Both the position numbers and the translations under genes were made by a program. Below, piece by piece: positions 1-64,000 of a DNA stretch of 64,000 bases; within the stretch, counting starts at the first letter, position 1, and the number at the start of each line of letters is the position of its first letter. The stretch covers positions 1,019,817 to 1,083,816 of the forward strand of contig MU006090.1 of NCBI GenBank assembly GCA_010093705.1. Reading direction: 5' to 3'. Under the pieces are notes generated by a model that saw only the letters and a program-made list of their open reading frames with translations, ran no database searches and had not been told where the DNA came from. This DNA is from Patellaria atrata CBS 101060 (lineage: Eukaryota).

Positions 1-840
1 TATGGGGGCTTCCAAAATGTAGCTATTTGCTTTGATGGTATAATAAGTGTTTTGCACCCTTATTTTCGCCTCTTCGAGATTCTTCTGAATTTCCCCCATG
101 AGTTTGAACGAATTGATCTCAGAGTCCCAGAAAATCCAACAGCCGAGTTGTCTACGGATCGGATCAAAAGCCGGGAAGCTAGAACCTCCCAATTGCTTCT
201 GAAGTTCACGGAAGCGTTCAGGGTCATTCTCGTCCCAAGCCGCTTCGAGCTTTCGAAATGGTTAATGAATGAAATAGAATATCTTATAGGATGACTTACT
301 TTATGAAGACTGGTATCATTCTTCGGTGGCTCTTCCAGGAACTTACTCTGAACCATTGCTTGCTGTTCAGTCCTCCTAGTCCTGTTCACTCGTTTTTGAT
401 TATACGCTTGAAGTTTAGGAAATGCACCATGCTTTTGACTGTCCGGGTTGGTTTCCTTAGTCCATTCTCTAATGAACTGGATAGCAGCACGTATTTTGTC
501 ACTGTTGCCTTCTATCCGAACAACAGTTCTGAAGTCGGTAGCCCTTGGCACAACTCCGATTCGTGTACCTGTCCGGACCGAAATATCGTGAAGGGGTGGA
601 CAGAAGGTGTCGAGGCTTTGGTAACCTTTGAAATCACGCCTCAAGGGAAAGAAACCTCCAGGAAGTGTATATTCTGCTAGGTCAGTATAAGGAAATGGAA
701 AGCCGGGTGTTAATTATGGTAATCTCACCCTTCCGCTCATTACCCTGCTGTTCAGACGCTCTTAGTCCTCTATTTGCGCCCCCATTCTTCCCACCGTGTG
801 GGTTTGCCCCCTTCTGCCATTTTTTTAGATTTCTATCCAT
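1..840 (-). CDS. Hypothetical protein, possible KH-like segment; runs off the window start (3' partial)
   Basis: ATG at 840 (MDRNLKKWQKG...), GT..AG intron ~744-676, then the 194-aa ORF frame (..ISVRTGTRIGV..VVRIEGNSDKIRAAIQFIREW..). A further intron is likely near 298. Confidence 0.55.
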
Positions 841-1965
841 TCTGCTTCTTGGCGCTTGTTGTGAAGCTTGGGGGAAGGAGTCAACGAGATGGTGTTCTAG
901 ACAGCCAGACTGATGGAGAACGTGTTCTTCAGGCGCTGCTCGGAAAAAAGAGAGACGCGTTGTTGACGGAACTGTGGTGTGGGCGGGGGAGAACCCCGAG
1001 TCACGAAAAGAGGTATACAGTTGAAAAGCGACAATTCAGGTTTGAAACACAGCACATGAAGTGTCGACAAAACTTGTCAGACAGCATGTGAAGGGCGAAA
1101 GCGTGCTCGTTCACTTTCCCACTACGGACATTCTGACTAGTGATGGGATAATGAGAAGAGTTAAATGGAATCAAAACGAAGAAAAGAAGATGTGTATTCA
1201 AAAAAAAAAACCCCCGACGGGTTGACTGAGAAGTACGAATTTGTGTCAACAGAACGTCGATGCTCCTGTACAGTCGCACCTTCCTCAAAGCCAAAGTTGG
1301 AACTTGAAATTCGCAAGTTCGCGAGATGTTCCGTCCTCATACAGACATGGGTTATGTTATGGGTAGGTAGAAAGTAAGGTAGACGGAAGTAAAATATCAC
1401 TAGGAGAGGCAATGTATAGACTTAGTTTTTCTCATATCTTGACTGTATTATATATGGCATTACTATACACAGTCTGATATTGAAGAGTCACCACAGGTAA
1501 TCCCATATCGTAAGGGAGTAAATAATTATATTCTTGTTCAAAGATATACAAAATATCAAGACTTCCACACAATTCATTTTAGGAAGAGTGCTTCTGTCAC
1601 TGAACTACACTTTCCCTTAGGGTAGGCCGAGGACAACTGGTTTCTTTCAACATCGTAGGAGATACAATCTAGCGAGCAGCGCTCAGATCGAATATATCGT
1701 CGCCAGATGCATAAAAGTACCTTTAGAGGCTTCCATTTTGCCATGGACCAGAAATGTCCTGCAGTGACGTCGGTTATCGACAAAAATTCCGAACCGTTGG
1801 CCAAGGCTGCGGGATCGCCCGCCCGCATACGGTATGGTATGAAGAAGGAGACGCGATCCACTACCTTACTCGCACAACTTCATTCTATACCTTAGTTACT
1901 AAAGATTGATCATTCGTCAGTCGTAAAGTTTTTCTGATTACGCTAGGGTAGACTACCTTAAGATT

Positions 1966-2940
1966 ATGTTTCAACGACGGTTGGTGTTATTCGGGGGCGA
2001 GAAGTCAGTACACCTCCATATTTGGTCTCCAGAGTGCTGATTGGCGGGTAAGGATTTGGTCATCTGCAAACTGGACCAATTCTGACGATAGAGTGCGAGG
2101 GGGAATATCGCAGGTTCGCTTTTGTGTCATATTAGTATGAGAATTGTGCTGACGCCAGTTTGAAGTCTTTTATGGAATGTGCAACATTTGAATCCTCGGC
2201 ACGGTTTTACGGTAACCTAGATATTAGCATATTAGGGGGCGCTGGATTTGCCAGTCAAAGGACTACTGGAGAAGAGCGTTCATGGGATTTGTCAGGATAC
2301 GATGGAATAGAACTTGTGGTCACAAAAGCAGACAGTCTGTTAGGCACTTCATTAACCTTCAAAACTGACGCGCTGACCTTTAATCAAGGAAAACGTTACA
2401 CGTTCATAGTCAAAGACGAGCTTCTGCCAAAGAACCCTGATAACGGTAGAGAACAGTCAACGATATCATACGAAAGAGATTTCACGATCCCAGGAGAGAC
2501 CGAAGAGTTATCCACTAGATCTGTATTGTTCATACCTTGGAGGTCCTTCCATGCAACTTATAGAGGTAGGCGGAAAAAAGACTCGCCTGCTTTGGATACT
2601 AGCCGGGTGAAACGATTCAGCATGATGATGCGAAGGTATGGACATTGTAATCTCTGAAGAAGAACTTGCTAACAACCGCGTTAGCTTCTTTGGCGAACAA
2701 GAAGGGTCATTTTCTCTTTCCATCGAGTCGATTTCGGCAGTTACGGAACCACCAGCTTCTGAAAATTTTCAGATTCCCCTTGATTCTGAAAAAGGATACG
2801 GTATCAGCATTGCTGCTCATTCCGCTTCGTATTACGCAGGCCAGGATATCAATCATCAATGGATAGTCTTCAAACGAAAGCCCGCGGTCTTCGGTGCGGT
2901 GATAGTGTGCCTGATACTGTTATATGTCATACGGCTGTAG
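1966..2940 (+). CDS. CIA30-family (complex I intermediate-associated protein 30-like) protein with C-terminal hydrophobic segment
   Basis: Spliced motifs W..SDDRVRGG.SQ, GNLDISILGGAGFASQRT, WDLSGYDGIEL, IPWRSFHATYRG, MRSFFGEQEGSF; four GT-AG introns. Confidence 0.85.
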
Positions 2941-3671
2941 AAGGGGCATCTTGGGCGTTTCAACCGTGTATTTCGATCCAGTTTTCGGAGAAGTCAGGCA
3001 TGATAGCAACTCGCACTTCTACTTATTCAATCTGTGAGTGAATTGGTGACCCAATTTCATCTTCGTCAATTTGCACCCCACGTAGTCCGATGCTTGAATA
3101 TGAGATGTCCTGGTCTCCTGGTATCCGTTGATGGGTTTTGAGTACGCGTGCAGCGCCAACCGTGACAAGAGAAGATATCTCCCCTCGCTTTATTATTGAC
3201 TTTGTCAGAATGCTATACTGTCCAGAATATGCAAGCTCGCAATGAAATAACTCGTCTGCCATGGTCTCTTCTAGTGCATAGATTGTTGAAAATTTCACGA
3301 AGTAGAACTGTCGTCAATTGTAAGGTACCTTTGTATTAACCTAAGGTTCTCGAAACCAAAACAGAAACCAGTCGAGGGGTGATGTAGACGGTTGATGTTC
3401 GGTAAAGCGTGTCAAAGACCAGGGGGACGTTTTAGCGTGCAATTGTTCTTCGAATCCAATCTCTCCTGACGCATCTTCAATATCAACCTTCAACAAGAAA
3501 CCAACCTCTTTACACACTCCTTCATCACTTCCCTATTCCATTATCTTACTCTCTTCATTGCATCACACTCGTTAAGCATTGTTTGGTTTCTCCTCACCCT
3601 TCCTTGAACCCTACACTACGCTTTGAGGCCGACAGCTAGCACTTCAGGACCTATAACTTAATTTCGTCATC

Positions 3672-4696
3672 ATGTACTTGACAGCAATTGTTTCTCTTGC
3701 CATAGCTCTGGCTCCCGCGGTGGTATCCGCAAAGGGCAAAGTGGGTTTCGCTTTAGGGACCAAAATGCCAAATGGTGAATGCAAATTTCAACCGGATTAT
3801 GAGGCGGATTTCGATACTATCCTCGCGGCTTCAGGTAGCAAACTTGTAAGAGGATATGCTGCGTCTGATTGCGATGCGGCGAAATGGATTCTCCCAGCTG
3901 CGAAGAAGAAGGGTTTCCAAGTCATGTTGGGAGTATGGTACGTTTTGTGATAATACTTTGTTACTGTACTCTTCTAATCTCTTCTTACTGTATAGGCCCG
4001 ATACCCCAGAGAGCTTCGCGTTGGATAAGAAAGCACTTACAACCTATGTTCCACAATATAAAGAGCAGGTCTATGGTATCACCGTCGGTTCTGAATCCCT
4101 TTACCGTGGCAACTTCACGGACTTGGAACTGCTGGACAAGATCCAAGACATCAAGCAAGCCCTCCCGTATGCTAAGGTCGGAACAGCCGACAGCTGGAAT
4201 GTGATTCGTGATGGTAAAGCTGATGCTATCATCCGCGCTGGAGTTGATCTCATGTAAGTTTCGCCTTCCCTCTGTTAATATTAACGTTTAATAAATGTTC
4301 TATAGGCTTGTTAATGCATTTGCATTTTGGCAAGGCGCTACAATTGAGAACGCGACTGCAGTGTACTTCGACGACTTGATGCAAGCTTTCGGACACATTC
4401 AAACCGTTGCTGGCGGAGTTGATAGCGCTCCTGAACTTTGGAATGGTGAAACTGGCTGGCCTACAACCGGTGGTACAAACTTCAAAGCTGCGGAGGCTGG
4501 TACTGAAAACGCGAAACACTTCTATCAGAAGGGCTTTTGCGCTGCCATTGATTGGAATGTCAATTCTTTCTACTTTGAGGCCTTCGACGAACCATGGAAG
4601 CCTTTGAGCGTCGGCGACGACGGCTTCTCAGCTGACGAGACACACTGGGGAGCTATGACTGCTGATAGGAATTCGAAATTCAGCTTGAAGTGTTAG
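3672..4696 (+). CDS. BGL2: Secreted GH17 beta-1,3-glucanase/glucanosyltransferase (Bgl2/Bgt1 type)
   Basis: Signal peptide; GFALGTK..GECK, VGSESLYR, GTADSWN, GETGWPT and FYFEAFDEPWK GH17 motifs; two introns. Confidence 0.9.
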
Positions 4697-5349
4697 ATGG
4701 AGCTAGAAGCTGTGTCTCTGTGTAGAGAGGGCCAGAGTGTGTATTTGACTGTTAATATTAAGAAGGCAAATTGGATCTGGTTGCATCTGGCATGGTAATC
4801 TTATATTCTAGAATTGAGATGAACAGCTCATCTCCTTTAAGATCGAGGGGCCCCCCTAAGCCGCGCCGTAATCGAGTTGAATTTTACAGAGTTCACATTA
4901 TTTGACTGGGTCTTGTTGTGAAAGCTTTCAACAAACTTGACCGGTAAATATAAACTTTGAAAGTCGACGACTGTATCTATAGGCAGGTAAATATACGGTT
5001 ATGTGATAAGCATCTCGTTACGTGCAAGGTGTTACTTACACAGTTAGTGAAGGGTTCCTGAGCCGAGTTTCTGCCGTGATTGGTGTTCATTTTCATGTTT
5101 ATTGTACCTAACTCTAGCTGTTGCTTTGAGTTTAGTATCTAACTTCCTATTAACTTCCACTCTTTTGTGATACCCTTATACTTTTCAAGAGTTCGAAACC
5201 TTGGATCAGTGCTAGGCACTTTACTCCGTAAATCTTTCTTCAAATCTTTCATTTCTTTCCTTGTTTTACAACCAAGCGCAGCAAAACACAAGCATTCCGC
5301 GACCTCCTCGAGCCTCTAACTGTTAATCGTAATGGGTTAAACGTACACT

Positions 5350-7149
5350 ATGAGTTCTCCACGACGCTCGAGTCTCCGAAACACCTCTTCTCCCCACAGT
5401 AGCCTTGACAGTCCTGCAAAACAGCTTCACCATGAAGCTAGACGTCGTCGGGTTGCGCATACCGATCCGGACCACGTCACTGATAGTCCTTCGCGGCAAC
5501 TCCTAGAAGAATTCCAGCGCATGCAAATCAATCAAGAGCGAGGGTTTCAATTGCAATTGGAAAAGGCAGCCTCCCAGCAGAAAGAGCGCCATGATGCGGC
5601 TCTCGCAGAAGCGGCACGCAGGCACGAGGAAATAAGGAAAGAGACAGAGCGTGCTCTGGAGGTTCACCGGTTAGAAGTGGAAAGGGCTAAGATAAGAGAA
5701 GAAGCGGAAGAACAGAGACGCCTGGATGATCTAAGACAAGCAATTGTTGCAAACGAGCTAGCTGAAAGGAGACGCCTCCTAGAAGAGCAGAGAAGACGGG
5801 AAGAGGAGGAGGATGAAAAGAGGAGAATTGAGGCCGAGGAGAAAGCAGTTGCCGAAGCAAGGATAAGAGCAGAAGCAGAGAGAAAAGCGGCGGAAGATGT
5901 CAGAAAGCAAGCGGAAAAGGCCGACGCTGAAAGGAGGGTGAGAGAGGCAGTCGAAGCTGCGAAAAGAACAACTACCACCCATGCGTCTTCGGCCACGCAA
6001 CCCCAGATACAACCTACTCCTGCTGTGTCAAGTTCAGGATCTACATCTGCGGCTCAGAGTACCGGCCGTCAAGCCCCATTGGCCTCATCATTAGCTACGT
6101 CCTCTGAGGCTACCTCCTCCAGGAGATCGCTCGAACAGCGGGAGGCAACGCACCAACAATATCTAGATTTACATGAACGGTTGAAGATAATGCGGCAGGA
6201 TGTTCAGAAACAACTTGCTTCGCAGGGCAAAGAGGTGAAAAATCAAGTTGGAGACCTGCGCCGTAGACTCAATAAGTGCGTTGGCCAGTTAACAATAGTT
6301 AAGGATCGAAATAAGGTCCCTGTGAGTGCTCTCTCGTTTTTATGCTTATTTCAATTACTTGATGCTAACTCACGGTATCAGACAGCTGAGATCAAACAGA
6401 CTCTGAGAAGTGCAGCACAAGTGTCTATGACTATTGATATCCGTCCTTATATCATTGCACCCCTCCCAGATCTCCCTTATCCGGACTATCAGTATCCGAC
6501 TATTCTACTTTTCTTTCTCAACTTTTTCTCTAAATACGTCATCGCGCAATTCGCCTCGGAATGCTCCTCACAGCCAGCTATGGCCGAACCGCTTGGTATA
6601 CTTGTGGCCACTGTGTTCTCTGACCCAGCGTTCAAATGGCAGGATATCAGCTTGGTTGATGTGTTCCTCGCTAAAATGCGGAAGTCCTGCCCTGTCCTAT
6701 GGGGTATATATGGCCCCGAATCTTCAGAGAGAGGCAGAGGAAGACTCGGATGGAGACGGGTCGATGATGAATGGATCTCAGCAAAGGAGCACGGAGAGCG
6801 AATGACGGGACTAAGTTTTGGTTTCGCCTCCGTCACGCTCCGGGACTTTACAAAGTCTAAACATCCTAATCCCGTACCTAACTACATATTCTGGGATTGT
6901 TTGGCGTCCATCTTGGCGACGCCACCGGCAGAGACGACCCAGACACACTTTTTGGTTCTGAAAGCACTAGTAGAGAATAGTGTAGAGCGCTTTGTCCAGT
7001 TTTATGGCCGTGCAGGTCTTGTGGCGCTGAGGCTCGCTGTTATTGAGTTTCCAGAGAGAGCAGAGAAAGCTGGGATATCAAATTCGGCGGTGAGTTCTGT
7101 GAAAGTACTTAGAGGGGTTTGGAAGACCGAGTTGAAGGTGACCGTTTGA
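5350..7149 (+). CDS. GLE1: mRNA export factor Gle1
   Basis: N-terminal E/R/A coiled coil and C-terminal GLE1 domain (LNKCVGQLT, CPVLWG, ERMTGL..GFAS..LRDF); in-frame 60-nt intron 6322-6381. Confidence 0.85.
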   Translation: MSSPRRSSLRNTSSPHSSLDSPAKQLHHEARRRRVAHTDPDHVTDSPSRQLLEEFQRMQINQERGFQLQLEKAASQQKERHDAALAEAARRHEEIRKETERALEVHRLEVERAKIREEAEEQRRLDDLRQAIVANELAERRRLLEEQRRREEEEDEKRRIEAEEKAVAEARIRAEAERKAAEDVRKQAEKADAERRVREAVEAAKRTTTTHASSATQPQIQPTPAVSSSGSTSAAQSTGRQAPLASSLATSSEATSSRRSLEQREATHQQYLDLHERLKIMRQDVQKQLASQGKEVKNQVGDLRRRLNKCVGQLTIVKDRNKVPVSALSFLCLFQLLDANSRYQTAEIKQTLRSAAQVSMTIDIRPYIIAPLPDLPYPDYQYPTILLFFLNFFSKYVIAQFASECSSQPAMAEPLGILVATVFSDPAFKWQDISLVDVFLAKMRKSCPVLWGIYGPESSERGRGRLGWRRVDDEWISAKEHGERMTGLSFGFASVTLRDFTKSKHPNPVPNYIFWDCLASILATPPAETTQTHFLVLKALVENSVERFVQFYGRAGLVALRLAVIEFPERAEKAGISNSAVSSVKVLRGVWKTELKVTV

Positions 7150-7440
7150 TCATTACCGAATAAAGGGGGGTTGGACGGTAAGGTAGAGTTGGATTTTGTG
7201 GCCCTTGATTGGACCATTCCGAACTTTCGGAGAGCTTACAGACTCGGTTCACGAAACTATTATATTGATCTAGAGAGGTGGGATATCGACTATTGATATA
7301 GATGAGTCCTTCTTGACTTCACTTCATAAAATCGACGTGGAGATTGATGCTCCAAGTCCTAATAATGCCCCTTTACCTATGCCCACCCAGAAAATGAGCG
7401 CGCAGATTGAAGACTTGATGAACTAACTCTTAATCCCCCC

Positions 7441-8966
7441 TCATTCCTCATCTTCTTCATCATCCACAACTCTCCTCCGCTTACCTCTTGAAACATTGGG
7501 TCCGTCATCGTCTTCACCCTCCGCATCGACATCCTCATCCGCATCATTGCCCCTCTGCCTCTTCGGAGAGTCTCCCCTCCTCTCCACAATTCCGTCATCC
7601 ACGTCTTCATCATCATCATCCCCATCCCCTTCGAGGTCTTCGTCGCTACCCGCAATAAAGTCATCTTCCTCATCGTACTCGTCCTCCTTTGTCTTCCGCC
7701 GTCCATAGTCTTCTTCATCACTATAATCATCTCTCCTATTACGCCTCGGCTTAGGCCGATTCATACGGGCCCTTCCACTTCCATCATCGTCTTCGAGTCC
7801 ACTGGCCGTAAAGCCCCCGCGGGCGCCACCTAACCCACTGCGACCCAATATGCGCATGTTACGGTCGCGTTCTCTGGCATTCTGGGCGTCCATTTTACGT
7901 GCCGTTCGTTCCTTCTCTCGGGCGAGTTTCTCTGCTCTAATGCGCGCAAGCGCTGGATCCTCCTTCAAGACAATAGGTCCGCTCTCGACGCCATCTGCGC
8001 CCTTAGCATGAGCAACAGCGGCGAGAGATGCTTGCAGGCGCTCAAGAGCATCGTCTGCGGTCGTCTCTGCAGGCCGGACCTGAAGAGAAGTTGTGACTTT
8101 GTTGGTCACGCGAAGCACGGATGCGGTGACCTGAGGCGCAGCAAGGTAGGTAAAAGAATCCTGTGTAGGATTGTATGCGGCTGGGCCGCGGGACCTACGG
8201 TCGATGATGCTAGTTGGGGTAGGTTTTGTCGGATTTCGTTGTGGTGGGGCGAGCGCGTTGCAGTCAAACTCGTATTGAGTTTCTGGGTCATTAGCAATTT
8301 GTAGGGTGAGGGAGCCATCGGACCAGCGTAGAATGCGAGCGTTGGATTGGATTTCTTGATGATTCGAGGGTCCTCGGCGCCAGCGAAGAGTGGTAAGGGC
8401 GGTATTGTAGGCGGAAAATGTCGAAGATGGGGGAGCTTTGGAATGGTGATCTGTCGTCGGCGGTTCGAAACCTTTCTCACGCCACAAAGTAGGCTCTATT
8501 TCAAGGAACTGAGGAACTTTTAGGAGGTATATCTTGCCTTGATGTTAGCAGGACACCAAAAGACTATGCAATCTTATGTACCTCGTTGTCGCTTGGGGAT
8601 GGGATTCCGTGTTTAACTAGTGTGGAATCCATAAAATTGAAGTTTACGTCTTCGTGTTGTTCGCCCGCATCTTCTTCGCCATCGCCTACTCTATCATCCC
8701 TTCCTTCATCGTCGCCGGAATCGAGTTCCTCATCGTCGAGTTGGCGCTGTTTACTATGTGCGCGGACGGGTTAGCATGTTACCACAGCGCTGAAACAGAT
8801 TTACGTACGGAGACTGTGGTTCTTCGTCCCCTCCATCATCTCCAAACAAATCGTCACCTTCTAATTCTGGTTCATCGCCCTCCGGTAGGTCATCACTCCC
8901 TAAATCTGTGGTAGGCTTTATCGCGTCGTCATCATCTGCCATCGGCGGTGAACCGTCAGAAGACAT
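7441..8966 (-). CDS. LEO1: Paf1 complex subunit Leo1
   Basis: Acidic N-terminus (DDLFGDD); Leo1 core SNARILRWSDGSLTLQI; acidic/basic tail DEYDEEDDFIAGSDE..KRRRVVDDEEDEE; two introns. Confidence 0.92.
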
Positions 8967-9988
8967 TGGACAGAACTATACACCCAGAGCGGCTGAGAAA
9001 GATGCTGGATGTTGGCGCGCTGTAATTGAAACCGGGTATCTCCGTACAGAAGCGTCTGTAGCTTTTGGAGGTAAGCTGCAAGGAATGCTGATCAGAACCT
9101 TTGCGCACCTGGACACACGACTTCTTGTAGGTGGAATACGCAGTTTGCGATATAGTAGCCAGGAAACGTGGTATTGGTCCGGATGAAGTAAGATTCGGAA
9201 ACTAATAGTCTCAGGGGAAAGAGTTGTTAAAGAGACGATCTACGTGACGCTTCTATCTCATGTGAATTCCATTGAGAACAATGCTCATTGAGTCTCGAAG
9301 CTGCTCTGATGCACCGCAGATTACCCGGATTTCCATACAAGTGCGGCATCCATGAATCTGACAACTATTGCTAGAGCTATAAGACTAATGAATTTTAAAG
9401 GACCTTGAGAGGTAAGTACCTTACTACCTATAGACTCTGTATAGATGACCCATTAGCATGCTGAGCAGATAAGCCTCCAGTAGTGTGAAACAGTCGGTAA
9501 AGAAATGGTACACTTCATTTGTACGGTACCTTACCACTTGAGGAGAGCCTTCAGGTTCCGTTAGTACCTGACCATACCTTATGGAGTACCTTCCAGGTCA
9601 TTATTATACAGTACCGGTACTGTACTGTACAGACTGGTGCTTATTAAGGTACCTTTACTTACCTACCGTCGGGTCCCACCTGAGGTGTACTTACTCTCAA
9701 AATCCCCCCTTCAACGCACCTCTTCCCGATATTTTCTAACCCTGCAGCAGTGACAGCTCTGCAGCCTGCACACGAGAAGTTTAACAGCAAAGGAAAACAC
9801 CAATTCAGTTCCGTCTTGTTCTAGATTTTGAGATACAGACCGTTGAAGCTATTGCTTCTTCAAACAAGAGACTTCACAATCAGTTTCTCGCCTGTTTGTT
9901 GCTCACGCTTCCCAATCCCCCACCACAGCCTTTTCGAGACAAACCGTACGGGTAGCGCGTGCCCACCGCCTCCCTATCTACCACACTG

Positions 9989-11578
9989 ATGGCATCCTTT
10001 TTGTAAGTCATACCCCTTGCTATAGGAATATACTTCTTGAGCTCTCCATTTCAAACTTCTGTGGACACACACTTCATGCAACGTCTGTTATGCTTTGCTA
10101 CCAAACACTACTTTAGTCGTCCATTCGGCCTTGGATCTTCGTCTCCCTGTAACACCTATTTGAGGCACAACCACCACCACAGCACGTGTCTGGAACATCA
10201 GTTTCATATCCCTTTGCTGCACAACTCTTTTATTGCATTCTCAACATACTTTATAATCTCAAATCTCGTATTTCTAATTGTCTTTTATTTTGTTCAACCT
10301 CAGACACCGTCCATCCATAATTAGCTTTGGACGTTTGGACTAGGAAGCAACCCGTTCTAGAAGCCCCTCTCGCTAACCGTCAATCGTAGTCGGGGTTTCG
10401 GTCGTCAATCGACCAAGGGGAATAATCAACAAAATAAAGGCAACGGACAGCAGTCTCCTTCTCCCACTTCATTCCAAAGCGGATCACCATCTTCTTCTCT
10501 TCCGCCTACAGTTCCGCAGATTCCACCATCACCGTCCTTGGCCGCAGGCATGGCTCTTGAAGCTCATGCTGCCGATCTTCCTCAAGCCAGCCGCAATAAG
10601 CCATTCTTCTTCCGCGAAGAGTATTCGACTCTCATAGTCAAGGGCAATTTCATGACCCTTGCTACCCAGCCCCAACTCGTCGACCAGGGCGAATGGCTTG
10701 CCCACCAAGGTTCGCCCTTTGAAGTATTCCCTATTATCCCTTGACTCATTTTAGCTAACTTGATTAAAGTTGTTGAACAATGGAGGCTGTTGAACGCTAT
10801 GATGCAGGTCGTCCTTCTCAGAGATGAGACTACTGGTAAATCACTCTGTAATTCAAGCACATGTCCCACAATGTCAGCTGCTGGGTATGATTGGCCACTA
10901 CCAGATTTGTCAGATAATGGCTCATTCACATCATATCTCAGTCAGATCTACACGTGGCTCGATACCGACAAACGACCCAAGAAGGTCCCTGCTGATACGT
11001 ATATGCAAATGATCCAGAAATGGGTCGATACTAAGGTCATGGATACTCATCTATTCCCAACCGATACGAATTTCAAGTGGCTGGCATATTCCTCCACTGG
11101 TACTAGTACTCCTGGATCTGAGAACCAAAACCCTATTCCTGCTGGACCAACTAGTCTAAATTCTTCATTGTCGACGCTCTCGGGAAGTCAATGGATGGGC
11201 AAGGAAAGCGGGTTTCCAAAAGAGTTCGAAACAGAGGTCAGAAGCATTTATCGGCAGATTAATCGATGTTACGCCCATCTATATTGGGGTCACTGGCTCA
11301 ATCCCTTCTGGCATACAAATCTGTTCAGGGAGCTCAACACGTGTTATATCCACTTCGTCAACGTTGGTAAAGTGTTTGGGCTTCTTTCGGATCGCGACTT
11401 AGAGCCAATGCAGGGCCTGATTGACGTTTGGACCGAAAAAGGCCTTTTACCTCAAACGACTAAACCCCAGACAACGCAACAACAGCCTTCGGGAAGCCAG
11501 GAACAGGCAAACTCTGAATCGCAGGCGTCGGCACCCGCACCTGCTGCTGTTGCGAATCCTACGTCCGGAGCTATGTGA
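9989..11578 (+). CDS. MOB2: Mob2-type NDR kinase activator (RAM/MOR network)
   Basis: 14-nt first exon (ATGGCATCCTTTTT|gtaagt), intron 10003-10389; MOB motifs IVKGNFMTL, GEWLAHQ, CPTMSA, RCYAHLYWGHW, LNTCYIHF. Confidence 0.9.
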
Positions 11579-12345
11579 GTTATCTTAACGTGGGCTTCAT
11601 TCATGGAAACTACTGCATCAGAATACGATGTATGATTTGCCAAACTGGTAAGGGGGAGTGATTCAGCTATGATTGCATGTTATAATGGCGTTGAAAGTCA
11701 GAACGGTCTTCGGGTTGTTCATATTTGCATCTCGGTCTTGAAGACCATAACCTTCAGCGGAATCTAGCGTGGGATAATGCTAGAGCAGATTTCATCCAGA
11801 TATCTCACGTGTGTTTCATGGGTTAAGGAGTTTTGACTGCACTCAAGACAGTAACATCTCATTTGCATGATCGCGAACGATTAGGATATATGGAACACAA
11901 CTCCTCCATGCGTCTAGTGATTTTGAGTCCACGTGTTAAATTCTCCTTCTAATTGTATCTGAATAAAGTTGATGCTTTCTGAAAGGATGAGAAGTGTCAG
12001 GATACTGTGTTCAATCGATTGAAATGTTTCAGTAAGGGAATTGGTTAGATATAAAGACGGGCTTGATTGACTGTTTGACTTTAAGAATTAGAATTGCTCT
12101 CCTGTTATCCTGAGTCCATCTATTCCTTTTGTTGCTGCAACTTCGCGGTCGCCACAGAAATCCCCGAAGAAGCAAAGGCGAAAAGGGAGTTCTGGATCAG
12201 GACTAGCGCGGTTATTCCTAAGACAGACACCAGATTTCTCAAAGCCCCAAGCAAATATTCGAATCCCTCACCAACGACACTTCTACACTTTACAGACATC
12301 CCATTCTCAGTTCACACCCTCTCTATTTCTGAGCACGCTGCCGAT

Positions 12346-12583
12346 GTAAGTTTCTCAAATTTGGCCCTTTATGCTTTCATTACTCTGCCGCTCGCATAGG
12401 AGCTTTTGTCATGCCCAACGCGATCATCCCCACCTCGCAACAATCAGCTAATCCAGTCGCCTGTTCACCTCAATCCACTAGACGCCTCCCTCGTCTACCA
12501 TTTTCTTTCCTCCACGTCTCTTTAACCTATTTCAAAACCTGATCGCACTACTTTGAACCTTTTACTGATAATCTTCGTTTCAG
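12346..12583 (+). other. Probable 5'-UTR intron of ARF1
   Basis: GTAAGT donor at 12346, ACTGAT branch-like site and pyrimidine tract ending TTTCAG at 12583, 80 nt upstream of the ARF1 ATG. Confidence 0.6.
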
Positions 12584-12650
12584 AGAGCGTGCTTATTCTC
12601 ACCGCCTTCTGCCGAGATCTATCACATACATCTTCGCATCACAGTAATAA

Positions 12651-13373
<723 letters not shown>

Positions 13374-13993
13374 ATGCCTCGTTGGAATATCGCACGCTCA
13401 ACTACTTACCCTTCTCCATCCCTTCGTCCTCACAACACGTCGCCTTTGGTGGAATACTTGTCCCTTCTTGGAGTCGTGCGCTGGTATGTGGTTCTTTAAA
13501 GCAAAAATCGATGGAGCCTTGAAACTACATACTTGACTTTCCCAGCCCGTCCTCTTTCCCTCTCTCTACCATGATGTGCTCTTGGCTTTCTTTCCCATGG
13601 CAATGAACGGGTGTTCTTGATTTTGTTCTCAGTGTGTTTGGTTTGCGGCGTGCTCTTTTTTACGAAATCTCTCCCGGATTATTGCTCTTGGCCGGGCAGT
13701 GAGAGGGGTCCTGTATAAAAGAGACATGACCATAGACGGGCAAATTGTGCTGTTGCAGCTTTATCACCACCCTTGGTACCTTGATTTTGTTGCATCGATG
13801 TGACTTGGACTAATTTTGTGATTGACAAATGCACCATCGAGCCATATCCGACTGTTACTATTGATTTATCACTGCAAAGGGCGGGGATATACAGGAACCT
13901 GAATGCTAAAACGCCCGTGCAATGTATACAACCAATCACCATGAAGACCTTTCACATATCCGCTCATCTTCTCGGCCGTTTATCGTACACCAT

Positions 13994-16163
13994 TTACATC
14001 CCCTTCCTCTTCCTGTTGTACACCTTCTTTCCCTTGTCCCAGAAAATTCTACTCCACGGTTTATATAATATCTTGCTCTCCATAGTGCCGCTGACCACTC
14101 CAAACACAATCAGTACAATTACACTAAGCGTCAAGATGACCGCAAAAGCGATCCAATATTCATTCAGCTTGAAAGTAACGCCCTCAATCTCAGTGCTAAA
14201 GTAGGCCGTCATGAGAGAAACCGGCATGAAGAGTATAGTAATCTTAGCCAGAAAGAGCGTGACCCTCGTGAGCCGTTCGACAGAATAACTCTCCTTGATA
14301 GCGATGAGGTTAAAGTTCATCATGACCAGGCTTTCCTTCTGATCGATGCACTCCTGGATCTCGCTCAGGGCGTACAGGCGGATGCGGTGCTTGAGGCGCT
14401 CGAAGCGGACGCGGGCGGCGCTGCTGATGGAGACGCCTAGGAGGGACTGGTGTTCGAGGATCTGGTGGGCACGGCCGTCCGCGGTGGAGGACTCGAGCGA
14501 TTCTGGCGATGAGACGATGTGGGAGTTTTTGAGGGAGGCGAGGGATGCTTCTTGCTTTTCAAGGACGCGGTCGATTATCAGTTCGTAGGATTGGTAGATG
14601 CGTTTTAGGACCGAGAGTTGGCGGCCGATGTAGTGGAGTTGCTCGATGTGGGAGAGGGATGCGGTTTGCAACATCTCTTCACGCTAGTGGGGTTGATGTT
14701 AGTGTTATTTATAGTTTGAGATAGATAATGGCCGTTAAATCGGTAGGATGGTGGCTGTTGAGTGCACACGGTGGACTTACGAGCTTGTTCAGCTTACTGG
14801 CGTACGGATGCTCTTGTCTCGCAAGGAGGCTATATGTTGTATGCCAGTCGTCGAAGAGGCAGTAGAACAGGAGGCCTGGGATGTCGGTTTCTCGGTGAAT
14901 GGTCTCTTCCTCGCTATCTCCAACACGCTTACGGATGGGAAGAAGATTGAGTGGGTTCGCTTTTTTGGAGTCATATGCTTTGGAGAGCTGGGAAAAGACA
15001 TTAATGATATTGCGTCGGATGGTGCTGAGTGACTTGATTTCTTGCTCATCCAACTCTTTGGTGAACGGATAAGGATCTTCCATAATCGATATGACGGTCT
15101 CTAATGGATTCGTTTAGGATGGATCACGATCAGAGGAATTGGGATGCTGCTTACTGTCTTCACATAATACGAGCCAACTCCATACTCTCTTACCTTCAGG
15201 TACATCACTCTTCTCATATTCATCAACTTCTTCGCCATCGTCGTTGATGTTCTTTTTCTTTGACGTATCCAGGTGGTATAGAGAATTGTATCCTAGAGAG
15301 ACATCTGCACCATATTAGTATCTAAGAAGAACGAGGCCCTTTGAGAAACGGAATCCACATACAGCGTCTTCCCCAATCAACCGAAGACCAGTGCCAGACT
15401 TCGTTTGCAATATGGTAATGATTAATACCAGCTGATGAATCAAACTGTGATGCGGGGGCCAGTTCTTTCATCTCAGCACTGTCTTCCAGATCAATAGAAC
15501 TGGACTCCTCCAGCATAGACTTTGCAGATGAACCTTTCTCCCCATGAAGGCGGCGGAGGATAGATGAACTACTTAGATGGGAATGGGTATCTTTTACAGG
15601 AGCGGCCTTCTTTGGCTGCACTGGAGCAGAACGCATCACACCGAGGAGCCTCGGGGTAAAATCATAATAGCGAGCGATAGTCTGATATCAAGATGAGCTG
15701 AAGGTCAACGCATAATTAAGGTCTCATTAGAGGCAAACCTGGACGATATCCGTTTGCTTGTACGGGTTCCAAATATTGCTAGGGAAACATTAGCTAGATT
15801 CAGGGGGTAAATGTAATAATAGGGGAGGCTTACATCCATCGTGTATGGGTATTTGGTGATCTCTATGTTATAAAATCTTAGCTCCTGAATACAAAGGTTT
15901 AATAGAGGCGTGTTGAATTGGAATGTGAGATCGATCCTCAAATTACTTACACTACCCTTCAAAAGCCTGGATATTTGAGTGTTGCTAAGGTCACGTTCAC
16001 ACCATGCTTCATCGTCGCTAAAGTCTACAAAGAAATTGCGATTCCGGGGACCTTTTATCGCTTTCTCGAATGCATGGAAGGTTGTTTCGTCATCTAAGTT
16101 TTGAATAGGGACGCCTAGTTGGCGATAATGCTCAAATGTCGAATGGGTTTGTTGACCAGTCAT
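13994..16163 (-). CDS. Fungal CorA-like transmembrane-domain protein
   Basis: Multi-exon; helical region followed by two C-terminal TM helices (VTLFLAKITILFMPVSLMTAYFS; YWIAFAVILTLSVIVL) in the CorA arrangement, but no canonical GMN motif. Confidence 0.7.
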
Positions 16164-16697
16164 TATTTCTGTATAACCCCAAGTTTTGTACAAGCTTTGC
16201 TGAGGGGCGCTAGGATGAGAGTATCGTTCCTCTCATGTTTTGAGAACAAAGTTAAGGTACGTAATAACGAACGGAAGAGACGGAGAAAGTGGGAGAATGA
16301 GAGATGATGAACTAGTTTTATTCAAACTTTGTTATTTTGGCCTTGTGATGGATGTATATGTCCGCCCTGCTGTACTGTACCCCTTGGTAGCAGAGGGTGG
16401 TCTCGCGACATGTCTCAGCCTGACCCCATGAAGGCTTAGAGGACAGAATCACAAGGCTGTGCCTTTGCACCATACGTCCACGGGTTTGTCGTATACAGTT
16501 CTATACAAAGTACAGGCGGGTATACAGAAGTTTAGTTGGATTTTATATGCATCTCGTCCGCCTTTGTACCCCTGGAGTTGCGTCTGTACTTACACATTCT
16601 ATCGAATCATTTGTTCCAGCACCTCAACAACGACATTTCATAAGCGCTTAAACCAACCACAACATGCTACACTGCTTTGAGGCATATTGTGCACAAA

Positions 16698-17465
16698 ATG
16701 TTTTCCCATGCGCAGTATAAAATTATTGCACTACCCAAATACTTCACCGAACAAAATCAGTGGGACAAATTAGTCGGCCTCTATAAAGAGTTTAGACTAC
16801 TCAGCTTGCAAGACTCTCCGCGCTTCTTTAGTTCGTCTTACGCAAAAGAAATCGCTTTCCAGAAAGAAGTATGGGAAGAACGACTTCGAAATCCGCTAGC
16901 TGTGACATTTGTAGCCATATCTGCTCCACCAGGGTTAGATGGCACATTGGATTCTAGTGATTTAGAGCAACTGCTCTCGCGAGACTGGCTAGGCAACATC
17001 CTTTTACTTGGCCCGATTGACGACACTGGTGAGAAGGTGTCCGGTGCCAAATCACCTTGGGAGTCCCTCAATAGCCAGAAAAGCGAGACTGGTGGTGCTA
17101 CAACTAATCTGCACTATCATATCAACGCAACTTTCGTTGTTCCGTCGGCACGAGGGATAAAGCTTGGAAAGGCTCTCCTGGAAGCAGCGCTAAGCCTTGG
17201 GGACAATACTGGAATAGCAACAGGGAAAAATGTCAGGTTCTCGTTAGTAGTAGATGACGATAATCCCTATGCAAGGAAAGTATATCGAGATGCTGGATTT
17301 GAAGACGTTCAGAAAGAAATGTTTTGGCAGGAACCGAGGGGACCGGAAGCAGAAACAACGAAAGCAAAAGGCGATATCTCTTTGGTCCAGAGGACGGCTG
17401 TGACGATGGAACGATGGTCACATCCCAATTATTCATCAATGAATCCGGACAAAGCCCATACCTGA
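16698..17465 (+). CDS. GNAT-family N-acetyltransferase
   Basis: RLLSLQDSPRFFSSSY; motif A FVVPSARGIKLGKAL; motif B NPYARKVYRDAGF; intronless. Confidence 0.85.
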   Translation: MFSHAQYKIIALPKYFTEQNQWDKLVGLYKEFRLLSLQDSPRFFSSSYAKEIAFQKEVWEERLRNPLAVTFVAISAPPGLDGTLDSSDLEQLLSRDWLGNILLLGPIDDTGEKVSGAKSPWESLNSQKSETGGATTNLHYHINATFVVPSARGIKLGKALLEAALSLGDNTGIATGKNVRFSLVVDDDNPYARKVYRDAGFEDVQKEMFWQEPRGPEAETTKAKGDISLVQRTAVTMERWSHPNYSSMNPDKAHT

Positions 17466-17852
17466 CCTATCAATGGGCGATCAATATGATAAGGTCGAGC
17501 AAATACATCTCATTACACGCGATGGTGCGGATCTAACCATCTTGTTTGACCTAATGAAAAGAAATACTGATGAAGACGGTAGATACAGAAGTGTATCTTC
17601 ACAGTCAAGAAAAATGGACCAGATGTCGACTTATGATGTAGTACTAATTATATCGATGACTCTTTAGGACTCTAAGTGAACAGACTAGGGAGATTCTGAC
17701 TCCGACGTTCTCGCTTGATAGTAGTGTCTTGGCAAATACACTTTTGAGCGGCCACTTTCTCCCCAATACAACAAACTCAATTTACAACACACCGTTCATA
17801 CGACAAGCCTCACCACAAGAACCTAAAACGTCTCTTTTGGAAGACTGTAAAC

Positions 17853-18663
17853 ATGTCGAAAATCACAGTCGCCGGTGTTCGTACGAATGTGAACCAACTT
17901 TTGGATTACTCCAACAACACCAAGAAGCGAAACTTCCTCGAGACGGTCGAGTAGGTTTACCTTTCTAGGGCTCATCCTTTATTGCATGTCTAATCGGACT
18001 CTAGGTTGCAAATCGGCCTCAAGAACTATGATCCTCAGCGTGACAAGCGTTTCTCCGGAACCGTCAGGCTCCCCAAGGTTCCACGACCCAACATGAGCAT
18101 CTGCAGTACGTCCGAAGTCCTCCGAGAAGCATGATTTTGATCTGACAAGCAACAGTCCTTGGTGACCAGCACGATATCGACAGAGCCAAGCATCACGGTG
18201 TTGATGCTATGAGCGCTGATGACTTGAAGAAGCTGAACAAGAATAAGAAGCTCATCAAGAAGCTTGCTCGCAAGTACGATGCTTTCATCGCATCCGACTC
18301 CCTTATCAAGCAGATTCCTCGTCTCTTGGGGCCCGGCCTATCCAAGGGTAAGTTTTACTAACGACCGTCGATGTCTGCTAGTATAGTAACATTGCGTTAG
18401 CCGGTAAATTCCCAACCCCCGTCTCGCACAATGAGGATCTGAACAACAAGATCACCGAAGTCAAGTCAATGATTAAGTTCCAGTTGAAGAAGGTGTTGTG
18501 CATGGGTGTGGCTGTGGGTAATGTCGGTATGACCGAGGATGAGTTGATTGGTAATATCATGCTTGCCATCAACTACTTGGTCTCACTGCTTAAGAAAGGC
18601 TGGCAGAACGTTGGTAGCTTGACCATCAAGGCTTCCATGTCTCCGCCAAAGCGCCTGTATTAG
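17853..18663 (+). CDS. RPL1: 60S ribosomal protein uL1 (L1/L10a)
   Basis: [59 protein letters not shown]; three introns. Confidence 0.98.
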
Positions 18664-20106
18664 GTAGACTTATGGGTTAAGATGATCGTCTCGGTGGAGG
18701 ACTAGTATAGGACAAGACCGCGCTCTCCGAATGTGACAATTGTCCGAACAAATGTTTTCTCAAGTGCATAATGAATGAATCTTGCTGAGTGATGTGATTT
18801 GCGAATTCACAAAATGTGGTATGGTTACATTATACCTGACGAATGTATCACAGGGGACATATTCCCGACTACCTTCTGAACAGCTTTCTACCTTATAAAG
18901 CACCTATCTGAAGAGGAACAACGGACTGTAAAGGGTGCATCATCATGGTATCGCATGATTTGATTGCTGCATGAATTCATTTAACTCATTTTATTCAAAA
19001 TACATCAAAAACGTTCACTGCTACGTCAAAACCAAATATATGCGCCATAGTGCACTCTTTGATTCCTACATGAAAGCACTGGGGCGGGTAATTGATAGCG
19101 AAACTGGGAGATTCGGAAGCGAAACATATTAATCTTCTTCTGGGATATCGTATTTACGAGTTATGAATGAACAGGTAGAATGCGATGTCGAACACAGAAG
19201 TGATGAGTGTGGTGTATTGGTTTGTAGCGGCCATCCCACAGTTCCAGCCCTGGAATTGGAGCTGCAACTGGTAGGAAAAGACGGACGCACGTTTCTCTAC
19301 AAGGCCGGGAACGGAAGGAGACTCATGATGCAAATGCAGAATAACCCTCAGCAAGCCGCCGTAGCGGAGCCTTGATTGGTATGTTAATACCTACTGATGT
19401 GAGGAGCAAGAAAGAGTCTCAGAGAAGGGAGAAAATTTATAGCAGAATCATTCTGCGCTAGTGCTAAGCGACGGTTAGTAAGCGGTCGGAACTTGGAGAT
19501 TCTCCCGTCCCGCCCACCTGCCACCCTTATTGTACGTTCGTTCCATTGTCCCAACCTAATCGTCACTTTACTCTCGTCCATCGATCTATGTTCTTCAACT
19601 TCCCTCGTGCTCCAGAACTGATGCATCTATCCTTCTGTGAAGAACAAGTACGACACTGGGAAAATACCTCGTTTCTATAACCTCTGGAGTACAGGACTAG
19701 CAAACAAGCATGGCATGCGCAAGTGGAAGCTTGTCGGTATTCGAATATTACATGCGAATCATGACGCCTTTTTACGGAAGATTGGTCATAGGAATTGATG
19801 GAGTTGACGACCGCCAAGGAGTCGGTCAACCAGTACCAGACAAAGGATCCGAACGCCAGCTTCTCTCGGTCTACTATAGTACAAAAGCGTACTATCCTCT
19901 CATTTTCTCTTGCTCGGCGGTCCTCATCTTGCGTGAATATGTGGTGTAGATTTGTAACATCTCTGACTGTGGCACCTCTTCCCTCTGCTTTCTCTCGCTT
20001 TATATAATGGTGTGATTCCCTTCTACCTCTACATAGTCTCTTAAAGGAATTCAAAAAGTTACATTGACTCCGAAATCTGCCTTCGCTCCCGGATGCATAA
20101 TACGTA

Positions 20107-21854
20107 ATGGAGACACTTGAGAATGAAAATGCACCGTCTAAACCATCTTCACCAGCAGAGATGGAACAAGAAGAATCCCATGAAGCACGAATAGAGAGAC
20201 TCGGTCGAGAGCGACCTGCTATATTCAAGACACGATGGGCAGAAATAGGATTCGTCTACTCTATTGTCATGTCTCAGGTCCTTACAGTACGAAAGCTACT
20301 CTAGAACTCGATGATTTACTAGTCAGCTGATACAGTATAGGAGTATTTCGTTTCGGGCTTCAACGTCGTTCTTCCAACAATCACCGAAGAGTTAAACATC
20401 AAGGCTGCGCAAAGCACATGGCCCGCATCGGCATTTTCATTGGTAGTGGCCTGCTTCCTATTGACTTTCGGACGACTGTCGGGTTGGTTGAGCTACCCGT
20501 CGTGTTTCAAATATTCATAACTTCGTTACTAATCTATGTATAGATATGTATGGCGGCTATCCAGTATACACAGCGGGATGTGCCTGGCTCGCTCTTTGGT
20601 CCCTGATTGCGGGTTTCTCGCAGAATGAACTTATGATTGATTTCTGTCGAGCAATTCAGGGGCTCGGGCCAGCTGCATTCCTCCCATCAAGCCTGATGCT
20701 TTTAGGAAGCGTGTACCGCCCCGGACCGCGAAAGAACCTTGTTTTTAGTATCTATGGAGCTTGTGCTCCCTTAGGATTCTATGTCGGCATCTTCTTCGCT
20801 GGTGTGACAGCTGAATATACGACATGGGGTTGGTATTTCTGGATTGGTGCTATCCTTTCTTTAAGCACGGCTTTGACATCGTATCTTTTCATTCCCTCCG
20901 ATACCGAGGAAAGGAAAAATATGGGTATCAAGATGGATTGGCCGGGAGCCATTCTGATCTCATCAGGTTTGATTCTACTTGTCTTTGCGATCACCGAGAG
21001 CTCTGCCGCACCTAACGGGTGGGGAACATCGTATGTGGTCGTAACCCTCATCGCTGGCGTAATCATACTCTCCATTGCTGCTTATATCGAAGGATGGGTA
21101 GTAGAGATGCCTTTGCTTCCCTTCGATATGTTCAAGATCAAGTACATAAAGGCGCTCATCCTAGCTCTATTTGCGACATATGGGTCTTTGGGAACTTTCC
21201 TACTATATTCAACATTTTAGTACGGTATCTCCCTCCACTATACACTTTATAGAGTCTACTAACATGTCGCACAGTACCCAAAGAACCATGGGCGTCACTC
21301 CTCTCCAACTCGTCGCTTGGTTCACTCCCATGGCACTCGGTGGCTGCATTCTCTCCGTCGTCGGTGGACTTATCCTTCACCTTATCCCGGGTACCATTCT
21401 CGTCATTATATCCGGAATCGCCTGGATTGTATCACCTTTACTATTTGCTCTCGCTCCTGCCGGCGCCAATTACTGGGCCTGGATCTTTCCCAGCATGATT
21501 TGCGCTACGGTTGCTATTGACATAACCTTCAACGTCACTAATGTGTTTATCACTACTTCCATGCCGCTGCGAAGACAAGGGCTTGCGGGGGCGCTGATCA
21601 ATAGTCTGATGCATATTGGTATTGCTTTCTTTTTGGGCTTTGCGGATGTGGTGAGAACCCAGACGGAACATCAGGGTGAAAGGAAAACCTACAAGAATGT
21701 GTTTTGGTACGAGGTTGGATGTGCAGCTTTTGCGCTAGTAGTTTTGCTTAGGTTTGTGAGGATCAAAAAGGCAAAGAGCGATATGACAGCCGACGAGAAA
21801 GCCGCGTTGGAGGCAGCCGAGGGTTCAATGTTACAAGTGAGTAGTTCGAGGTAA
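20107..21854 (+). CDS. MFS drug:H+ antiporter (DHA2/Atr1-like, ~14 TM)
   Basis: FGRLSDMYGG, RAIQGLGPAAFLPSS, YRPGPRKNLVFSIYGA, WGWYFWIG; many TM helices; three introns. Confidence 0.9.
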
Positions 21855-22023
21855 CGGTGAAGTTCAGCTTGCGTGCGAGATATAATCACGAGCAATTACC
21901 GAAGGACATGTCACACACTCCGCTTTATACCTTATTAGATATTAATAGAATCTCGCTCATTCATCCTGAAACACTGACATGTAGCCATTAAGTAGAGATT
22001 TGGATTTTTTGATCAACGTTAGG

Positions 22024-22753
22024 TTATCCATTCCCCTCTTTCTTTCTTCTCCATTCGTTCAGCGCTTCATCTGCTTCTGCACTCTCAACAACACATCTTT
22101 CCCCCACTAACGCCCATGTCCTTGCTCTTATGATATTCTCCACGCTTCTCTCATTCCTTATTAAAGCCGCCAATGACTCTGTTCTCGCTTCTCTTGGAAA
22201 ATACCGTCCGCTATATGGGTCCAGCCTTTCGTCCACGACCCTCTCCCTCGCGCGAGCCGATTCCACCTCTCTCAACAGCTGGTCTGGGTCGTCTGGGTCG
22301 GGGGACGTCGCAACTATTTCTCAGTTAGAACATTACCTTCTCTATCATGTTCTACTGGTGTCTCGCTAAGAGCTTGAGCGAATGTACGTAAAGCAAAACA
22401 TACCTCCGGCACAATAACTCAACACACGTGAGCGAACCTCCCAAGACGGAAAGAGCACATTGTTCTTGAAGTCCCGACATGCGCTTGGATCGATGAGGCG
22501 ATAGGTTAGGGGTAGCCGGTTCTGTCGAGTGGAAGTAGACGAGGGATCAAAGCCTTTCGAGGACGGTGCAACAAGAGCATTGAGACTTTGCGTTATCGAG
22601 TCGTCGATTACGGAGCGGGAGAGGCGGAGGAAGTCTAAAGTCTGTTTAGACCATGTATGAAGCGGGTGGTGTAGGGTGCAAACATCGGAGAGCGCTTTGG
22701 TTGAAGCAGAATTGAGGCGTTAGTTTAGGGGTTTCGGAGGGTTGGCGTGCCAT
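22024..22753 (-). CDS. MIX23: Mitochondrial intermembrane-space protein Mix23 (Cid2/CCDC58 family)
   Basis: PQFCFNQ..DFLRLSRS.IDDSITQ.LN, C..F..NVLFPSW..R..VL.YC, DERLDPYS, E..VENIIRART..LV.ERC; two introns. Confidence 0.88.
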
Positions 22754-23041
22754 ATCTTCGTCTGTGGTGGTGATGAGATGGGAGGATGGAGATTTGTGCT
22801 TTGGTCTTTCGACTGGCGAGCTTGCCCCGGCAGCTCCTCGACTCCAGAATAGACCAGCCGTGTTTGCGGATTACAGCGGAGAACTATAAGACTAAAGTAG
22901 AAGTTGAAGACAAGATTGAACCTGTTCTGCTGTGAGGATCGCGAACAGACGAGATGACATGGGTAAGCTACTCCATAGGCTGTACTTTTCGGGAATTACC
23001 ATAAGTAGATGTCACGACGAGCAGGTCTTGGCTAGGCGACT

Positions 23042-23077
23042 GGCGCGTCACTCGCGCCTTCGTCCCACTTTACGCGT
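23042..23077 (+). promoter_or_regulatory. MCB (MluI cell-cycle box)-like elements upstream of DNA ligase I
   Basis: Perfect ACGCGT at 23072-23077 plus two further CGCG cores (GGCGCGTCA, TCGCGC) within 36 nt, 55-90 nt upstream of the first CDC9 ATG. Confidence 0.55.
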
Positions 23078-23131
23078 GAACCGGAGTATTGCTCCTCATA
23101 CCATGCACAACAACCACCCTCAAGGCCATTC

Positions 23132-26100
23132 ATGCCAGTAGTTGATCGATTTTCTTCTCTGTCTTCGCACTTCCTTCGATTTTCCTCATCTTGTGCTATT
23201 CGTACAAATCTGAGGGCCATCCGTTCTAGCTGTCTCAAGTTACGTCAACCATTATATCGAAAGGGAGTTTGTATGCAGAAGAGATTGCACATCATGGCCC
23301 CTAAGCAAGCGACGTTAGGGTATGCATGCCATTTGAACGGTTTTATCATTGTATCGACGCTTACTAAGCTTCTATAGGAAGTTCTTTGGAAACCCTAATG
23401 GGACGAAAGCGCCGCCACAGCAGTCGACACTATCTTTCTCAACGAAGTCGAACACAAAGAAGGCCGCTGAAGAGGATGATGAATCCAAGGAGAATAGTGT
23501 ACATGGAGTTGATAAGTCAAGTAGCCACGTGGTAGAAGTACAGGACCAGGAAATGGTAGACGATGGTACGAAGAGCGGCTCCGAAGAAGACGTAACAGAG
23601 AGTTCTATCAATAGGAGTATGTCAGCAGGACCTCCACTCCGTTCCTTATATATTACATTCATCTTTCCTAAAACTTGATTCCTATTACATACCATCCACC
23701 TAACACAATTAAACTCCGATCAGGCAAGAAAACGTCCTCAGCGGTTGCTCAGCTTTCTCCGAGTTCACGAAAGAGATCAACAGCAGGTGATGTTGAAAGT
23801 AGTCATTCATCTGAGGATGAGCCTCCGACCAAGAGAATGCGGAGGAAACTTGTAGAAGCGAAGAAAACAAAAAAGGTAGAGGAGACAAGTCCCTCTGCTA
23901 AGCCCAAGACCTCGAAAGTTCCTACCACTAATGGGAAGAAAAAGTCACCTAACAAGGAGAAATCAACTGGCATCAATGTGGAGGCAAAGAAGGTGAAGAA
24001 GGCTCAAAAAGAGATTAAAGGCGAAGAGGACGCTGAGGAACTCCAAATTTCGCCTACCTCAGCAAAAGAGATCAAGTCAGAAGTTGCACTAAGTCCCGAG
24101 TCAGATAAATCCGAGGTTCAAGAGGAAGAAGAGGTATCTAGTGAAGATGAGAAGCCGGAGGTTGCTGCGGCCGCACGAGAAAAGGTTCAATCGACCTTAT
24201 TGAAGAGCGGTACTAAAGACCCTTATCCAGACTGGAAAGTGGGCGAACCAGTCCCCTACGCTGCCCTGTGTACGACGTTTTCTAAGATTGAGATGACCAC
24301 CAAACGCCTTGAGATCCTAGCCCACTGCTCTCTCTTTCTGCGACAGGTCCTTCGTTTAACTCCGAACGACTTATTACCTACCATTCAATTGATGATCAAT
24401 AAGCTCGCCGCGGATTATACAGGGATTGAACTCGGAATTGGAGAGTCTCTGATTATGAAGGCCATTGGTGAGAGTACTGGACGGAGCCTTCAAGTCATCA
24501 AAGCGGATCAGAACGAAATTGGTGACCTTGGACTAGTTGCTGCGAAAAGCAGGTCGACACAACGAACCATGTTCAAACCAAAAGCTCTCACTGTGCGAGG
24601 TGTGCATGAAGGACTCATGGCAATTGCAACTATTGAGGGTCAAGGTTCCCAAGGCCGGAAGGTGGCGGGTATCATGAAACTCCTATCTTCTGCTGACGCT
24701 CATCTTGCTGGGAAGGGTAACAAGGGAATAGACATCACAGAAGACAAAGGAGGTCCTAGCGAGGCAAAGTACATTGTTCGAACTCTAGAAGGGAAACTAA
24801 GGCTCGGGTTAGCAGAAAAGACAGTTTTAGTCGCCGTAGCACAGGCGATTGTCTTCCATGAAGCTTCACAAAAGGGCAAGAAACCCCCTAGCACAGATGA
24901 TTTAGCGAAAGGCGAGAGTACCTTGAAGTTTGTGTACAGGTTAGGAGCTTACTTCTAGTAAATGCTGGTTTAAGCTAACATGGTCTTTTTAGTGAACTCC
25001 CTAGTTACGAGGTCATCATTCCTGCTGTATTGGAGCATGGTATTGACAACTTGCGAGAGAAGTGCAAACTTCAACCGGGCGTCCCTTTGAAGCCTATGTT
25101 GGCGAAACCTACGAAATCCATCACGGAAGTTCTCGATAGATTTGAGGGGAAAGACTTCACTTGCGAGTATAAGTACGATGGTGAAAGAGCACAGATCCAC
25201 TTCGTTGCACATGATTCACCGGATCAATATGCGACTGAAGTCTCGTCGGCGGGCAAGTCTGAGAAGGGCGTATCGAATATCTTCTCCCGCAATTCGGAAG
25301 ATCTGTCAAAGAAATATCCAGATATCCTAGCTAAACTTCCTACCTGGCTCAAAGATGGCACAAAGAGTTTTGTTCTGGACTGTGAGACTGTAGCTTGGGA
25401 TACCGAACAGAAGAAGGTTCTTCCCTTCCAGCAGCTCATGACAAGGAAGAGAAAAGATGTCAAGGCCGAAGACATAAAGGTCAAGGTCTGTGTGTTCGCT
25501 TTCGACCTCCTTTATCTCAATGGCGAAGCTCTAGTGACGAAAACTCTTCGTGAACGTCGGGAGCTTTTGAGGAACTCCTTCATCCCGGTCGAAGGAGAAT
25601 TTACCTTCGCAAGCTATGGCGATACGAACGAACTAGATCAGATTCAAATCTTACTTGATGAAAGTGTCAAGGCATCTTGCGAGGGCTTAATGGTCAAGAT
25701 GTTGGACGGCACTGAGAGTCATTATGAACCGAGTAGACGTAGTCAGAATTGGCTTAAGGTAATACTTTTCCCCTTCAATGCAGTACATTCATTAACTGAT
25801 GCCCCTCCACAGGTCAAGAAAGACTACCTCCAAGGCGTGGGCGATTCCCTCGACCTTGTCGTCCTAGGCGCCTACTTTGGTAAAGGCAAGCGCACTTCCG
25901 TCTACGGCGCCTTCCTACTCGCCTGCTACAACCCATCCTCACAAACTTACGAAACCGTCTGCAATATTGGTACCGGATTCTCCGAGGCCGTACTCGAGGA
26001 GCTCCACACCCAGCTCTCCGAGAACGTCATCGAGCGTCCCAAACCCTTCTACGCGCACTCTACCGGCAACAAGGACCAGCCGGACGTCTGGTTCGAGGCC

Positions 26101-26343
26101 AAGTTCGTCTGGGAGGTCAAGACGGCGGATTTGACGCTGAGCCCGAGGTATAGGGCTGCGGCGGAGCATGTGGGCGGTGGAGGCAAGGGCATCAGTTTGA
26201 GGTTCCCGAGGTTCATCAAGTTGAGGGAGGATAAGAAGCCAGACCAGGCGACGACGGGGAGGCAGATTGCGGAAATGTATCAGAAGCAGGAGAGCGTGGG
26301 GAAGAATAAGGGCCCCAGTGTTGATGATGACTTTGAGTACTGA
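23132..26343 (+). CDS. CDC9: ATP-dependent DNA ligase I, with two candidate in-frame starts (23132 and 23294)
   Basis: PIP box QATLG|KFF split by intron 1; active-site EYKYDGERAQIH; EGLMVKML; KVKKDYL; SLRFPRF; four introns. Confidence 0.97.
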
Positions 26344-27111
26344 GATTCAGGTGAATATTAGCTGCTACTAAACCTCGCGGCCTGGTTGATGTTGAGTCGG
26401 AAAGAGCATGGTCACGGATTATACAAAGTTCACAGTCAAAAACAAGCATGGATGATAGTTTCAATCATAGGTTACCTGTCTAGGTTGTATATTACAATAA
26501 ATATGTAGAATAAAGGCTTAAGGGGTATATTAAGACAATGTGAAGTGAAAATAAGTGATGCAGGGATGCAAGAGAGGAATCCCACAGTGCCAACCAAAGG
26601 AGATTGAAAGACCTCTTTCCCCGGTTATCAAATCTGCAAACAAGCGGACAGACTCGCTGTTTGGCCATAAGAAAAATAAAGTGGACAAAGAAGCCTGCCT
26701 GGCTGATATAAAGATTTCGACGCTGCAGCTACCCTTGTCGAAGAGCAAATGCTTATGCCAAACCTAGGATCGTATATTCATCCATCTGCCATGAGCAAAA
26801 CCCAAAATAAAAGGGTATGTCAATGCTACATGAAACATCTCCACCAGCAACTGAGTATAAGAGCCCCTGAAATAGCTACACCAGCATATTCCAGTCGTCT
26901 AGCCCTTTCCGGTCGTTTCCGCACCACAAAATAACATGCAAGATCCCTTAGGTAGCTCCAGTTCATCAGATGTGTCCCGTGTAAATGCCAAGGGTATAGA
27001 GCGGGCAAAGACGAAATGGTCGTTCATTTTCTCAGGAATCGTCAATGTGGAAAAAATCGTAAGTATAATACAAGGGGTATAAGTAGTCCAACTGTGGGTA
27101 TAAGTCGTCCA

Positions 27112-28398
27112 TCAGTGAAGGAGGCCGTGGCTGTTGGTATCAACAACGCTGTCCGACAGGTTAATGAGGAGTTGAGCGAGACAACGCTTCGTAGCTGCAT
27201 CATCGCGCAAGACGGAAGAGAAAGTGGCATCGCGTAGAGGCTCGGGAAGACACTGGCGAAGGGCCTCACGAGCACGGGCATTGTCGCTTAGACTACCAAT
27301 GTATTAGCATTTAGAGGATAGTGAGCGCGAGGGGATGAATCTTCAAACTTACCGAAGGAAGCAACGCACTACGTGCTTAAGGAGGCGCACTGTCTGTTGT
27401 TCGACCAGCTGGTTGACCATGTTGCTGAGAACGGTGCCAACAGCGTAGAACCGCTCGTAGGTTTGGCATATGTAAGCCAGACCGAGGTCGTCCAGGAGGA
27501 TCTTTTGCACAATAAAGATAGCAACTGTCTTGCTAAGTTCAGAACCGGTTTCCATGATACGAAGACATAGAGGAATGATTTCCGTTGTGAGAAGGAAGTT
27601 GATAACATCGGAAGAGTCATTCTTGACAAGCGCACCGATTACTCCAAGAGAGGTCAGGCGGAGGTACTCGAATGGCCTCGACTTAGAGGTGGTATTGAGG
27701 AACGGGTACAGGAAAAGAGGGATATGCGCTATGAAGAATTATGAGCAATGGGTTGCACGGATTCGAAGAGTATTCGGACCCACCATTCAGGAAAAGAGCC
27801 CGAGTCTCGTTGTGCGACGCGACACACTGGAGAAGAGCTAAAGCATTACACACTCTATTGGATGCGGCAGCGGTCAACTGAGAGGGATTAAGAAGTGGAT
27901 AGACAGAAATGATTTCCTGCAAAAGGGAGGCCATAACACCTACGTTTGTCTCGGTCAGCCCTAGTCTTTTGTCTCACAGTGGTCGAGTAACGTACCGAAC
28001 GAGTACCACAGTATGAGCGCGAGCTCAGGAACCTGCTCACGCTTCTTGCTCAACTCCAAAAGAGCAGTCTCCCTCGTTGCCGGTACCATCAATTGGCTAA
28101 TCCACTCCAGGACGCGACTGTTCTCGTCACTATTAGCTTGGTCGGGATTTCCCAGCCGCTGGCTGTGCTCCCCCGAAGGGATGCCTCCTATTGACGCCGC
28201 GTTTGAATTGTTGTTCGCAGCAATTTGGTTATAGTGTTGCTGTTGGGCTGCTGAAGCGGCCGCAGCGGCAGCTTGAGCCTGAGCTTGAAGTTGTTGCTGT
28301 TGTGCAGCATGGTGAGTATGCTGCGGTTGGTGCTGGCTCTGGGCCCAATTGGGGTATTGTTGATGGGAGTACAGATGAGGTTGCTGCGAAGGCAGCAT
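27112..28398 (-). CDS. CAF40: CCR4-NOT subunit Caf40/Rcd1 (CNOT9)
   Basis: Q/H-rich N-terminus; [61 protein letters not shown]; three introns; TGA at 27114-27112. Confidence 0.96.
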
Positions 28399-29430
28399 GA
28401 TATTGAGTTTTTACTGGCCCGATGCCAGCGAGTGCGATATATCGGTAAATAAAAAGAAGAGGGCGGGGTGATAGAGAAGAAGTAGAAGTAGAAGTAGAAG
28501 AAGGTGTCCAGGTAGAGTAGTTTAAAAGGTAGAATAAGGCAAACGGTCGAGTTCGAATAATAGAAGCTTCAAAGCTTGGACCTAACCCGCAGTAAAATTA
28601 GTGGGGTGACCAATTAAGGTAAGATTCAATTCGTTTTCAGTACACCTTACAAATACTCCAGTAAGGTAAGCACTGTAAGCTAAGGCTTGTCGTTAAGAAC
28701 GATGTCTTGGCAATACCACCCCCTTTCCCGCCAAGGTTGTCTAACGGTCTTTGGGCCTCCAGCTTTACCTTACCGTAACTTACTCACACATTTTCATACG
28801 AAATCTTGAAGAATCGAAAGGTATCATTCACTATCAAAAAAACATCTTGGTTCATTGAAGTTTAGCTGATGAGATCTGCTTATGTATTTGACCTTGGTGT
28901 ATAGAAATGTACGGAGACTGAGCGGAGACTGAACAGAACTCAGGGATAGAACTATGCCGGTATTTCTCCGGTACATATTCTGTACCTTACGGAGCACGCA
29001 ATAAGGTATGTTCTAAGGTAACATGATGAACTGTTCCGCTTACTGATCTACAAGGGGATGGAGCTATAGATTGTATGAATCGTTTACATAAAGTAGATCT
29101 AAATTCGTAGAGTTTCGAATCTGCGAATTTCTCTTGCTTCCGTCTGTATTTGTCTCCAGAACTAGCGCTTGAATTTGGTGGGTGGAGCAGCTGTGAGAAA
29201 TCGAACGACCTCATGCAATAAAATAACCGTAGCGTATGATACTGTAGCTTGGACAACCTTACAAACACCCCTCCCCCAATACCACAGCCACCGATTCACA
29301 CCCCTTCTTTTCTTCTCTTTCGACCTACATATGATAATTACAACAGTTTAATGTATAAAATCAGTCCCTCGTTATCAACTTATAGTTCCACTCGGGTCTA
29401 AGCATTCATTTGCCATCCACAGGATGCACC

Positions 29431-30534
29431 ATGGTATGACTCTCACATGTTCACTTACCTTGAGCATATACCTGCTCTGTTTCATGGGAAAGAGCAGCAT
29501 ATTCTTCTTCAATATTCATACCACTCCGTCGTCGTGGATGCTGGAACTAATGTTTAGCCTTAGGGTTGCTGTACATCTCGTCCTCGTTCTTCTAACTCCT
29601 CTCCATACAACAATACGACACCAAATAGTCCTATAATCGCAGGCGATTCTTCTCGTGCTAATATCACCTCTCATACTCAATCGCCTCCTCACTCCCAGTC
29701 TTTCGTTTCACATGCCACCCATACACTAGATACCCCGCGATCCTCTCACCACCTCCCCAGAGTTGGTGGGAATTTAGGGAGAGCCCCTAACGCACCTTTG
29801 CGCTTTCCAACTTATCAGAAGAAATGCGAAGCACCACATAAAGCTCATTGGACGCCAAGTCAGTTACGCAAAGAGAGGGAAGAATTTTTCGAGACGAGAG
29901 TGACAGGCCAAGCCGAAATATGGGGTGTTGTAAGACTCGTAGCAGAGCTAGTCCGAGCTAGAGATCTAGAGGAAGCGCAAGGCATTTTGGACGCCGCTGG
30001 TTGTACATGCCCAACTGGGGACATATGGAAAGGCGTATTCGACGAAAGAGGTCAGTTTTATCAAGTTCCGGAATGGATCGTTAGAGATCCCGATGGCATG
30101 CTTGAGGAAGTTGCGGAAGACAAGGATCTCCATGGTGACGCTACCGACGAAGATGAAGATGGTGATAAAGAACTCTTGGAACACAAGGAAGAAAAGGGCA
30201 AAGGCAGAGCGGTAGATGTGGGTGAAATAATGAAAGTCAGGGCCAGATTAAGTGACAGGGGCACAGACGTAATCGTCAAGATTGGTAAGGAGGAGAAACT
30301 ATCGGTGCTCATAAAAAGGGTTAAAGAAATCGCAGGGGTGGGTTTAACTTCTCATTAGACGTTCTGACCTCAAGAACTCGACATCTTTTCGTTCGGAACT
30401 AACTGTCGGTACACCAGCTTCCGCCGAAAACCAAGATCAAAATTGCCTATTTAGGCAAGATTCTTCATGAAAATGAATCTCTCTCAGCACAAGGCTGGCG
30501 CGAAGGTCACGTTCTCAACACCCTTATCTTCTAG
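29431..30534 (+). CDS. Ubiquitin domain-containing protein (UBTD1/2, DC-UbP family)
   Basis: ATG|intron 29434-29563|GCCTSR..; QLRKEREEFFETRVTGQAEIW, G.FDERGQFYQVPEW; C-terminal ubiquitin-like KIAYLGKILHENESL..QGWREGHVLN; TAG 30532-30534. Confidence 0.85.
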
Positions 30535-32027
30535 ACTCCGTCGTTCTCATTCCACTCTCCTTTTGATGATTGTATGTTTCTATTACGTATGGTCCAAGAT
30601 TCCTGTCTGTTTCCAAAGGTATTAATCTCATTAGCGAATCCTCCAGAGGCTAGAGGAGGAGTTGCTGTCTTATTATATATCTCCAATTGGGTAGTTTTTG
30701 GATGAAAGGAGGTTGGTCGGCGCTCCTAGGGCATCTTTTCTTGATCTGTATGTTATCTGAGGAATTGCATCTTCAACCATACATTCTATGATACCGTTGG
30801 ATGAGGGTTTTGTGCTATCTGTCGATTCTTCCCGGTTCAGATATTGAGAGCCCGGTTTTCGGTCCGCTTTAGTTTCTCTCCTTTCGCCTTCTTGACAGCT
30901 CAAATACAGTCAGGTTTAACATATCTGTACGAGGAGAGTGTAACTGGGGAATGTGGCATTTCTTTTCTACAAGCAGGGGCATGTTAGCAATATATGGTAG
31001 ACATGTTCAGTCTAAGAACATTATCTGCTAATCATAAGCAATACGCGAACATAATATCCAATCGCAGAATATAATCTGTATCCTAAATTGCTACTCAAGG
31101 TACACTGGATATGTGTCCGAGAGAGTTAAGCTCCATGACCCCTCGCTTGTCAACTTGGTTACATTTCGGCGAGTTACTAACGCCATAGTATAGAAGTTGA
31201 CAGTGTATATAGGTGTAGTAGGCCTCCTTGGTTAGAAGAGAAGGCGGTAAAGCTACTAAACATAGCTGAATATGGATTACTACTATGCAAAGCAATCCTA
31301 ACAGGATGAACACTGGATCTGGTGCACCACCCATATTGAATTGTCTTCTATATACTTTGGTATCAACCCAAATCGGGCCTCAGCATTCGGCCTTCCCCGA
31401 CATGTACCGTACTCTGTACATGTGGCTGTAAAAGGTCATCCCACCGCCCTATCGTTTTCCCGGTTGCGGGTTGATTGACGATGCCCATTGTACTCAATAG
31501 AGACACCGCTTCCCTATATCGATCTCGTATTGAAGAAACAATCGACATCGACAACAAAGCATGCATGTCTCACGAAGGCGCCCTTTCAAATGCTTTACTC
31601 AATCAACGCCCTATAGCTTATACCAGTTATTATCATTCAATCTTTTCTTCCCACTATTATCGACACGATGAGTCTCGTCCTACAAGTTAAAGACTGCAAT
31701 ACATCTTTCAGCTACTTGGCATGGCTTGCAGCTGAGATCTAGAAGACTGCCACCACGCCAGCTTCACGAATTCGTAGTGTACGATATTTTCTTAATCTTC
31801 GCCTGTCTTTCGTGTTAAGATTCTCGAGTCTCTCCCATAGCGCGAGGTGACTTTCTTTCTATGTGAGTCTCACGTCTTCAGTCATGTCTTTTTTCTTGCC
31901 CCTAGTCAGAACGCTTGCGTGATGATAAATTATACTGCCCAGAAACCTTTTACCAATTTAAAGGAATTAACCCTATAGCTTCAAATTTTATATAATATTC
32001 TGTTTACCAAGCAATTGGTCTTTGACC

Positions 32028-33757
32028 ATGGCGCCTGTCCCTGCAATAATACGAATGCCACTCTCAGCTCGTTCGATAGGTGACCATACAGATATCCTCG
32101 CCCGAGCCTCAGTACTATTCCCTCTCCTCTCTACTTTCTTCGTTGGTACTCGTCTATGGGTCCGCAAGAGACCAAATGTTGGCTTGCGGGGAGACGACAT
32201 TTGGATATGCATCTCCCTTGTAGGTGGCCCTGTACCAACTATCTCTTCAGTCGCCAAAACTAAAGCATGCAATAGCTTTTCTCATGGGCGTTCTTCGCCA
32301 TGTACTTTACAAGTGAGCCATGTAGTACCGTACATTATGACTTGCAGACCTCTAACGATTTGTTTATAGCTGCCGAATTCATTGACTCGCGAGCAATCGC
32401 AGAACTACCTCTTCCGGAAGTCCAAAACTTGATACGGGTATAGAGTTGAATCCTTTGATGTGAAATAGAAAAGATTGACTTACAATGTCCAGCGCTATCT
32501 CGTACAAGAGATGCTCTACTTTGCGGGCCTCACATCCGTCAAAATATCCATCATCCTTTTCTACCTCCGCTCCTTCGGTACGACGAAGAAGACGAGATGG
32601 CTGATAATGGCCATGATGATGTTCGTTGTCGCATATGCCATAGCGCGTATCTTCTCTACGTTATTCCAATGTAGGCCTTTTAGTTACTTCTGGGACCGCA
32701 CCCAGCCGGGGACTTGTGTAAATTATTATGCCTTGTTGTTCAGTCACACTATCATCAATATGGTGACTGATGTGGTCCTCTTGGCCTTTCCGATGCCAAT
32801 CGTCTGGCAACTGCATATACCCCTGAGGCAAAAGGTTGCCATATGTGGTGTTTTCTGTGTGGGAGGGTTGTAAGTATCTCGTCTTTCTTGTTTTCTTCTT
32901 CAATAGGTTTTTCGTAATCAGTACTTTCTTGTATGTAGGACATTACCTCCCAACATCCATTACAATATTTCGAACCGTCCCAAAAACTCCTTATTGCAAG
33001 TTAGCCTTCGGACAGGACTTGAAACGTCCACCCATTGATCTTCGCATTCCTCAGTCACCATGTCAATGTATCCAGTATTTCCTTAAATCACCACCGGCGT
33101 CATTACAGAAATGACTAACGAACCTTATCCCTCAGAGCCTGTACCAGCGCCATCGTCCGCATCTGGGTGATCCAAAAAATCTTCACCGAAGACGTCGGCT
33201 CTGTCCTCAGTGACGACGCGGCCCCCAAGCTCGTCCTCTGCGGCGCCCTCGAATTCAACATCGGCCTCATATCCTCCTGTCTCCCCACGCTCCGGACGTC
33301 CCTGAAACGCGCCTCCCGTCTCCTGAACTTCCGCGCCTCGCCAAAGGCGTCCCAAACCGCATCGACGCCGTCCCCACGGTTGACGCTCGACACGATCACG
33401 CAACCCGGGACCGTGACGCTGAACGCTGAAAACGGGGATAGGGACGATAGTATGGCTGTGGGGACCGAAATCGATAGGGTGGGGAAGGGGGAGAGTAGGG
33501 TCGAGATGGTTGAGACACCGAAGCTGATGACGATGGAGCGGAAGATACAGATGGCGAAGCTGAATACGAAAGTTACCATTCAGGGCGCCGGGGAACTAGA
33601 TCTGCTGGAGACGCCTATCACGCCTGGGGCTAGCACAGGTGCGGCACGGGATTGGGAGTATAAGACGCGGAAGCAGAGTGCGGCGCAAGATGCGCTTGAC
33701 GGGGTGAGGGAAGTAGATGAGGGAGATGAGAAAAGCACGGTCGCTGGGGGAAGGTAG
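32028..33757 (+). CDS. PTH11-like (fungal rhodopsin-domain) 7-TM receptor without CFEM
   Basis: GDDIWICISL, KISIILFYLRSF, FQCRPFSYFWD..GTC, TDVVLLAFPMPIVWQL, EFNIGLISSCLPTLR; four introns (the last ~265 nt). Confidence 0.88.
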
Positions 33758-34150
33758 GAGGATTGTGAGATGAATGAGCTTGTTTTCAGGTTCTAGATAC
33801 CGAACTCTTTAACAGCATTATGAGTAACGTGTATAATGAGTTTCATATTATGATGTACACAAGAGGATTCTAGTTTTGGGGTGTGTAAAGGAATACAACG
33901 AACATGAGCTCGGGAAAAGGATACATTGAGATAGGTTTGGTATCATGTTCTGAAATTATTGCGATACTGAAATTTACAATGCTATAATGATATTCGTATT
34001 AGCCTCAATGCAAATATCAATTGGTTGATTAGATTGTAGGTAGGCCGCGGGTCGAGCGCACTCCAGAAAATGGAAGGGAGGTCCCTTTACTCGTATCACT
34101 CTTTCCAAACACAATTTATGAACAAACAAATCCGAGACTCCTTTCACTCA

Positions 34151-34304
34151 GGGCCTGTGGCATAGTGGTGGGAAAACCCCACCACACCGAATCGGGCCAA
34201 ATACAACAACACGTCCTGGGTTCGATCCTTGGGCTCCGCGGGAGCCAGCAGATGTACCACCCCCTCTTCGGAGGGGATGGGAACTGTTTTGCTTGTTTTT
34301 TTTT
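34151..34304 (+). ncRNA. Candidate Pol III-transcribed, tRNA-related structured ncRNA (not a canonical tRNA)
   Basis: A-box TGGCATAGTGG (34158), B-box GGTTCGATCC (34219-34228), four predicted helices including a cUUCGg tetraloop, T9 run at 34296-34304; no D stem or acceptor stem can be formed. Confidence 0.6.
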
Positions 34305-34742
34305 AACTTGTTTTTTATTCTTAAGGGCCTTGATTGATTAAATATATCTTTCTCTCTTTTTTGAATATTGGTTGCTTGTTATCACTTTTGAGGTTTGTGT
34401 CACTTGTAATTTTGCAATTTATTAGGAAAAGTGAAATAAGTGCTGAAGTCAGACCTCAAAGGGATCTCTGCATATAGAAAAACATTGTCAAATAGATATA
34501 CTGGAAATCTCAATCAACAATATGCTTTCTGTGTGCTTATATCACTTGCTAAAAATACCTTATCCCATTAGTAGTAATATAACTTACCATTTTATTATAT
34601 AGCTACAACATAAAACCGTCGACTTACCATTCAAGGGGCATTTGGTGGCCGACACAGTGGGAAATTATCTCTAGAGAAAGAAAGAAGATTTACAAAAAGA
34701 TAGAGAGGTAGTGATCACATACCTACTCAATCATACGTCGCC

Positions 34743-35882
34743 CTACCACTCATATGGCAGACTCACACTCCTAACGTTGTACGGGCCGCGAGGGTTATAT
34801 GTACCACGCTTCTTCATGATATGGCCATCTATGCAGCTCGTACCAGGGGCCACAGGCTGGAAAACAACTTTCCCGAAGTTGCATAGACCCCATTGCTTTT
34901 CTCCGTTGCAAATGAGCGCGCCATCAGGGGAACACGATGTATTACCACTGGTTGGTGGTGCTACAACGGGTGCAGAAGGTGTAGGCGCGGACGGCACAGG
35001 CGCGGCAGGAATTGAAGTTGCAGGAGCAGACGGAGCGGGAGTTGAAGCTGCCGGAGCTGAAGCCGCTGGAGCCGAAACTACACGAGTAGACATTGCAGGA
35101 GCCGAAGCTGCTGGAGCAGAGGTCGCGGGCATAGAAGTAGCCGGTACCGAAGGGGTAGGATTCCCAGCTCCTGGTGTTTGCGATGGAGCAGGAGCCGAAG
35201 GGCTTTCGCCAGTGGGGGCACCACATCCGAGAAGATCAGTTCCTAGATTTTCGGAAACAACTGTTTCGACCGAGTCGCCCGGGTTAGGGAAGACGACGTT
35301 GACCATCTCTGGGGTCTTACATTGGGTAGAGGCTATGTTGGCAACGAACATGTCAGGAAGCCTGTCAAAAGCGGAGTTACCGGAGCAACCACCAGTTACC
35401 TTGACAGGGGCGCAGTTCATGTACATCTCGCGATTTCCGATCTTGTTGAACCATGTCCACGCTAAGGTGTACTCACCGTTCGGCATATCATCCGGAATCT
35501 TGAACGAGTAAGAAGGCTTACCACCGGGACATCCTCCAATGATTGAATGGATGACCTTGAACTTGGATGAAGCGGTAGGTTCCTTATCCAAGGATAGAGA
35601 GATTTGACAGCTACCTCCACCATGTGCAGCCCCGCCTGCTATTTCGAGAGTTTGGTCTGATCCAGCAAGCATGTCATTCATTGATGTTACGGTGTAGACA
35701 CCAGCACGTTGTTTGCAGGGGAAATTACCACCGGAAAGTGGGGAGGTATCGAGACTATCTTGTCCATACGGTACTGGCTTTGACATCTTCATATGAGCGT
35801 GGGCCGGCATACCAAGAAGAGATATAAGACCTAACCAGAGGAGTCCCTTACCAAGCATCTTGCTGTAGCTAAAACGCGTCAT
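34743..35882 (-). CDS. AA11 lytic polysaccharide monooxygenase with P/A/S/T linker and C-terminal Cys-rich module
   Basis: Signal peptide ending AHA then His1 (HMKMSKPVPYG); FPCK, AHGGGSCQISL, WFNKIGNREMYMNCA; C-terminal CSPDGALIC..WGLCNFG..VAPGTSC. The exact 3' end could be altered by an unrecognised intron. Confidence 0.92.
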   Translation of the reverse strand: MTRFSYSKMLGKGLLWLGLISLLGMPAHAHMKMSKPVPYGQDSLDTSPLSGGNFPCKQRAGVYTVTSMNDMLAGSDQTLEIAGGAAHGGGSCQISLSLDKEPTASSKFKVIHSIIGGCPGGKPSYSFKIPDDMPNGEYTLAWTWFNKIGNREMYMNCAPVKVTGGCSGNSAFDRLPDMFVANIASTQCKTPEMVNVVFPNPGDSVETVVSENLGTDLLGCGAPTGESPSAPAPSQTPGAGNPTPSVPATSMPATSAPAASAPAMSTRVVSAPAASAPAASTPAPSAPATSIPAAPVPSAPTPSAPVVAPPTSGNTSCSPDGALICNGEKQWGLCNFGKVVFQPVAPGTSCIDGHIMKKRGTYNPRGPYNVRSVSLPYEW

Positions 35883-36645
35883 TGCGGTGGATGTGTAGAT
35901 GGTATAAGAATTTGCGTTGATAATTGTGATAGCCTTGGGTATATTGGGGAGTAAAAAGTATTTCAAGTATGTGATGAAGAATCTACTTGGCAAGGGGGGT
36001 GGTGTATCTGTTAAATACTGTTGCTGGAAAGCATTGTTTTTTGCGAGACTCGACCATAACAACATGAAGCAATAAACAATGTAAAACTAGAAAGAAACAA
36101 AGACGGAACTAATGGCATTGTTACTTTTTGTTAGGCTTAACAGGATCATGTGTGGGATAACCGTCAGCGGAGCACATTCTACAAAGAATAATTGCACTGC
36201 GAGTAGGATCTTCATGATGGAGTATTGTGTTGTATTGGGAGAGGGACCTCGGGTATTAGCGTCATTGATCATCTTGTGCTTGTATAGCTTACAGCGTTCT
36301 ACTTTGTATGTTAATGGATGGGTTTGATGAGTAGAGGTTGTCAAACTTCGGATGACAAAGACGTGATCGTCAAAGTAAACTATCACGTGACTCCATATTG
36401 CCAAGACATGGTATGAGCTTCACGGTTTGAACTTCCTCAACGCGACTTGCGTGACTGTTTCCATCTCTATTAACACGCGCCGACATTGAAATTTGAGCGC
36501 GTGATAATTGTCGCTATTTCACAAATTTTCCAAACCTATCACATTTTTCTTTAATTAGCTCAGTCCTAGTCACTAGTTTTAGTGAATGTGAACAGCTTCA
36601 ACTTCGGCTTATAATTTCTTTATTACCTTCGATCCATCTAGCACT

Positions 36646-38488
36646 ATGGCGAGAAAAAACCCACCACAAGCCTTCATGTCGAGCTACGCGCCCCGTCTGC
36701 GTCTCTACCAGAATTCCTTACTTGCGCCGGTAATTCAACCGCAAAATGTCATTCCGCAAGCCAGAACAACAAAACGAGGGACTACTGCAATCAACTATGC
36801 GGAAGACGGGTATGACGATGATTTCGACGATAGTGAGGGCCCCAGGAGGCCGACTGGATTGAGAAGTCTGAGGCGCGATGACTCGCAAACCGGAAAGCCT
36901 GGAAAAGACAATGAACTGGGAAAGGAGCTTACTGCACCAATAGATGTTCAGGGCATATGGCGAGACTGGATGGGAAAGCCAAAAAGAGCACTGTTAGTTG
37001 ATCCTGCTACCCACAATAAGGCCCAACTGGATGACCCTATGGGACGATCCTATACGGCTGCTGATGTCTAATAGAACCGAGAGTCAACTTCAAATCCAAC
37101 CTGCCCTCCCATTAACGTTAATACCTATCCGCATAGATCTAAATATCCCCTCATTCCGACCTGAAGCACCACTTCCCACCCCCGCCAATGCGCGCGAATT
37201 TGGCATTAACGAGGATTTGACAGCCTACAAGCAACCTGAAGCTACGCCAGAATTCAGGCTGAAGGATGCTTTTCTGTGGAACCTACATGAGGCGCTACTT
37301 ACGCCCGATCAATTTGCGAAAACATTCGTCGATGAGCTAGACTTCCCTAACGATCGCAAGGTCGTACTTGTTATGGAAATAGCCAAGCAAATAAGGACAC
37401 AGTTAGAAGAATACGCTGGTGTTGCACTACATCCTTTTTTCGATCCAGATAATAACGCAGTGACCGATGGACCTGCTGCCAAACCAGCCGGTGCTGCACT
37501 TTCACGGGGTGAATCCTCCACCCCAATGCCCACCAACGGGCTAACACCTGCGCCGACGAACGGCACAAAAGAAGTTTCTCCTATGCCAGGGGTGAACAGC
37601 GTTACCGCGACTGCGGAACCCGCGGCACCGCACGATATCCTCAATCCAGACGATACCTACCGCTGCATCATCAACCTAACCATCAACCTTCAAAACCACC
37701 TCTACAACGATAAGTTCGAGTGGTCACTCCTTCACCCACCAGGGCTCGCAGAACACTTTGCTAAAGTAACTTGTGCGGATCTCGGTCTATCAGGCGAATG
37801 GGTCGTCGCAATGACACACGCCATCTACGAAGCCGTTCTACGCGCAAAAAAGGACGTTTTCGACCAGCAATCTCTGCTCCCCGGCTCAGGCGAGGTAGAT
37901 AACGACGCGGCTGAGGGTGCCGAGGCCGGCTGGCGCTACGAACCCGAGCACCTTGCTGACGAATGGGAGCCCAAGGTCGAGATATTGTCAAAGGAAGAAA
38001 TCGAAAAGCGCGAAGGCGACCGCGAACGACAGATCCGACGGATGCGTAGAGAAACAGCCAGATTCTCAAGCACGGCGAACATCGCACCGCAGAGCGACTA
38101 CTTCAACCAACAGGTCGCAGAGGAGCAACCGATGGGTCGGGGCGAAAGGAGTAAGAAGAAGAAGCGGTTCAGGAGTTTGAGCCCGAGTGGAAGGGATACT
38201 CCGGATACTGGGTTCGGGGGCCAGGGTGGCGGGTTGCAGGAGTGGGAGAGGCAGAATTGGAGATGTGCGCACTGTAAGGTTTGGGGCTCGGCGGTCTGGG
38301 CTGTGAGAGACGGACCGTCGGGGGCGAGAGTAAGTTGGGATTTATTGTTCTGGTTATGTGGAATTTGTGCTGACTTTTTGATGCAGACCCTTTGCAACAA
38401 CTGTGGACTTTTGTATGAGAGAGACAAGAAGTTACCGCCTTGGAACAAGGACCTTTACAGTCATGACCGTGCGTTTGGGACGAGGTAA
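36646..38488 (+). CDS. SFH1: RSC chromatin-remodelling subunit Sfh1 (SNF5 family) with C-terminal GATA-type zinc finger
   Basis: TTAINYAED; LIPIRIDL, KDAFLWNLHE..TPDQFA, DKFEWSL, KREGDRERQIRRMRRET; CAHC-x20-CNNC; two introns. Confidence 0.92.
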
Positions 38489-38911
38489 GTAGGACTTCCG
38501 GAACTCACGGTTATAATCATCGATCGCATCACTTTGGTATTCTAGCGAGGCGTCACGGAAGTGTACTTTTATACTGTACACTGGAAAGTGTAAAATCATC
38601 ATCGGGGCATGACGCTTATTCAATTACGATAGAGGTCGATTCAAGTTTGACTTTTTGTCGTATTATCTATCTAATGAATATGGTGTAGATGGTCATAAAT
38701 GGCAATCGCTGATATAATGAACAAAAGGCCAAATTCATGAATAGATAAAGATAATTGAGTCCGTTAACATGAGAATGGGTAAAGATGTCCGCCATGCAAT
38801 CATGTCAAATCATTCCGGCTCCCCATACAAATTTTTTTCCACCTCATCCATTTCCACAGCTTCATCACCAGTCAGTCATTTCTCCTAGCTGCATGGCGGT
38901 CGCAGAACACC

Positions 38912-39469
38912 TCATGCGCTCTTCCCTCCGCTTGCGCTCCCCTCAGCCTCGGGGCTCGCGCTCTTCTTCCTCTCCGGCGCTTCCTCGCTCTCCCCCTCGG
39001 CCTTCCTCTTCTTCCCTCCGGCCAAAGGCGCCACATCGACGCCCCGGCCCACCACATTCTTCTCGCCCACGACGCAGATGCCACAGTTCATCTCGACGAC
39101 GACATCGCCATCGTCCTCGAGACCGTTCCACTCGAGATTCTCGCGTCTCTCTCGTAAAGCTGCGACGAGCATGTCGGAGATCTTGGTGACGTCGAGGGGC
39201 GGGATGGCGATGAGGTTGTTGGAGCCGCGGATCGTGGTTGTCGCGTTGATGCGGACGGTTGTGGTGGGGACGAGCTCTTCCGAGGAGGAAGAGGGGGGTT
39301 GGGAGGAGTTTTGCGCGACTGCTGTTTGGTTGGTGCTTTGGGTCGGCATGTTTGCGGGCCGAGGTGCGGGTCTGTTTGCTATGCTTGATGCGTAGGATGG
39401 GGGAGGGTTGGATGCGGCAACGGTTGCGATGGGGCCTTTGACGGTAACGTATCTGAGGGAAGGATCCAT
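38912..39469 (-). CDS. Small hypothetical protein (185 aa), putative nuclear
   Basis: Intronless ORF from MDPSLRYV; two related beta-type motifs (VRINATTTIRGSNNLI; VEMNCGICVVGEKNVVG) and a KKRK NLS-like tail; coding-like base composition. Confidence 0.7.
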   Translation of the reverse strand: MDPSLRYVTVKGPIATVAASNPPPSYASSIANRPAPRPANMPTQSTNQTAVAQNSSQPPSSSSEELVPTTTVRINATTTIRGSNNLIAIPPLDVTKISDMLVAALRERRENLEWNGLEDDGDVVVEMNCGICVVGEKNVVGRGVDVAPLAGGKKRKAEGESEEAPERKKSASPEAEGSASGGKSA

Positions 39470-39720
39470 TTGGGTTTTGGGTTGAGCTTGTTTGGAGAGG
39501 GGGTGGTGTGGGGTTGAGCTTGATGGTGAGGTATGAAGAGTTGGGTGTGACGGTATCAAACTGTATGATAGCTGCTTGAGTGTATCCTTAGAAGAACGAC
39601 TTCTTGCTTGGAACTGGGGTATTGAAAGTGGTTGTGCAGAGGAAAGAACAAAAGGAAAATCAAGAGGCATCAGCGAGGTAGATATAGATAGGAAGACCAA
39701 GCTGTCATGCCCTACCATTA

Positions 39721-40084
39721 ACAATAGCACACCCGTGGACAGTTCACCCTGTGCCATGACTCAAGTCAAAGGGCGCATTTACCGCCCTCAGCCGAATCAA
39801 ACGTTCAATAGGAATGCAGGAAAAGGCAGTCACGTTCCTCGGGCGACAGTAGTCGGTCATTGTGACAATAGCAAAGGGCGGATGAGAAGCGTTGCTATTG
39901 TCGTTCGGTAGTGTGGTGCAACAGTCAAGACGAGGGTAACAATAGTGAATAGAAATCGACAATAGGCACCTCTCAGACATTACGATTGGTCAGAATGTAG
40001 GTGGTCAGGATGGAATCGTTAGCAAATTACTGTATTCGGTAAGGTGTCCCCGCTGTTTCATCCCATTGTTTATCTTCCTATTGT
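39721..40084. promoter_or_regulatory. Cluster of HMG-box-type motifs
   Basis: Seven (A/T)CAATAG/CTATTGT copies and two CAAAGGGCG copies in ~365 bp upstream of the 39469 gene. Confidence 0.5.
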
Positions 40085-40343
40085 CCTCCACGCCAAGTCC
40101 TTATTGACAACTTTAATGAGTGAGTGTCAGGGCCCACACAGGGCTTGGCAAGATAGCGTTAGAGTTGAACGGGAATTTTACTACGGAGAATGCTATACTA
40201 CGTGTGGAGCCTTTGATGTTGACGAGATGTCAAGACACCAGCTGTTACGGCCTCAAGTTGTAAGGAAGAGGCGAAGAAGGAAGGACCACTCGGAGGAACT
40301 GCGGGTGAAACGAGTGACGTGGGGTCACGTGACCTGGACGGCT

Positions 40344-40468
40344 CGGTCGTTCGGTCGTTCGGTCGTTCGGTCGTGCGGTCGTGAGAAACGACCAGACGAC
40401 CAATCGACCAAAGGAATGGACGTTCGGTCGTTCAGTCGTAGGAGACGACCAAACGACCAAACGACCAG
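40344..40468. repeat. 8-bp-period direct/inverted repeat array (CGGTCGTK / ACGACCAR)
   Basis: Five GGTCGT units, three (A/T)CGACC units, two (G/A)GTCGT units, then three ACGACC units. Confidence 0.85.
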
Positions 40469-41737
40469 TGCAAATAGGACTGAAGAAGGAATATTTAAGG
40501 ACGCTCCCTTACGCATATATTTAGATTCTTCGTAGTTCTTCTTACCATTGAATCTTAAGCATAGATATCTTAAGCATAGATATGGACGTTACGGTTTAGA
40601 ACTTGGCTTCACTTGTCACGTTGTTTCCATACCGCACGTCTTGTCTCATTGTGAGCATTGCCCAGGAAGTCAAGGAGTCAGCAAGTTGCATCGACAACTT
40701 GAAGTGCCGTCCGTGTTCACACACCATTCCTACCATTAACGGAACCTACCTTTGAGGTTGATCACGTTAGTGAGAAGCCTGGCGCGTCTCTAGACTTATC
40801 TTGTTCTGTCTCGACAAGTATAGACTCCCGTTGTAACACCAGCCTCCACGGCCACGAGCGGGGCTGTGCGTGATGAATAGTCACGTGATATCTAAGAGCC
40901 GTGACAGTGAGTGACAATAGGAAATATTGTTCCCGTCTTCATGATGATAATAATAATAATAATGATAATAATAATAACCAACCTTTCAGTCAAATGAGTC
41001 AAAGGGAATTCATGCATTGATCTATTAGTTATGGGACGGGATCTGTTCAGTGACAGGTATCATGAATCATGAGGGAAAGCTCATGGTCACATGAGCTAGT
41101 CTTATGTAATCAGTTCTCTTCGCTAAAATATCCACACCCCAACCCGTCGACCCAGCAACATCGACCCGTCTCCAAACATCGTATTGTATCAATAATGTTT
41201 CTGCGATCAAGTTTTAGCTGATAATTTTCATGCAAGTTCATAATGTCTGCGCTTGTTGACAAGATACATTGCCACTTTCTTTCCAGCGCGCGCTTCCCAT
41301 CCCTTGAGTAACCCTTCCCCAAATCCTGTTCACCTCTTACCCCTTTCCTTCAGCAAGTCCGGTTCGTGATCTATCAAAGTTTATCACGCTCCTTCTTAGA
41401 TTTATATCTACCGATGCTCAATTATTGGGACATTAAGCATGCGGCTCATCCCCTAGCCTATCAGGTAAACCTAGCAATAAGCTTCAATATATCCACAGCA
41501 TCCTTCCACGCGGGGCCACGCGGGGTCTATTTATTTCGTCAAATCTTTGAGATACCTTTCATATAGTTCGTGTATACATGAGGACGGCAGATAGCTCACA
41601 TGTTGCACCTTTGAGAAGAGCGTAAATATGTGTTCTCGATTTTCAACGACAGACTTACCTTAGAACTAGTTTATCCAACTTCAAGAGCGTCTTGTCGTCG
41701 AAATAGCTATCCTTCAAACCTATAGTTGAAAGAAACC

Positions 41738-42547
41738 ATGTATCAATTCCTCCTTAGGCCCATGACCATCATAGGTACCTTGATTCCCTTCACCAGAGCA
41801 GAATGTACCCGAGATTCCCTCAAATACGCAGCGGACCTCTATCTCGGATCTCAGAACTCCGGTCTCATCCAGGAGATCTTCTCTAGCGTAACATACGTAC
41901 AAAACAACAAAACAATACCAATCACGGACAGCATCCTGAAACAAGCAATGAGCATAGCCCACAACAAAACCATCGTCGACACAACCACCTGCGCAACCTA
42001 CACCGAAGTAATAATCACCGACCCCTCCAACCCCCACGTAATCGGCACACAAATCCACCACACCGTCTCCAACGGCACCAGCAAACCCACCCTCATAGAC
42101 TCCATCGTAACCGGCCCCGGCGACTGGCTCTTCAACGCGACGAAAACCCTCGCCTACATCACCGGCGAGTCCTGGGACCCGATCCCGGCCTCCGCGCAGG
42201 ACACCCGCACCACGCTCAAGTCGGCCGCGGACGCCTACCTCGATCTCTGGGGCAACCCCGACGCGCCCGTCCCCTGGGGCACGCCGTGCACGCGGCTAGA
42301 AGGCAGCGCGTACACGGGCAAGGGCGCACCGGACGATTCGTGCGCGATCGGGATCCCAGGGGGCGAGCAGCCGCCGAATACGAATAGACGGTATGTCGTG
42401 GATGAGGGTATGGGGAGTGTTAGTGTTTTGGTGGACTTTGGCGCCATGAGGAGTGGGGCGCCGGATAGTCATGAGTTCAGGCTTGAGGGGGGGAGGTTGA
42501 GGTATGTGCATACTATGACGGTTATGACTACGGGAACGGCATCGTAA
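41738..42547 (+). CDS. Secreted fungal protein of unknown function
   Basis: Signal peptide then ECTRDSLKYAADLY; DTTTCATYTE, GDWLFNA, ADAYLD, VPWGTPCTRLEG, DSHEFRLEGGRLRYVHTMT; intronless. Confidence 0.85.
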   Translation: MYQFLLRPMTIIGTLIPFTRAECTRDSLKYAADLYLGSQNSGLIQEIFSSVTYVQNNKTIPITDSILKQAMSIAHNKTIVDTTTCATYTEVIITDPSNPHVIGTQIHHTVSNGTSKPTLIDSIVTGPGDWLFNATKTLAYITGESWDPIPASAQDTRTTLKSAADAYLDLWGNPDAPVPWGTPCTRLEGSAYTGKGAPDDSCAIGIPGGEQPPNTNRRYVVDEGMGSVSVLVDFGAMRSGAPDSHEFRLEGGRLRYVHTMTVMTTGTAS

Positions 42548-43268
42548 AGGAAGGGGGGTGGGGAGGGGCCTTAAAGTTAGGCTGTATCTCTGCTTCAAGA
42601 GTGTGACTGTGATATAGAGTGTTGTCTACTGTATTTGAACTATCCAAGGGAATATGGGATGCAGGTAGGTAGACAAAAACCAGAAAAGACAAAAGGTTAC
42701 CTTGCGATATATATTCATTCATTCCTCGGCTTCCTCAAGAAGGGACCGAAAAACCCAACCCGAGACTCGGAACCCCATCAGCTACCCGTTCCCATCCCAT
42801 CCCATCCCATCCCACAATCCACGAAATCCACCCGACCTTCCTGAAACTCAAACAGCCGTAGATTATCCCCTCCACAGCTCTCACATCCCCATACTACTTC
42901 TTTAAAGGGAATCGGGACACCATCACCACCCCTACCTTTTACCACCCTTTCGTAACTTATGAGAACTGCACCATCACCACCCAACCCACACCCGACCCGA
43001 CCGTCCGGAACCCCCAGTACCCCACCAAACCGAATCCAGCCATGGCTTGATTCAAGCCAGACGTTCGACGAAACGCAATCTCGCCGTGAAAGTGAGGTCG
43101 GAATTACCCTCTCTGGGCGTGCTGCAGGTATGGCGAGGCTGCACGACATGAGGTGGACTACGGTACCTACCAATGTATGTGTGTATGTATGTGATATATC
43201 GCTAATGTGGGGGGGTGTTCGGGGAAACTGACCTGAGTTGGGAAGGAAAGAGGAAAGGGGGAAAGAGA

Positions 43269-43294
43269 GGGGGGGGGGGGGGGGGGGGGGGGGG
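43269..43294. repeat. G26 homopolymer
   Basis: 26 consecutive G inside a purine-rich tract. Confidence 0.9.
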
Positions 43295-43485
43295 TAGGTA
43301 TGGGCGGTTTGATAGTATTGGTGATTGTGATGTTGTGTGTGGATTAGATTTTAAGGATGTATGGGACTTTTTGAGCCTTGATAATCATTCCGTTTCGCAC
43401 AAAACCTTGGGGCCTAGTCTGCTCCCTTGTCCCTCACGTACCCTATATATCCAGCCTCACGCCCTCCAACACGATATCCGTACTC

Positions 43486-45337
43486 TCACACCCCAACCCC
43501 AAAAACCCTCCCAAGCAACTCCCCCGCAAACCCCCTCCCGCCCCCCTCGCCCTCCGGACTCCCCACAGCCCTCCAAATCCTATTCCCAGCGCTCACACTC
43601 AGCCAACCCCCCGTATCCCCCGGTATCTCCCCAACAACGTCATCTTCTCTTTTGCGCCGGCTGCGGCGGTCGACGATGCACATGCCGCGCGTCCACTGGC
43701 CGGAGGTCTCGATGCGGATGTCTTCGGGCGAGGAGGGGGAGAAACGCCAGGGAGTGTGGGCATGGGTGAGTGTGTACCTGTTGAGTTAGTTAGTAGGGGG
43801 GAGGGGGGAATTATAGAGGAGTGTGGGGGAGGAAGGGGTAGGGTTTGAAGGGGGGAAAGCTACCATATACAAATGGGATCGTGCAACGCTAATCCCACGG
43901 CATCGCCCTCTGCGCCTTCGTGCAGCGATTCCATCTTGTTGAATGTGGAGGTCAAGAATGCGGTTGCCCATTCTGCCAGGGGCGAGTTGACTTCGAGGAG
44001 GGGTTTTGTGGCGGCTTTGAATTGGCCACGGAGGAGCTCGTGGGGGGTTGTGATGTCTGGTCGTCGTTGGCGTTAGTGTGTCACTTGTGGTTTACGGGAT
44101 TTAGGGGGATTATGTACCGAGTGGGAATAAGGTGAGCTTGAGTTGCTTTGACAGATTCTCGGGGTAGGGTTTTAGGAACGGAGGGGGAGGATTTTCTGAT
44201 TGCTTTCCTGGTGGTGCGGGTGGGACTGGTGGCATTGTGGATGTTGGATTTGGGGATGTTAGGGCATATACTCGAGCAGCGGCAATACTATCAGCATAGG
44301 TATTGAACTCTGCTACGGGGGTGATCTGGGAGTCATTAGAAACCATTCGACAAGAAAGGCATATTCGGTAAGTTGAGGTTGGATAGGGTAAGTATACGTA
44401 CATTTCCCTCCAAATCAATAGCACCACCCATAACCACCACCTCTTTCACCCTTAGAAAAGTCTCCGTATCGGTCGCCGCCGCTATAGCAATATTAGTAAG
44501 AGGTCCAACAGCCACAATTGTAATAGTGTCTGGTTCATTATCACGAAGAACTCGTAATATCTCCTCGTGCGCCGGTAGTTTTGACGCCGTGAAGAGAGAA
44601 GCAGCGCTAGCAACGTCTTCTGCTGATTCTCCGACGCCCTGGTCTGGAAATGCAATGACGGATGCGAAGAGCTTTTTCCATGTGTCTGCTGGTGATAGAT
44701 GCGGGTGCTGTAAAGGCCGGTCAACATTCGTATTTCAAGGTAGGGCGTGAAGTCGGTATCTTACAGTGTCATGAATCCCTCCAAGTCCATCAATGCCATC
44801 TGATGATAGTCAATACTCTACAGCCTAAACCAGCACATGAGTTTACGTACGGAAATAGTCTGCCATCATCCTCTGATCCGCGAGAGGTTCATCAGCCCCA
44901 ACAGCGACTATACTAGTCAGCCAACTCATTATATAGCTTCTAAGATGATCAACATACCGATAGGTTTGCATGCCTGCAACGTCTCGAACCCCTCAGGACG
45001 TCCGTTCGCTTTTCGCCACTCGCGCTCTTTCTCAATGTGATGGAAAAGGGAGATGATGTTTCTCAAACAACTACAAAAAGACCCATTAAACAAATCAAAC
45101 CCAAAATTAACGCCATAATGCTCTTACTCTTGTACACCGACGTTACCGTGCGTTAGGGAGATCAATAAGACTTCTAACTCATCGGCTTTCGCGGAAAGCG
45201 CTAATAGTAAGGCGATGATGTCGTCCACACCCTATTATATTGTTAATGATGCTCGAAAAATCATATGGCAGACCATTGCACCAGAATGAATATCTCACAG
45301 GGTCAGTATCAATGATAATTCGGTTTGGTGGCACCAT
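43486..45337 (-). CDS. Inosine/uridine-preferring nucleoside hydrolase
   Basis: IIIDTDP|GVDD catalytic motif, LTHGNV, DGLGGIH, AVGPLTNIA, AEFNTYAD, LHDPICIWY, ETSGQWTRGMCIVDRR; several introns. Confidence 0.92.
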
Positions 45338-45860
45338 GGTTTCTATATGCCCCTTTTCAATCTAAGTTCTAAATTCCAGTAGATGATCCTTTATATGTGA
45401 TTATGTCGAAATCGACAAGTAAGAAAACAACAAACTAAAGAACAAATTACTTTGTCTTCTTTATACATGACAATCGTGCTGGAGATTCAGACGTAGTCGG
45501 GGAGATATGTGCTCATATCGCTGGAAGCCGGGCGGTGAAGTTGCTGGTTCCCCAGCTAGCATTAAAACCCCTGTTAGAGCTTTCTGGACAGCTCAGCGAG
45601 AGTATTAATACTGTAAGGTAGTAGAAACCATTTTATTGCCGATATTCACATGGAACATCGGCTGGTCTTAAATTCTAGCCATGTTGCACATATGGACAAA
45701 AAATGCCAACTATGTTTACAATCGCTCCCAATCACTCCTTATCCTTGCTTTTGGAGACTATAACGGCCCGTGCGATCTGCCCTTCAGAAAACTCGTTCAC
45801 CAGCAGCCGCTTGCTAATGCGTACAATCCTTCCCAATGTTTGTTCAATCAATCCCTTAGA

Positions 45861-47062
45861 TTAATAGACTTTCTTCTTCTCGTCGACGCTGAATTGGCCA
45901 GGCCCCATGTTGACCAACAGTAGCAAACCTCCCCTTTGAACCCATTAGCGCTCTCTATAGACATATTGATAGTTTGAACTTACACAATGGAGAGAATCTG
46001 GAAGAAATCGTACTTGGCAAAATCCTTATGGGGATGATGAGGATGTAGCTGTTCAGGTGTTAGCCGCGTGCAACTTGTAAATATACTACGAGCGATTTCT
46101 TACCGTCCAGAAGTTATTGACCAGAAGGTTGAAGATACTAAGGATAACCACAAGCATGACAGCACTCCACTTGGCCTTGAACCCGACAACGACCATGACA
46201 CAAGAAATGAACCCAAATATGCTGACCAGAATCCTCCAAAAGCTCCACTCTCCAGCGAAGACAAATCCAACAAAAAGGAAGATTAATAGTACACGGCCAG
46301 CAAGCTGGAAGTACATTTTGCGATCCTTCTCGTCAAGCTGAGGTAATCCAGCTGGAGCAAACTTCTTGCGAACCCAGGAGTCGGAGAGAACCATAAGGAG
46401 ACCGCCCATAACCGAGAGATTGCGAAGGAAAAAGTTGAGGTCGAATATCAATCCATACCCCAACGCTTGGGTAACGACCACTCCTATCAGACCACAAACA
46501 GCGTATTCGGAGTATTTTCGTAGGATGATGAGGATAGACGAGGTTGTCATTGCAACAACGTTCACTATTAGGAAGAGGTGGGTGATTCCCCAGGGTACTA
46601 GGGAACGGTTGGGTCAGTACGGAGGTCATGTCTGAACGTGTTTCGGTCCCGACTTACTGTGCCTGTAATCCTTGAGATATGTGAGCTGATCGCCCCATTG
46701 TGTCATGATTCGAAGGGCGTCTTCGAGGAATGTGACAACTATCAAAAAGCGCCCAATTGCAGGTAGATATCTAACGTGGGAGAAATGGTAAGCTTCACAA
46801 TTCTGAGAATGCCCCTGCGTTTTGAAGGGAGGGTTTTCGAAGCCAGGCAAATAATCGATTACAGAAGGCTTTAGGATTTGCATTGGGGGGCTCACGGTTT
46901 AAGCGGGTCTGAAAGTGTATCCAGAAAATCTTCGATCTTGCTTGTCTGTTCCCGAATGGTATCTAGAGGACTAGGATCGTTGGTCGCATCTACCCTCCCA
47001 GGTCCCCCGAAAGGGTTCTGGTTACCCAAATGGTAACCCGCCGTTCCTCTTATCTGCGACAT
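45861..47062 (-). CDS. ERV29: ER cargo receptor Erv29/SURF4
   Basis: YLPAIGRFLIVVTFLEDALRI, FFLRNLSVMGGLLM, KYDFFQILSI, C-terminal GPGQFSVDEKKKVY (KKxx). Confidence 0.95.
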
Positions 47063-48011
47063 GATCGCGGCGATATGAATAGTCAACAAGTGGAGGTTAG
47101 TCGCAGGTTTGGTTGCAAGGAGCGACTTGGAGGAATGTTGGTCTTATGCTTTTGTACTGTACAGCAACCTAAGCAACCCTAAAGAGTCTCGAAATGTGGC
47201 CTGTGCCAAGAATTTCACTGAAAACGGCCTGATGCCGATTGTGGATAGAGAAAAGGCGCCACAGCAGCTCAACACCATCACTAACTTGTAATAGGATGGT
47301 AATTAACACTTTGCAGCCAATTGTTTACAGAATTCTTGCACATGCATATGTAAGATGAGCTTCTCGTGCGGATTCCACATTAGGCATATTGCATGAATTC
47401 ACATGATGATATCACTCAGGTTAACCCCACGCTTATACGGGGAATATGGAAAACAATAACATTCTGTTTAGTTCTACGCTTTGCGTTGGTACCGTGCCGG
47501 TTCCTGTATTGGATTTCTCCTATCTTTGCCCAAATAACTCTCACTGCTGATCAGGTACTGGAAAAGTAGTTGGGTTCGAGATAAAGGGTCCCGATCCTGA
47601 GAGTGAAAAATTCGAAGAGACGTCTCAAACTCGCCTAGCAGCAGCCTTGAGCATGCCGGTATGTGAAGGTGACATCCTATCAGACTCTGATACTTTAGAC
47701 GGAAAAAACTAAAGAAAAGCAACAACACCATTTCTCCAGATGCAAACTAGTGTACAGTGCCCAAGTAGTTGGCTCTAGGCATGTGTGCCAATACGCTGAG
47801 ATGGCCGATGTGTGGATGTGAACCAAGGAATATGAAATTTGCTCTTTATAGAACCCTCCGCACGTTTTTGTGTACGATACGCACGTTTGATCTAGTACCC
47901 CACGAAAAGAAAAAAAGTACATGAGATATGTCGACCTAACGTGAAGAAATACCTCCTGGGCAAACCTGTCCAGAGCGGACAATGCCATAGTAATGTGAGT
48001 CCCCCAGGTGT

Positions 48012-49316
48012 TTAGACCACCGCCCAGTCAGAATCGTTGGGATGAGAAGAGTTCTTAAACTTCTCTAAGGCTTCTTTAGTATCATTGCTCAACTGAGCAG
48101 AGAAACCACTCGCGGGTTTGGCTTTAGGTGGAGCTGGAGCTGGAGCTGGAGCTGGAGCTGGAGCTGGAGCTGGAGCCGGAGCCGACCATTTTTTCTGGGA
48201 GGGTTCTTCAGCGGCAGTTTCCGTAGGTGTATCAACTTGCTTCTTCTTTCCCTTCTTTCCCTTGGGAACGGTGTTCCAAGATGCATCGTTGTCCATTTCG
48301 TTGAGCAAGCGCATCTGTTCTTCTTCAGATGGCATGTCGCGCTCCCAATTAGTGCTAGCAGTCGTTGCTGATGTATTGCTTGCAAGAGGTCCACTTGAGC
48401 TTGTTGTGGAGATACCATCATGCTCGAAAGTATCTAACAATGGAGCATCAGTGGATGCTGTGGATGCTACCGGAGTACCATTGCTCCAAGCATTTTGAGA
48501 TGGCGCAGGTGCGGAAGCTAATCCATTCTTTGCCGGCTCACCACGACTTTCCCTGGCTAGACGCATCTGCTTCTCCTGAAGAGCGCGACGAACTTTCTCA
48601 TCTTCCGCGCGCTGAGCTTTCTCCTGCTCCTTCTTTTTGCGGTTCTGACGTTGTTTCTTCGTCTCTTCAACCTGCGCTAGACGTTGCTGTTGTTGCTGTT
48701 TGACGCGAGCTGGCTGGTTTGATTCAATTACACGGAGGACGGAAGGTCCTGCAGAGGGTGCCTCCAGCATGTCAGAGACATCTTTACCGCTAGCGAGGTT
48801 CTGGGATCGTGTCGGGGACGCATCGTCGTCAGCATCCGCACCCTCAGAGGATGACGCCACCGAAAACTCTTGACGAGCGGAAGGTTTGACTGTCTTAGTG
48901 CGAGAGTCAGACCTCACAGGAGCCGTAAGGGAAGTCCCTTTCTTGAGTCCCGCTAGTTGGCGAGCCCACTCCTTATCACCAGTATCGTCATCATTTTCGT
49001 CTGTATGAGATGCGGTAACTGCGGCGTAAGAGGGTTCACTTGGGGTCTGTTTCCCCTGCTTTCGACCTCTAGTTTGCTCACTCGAATTTGCTCCATCACT
49101 GGATGCCCCTGTAGTTCGAGTGGTGCTTTCAGCTGCACCACCTTGTTTCCTCTTTGCTTTTGTTTCTTCACGTTTTCGTATGGGCCTGGAAACCACCTCT
49201 TCTAAAGTCTGTGCTGTTCGGATAGCACGCCCCTTAGGTTTATCCTGAGACGTGTAGTAGTAGTACCCAGCTCCGCCTACAAGGAGGATAACAGCCCAAG
49301 ACTGCCATGGCTCCAT
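48012..49316 (-). CDS. Hypothetical protein with N-terminal membrane anchor and charged coiled coil
   Basis: Intronless 434-aa ORF; N-terminal WAVILLVGGAGYYYY; ETKKQRQNRKKKE..EKQMR..RE coiled coil; (PA)n tract. Confidence 0.8.
   Translation of the reverse strand: MEPWQSWAVILLVGGAGYYYYTSQDKPKGRAIRTAQTLEEVVSRPIRKREETKAKRKQGGAAESTTRTTGASSDGANSSEQTRGRKQGKQTPSEPSYAAVTASHTDENDDDTGDKEWARQLAGLKKGTSLTAPVRSDSRTKTVKPSARQEFSVASSSEGADADDDASPTRSQNLASGKDVSDMLEAPSAGPSVLRVIESNQPARVKQQQQQRLAQVEETKKQRQNRKKKEQEKAQRAEDEKVRRALQEKQMRLARESRGEPAKNGLASAPAPSQNAWSNGTPVASTASTDAPLLDTFEHDGISTTSSSGPLASNTSATTASTNWERDMPSEEEQMRLLNEMDNDASWNTVPKGKKGKKKQVDTPTETAAEEPSQKKWSAPAPAPAPAPAPAPAPAPPKAKPASGFSAQLSNDTKEALEKFKNSSHPNDSDWAVV
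48130..48183. repeat. Coding hexamer microsatellite (GGAGCT)7 plus two variant units, encoding (PA)n
   Basis: Direct read of the sequence. Confidence 0.9.
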
Positions 49317-52300
49317 GGTGAGTTATAGTCTTGATCTATATTCCGGAAGCTGTGAACTACTACTTATCAGCTGTGGCCTACGTCGGGTTGGTTTCTTGAG
49401 TATATACCTGTCTGAATGGAGGTCGAGGCGGGGATGTCCGGTGGCGGGAGTGTTTAATCTCAGGGGAACAGAAGGAGACTCTTGATAGTTGGCCAATATT
49501 AGAACCAGAAAGTAAGTATGGCAACAGTCTCCGTTCCTTGGCTCCTTTTTTTGAGCTAAAGAACGACTTCAGTGGTATGTAGATGTCGATACGACGCAAG
49601 GGGAAATCAGGTCAGCGAGTTCGTATCGCTTTAGCGCGAATCGACTGTGTTGCAGAATAAAAATGACTGATTTGTTGCTAAAGAGCTAATTGGGAAACAG
49701 GAGCATGATGTGATTTAGAGAAAGAAGAAAGAAAAGGGAAATGAGGGTGGAAGTTGGGAAGGAAGATTGGTGAAGGGGGAAGTATAAGGTAAGGTAAGGT
49801 AGTAGAGGGTCCAAGGTCTTGTGGAGAGCTGTTGTGAACTTGTGGTGTGTTGAAGGGTCAAATCAACGCTTAGGCCAAGGCTAACTTTAGAGCTTCCATT
49901 CTCTTTTTGTGTGATGCACGGAAGAAAGTTAGAATCTGGCTTCTTCTTTATTATTTCCTTATTCCGTTCTCTCACAAGATGTCAGACTGTTAGACAGCCC
50001 ATACACATTGCACAAGCAGTAGAACTACAGCACGCGGCGAATGAAGCTCCGATATGCTTTGTATTCTCATTAGCCTTCTCGTTCTCTCCCCCGGCGGCAA
50101 ATACTGATTTTAATGACCTTGGACCTTCGGCTGTCCAATTAATAGAACCATTACGTATCCACTCTGATCTCCGCCCGCGATCCTCGTACAGCGTGTAGTT
50201 CTACGGAGTTTACGGAGTATCTCTTTTCGTGTTTCGTCTCCTATTTCTACAACTTTTTCCTTTTTTCCTTTTCTGCCTCGCTCCAACAACTTTTGACTCT
50301 TGAACTTGCGTAAGGTTTCAAATGAGGGACTCGCGTTTCGCCTGCATGCCACTACAGTACTCTTTTGTGGTCAAAAAGGCTGGATGGCAACAGATGGGAC
50401 GTATGTCATGATCTTCCCATCCTCCTTCGGCTGCATCTATTCTGCTTCTGGCTTGACAGACACAGCTCGGTGATAGGCTATCGATTCATATGAGACTGCA
50501 TAGCTCATTCAAGGTTCGTCGATGAGGTATAATAATTCCTGAGTGCGAACATATTGATAAAAAATCTACCTTTCCCCGCAATCACTATTTACAATGCCAC
50601 GAATGCCCACCCCCTTCTTCTTCATCATCAAAGGTTCCATGTCAAATATCTGCCACGTTGTTCGCCTCCATCTCATATTAGTAGGGCACAAGAATCCCCC
50701 AGCACTGGTAACCTGATTTTCGTTATTTATTGTACTGTACTTGTACTTCACAGATAGTCTTGTACGAGTGGTAACAGTGTACTACCTGCCGAGGTTTACG
50801 GTAAATGTTACTTCGTACTGGGGAATACGAAGACAGAAATAGATGTCGTACACTCGAAAGGTCTGCTATCGGACGAACTTACTTCTTCTTTCAGACTGCT
50901 AATAAAGGAAGGTGAGTATCTCAAGTCTATGTTAAGTGCACCTTCTTTATTCAATTGTATGAAGCTACTGGTTCCGAATTGGGCAGTTGGCACCGAACTT
51001 TCCCGTCCCCTCTTGCCCAAGGTACAAAGTATATTAAACATAAGGTAGACTCAAGATTTCGATGTCTTTGTATAGCAACTACCTCGTATAAATAATCGGC
51101 ATATCGATGTGTTTGAGAGTACACGAGCGAAAATTCTATAGAGACCAATATCGGATCTTGCGGCTCGCTGATAGTCTTCTTGCTGGGATTGTTGCCAGGT
51201 CTAGCAGCTTTGCTGTTTCTTTTTCCCTCCGTCATTGAAGTCTGTACAATCAGATTACACTCTCCCTCCATACTGTACATGCCACTACCATGACATGGTA
51301 TGTTGTTTTTCACGATTGATATCAAGGAAACTCCAGATATCATTCGCGCCAACCGTTACACTCTGAACAGCTCGAAATTTTCGAATCTCTATCAAAATAC
51401 TTCAGCTTTTCTCCATCCTCACAGAAACTGCTGGTTCATTACTATTGACCATGAACTTGAATACCAGACGGTTACAGTACTTCACTTTCCCTTCAGGTCT
51501 CAATTATCAAGTAACTTACGTATTTCATCGTCTTTATTTCCTTAGGAGGTACTATATTGGGTGAATTGATCTCACAGCACCCTAGGGAAGCTCCCCTTTA
51601 ATCCAAAGGGAACTCCATTTCTTACTCGTATAATATGTATATTCGCTCCGGTGGTTTTATCATAATGCCCATCATGGTTCTGCGGTAAAGCTTTTATCTG
51701 TTTTATTTCATACGGGAATCAACAGCATTCTTTATTTTTCATAAATACTACTTTTACTCTCAGATGCTTAATCGCGCCGATGACCCTTTAGTGGCATGAT
51801 GCCCAATATTATTACCTTCTTCCGATGCTACACATATCAATGTCGGCTTTCATAACAGGAAGCTCTGATGATCCGCTCACTCACCTGCTTTGTCATCCAA
51901 GGTGAGACAGTATGCAAGATTTACCCTAGGAGCAAGTTTCTTGAAATGCTTCTTATTATGATTGGGGCTTAGCGTCAAGAAATCCGTCACAAACCCCTCG
52001 CTTTACTGCTATCACATAGAGAAAAGAAGACCAAACGAGATACGTAGACACTCACGACTAGCAGCGAGCAGCTAGGATGCCCAACACTCCATCGAATGAA
52101 TGGAATCGGTGAGAAACAAGCCAACCGAGGTGTTGGGCACATAGGCTCAAGAACTTTTGTTTAAAAGTAAAGCTGAAGCCTTCTATGTTGAGTATGTGGG
52201 TAATTATGGTAAGTGTCTAAAAGGGTGGATATAAGGACTGGGTTTAGTTTTGTGCTTAGAATGGCTGTAAGGGGAATATATTATATTAAAACATTGAGAT

Positions 52301-52602
52301 AATAGGAGCTATAGCAAGCGGTATCTGAAGTAATCTACCTGGTGTTTCCAGCAAATGTACGGACTACCAAAAGATTTTTACACCGCTAGAATCATGAATC
52401 TTAAGGGTAGATTTTGAGGGTATATCTAGGTCTCATTCATGAGGCATTTCCAAAGGGAATAACTAGTTATCATCGTCCAAAGGATTTCGTCCTGTTTTAT
52501 TCATGTTTCTCAATGTTAAGGATAGTAGAGGGTAAATTATACATATATCTACAGTTAGCTTGAGAAGGATATCTATGACCTTATTCTACCCATGAAGAGT
52601 TC

Positions 52603-53618
52603 CTATGTCTCTCCCTCCATGTCTCCACCCAGAGCATTGATAGCCCATTGATAACTTCCCAGGAAGATCGCACCACCAGCACTGATCCAAAAAACACGGG
52701 GTCCAATCCCCGCTATGAATGCTCTCGGACCACTATCCTTCAGTATCTGTTTCAACAATGCTATAGTCCCAATCTTCTCTCTTGCCAGCATCATTCTCGT
52801 CTTCAAGACGTCGAGCGGAGTGGTAATACCAGCCGCTACAGCCCCAGATATACTACCAAATAACGCGGACTCTATTGAAGATACAGTATTTTGACCTGTC
52901 CTACTTCGCCGCCAGGACTTCATACCCTCCCACAGCGGAAACTGAATGACGGTGAATGGCACCTCGCGCATAATCGTGATCCCCCACCCTCGATACAACT
53001 CCCTCCAAACATGAAGTACACCTAGGGGATGCCGCTGCCCAAGTATATGCGTGAGCGCAGACAAAGAAGACGCATGCTGCGATGCTTGCGCTCTCTGCTT
53101 CACCACCTCCGTAGGTACTCGTACAGCACACGCAGCCACCTCACCCAAACTCGCTGCGACCATGTGGGTCAAAGCTTCCTGGCTCGCACTAAGCGGCGGC
53201 GGCGACCGAATTGGATTGCCATCGATGGTGCGAAGGATGGATTGGGAGCGAATGGCCCGCTCACGCAGATAGCGTTTCGTGGAGTCGTAGGTTACGAAGA
53301 AGAGAGCGGCGCCCGGTGCGGAGCCTACGACAGCGGAACCGATGCCTTTGTAGACGCCGCGGAAACCGCCCGAGGCGTAGAAACCGCTTGAGGATTGGAG
53401 ACGGGTTTTGAGGGTATCTAGCGGGTAGAGGGAGAGGTCGACGGTTGTGCCCGCAAGCCCGCCTGCCTTGATGATGTTGGTAATATGTCTAGTATCGTGG
53501 ATATCTAAGGATGCGGGGTGATGATAGGAGGATCGAGGGAGAAGGAGACTGAACGTACCAACAGCGACCGTATATAAGGGCTTTCAACCCATGGGGGTGT
53601 ATGGAAAGGGGATTGCAT
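52603..53618 (-). CDS. PET8: Mitochondrial S-adenosylmethionine carrier (Pet8/Sam5)
   Basis: AGGLAGTTVDLSLYPLDTLKTRLQS, GEVAACAVRVPTEVVKQRAQA, REVPFTVIQFPLWE, TTPLDVLKTRMML; one intron. Confidence 0.93.
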
Positions 53619-53785
53619 TAAGATAGAAGTTTGAGATGAGCATGACGCTTGGAGTTTAACCTTTCGCGGGAAGCTGTCAGGGGGTCATAGCTCCATTGAC
53701 CGTGAGCTCCCCCACCACCTTAGAGCTCTTCTCCTCCGTATCTACATCACCAACTCAATTGCTATAGAGCTTGGAAGGCTTCAAT

Positions 53786-55474
53786 ATGGACGAAAACACC
53801 ATATCATCCGATACTCTGGAAGCAGATATACCCAGAGATCAAGATAAATCTCGGTTTCCGGCCTGTATCGCCTCAACAGGCAAGCTCTTCAACACAACAG
53901 TCGAAACTCCACGAGCTCCAGATAAAGGACTCTCGAACACATTTCGCTCACTACAATGGTTGGAATCTCATTCGCGCACATGATCTGAGATATATCGTTA
54001 CTAAGAGCATAAAAAAGGTCTCCGGATGGAACATGTCTCCTCACTAACTCTGCCGACAATATTCTAAGGACCTTCATAGTGTACCAAGTCCACCCCTTGT
54101 ATTCTTGAGCAAGATTTCCAGGCTTACGAACATGAAGTTAGACCTCCGGATCTCCTATCAGGCGTATTTCACAGTCTCACCCCATACGCGTCGCACGAGT
54201 CTCCCAAACCCGTATACGCGAGCGCTTCATACCCTCTCTTCGACCTCAACCGCCCAGAAACCACACTCCTCCTCTACTCGCCCGCACGCCAGCCCATCCG
54301 TTTCATAGACGCACTTCGATGGTTCCCGGCCGCCAATAATACCCCCAGTCACAGCTACGAAGATGACGAAGCCTACACCCAACCCACCTCCTCAATCATC
54401 GCCAGCTACCCCCTCATAAACCCCCTCACCGAAGAATTTCTAGCTCCCCACTCCCTGATATTCACCACCGACAACTCTCACTTCGTTGCCGGCACGACGT
54501 CTCGCCTCTCCATGTTCGATATCAACTACAACGGCCAAGGTCCCATTCAGACACACCCCACCATCCCCTCACGGCGCCACATCCGCAAAGGCAACGGGGT
54601 CGGTATGAAAGGTATAATCTCCACCCTCTCCATCTCCCCCGCCACCTCCATCCTCGCCGCCGGCACGTTCTCCCGCTGGATAGGTTTATATGCTGCCGAG
54701 GGGGCGGGCGAGACTGTTGCCGTTTTTCCCCTACCCTACCTACACACATCGAAAACCTTAATCCCGGAAGCAGAGCAGGGCCTACCAGGCACGGGCGTGA
54801 CGCAGATGAAGTGGAGTCCTTGCGGGAGATATCTGTATGTTGCGGAGCGGCAGAGCGACGCCATCATCATCTACGACATCCGCGTCACCGGAAAGCGAGT
54901 CGGGTGGTTAAAGGGCCGAAACGCGTTCTCGCCGCAGAGGATGGGGTTCGATGTCATCAGTAGGGGCGAGGGACACGATGTCATGGCGGGGGGTATAGAC
55001 GGGAAGGTGAGGGTGTGGGGGAATCCGGGGAGGGGCTGTGTGAGGTATGAGGATGAGATTACGGAGGGTGTTATGCGTGATGTTGAGTGGGAGGGTCATG
55101 AGGGTATGTTCTAATTGATCTCTCTATAACCCCTATGTAATATGAACAAGTAGTTTGAAGGATGAGCTGACGGTAAATTAGACGTCGTATGCGCAGCTGT
55201 ATTCCACTCTTGCGGCTCCGTGCTCGCCACTGCGTCTGGTCAACAACGTCCTCGGGTTCAGTTCGACTCGAACTCAAACTCACACCCGAGCTCGTCGGAT
55301 TCCGACACGAGCTCAGACTCCGAGTCGGAGTCACAACCGGAAAACTCGAGTTGTCAAGAGGTGGGTAGAGTGGGTTCGAAAAGAGAGCAAAGAGAGAGAG
55401 CGGTAAGAGATAATTCAATCAAGATCTGGGATCTCGAAGTTACGGGTGGATGTGCTGCGGAAGAGCGGAGTTGA
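53786..55474 (+). CDS. WD40 protein of the Swt21/TCAB1 (WRAP53) type
   Basis: QW|SPDGTCLLTNSADNILRTFI, GMKGIISTL, GTGVTQMKWSPCGRYLYVAERQSD..YDIR, QRMGFDV, H..GSVLATASGQ; three introns. Confidence 0.82.
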
Positions 55475-56220
55475 ATAGGTAAGGACGGCAAAGTACATTC
55501 CAAACAGGACTCATCGGATAAGGCGCAGAGATACAAGTCGAAGATTTTCAGGGGGGGTTTTTTTTTTTGGGGAGGGGGAGGGGGGGGTTGCTTTAGGTAG
55601 TTGGCTGTATACTGTACCATCTTTTATGATAGTCGAGTAATCATTTTGTGAAGTGAGTAGTGGAATAGCTAGGGCTTATTGAGATACCGTCTGTGTGGAA
55701 TCAGTCACCGCACGTTTTTGATCTGTTCAACCTCCGTTCTCGCTCACGTGTATGCATCGTTCTCGTGTCTACTGGTGCACGACTCAAAGGAGCCAACAAG
55801 TCTGTTTACGGAAAAGGGGGTAATTGATAGAGGGGAAATTAGTGGTTGGAAGTGTACGAAGGGGCATGAACCGTACGAATATCGTTGTTGGGGGTGTTCA
55901 AGAAAAGGATGGGGAACCAAAGAGGAGATTTGTACGAGATGGGCGAAGAGTTGAACGAGGCCTAAAGTGTAAAGCGTCTGGGGGAGGTTGGGAAGGGAAA
56001 CGTATTATTATTAGAGAAGGCGGATGGGATCTGAGCTGTGGAGTACCTCCGTATATGCTGGAAGTCGGGGTATGATGGAGCAGGGTGCACGGTGGGAGAG
56101 TCGGGTGTGTTGTAGAAGGGAAAGTGTGTGGGAGAAGCGGAGGATATTATAGAGCGAGATGGACGATGGGAAGAACTTTTGTATGGAGGGATGGAGGATA
56201 CTTTAGAGTGTGCAGTGCGG

Positions 56221-56550
56221 TAGGAGTATATAGTACAGTAGGAGTATATAGTACAGTAGAAGTATATAGTACAGTAGGAGTATATAGTACAGTAGGAGTA
56301 TATAGTACAGTAGGAGTATATAGTACAGTAGGAGTATATAGTACAGTAGGAGTATNNNNNNNNNNNNNNNNNNNNNNNNNNNNNNNNNNNNNNNNNNNNN
56401 NNNNNNNNNNNNNNNNNNNNNNNNNNNNNNNNNNNNNNNNNNNNNNNNNNNNNNNAGTATATAGTACAGTAGGAGTATATAGTACAGTAGGAGTATATAG
56501 TACAGTAGGAGTATATAGTACAGTAGGAGTATATAGTACAGTAGGAGTAT
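56221..56550. repeat. 18-bp minisatellite (AGTATATAGTACAGTAGG)n spanning a 100-N assembly gap
   Basis: About 7 units before and about 5 after the N run (56356-56455); one G>A variant unit. Confidence 0.95.
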
Positions 56551-57506
56551 ACCATACCCGAGGACCATACGTACAATTATAGTATGGTGTTAAACAAAAA
56601 GGGAGTTATGGATCCAAGCAGAATGTACAAGGGAGCACAAATGTACGGTATGGCTGAAGCGTATACAGTGCCCACACGGCGGAGCTGCCTAGTAGTTATT
56701 TGTTCCCTATACGTGACTGCTAATTGCAAGCCATGTATCCTAAACCTCGACCCTGCAAACTTTCAATTCTAGTGCAATAGCCGCGTGGTTGTGGTATATA
56801 TTCACGTCCCACTGTTCTAACACCAACTGCTCATGCGGCGAGGAAGAGTGGGACCGTGGGTTTTGGGGTTCCACATAGGAGTCTTCTATGTCATCTTATC
56901 TTCAGTTTTGATATCTGGGAGAGAGGAGAGAAAAAGTAAGGGATGCTTGTCTCTATATTGTGGAATATTGGAATTTTCATATTAGGGAATCGCGCTAATT
57001 AACAAACAATACAGAATGTTAAAAATGTAGAGATGCGTACAGAGTACAAAATGAGCACATGGACCTATTTGATATAAATATTCAGACCTCTTATTATGTA
57101 AAAAAAACAGTATCTGTGAACGGTTTCGGAACTCTAGTAGCGCGAGAGATGTATACGAAGGGCAATCTAGTTAAGCCCTTGGAGAGGGAAAGAAGAGTTT
57201 AATTGGGTGATGGAAAGTTGATTGCTACCGAGAATCTTTCCAGCTACCGGAAGTCAGAGTTCGGCAAACCGACACAGCGGACTAGGGCTATTTTTGGGTG
57301 AGAGAGGTATGGTATACGATCACCTGTGGCATATCCCGATTCTGAAAAGTTGCGACGCTTGACCAAGTTCAAAACTCTTCCTTCATTTATTTACATAATC
57401 TAAGATATACCGTGCTGCTCCGTCGCAAGCTCGGACGCATACACTGGTCGCAAATTGGAATATTGAAAACAGGTTTACTGCGTAGGACGGCCGTTGAGTC
57501 GATAGC

Positions 57507-58124
57507 TTATTTCTTAGAAACCTTCGCGGACTCTTCCTGAAGCTTCTTGATGGTGTCTTCGGAAGCATCAACCTCACCCCTATCGGCCTTGATCTGTTCA
57601 TCGGATAATGAGGTTAGCTCTTGTCCGCTAGTAGTTCTTGAGGGACGATGGCTAGGATAGTATATACAACTAAATTGAACTTCGAAGACAATTTCATGAA
57701 ACGGGCAGAATTCGGGTTCTTAGAAGTGATACATAGAGTCGAAGATAGATAGGTGGACATACAATGCTCTCACTATCGCTAGCCAAGCTAGACTTCCACT
57801 CTCCCTTCCCCTCCTTCTGTTTCCTCAATTGATCATGCTTCTCCTTCTCGACCTCTTCGGCACGGCCTTCGTGGTCTGTTTAAATATATATATTAGTGTC
57901 TACCCAGATGGAACGATGCGAGCAAATTGTCATTAAACGGAGTCCGGGAGTTGAAGAGATTTTATGCACCAGCAATTGGAGATAACGGCGGCGTTCTGGG
58001 TATTCTTACGGAGGGCTGATTCCTTCCCAGCGAACCTAATAGCCGTTGTCCGCAGTCCAGCGCGTTGGAAGAAGGTGATGGGAGTGCGACGGGCAATGAA
58101 GGAGACGTTCCTGAGATATGCCAT
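57507..58124 (-). CDS. Small (~100 aa) predicted mitochondrial protein of unknown function
   Basis: Three exons: R/T/A-rich presequence MAYLRNVSFIARRTPITFFQRAGLRTTAIRFAGKESAL, then HEGRAEEVEKEKHDQLRKQKEGKGEWKSSLASDSESI, then IKADRGEVDASEDTIKKLQEESAKVSKK; canonical splice sites. Confidence 0.8.
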
Positions 58125-59531
58125 TTTCGGAGTGATGTGGGAGTATATCTGGGTTGAAAATGGACCAATTGGTTCAGCAGATACGAGAGGTATAATCCCG
58201 ATGCTTTTATGGATTAAGAGAAGAGATTGAGCTGGGATATGGGCCTCGAAGCTTACAAGTATTTCGATGGGTGAGGGAGAGGGTAAGGTTGGAAAAAGAA
58301 GCTTCTTGTGATGTACAAGGTGTAGGTAGGAATGAAGAAATGGACCCTCGGCTAAGGTTGAACGGCAGCTGCTAGCTAAACGTCATCCACGCCAAGCTGA
58401 TTTAGCAACAACTTTCGTCTCATTGGACAAAACAACTCCGGAGACTTTATCGAGAGCATTGAGTGGGAAGTGGGCATGGGTACGTACTCTGTAGCTACCT
58501 TTGTACCTTTGTAGCTTTTGCACTTTCAATAATTCGATAATGGTGTTGGTACAAAGTTTAGCTCATGTATGTCCCATATCATAACATGTGCATCGCATCC
58601 ATCGATGGAATGGATGGTTGAATGTAATCATCGTGGGCAGACCACTTCCGGAATTTTCGGATCACATTGATATGCATAGGGAGGGAGACATCAAAAGTGA
58701 CAATAAAAGGATAAGATCTGATTGAAATCCTATGACCACGAGTCTGTATCGTATGTAGGCCTACATGAAGCGAACGGAAAAGATCCTATTGTAAAGGGGA
58801 AAAGGGTTACGTGGAGCCCAAAATCAACCGCTAAGCATTTCAGCCGGAAGTGATACAACGAAGAGGAAGAAGGGGTAGCCATAGTCTCATCCCAGCGTAC
58901 AGATAACTCGAAACAAAGTTGAAGACGAAAACCGCATAGTTTGAGAGGAATATGCAACCCACTGAAAAAAAGCCGACATCCCGCTTATTTGTCAAGGATT
59001 TTCGCCCATGGTATACCAGCAACCGTAACACATTCACAACCTTCCCGGGCGTGATGAGGAAAACGAAAACACCTGACCCACGGCCAACCAACCAACCGAC
59101 CAACAAAGGAGACTATTCTTCTACGCAAAGCTAAGAACCCCAGGAGAACACCATCTTTATGTGACCAGTTTTCTGCAGAGATCTTAAGATAAGTCCAGAC
59201 ATAACCAAACACCGATAAGTTGCAAAAGCCGCCGTAATGCATTAATCGCTACCAAAACACAGGAACCAGATGCGTCTATTCGAATATTGTAAAGGGTGGT
59301 TTTTCATTATATCGCAACGCCGTCGCTCAGGGACAAGTGGTATCACCAAGGTATTTAAAAGGATATCGAGGGAATTTGTACAGTTCGGACCGAAGTAATA
59401 AGAACAGGATCCTCCGGAGAAATACGGGTTCGAAAACGTAGAGATCCAGCTAAAGGTGTCCACCAGCCTAGCCACGAAGAACGATGCAATAGCATGTCGA
59501 TTAAATGCACCCGGCCCCGCGCTTGGTATGT

Positions 59532-60179
59532 CTACCAGCGGCGGGGAATAAAGCTTTGAATCTGTCTTGCAGGTGAGACAGATGGAGGTGGGCTTGCGAT
59601 AGCTCTGGTCGAGGGATCGACAATGGGAATAGCATTTCTCGTTCGTTGGGCTAGTGGCTGGTGGAGCTTTGTCTGAGAGAAGGAGGATCCGAAAGAAGTT
59701 GTAGATGAAGCAGACGATAGAACAAAATTAGGAGTAGGTTGAAGTTGATGTTGTAGGGGTGAGTGTTCAGGTGAACCGCTAGACAGAGACGATCGATCGG
59801 ATGCAGAGGAATGTATAGATTGCAACTTAAAACGTATATGTCAGTATCAGAATAATGAAATAGCGATCAAGTATCGAACAAAGTGCAATGGATGACGACT
59901 TACATCGTCCTCTGTTAATAAATGAAAGGGGCAAAAGAGTTCGTCGTCTTCTAGGTCGAAGGCTCTTGCAGCGTCGAAATCTCGACGAGTGGAGGTCATG
60001 GCAACGACCTCGACGACTTCTTTGGGACTTCGCGCAGGCTTGTAGTTCTGTTTGTGATTGTTGTGCGAGCCTGACAGCCGTGGTGCTCGGCGAGAACGAC
60101 CTCCATGGTGGTTGTTGTGCGAATGACTGTTTACATGGGACGGATATGAGGGTGCGCCGTAATAGTTTGACATTTTCAT
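59532..60179 (-). CDS. Low-complexity fungal protein (recalled as DUF4452-like)
   Basis: GGRSRRAPRLS, FDAARAFDLEDDELFCP, SDRSSLSSGSP, RNAIPIVDP; one intron ~59903-59826. Confidence 0.78.
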
Positions 60180-62299
60180 TGAAGTTGAGATGGAAATTTG
60201 GCGTTGTGGTTGACAGTTTGATGGTTGAAAGCTGTTGTGTTGACAGTTGACTTGTGACTTGTGGGAGTGGAGGCTGAGGTGCAGTGTTGCGCAAACGTCC
60301 GAGTGTCAGGCCGATGGGCGGGAAATTACGAGATGGAATGACAAAAAGCTCAGTCCTGGGTTGGGTGGCAAGAAAGCGACAACAGCGGTAAGGAATTGTT
60401 GTCGAAGAGAATAATCGAAGAGAATAATAAAGGCGAGAAATGGATAGTGGAGTGTTTTCTTGTTGTTTTCTACGGTAAAGTCGCTGGTGGAACGATCAGA
60501 CGGTGGTGTGGTGCGTGGGCGGTGGGAGGAATTTGATTGCGGGAATGCGATGGGAGAAGTAGGAAGGCGTGTGGAAGGGGGAAGGAGCTGGTTGAAGAGG
60601 AGACGAGAAGGCAAAGACCTTGAAGGCGGGTGCAGATTGCAGAATTGGCTTTGAAGCCTGATTTGCGGTATCAGTTAGCGCTAAGCATTAGTTAGTGCTA
60701 GTTAGTGCTAGTTAGTGCTTGTCTTTATGGGTCCGTGCTGCTACCTTTCTTCTTCTGACCATCTGGATCGTCCTTTCCAGGTCTGGTACTTTCCCTTCAT
60801 TCGCTGGACTTTGCTGATTTTCTTTCAACAAGCTGGCAAGACCCTCGACCCACTACCAAGTCCACCACATCTATACCGACTTCATCCAAGATCGTCGCTT
60901 TCTGGAAGTGCCTTTGATCAACGACACTTCCGTCGACTTTGTGACATTATTGTCCGACGGTCGATGAAAGCGTCAAGTTCACCATTATTTGCGACAAAGG
61001 AGGAGTAATGGTAGCTCAAAAGGAATTCCTTCGAAGCTCTGACAGTTGCAGCACAACACCTTTTACCGGTCTTCCTGGGTACAACTGGGAGAATGCGAGC
61101 ACAGCTAACTTTGCCGCAATTCCCACTCGATGCTTTCTCTCTACGCATGCACTCCGGGAAAGCCCGTGGGTGGTCAGGAACAACATAGTTTAGGTACAGT
61201 ACAGCTTTGCGGAGTTGCAGACAACGCTACAGCATCATAAAGTAGAGCGCTTCTGTTAGGCAAGCTGTGACTAGGTTCTGTAGGCAAGGTAGGCAAGCAA
61301 GCACACAGCCCGAACGAATACAAGGTTACGGGTTACTGCGGAGTGCGGAGGGGGGAAGAGTTGGGGGCTGGGGGACTCTTTGGATCGGGCTAGATCAAGA
61401 ATTCCATGCTGGTCATTCCCCAGCTGACCGCTTCGATCGCGACGGGAAGACCTCAACTGCATCCACGATTAGCACCTTGAACACCTTGATTCTGCCTCCT
61501 TTCATATACCCAAACATCTACCAATTGTTACAGCTTTACTTTGCTGGCACAAAGTCCTGTGTTTCTGTGTTTCCCGCATTATGCGCCCGGTACATCTGTA
61601 ACTCTAACATACGCCGTACTATAGGTGTTTTGGGAGCCTCGTCGTTTCAGGTGACATATTCCTGGGATCCTCGAAGCGACAGAGGCAACATCTACCGGCG
61701 TTTCGTCGTGTAAGCTTTCTTGACAATCAGATAACCTCGAAACGCATCAACTTCAGAAAAGATGATGCCCTTTTCTCACTCGATCATGCGTTTCAGACCG
61801 GTATGGTCTATGGAGTTGAGGTGGTTGCTGACCTCTTGTTCCCCACCACCCATACTTCTCGCCACCATCTCGTGAGAGTCGAGGACGATTATTTTCGGTA
61901 CTGAGAAAACGTCATGGGTAATCTGCGGCACTCATCTTGGATAGATTGGATTGTCCCTTCTCGCGACGCCTTGTACATCACTAAGGTAGGGGCTTTAATA
62001 TATGCCATCTATGGTCGTCCGCAGTTCACGCTCGCTTTGTGTCTCTGAGTAACCATATCGGTGGGCCGTCCAGACAATTGGCGCAACCCTTGATGATTAC
62101 CTCAACCGCCTTTTTGGCCCTTTATCCCACCGTGAAGGTCACCATCAAGGTGAAACAATAGCGTTTTACTCGTAATACGATACCGAAGCCTGGGAGACAC
62201 TGGATTGAGTCTGTCTTCGTACACATCCGACCCATGAGCGGAAAGGCGACGACTTAACACTGCGTGCTAGTTCAAAAATAACCATTAATGCTGCAAATG

Positions 62300-63301
62300 C
62301 TACTTGTCAAGCCCTTTAGCTTTAATAAACCGATGGACCTTATCTTTACAGTCTTTCTCGCTATATGTCTCCCACACCTCGTAAAGCGATATCAGCTCCT
62401 GAGTACAATCAACTATAGCTTCCACATCGATGGAACTTTCAGCTAACCAATTTACCAACTTCTGCACCCTGCTCTGAGCTCCGGAAGCTCCTATGCCCTG
62501 CATATTTCCTAGCGCTTGGAGTGCATTTGACACTCCAACAGAGTGTACTTGTAAAGAGCTCTGCGTTGGTTTGAGCACCACCGAAAGGAAAATGGCCGTA
62601 ACGGCAATGATATGAGGAGGATACAGGAGGGGCAAGTCAGTCAGATAGTGATCATTGATGATCGACCAGGCCAAGGATATCTCGTCCTGTGTCAGTGAAA
62701 AATTGCCTTGTAAGTCTGTTAGGCTACGGTACGGATGGTGCACGATGAGTTGAGAGTTCATTTCCGCTATCAAACTGAACTCACACTCTCCGAGCTTGGG
62801 CGTATCTGCTAGAAAGACGTCTGTAAACATGACTTAGCTTATACAATCATGTCTTGTATTCTCTTTCCTACCTGGCCAGGTATTGCGTGCTTCCGCGACG
62901 ACTAGTCTGATATGTTGAGGGCACTCCTCCATTTTACACGCCAAGTAAAGTGCAGTGGCCATCACAAGAAAGGGGTTTGTTCGTCGAATTTCTATCTTTG
63001 TGTAAAACCGACGGAGGTATACCTGGGCTGTAGCTAGAGGCTGCTGTCGAAGGGACATGCGTCTCCCCAGCTTGGTAAATTCTGTTCCATATTGATTAGC
63101 CTCTTGACGAAAGCATGGCTGCTTTATATAGGTGCCCTTACGGTGATAAAAGTATATGTTAAGGTGCCGTCGCTCCGGAAGAGGGTATTGTGATACTAGG
63201 GCACGATCTTTTGCCTCTAACTCGCTCCTGATATTCGCAAGCTGCGCTTTGGAGAACGTCCAGTTCGCCCTTTGGGTCGAATCCCAATAATTCGCTGCCA
63301 T
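62300..63301 (-). CDS. SSN8: Mediator kinase-module cyclin C (Ssn8/Srb11)
   Basis: [67 protein letters not shown]; two introns. Confidence 0.96.
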
Positions 63302-63857
63302 GATGTGGTCACTCAGATTGTATCCTGAAGGGTCTTACGGCCGGATATAGATGGAGCGATTAAGAAGCATATGGACGAGCGAGATCATGGTTACATCCGA
63401 AGTCTAAAGGTTAGTAGTTGAGGATTCTTGATGAAATAGCTCAATAGCTATGGAAACTTGATTCAAGAAGCCATGTGCGCAGAAAGAGAGTATCTGTGGG
63501 AATATCAGATACTTAACTTCTTCCAAACCCGCGCGAGGTGTGGTTAAACCCTCCAACTGCACTTGTCTGGTGCCATTGAGAAGAGACAAGATGACTTGCA
63601 TGAGGAAGTCCATCCGAAGTTGTTCCGAACGATTTTGAGGAGAGACTAATGTCAAATCCCAACCTCTTTAGACTACAGCATCATAGGCTTGGAACTCAGA
63701 ACCCCACTGCTTCACATTCATCTCGAATTCATGCTTCAACTGTATCTTACCGAACCCTTTATCGCATGGTCATACTGCCTCTATAGCTTCTCCTCGATCT
63801 TTGCAGAGCCTGGCTCGAAGCGATGATAGATAAGGGTCCTTTTGATCCCTGGAGAAG

Positions 63858-64000
63858 ATGAGCTACGAGTCTGGCAACGCGCAGGACGCGAGGGTGGAAG
63901 CGCTGTGGGCGACTTTAGATACAAAGAAGGAAGGCCACCTGGATCTTGCTGGCCTAAAGAAGGGACTGAGAAAAATCGATCATCGTACGTCACTCTTTTG
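63858..64000 (+). CDS. SAL1: Ca2+-binding mitochondrial ATP-Mg/Pi carrier (Sal1/SCaMC type), first exon only
   Basis: MSYESGNAQDARVEALWATLDTKKEGHLDLAGLKKGLRKIDH followed by a GTACGT donor; EF-hand-like start typical of this family. Confidence 0.7.
   Translation, partial: MSYESGNAQDARVEALWATLDTKKEGHLDLAGLKKGLRKIDHRTSLF

Follow-up and report, generated by a model that had tools for sequence, protein, structure and literature searches.

The GC-rich island at 34151-34304 of the window, by which we mean the whole 64,000-nt stretch of Patellaria atrata CBS 101060 DNA analysed here, is one copy of a repeat that is dispersed in this fungal genome. Our best explanation, to which we assign a probability of roughly 0.6, is that the island is a copy of a low-copy, diverged and dispersed family of SINE-like retroposons in this dothideomycete. 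The reading draws on a short interspersed unit with internal Pol III promoter motifs and a terminator at its end, on a stem-loop tail that is common to other elements and is found more often than the heads, and on copies that are diverged and partly dead. We call the family SINE-like, rather than a proven SINE; its transcription, its retroposition and the existence of a partner element are what we infer from these features.

The element is 154 nt long by sequence inspection. Its GC content (55.8%) stands above that of the 64-kb window (47.2%) and far above that of the flanks (about 30%; 29-34% in the 200-nt bins directly downstream). The first-pass annotation, made from the letters of the DNA, had described a GC-rich island of about 150 nt in AT-rich DNA that starts like a tRNA and has an A box, a perfect B box and a T9 end, and it was right on all of these points. 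The 5′ end, on the forward strand, reads GGGCCTG-TGGCATAGTGG (34151-34168). It opens a tRNA-related head (34151-34238) in which the A-box-like word TGGCATAGTGG (34158-34168) and an exact B box, GGTTCGATCC (34219-34228), are spaced 50 nt apart. Some 60 nt past the end of the tRNA-like part comes the T9 run (34296-34304), where Pol III would be expected to terminate; it is one of just four A or T runs of at least 8 in the window. The B-box 10-mer alone is weak evidence, since with one mismatch allowed 3.87 matches are expected in the 64-kb window and two were found. Taken as a whole, TGGCNNAGTGG-N30-60-GGTTCGANNC has a single match in the window, against none in 100 shuffles; the A-box/B-box pair is beyond chance.

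The island had also been described as tRNA-like without being a cloverleaf, and as lacking the hallmarks of U1, U2, U4, U5 and U6, of SRP, of RNase P/MRP and of 5S RNA. Both statements stood up. ARAGORN finds no tRNA in the 64-kb window by default, and again none in the element region when introns are permitted and the cut-off is loosened to -ps80. At -ps70, a weak cloverleaf appears at 34150-34239, its 6-bp acceptor (GGGCCU/GGGCUC) including two G-U pairs; this is noise, because the same setting gives 191 'tRNAs' in the window. Rfam 15 has no match at gathering scores over the 64 kb, and E-value scans gave matches at the level of chance only, the tRNA model being absent even at E<=10 on 111 nt. 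A tRNA gene was rejected, as ARAGORN and the Rfam tRNA model (RF00005) both fail to match. SRP, RNase P/MRP and a C/D snoRNA had been considered from the sequence, and the Rfam scans led us to set them aside; none of the snRNAs, SRP, RNase P/MRP, 5S or snoRNAs has a gathering-score match in the window (Rfam 15).

The likeness to tRNA genes is thus partial. The 5′ end resembles an acceptor strand plus D loop, and a T-loop/B-box sequence and a T-run terminator are present, whereas a D stem, an anticodon arm and in-register acceptor pairing are not. The first 19 nt are identical at 17 positions to eukaryotic-type, intron-bearing tRNA-Ala(CGC) genes at three metagenome loci (L010, L025 and L075). 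Overall, 49 of 70 aligned positions agree with an environmental tRNA-Ala(CGC), with many gaps and at a locus picked by the same A/B-box pattern, which biases the comparison. Because the loci were selected by their boxes, a tRNA-Ala-like parent is no more than a lead.

Of the pairings proposed in the first-pass annotation, the two terminal ones are predicted here also, and the middle one is not favored. The 5′ stem-loop domain (34152-34198) has a 6-bp stem, GGCCUG/CGGGCC (34152-57/34193-98), around an 8-bp hairpin, GUGGUGGG/CCCACCAC (34165-72/34178-85). Computed over 34151-34199, it has a free energy of -26.9 kcal/mol (z = -2.9) and is both the minimum-energy and the centroid fold. An A/C-rich linker (34199-34218) is unpaired in the fold, and its sequence differs between paralogues at 34199-34212. 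The middle part, with a small GGCUCC/GGAGCC hairpin, folds no better than shuffles (z = -0.1). The tail module (34239-34295), the most repeated part of the element, contains a long imperfect hairpin at 34247-34293, about 47 nt in length with 17 bp and capped by a UUCG loop (34267-70); over 34247-34295 its z is -3.3, and none of 200 shuffles is equally stable. The fold of the whole element has z = -2.7.

The repeat came to light in X1 and X2, two DNA sequencing runs of one sample, both with the exact locus. That they are DNA is seen from contigs of 52-66 kb and from the lack of joints across the intron-bearing PTH11-like gene upstream; their main contigs have no differences from the window. Contigs were aligned on 31900-36200 at a likeness of at least 80%, so that copies less alike would be missed. 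The region drew 39 contigs from X1 and 31 from X2, and 35 of the 39 and 25 of the 31 are less than 99% alike. The 16 pieces that were listed, from a set with 56 more, all lie within 34124-34316, except for four main-contig pieces and one low-depth piece; the listed differences and loose ends all fall at 34162-34304. The genes flanking the element are single copy, as judged by the cover in X1 and X2.

Cover tells the same of both runs. Summed depth in X1 is flat at 468 over 31900-34059, rises to 1305 and then to 4200 (34204-34347), and returns to 427; the corresponding values in X2 are 337, 946, 3223 and 314. The depth of each paralogous X1 contig is about single-copy (438-471), which indicates separate loci and no collapsed repeat. 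The X1 main contig itself breaks within the element, at 34217/34224, which is how assemblies behave at repeats. No more than about 36 of the 39 X1 contigs are on the element. Those that differ from the window number two at 34162 and at least 10 at 34261: at least 10 have G at 34261, five have T at 34262, and five are without a base at 34277. The contig equivalents derived from X1 depth are about 4.7 at 34162, 6 at 34184, 8 at 34243, 15 at 34253-62 and 21 at 34277, figures that are rough, summed depth being a guide and not a copy number. The 3′-ward rise may come partly from contig breaks and from the clipping of diverged copies. There are many diverged copies with a common 3′ limit, and the tail is more abundant than the head.

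The single-copy surroundings deserve a brief description. The upstream gene, on the forward strand and intron-bearing, encodes a fungal rhodopsin domain typical of PTH11-type receptors (E = 4.6e-40), in agreement with its earlier label. The downstream gene, on the reverse strand, had been labeled AA11; it is LPMO-like with weak matches to AA9 and CBM19, so that label was not confirmed. Small extra cover is present at 35068-35211 and 35356-35499, in the Ala/Pro/Ser/Thr-rich linker of the LPMO-like gene, and a contig of depth 3.8 covers 35407-35473 in this linker, probably through low-complexity likeness. A SNF5-domain chromatin-remodelling gene follows at 36592-38488, some relatives of which have the Pfam GATA zinc finger PF00320. 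The part of its protein encoded at 37100-38485 is 100% identical to one dothideomycete NCBI protein and the next best is 69%, from which it seems that close relatives for covariation are not at hand. A run of 100 N at 56356-56455 marks an assembly gap in the window.

The copies are 80-95% alike to the element and differ by 5-20%, and they are of unequal extent. One paralogue has head and tail together, over 34141-34292, with 21 mismatches and four gaps, and is cut by its contig end. Another covers 34124-34217. Other paralogues, in long contigs, cover only 34177-34303, 34208-34298 or 34239-34304, and several have in common just the last 60-130 nt. At the 3′ side, the loose ends behind 34302, 34303 and 34304 lead into unlike flanks, which indicates that the common unit ends with the T run, the limit of likeness for most paralogues. 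A T-rich 15-nt unit beyond it (34302-34316), a tandem repeat of 34287-34301 at 87%, may belong to the tail; record 16, an X2 contig, is alike as far as 34316, which fits such a tandem duplicate. How far the unit extends on the 5′ side is uncertain. The 27 nt upstream of the element (34124-34150) are also matched by one paralogous contig, records 2 (X1) and 10 (X2) matching from 34124. By our own count, about five of the 10 mismatches of this copy must fall in 34124-34150, so the likeness there is weak.

Within the unit, loose ends before 34239 (two contigs) and before 34246 (three contigs) show the tail joined to other upstream sequences. These resemble each other, with agreements of 0.82 at 34239 and 0.7 at 34246. 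Joined as it is to differing upstream sequences, the tail is a module common to several element types, and its boundary at 34239 is the end of the tRNA-like part.

The family also shows decay. The B box is damaged in at least two to three copies: one has G34219>A, one has T34221>G, and two or three have TGTGTG for GGTTCG. The changes in X1 (12 transitions and 14 transversions) are not RIP-like. The window copy departs from the consensus at three places, four of about five contigs having C at 34176, five of about eight having G at 34243 and at least 10 having G at 34261. Some changes respect the predicted fold. In one paralogue, T34166>C together with A34184>G replaces U-A by C-G in the 8-bp hairpin, and two or three copies have A for G34194, which turns an outer-stem U-G into U-A if their 5′ strand is unchanged. 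These could reflect selection on the RNA fold, or chance among few copies.

How might such a unit spread? In the mechanism we propose, the internal A and B boxes in the tRNA-related head would recruit TFIIIC, transcription by Pol III would begin at 34151 or a few bases upstream of it and terminate in the T9 run, and the product would be about 150 nt long with oligo-U at its 3′ end. Its fold would consist of the 5′ stem-loop domain in place of a cloverleaf, the A/C-rich linker and the long 3′ hairpin. The hairpin and the U-rich end would be the part copied into new sites by the reverse transcriptase of a partner element, and the copying would often stop short of the 5′ end. SINEs of the classical, LINE-dependent sort carry an A-rich or simple-repeat tail. 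A sense-strand T run is unusual as a SINE tail and speaks against the retroposon reading, and an oligo-U-ended transcript would also need some way of being primed for copying. A further point against it is that the compensatory double change in one paralogue could mean selection on the RNA.

SINEs in fungi are poorly documented, and in the literature consulted we found no SINE of this lineage described. SINEBase defines a SINE as a short (<1 kb), interspersed, non-tandem repeat that Pol III transcribes from a promoter within the unit, and asks for 100 copies and for a tRNA identity of 60% or more across 60 nt or more (PMC3531059). The element is short, interspersed and non-tandem, its paralogous contigs being at single depth and alike only within 34124-34316. 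Its copies are far fewer than 100 as judged by a tail depth ratio of about 21-fold, a figure that misses copies less than 80% alike; a copy number well below 100 counts against full SINE membership. The closest described case is AfuSINE2 of Aspergillus fumigatus, which has a tRNA-related 5′ part with degenerate A and B boxes, a length of 140-493 bp, a low copy number and a tRNA-unrelated 3′ part that runs to an oligothymidine tract (PMC5063351). The element has this layout (a tRNA-related head with boxes and an unrelated 3′ part to oligo-T), and the length range, the low copy number and a filamentous ascomycete host agree also. The likeness is one of architecture and not of compared sequences, and the class of the host differs from that of this dothideomycete. 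AfuSINE2 members were reported to have target-site duplications of 4-14 bp (PMC5063351), whereas none is found at the window element. The Mg-SINE of Magnaporthe, of 472 bp and about 100 copies (as quoted in PMC5063351), has its 3′ end in common with the LINE MGL (PMC2104539). A tRNA-derived fungal SINE that mimics a LINE 3′ end, as this pair exemplifies, fits the multi-type tail and the 5′-shortened copies seen here; the difference is that the window element is a candidate SINE with a T-run end and a partner LINE that is hypothetical.

The first-pass annotation had left a choice between a functional RNA that derives from a tRNA and has a fold of its own, a milRNA precursor, and the head of a SINE. 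The SINE option gained from the many 80-95% copies on contigs of their own, and the case for a unique new Pol III ncRNA gene was weakened. For a SINE, many degenerate copies with target-site duplications had been expected; the degenerate copies are there, and the duplications are missing, at least from the window copy, the only one whose flanks were compared. The longest word common to both of its flanks is a 7-mer, AGGGCCT, and words as long or longer are common to them in 143 of 1000 shuffles. This word, which opens the element (34150-34156), recurs at 34324-34330, 20 nt past the T run, probably by chance.

Relatives are scarce outside the genome. The 64-kb window has no second copy, nor any match to the tail, and a 24-mer taken from the tail is nowhere matched exactly in the metagenome collection. 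The A-box/gap/B-box pattern recovered 106 metagenome loci, with a tRNA call in 58 of 107 ARAGORN output entries, and the loci without such a call are other tRNA-like repeats or coding DNA. Beyond the boxes these loci are unrelated to the element (nhmmer best E = 0.43; none to the tail at E<=10). The translated element, used as a protein query for spurious ORFs on other copies, produced no candidate. The pattern loci contain other units of some interest. L024, L029 and L043 have identical displayed stretches, with an A/B-box pair 52 nt apart at about 301-373 and no ARAGORN tRNA. Two of them are in contigs of 43 and 98 kb, and the unit is tRNA-like and non-cloverleaf, with a sequence unrelated to that of the window element. 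A group that includes L007, L013, L027, L032, L055 and L080 has a tRNA-like head and then a common body with GGGCAAGTTGTTCACACC; it looks like a eukaryotic tRNA-derived SINE family of those samples.

The abundance of the tail admits another explanation, which we consider unlikely: that 34239-34304 is the conserved end of a different mobile element, which could be a LINE (at its 3′ end), a chimeric retrocopy or something Helitron-like, and lies by a decayed tRNA fragment. The tail would then adjoin, or be fused to, a tRNA relic, and the A and B boxes would have no role. That three or more kinds of upstream sequence precede the tail, which is several times commoner than the head, suits this explanation, and chimeras of LINE 3′ parts with various RNAs, made by template switching, have been described in a fungus (PMC2104539). 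Against it, the repeated stretch here is at most about 190 nt, with single-copy cover before 34060 and after 34347, and no CTRR end or inverted terminal repeat is visible at the locus. Head and tail moreover occur together, in the same order, at one other locus at least (34141-34292). Finally, the junction at 34239 coincides with the tRNA-like end and the unit ends in a Pol III terminator.

The layout of the element brings to mind BC1 RNA, a tRNA-derived Pol III RNA of about 150 nt that is the source gene of the rodent ID elements, which are SINEs. The 5′ domain of BC1 forms a stem-loop and no cloverleaf, and a linker rich in purines or A leads on to a 3′ hairpin; the RNA is mammalian and has a known neuronal role, and BC1/ID and the window element are alike in architecture only. 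By analogy, the element could be a functional Pol III ncRNA gene whose RNA of about 150 nt has its own fold, the other copies being its retroposed or decayed offspring. We regard this as quite unlikely, and as very unlikely that the window copy is the live source gene of a functional BC1-like tRNA-derived RNA with its 5′ domain under selection. In favor of a gene, the B box of the window copy is exact and its terminator strong, its GC stays at 56% amid DNA of about 30% GC, and its two terminal domains fold better than shuffles. Its 5′ hairpin is kept through the double change in one paralogue, and U-G becomes U-A in two or three. The window copy, on the other hand, is not the family consensus at 34176, 34243 and 34261; the paralogues are 5-20% apart and some have lost the B box; and the metagenome and translated-element searches gave no relatives in other organisms. 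If true, a source gene here would be a first for filamentous fungi: a regulatory RNA of tRNA origin that was domesticated and gave rise to SINEs.

The repeat finding lowers the standing of the functional-RNA reading and, likewise, that of a milRNA precursor, in which the 3′ hairpin would be diced after Pol III transcription. Some Neurospora milRNAs depend on Pol III, and a hairpin of about 47 nt and 17 bp (z = -3.3) downstream of Pol III promoter motifs would be in keeping with such a precursor; we nevertheless hold it to be highly improbable, the stem being short and GC-rich with a UUCG loop, and the repeat nature being explained without it. That the island is just a solitary, decayed tRNA pseudogene which happens to have a hairpin downstream is scarcely credible; the first-pass annotation had allowed for a pseudogene. 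The 5′ 19 nt and the T-arm region are tRNA-like, but the recurrence of head and tail at another locus and of the tail in at least 10 contigs contradicts it, and the GC content and the folds are far above those of the flanks.

In closing, we return to the SINE-like retroposon family as the reading we prefer. For annotation, it means that the island is better masked as a repeat than listed as a novel ncRNA gene. The biology of fungal retroposons would gain a clean example of a fungal SINE from a family this compact, with units of about 150 nt that bring their own terminator and stem-loop tail, and also a way into the question of which reverse transcriptase moves such elements.
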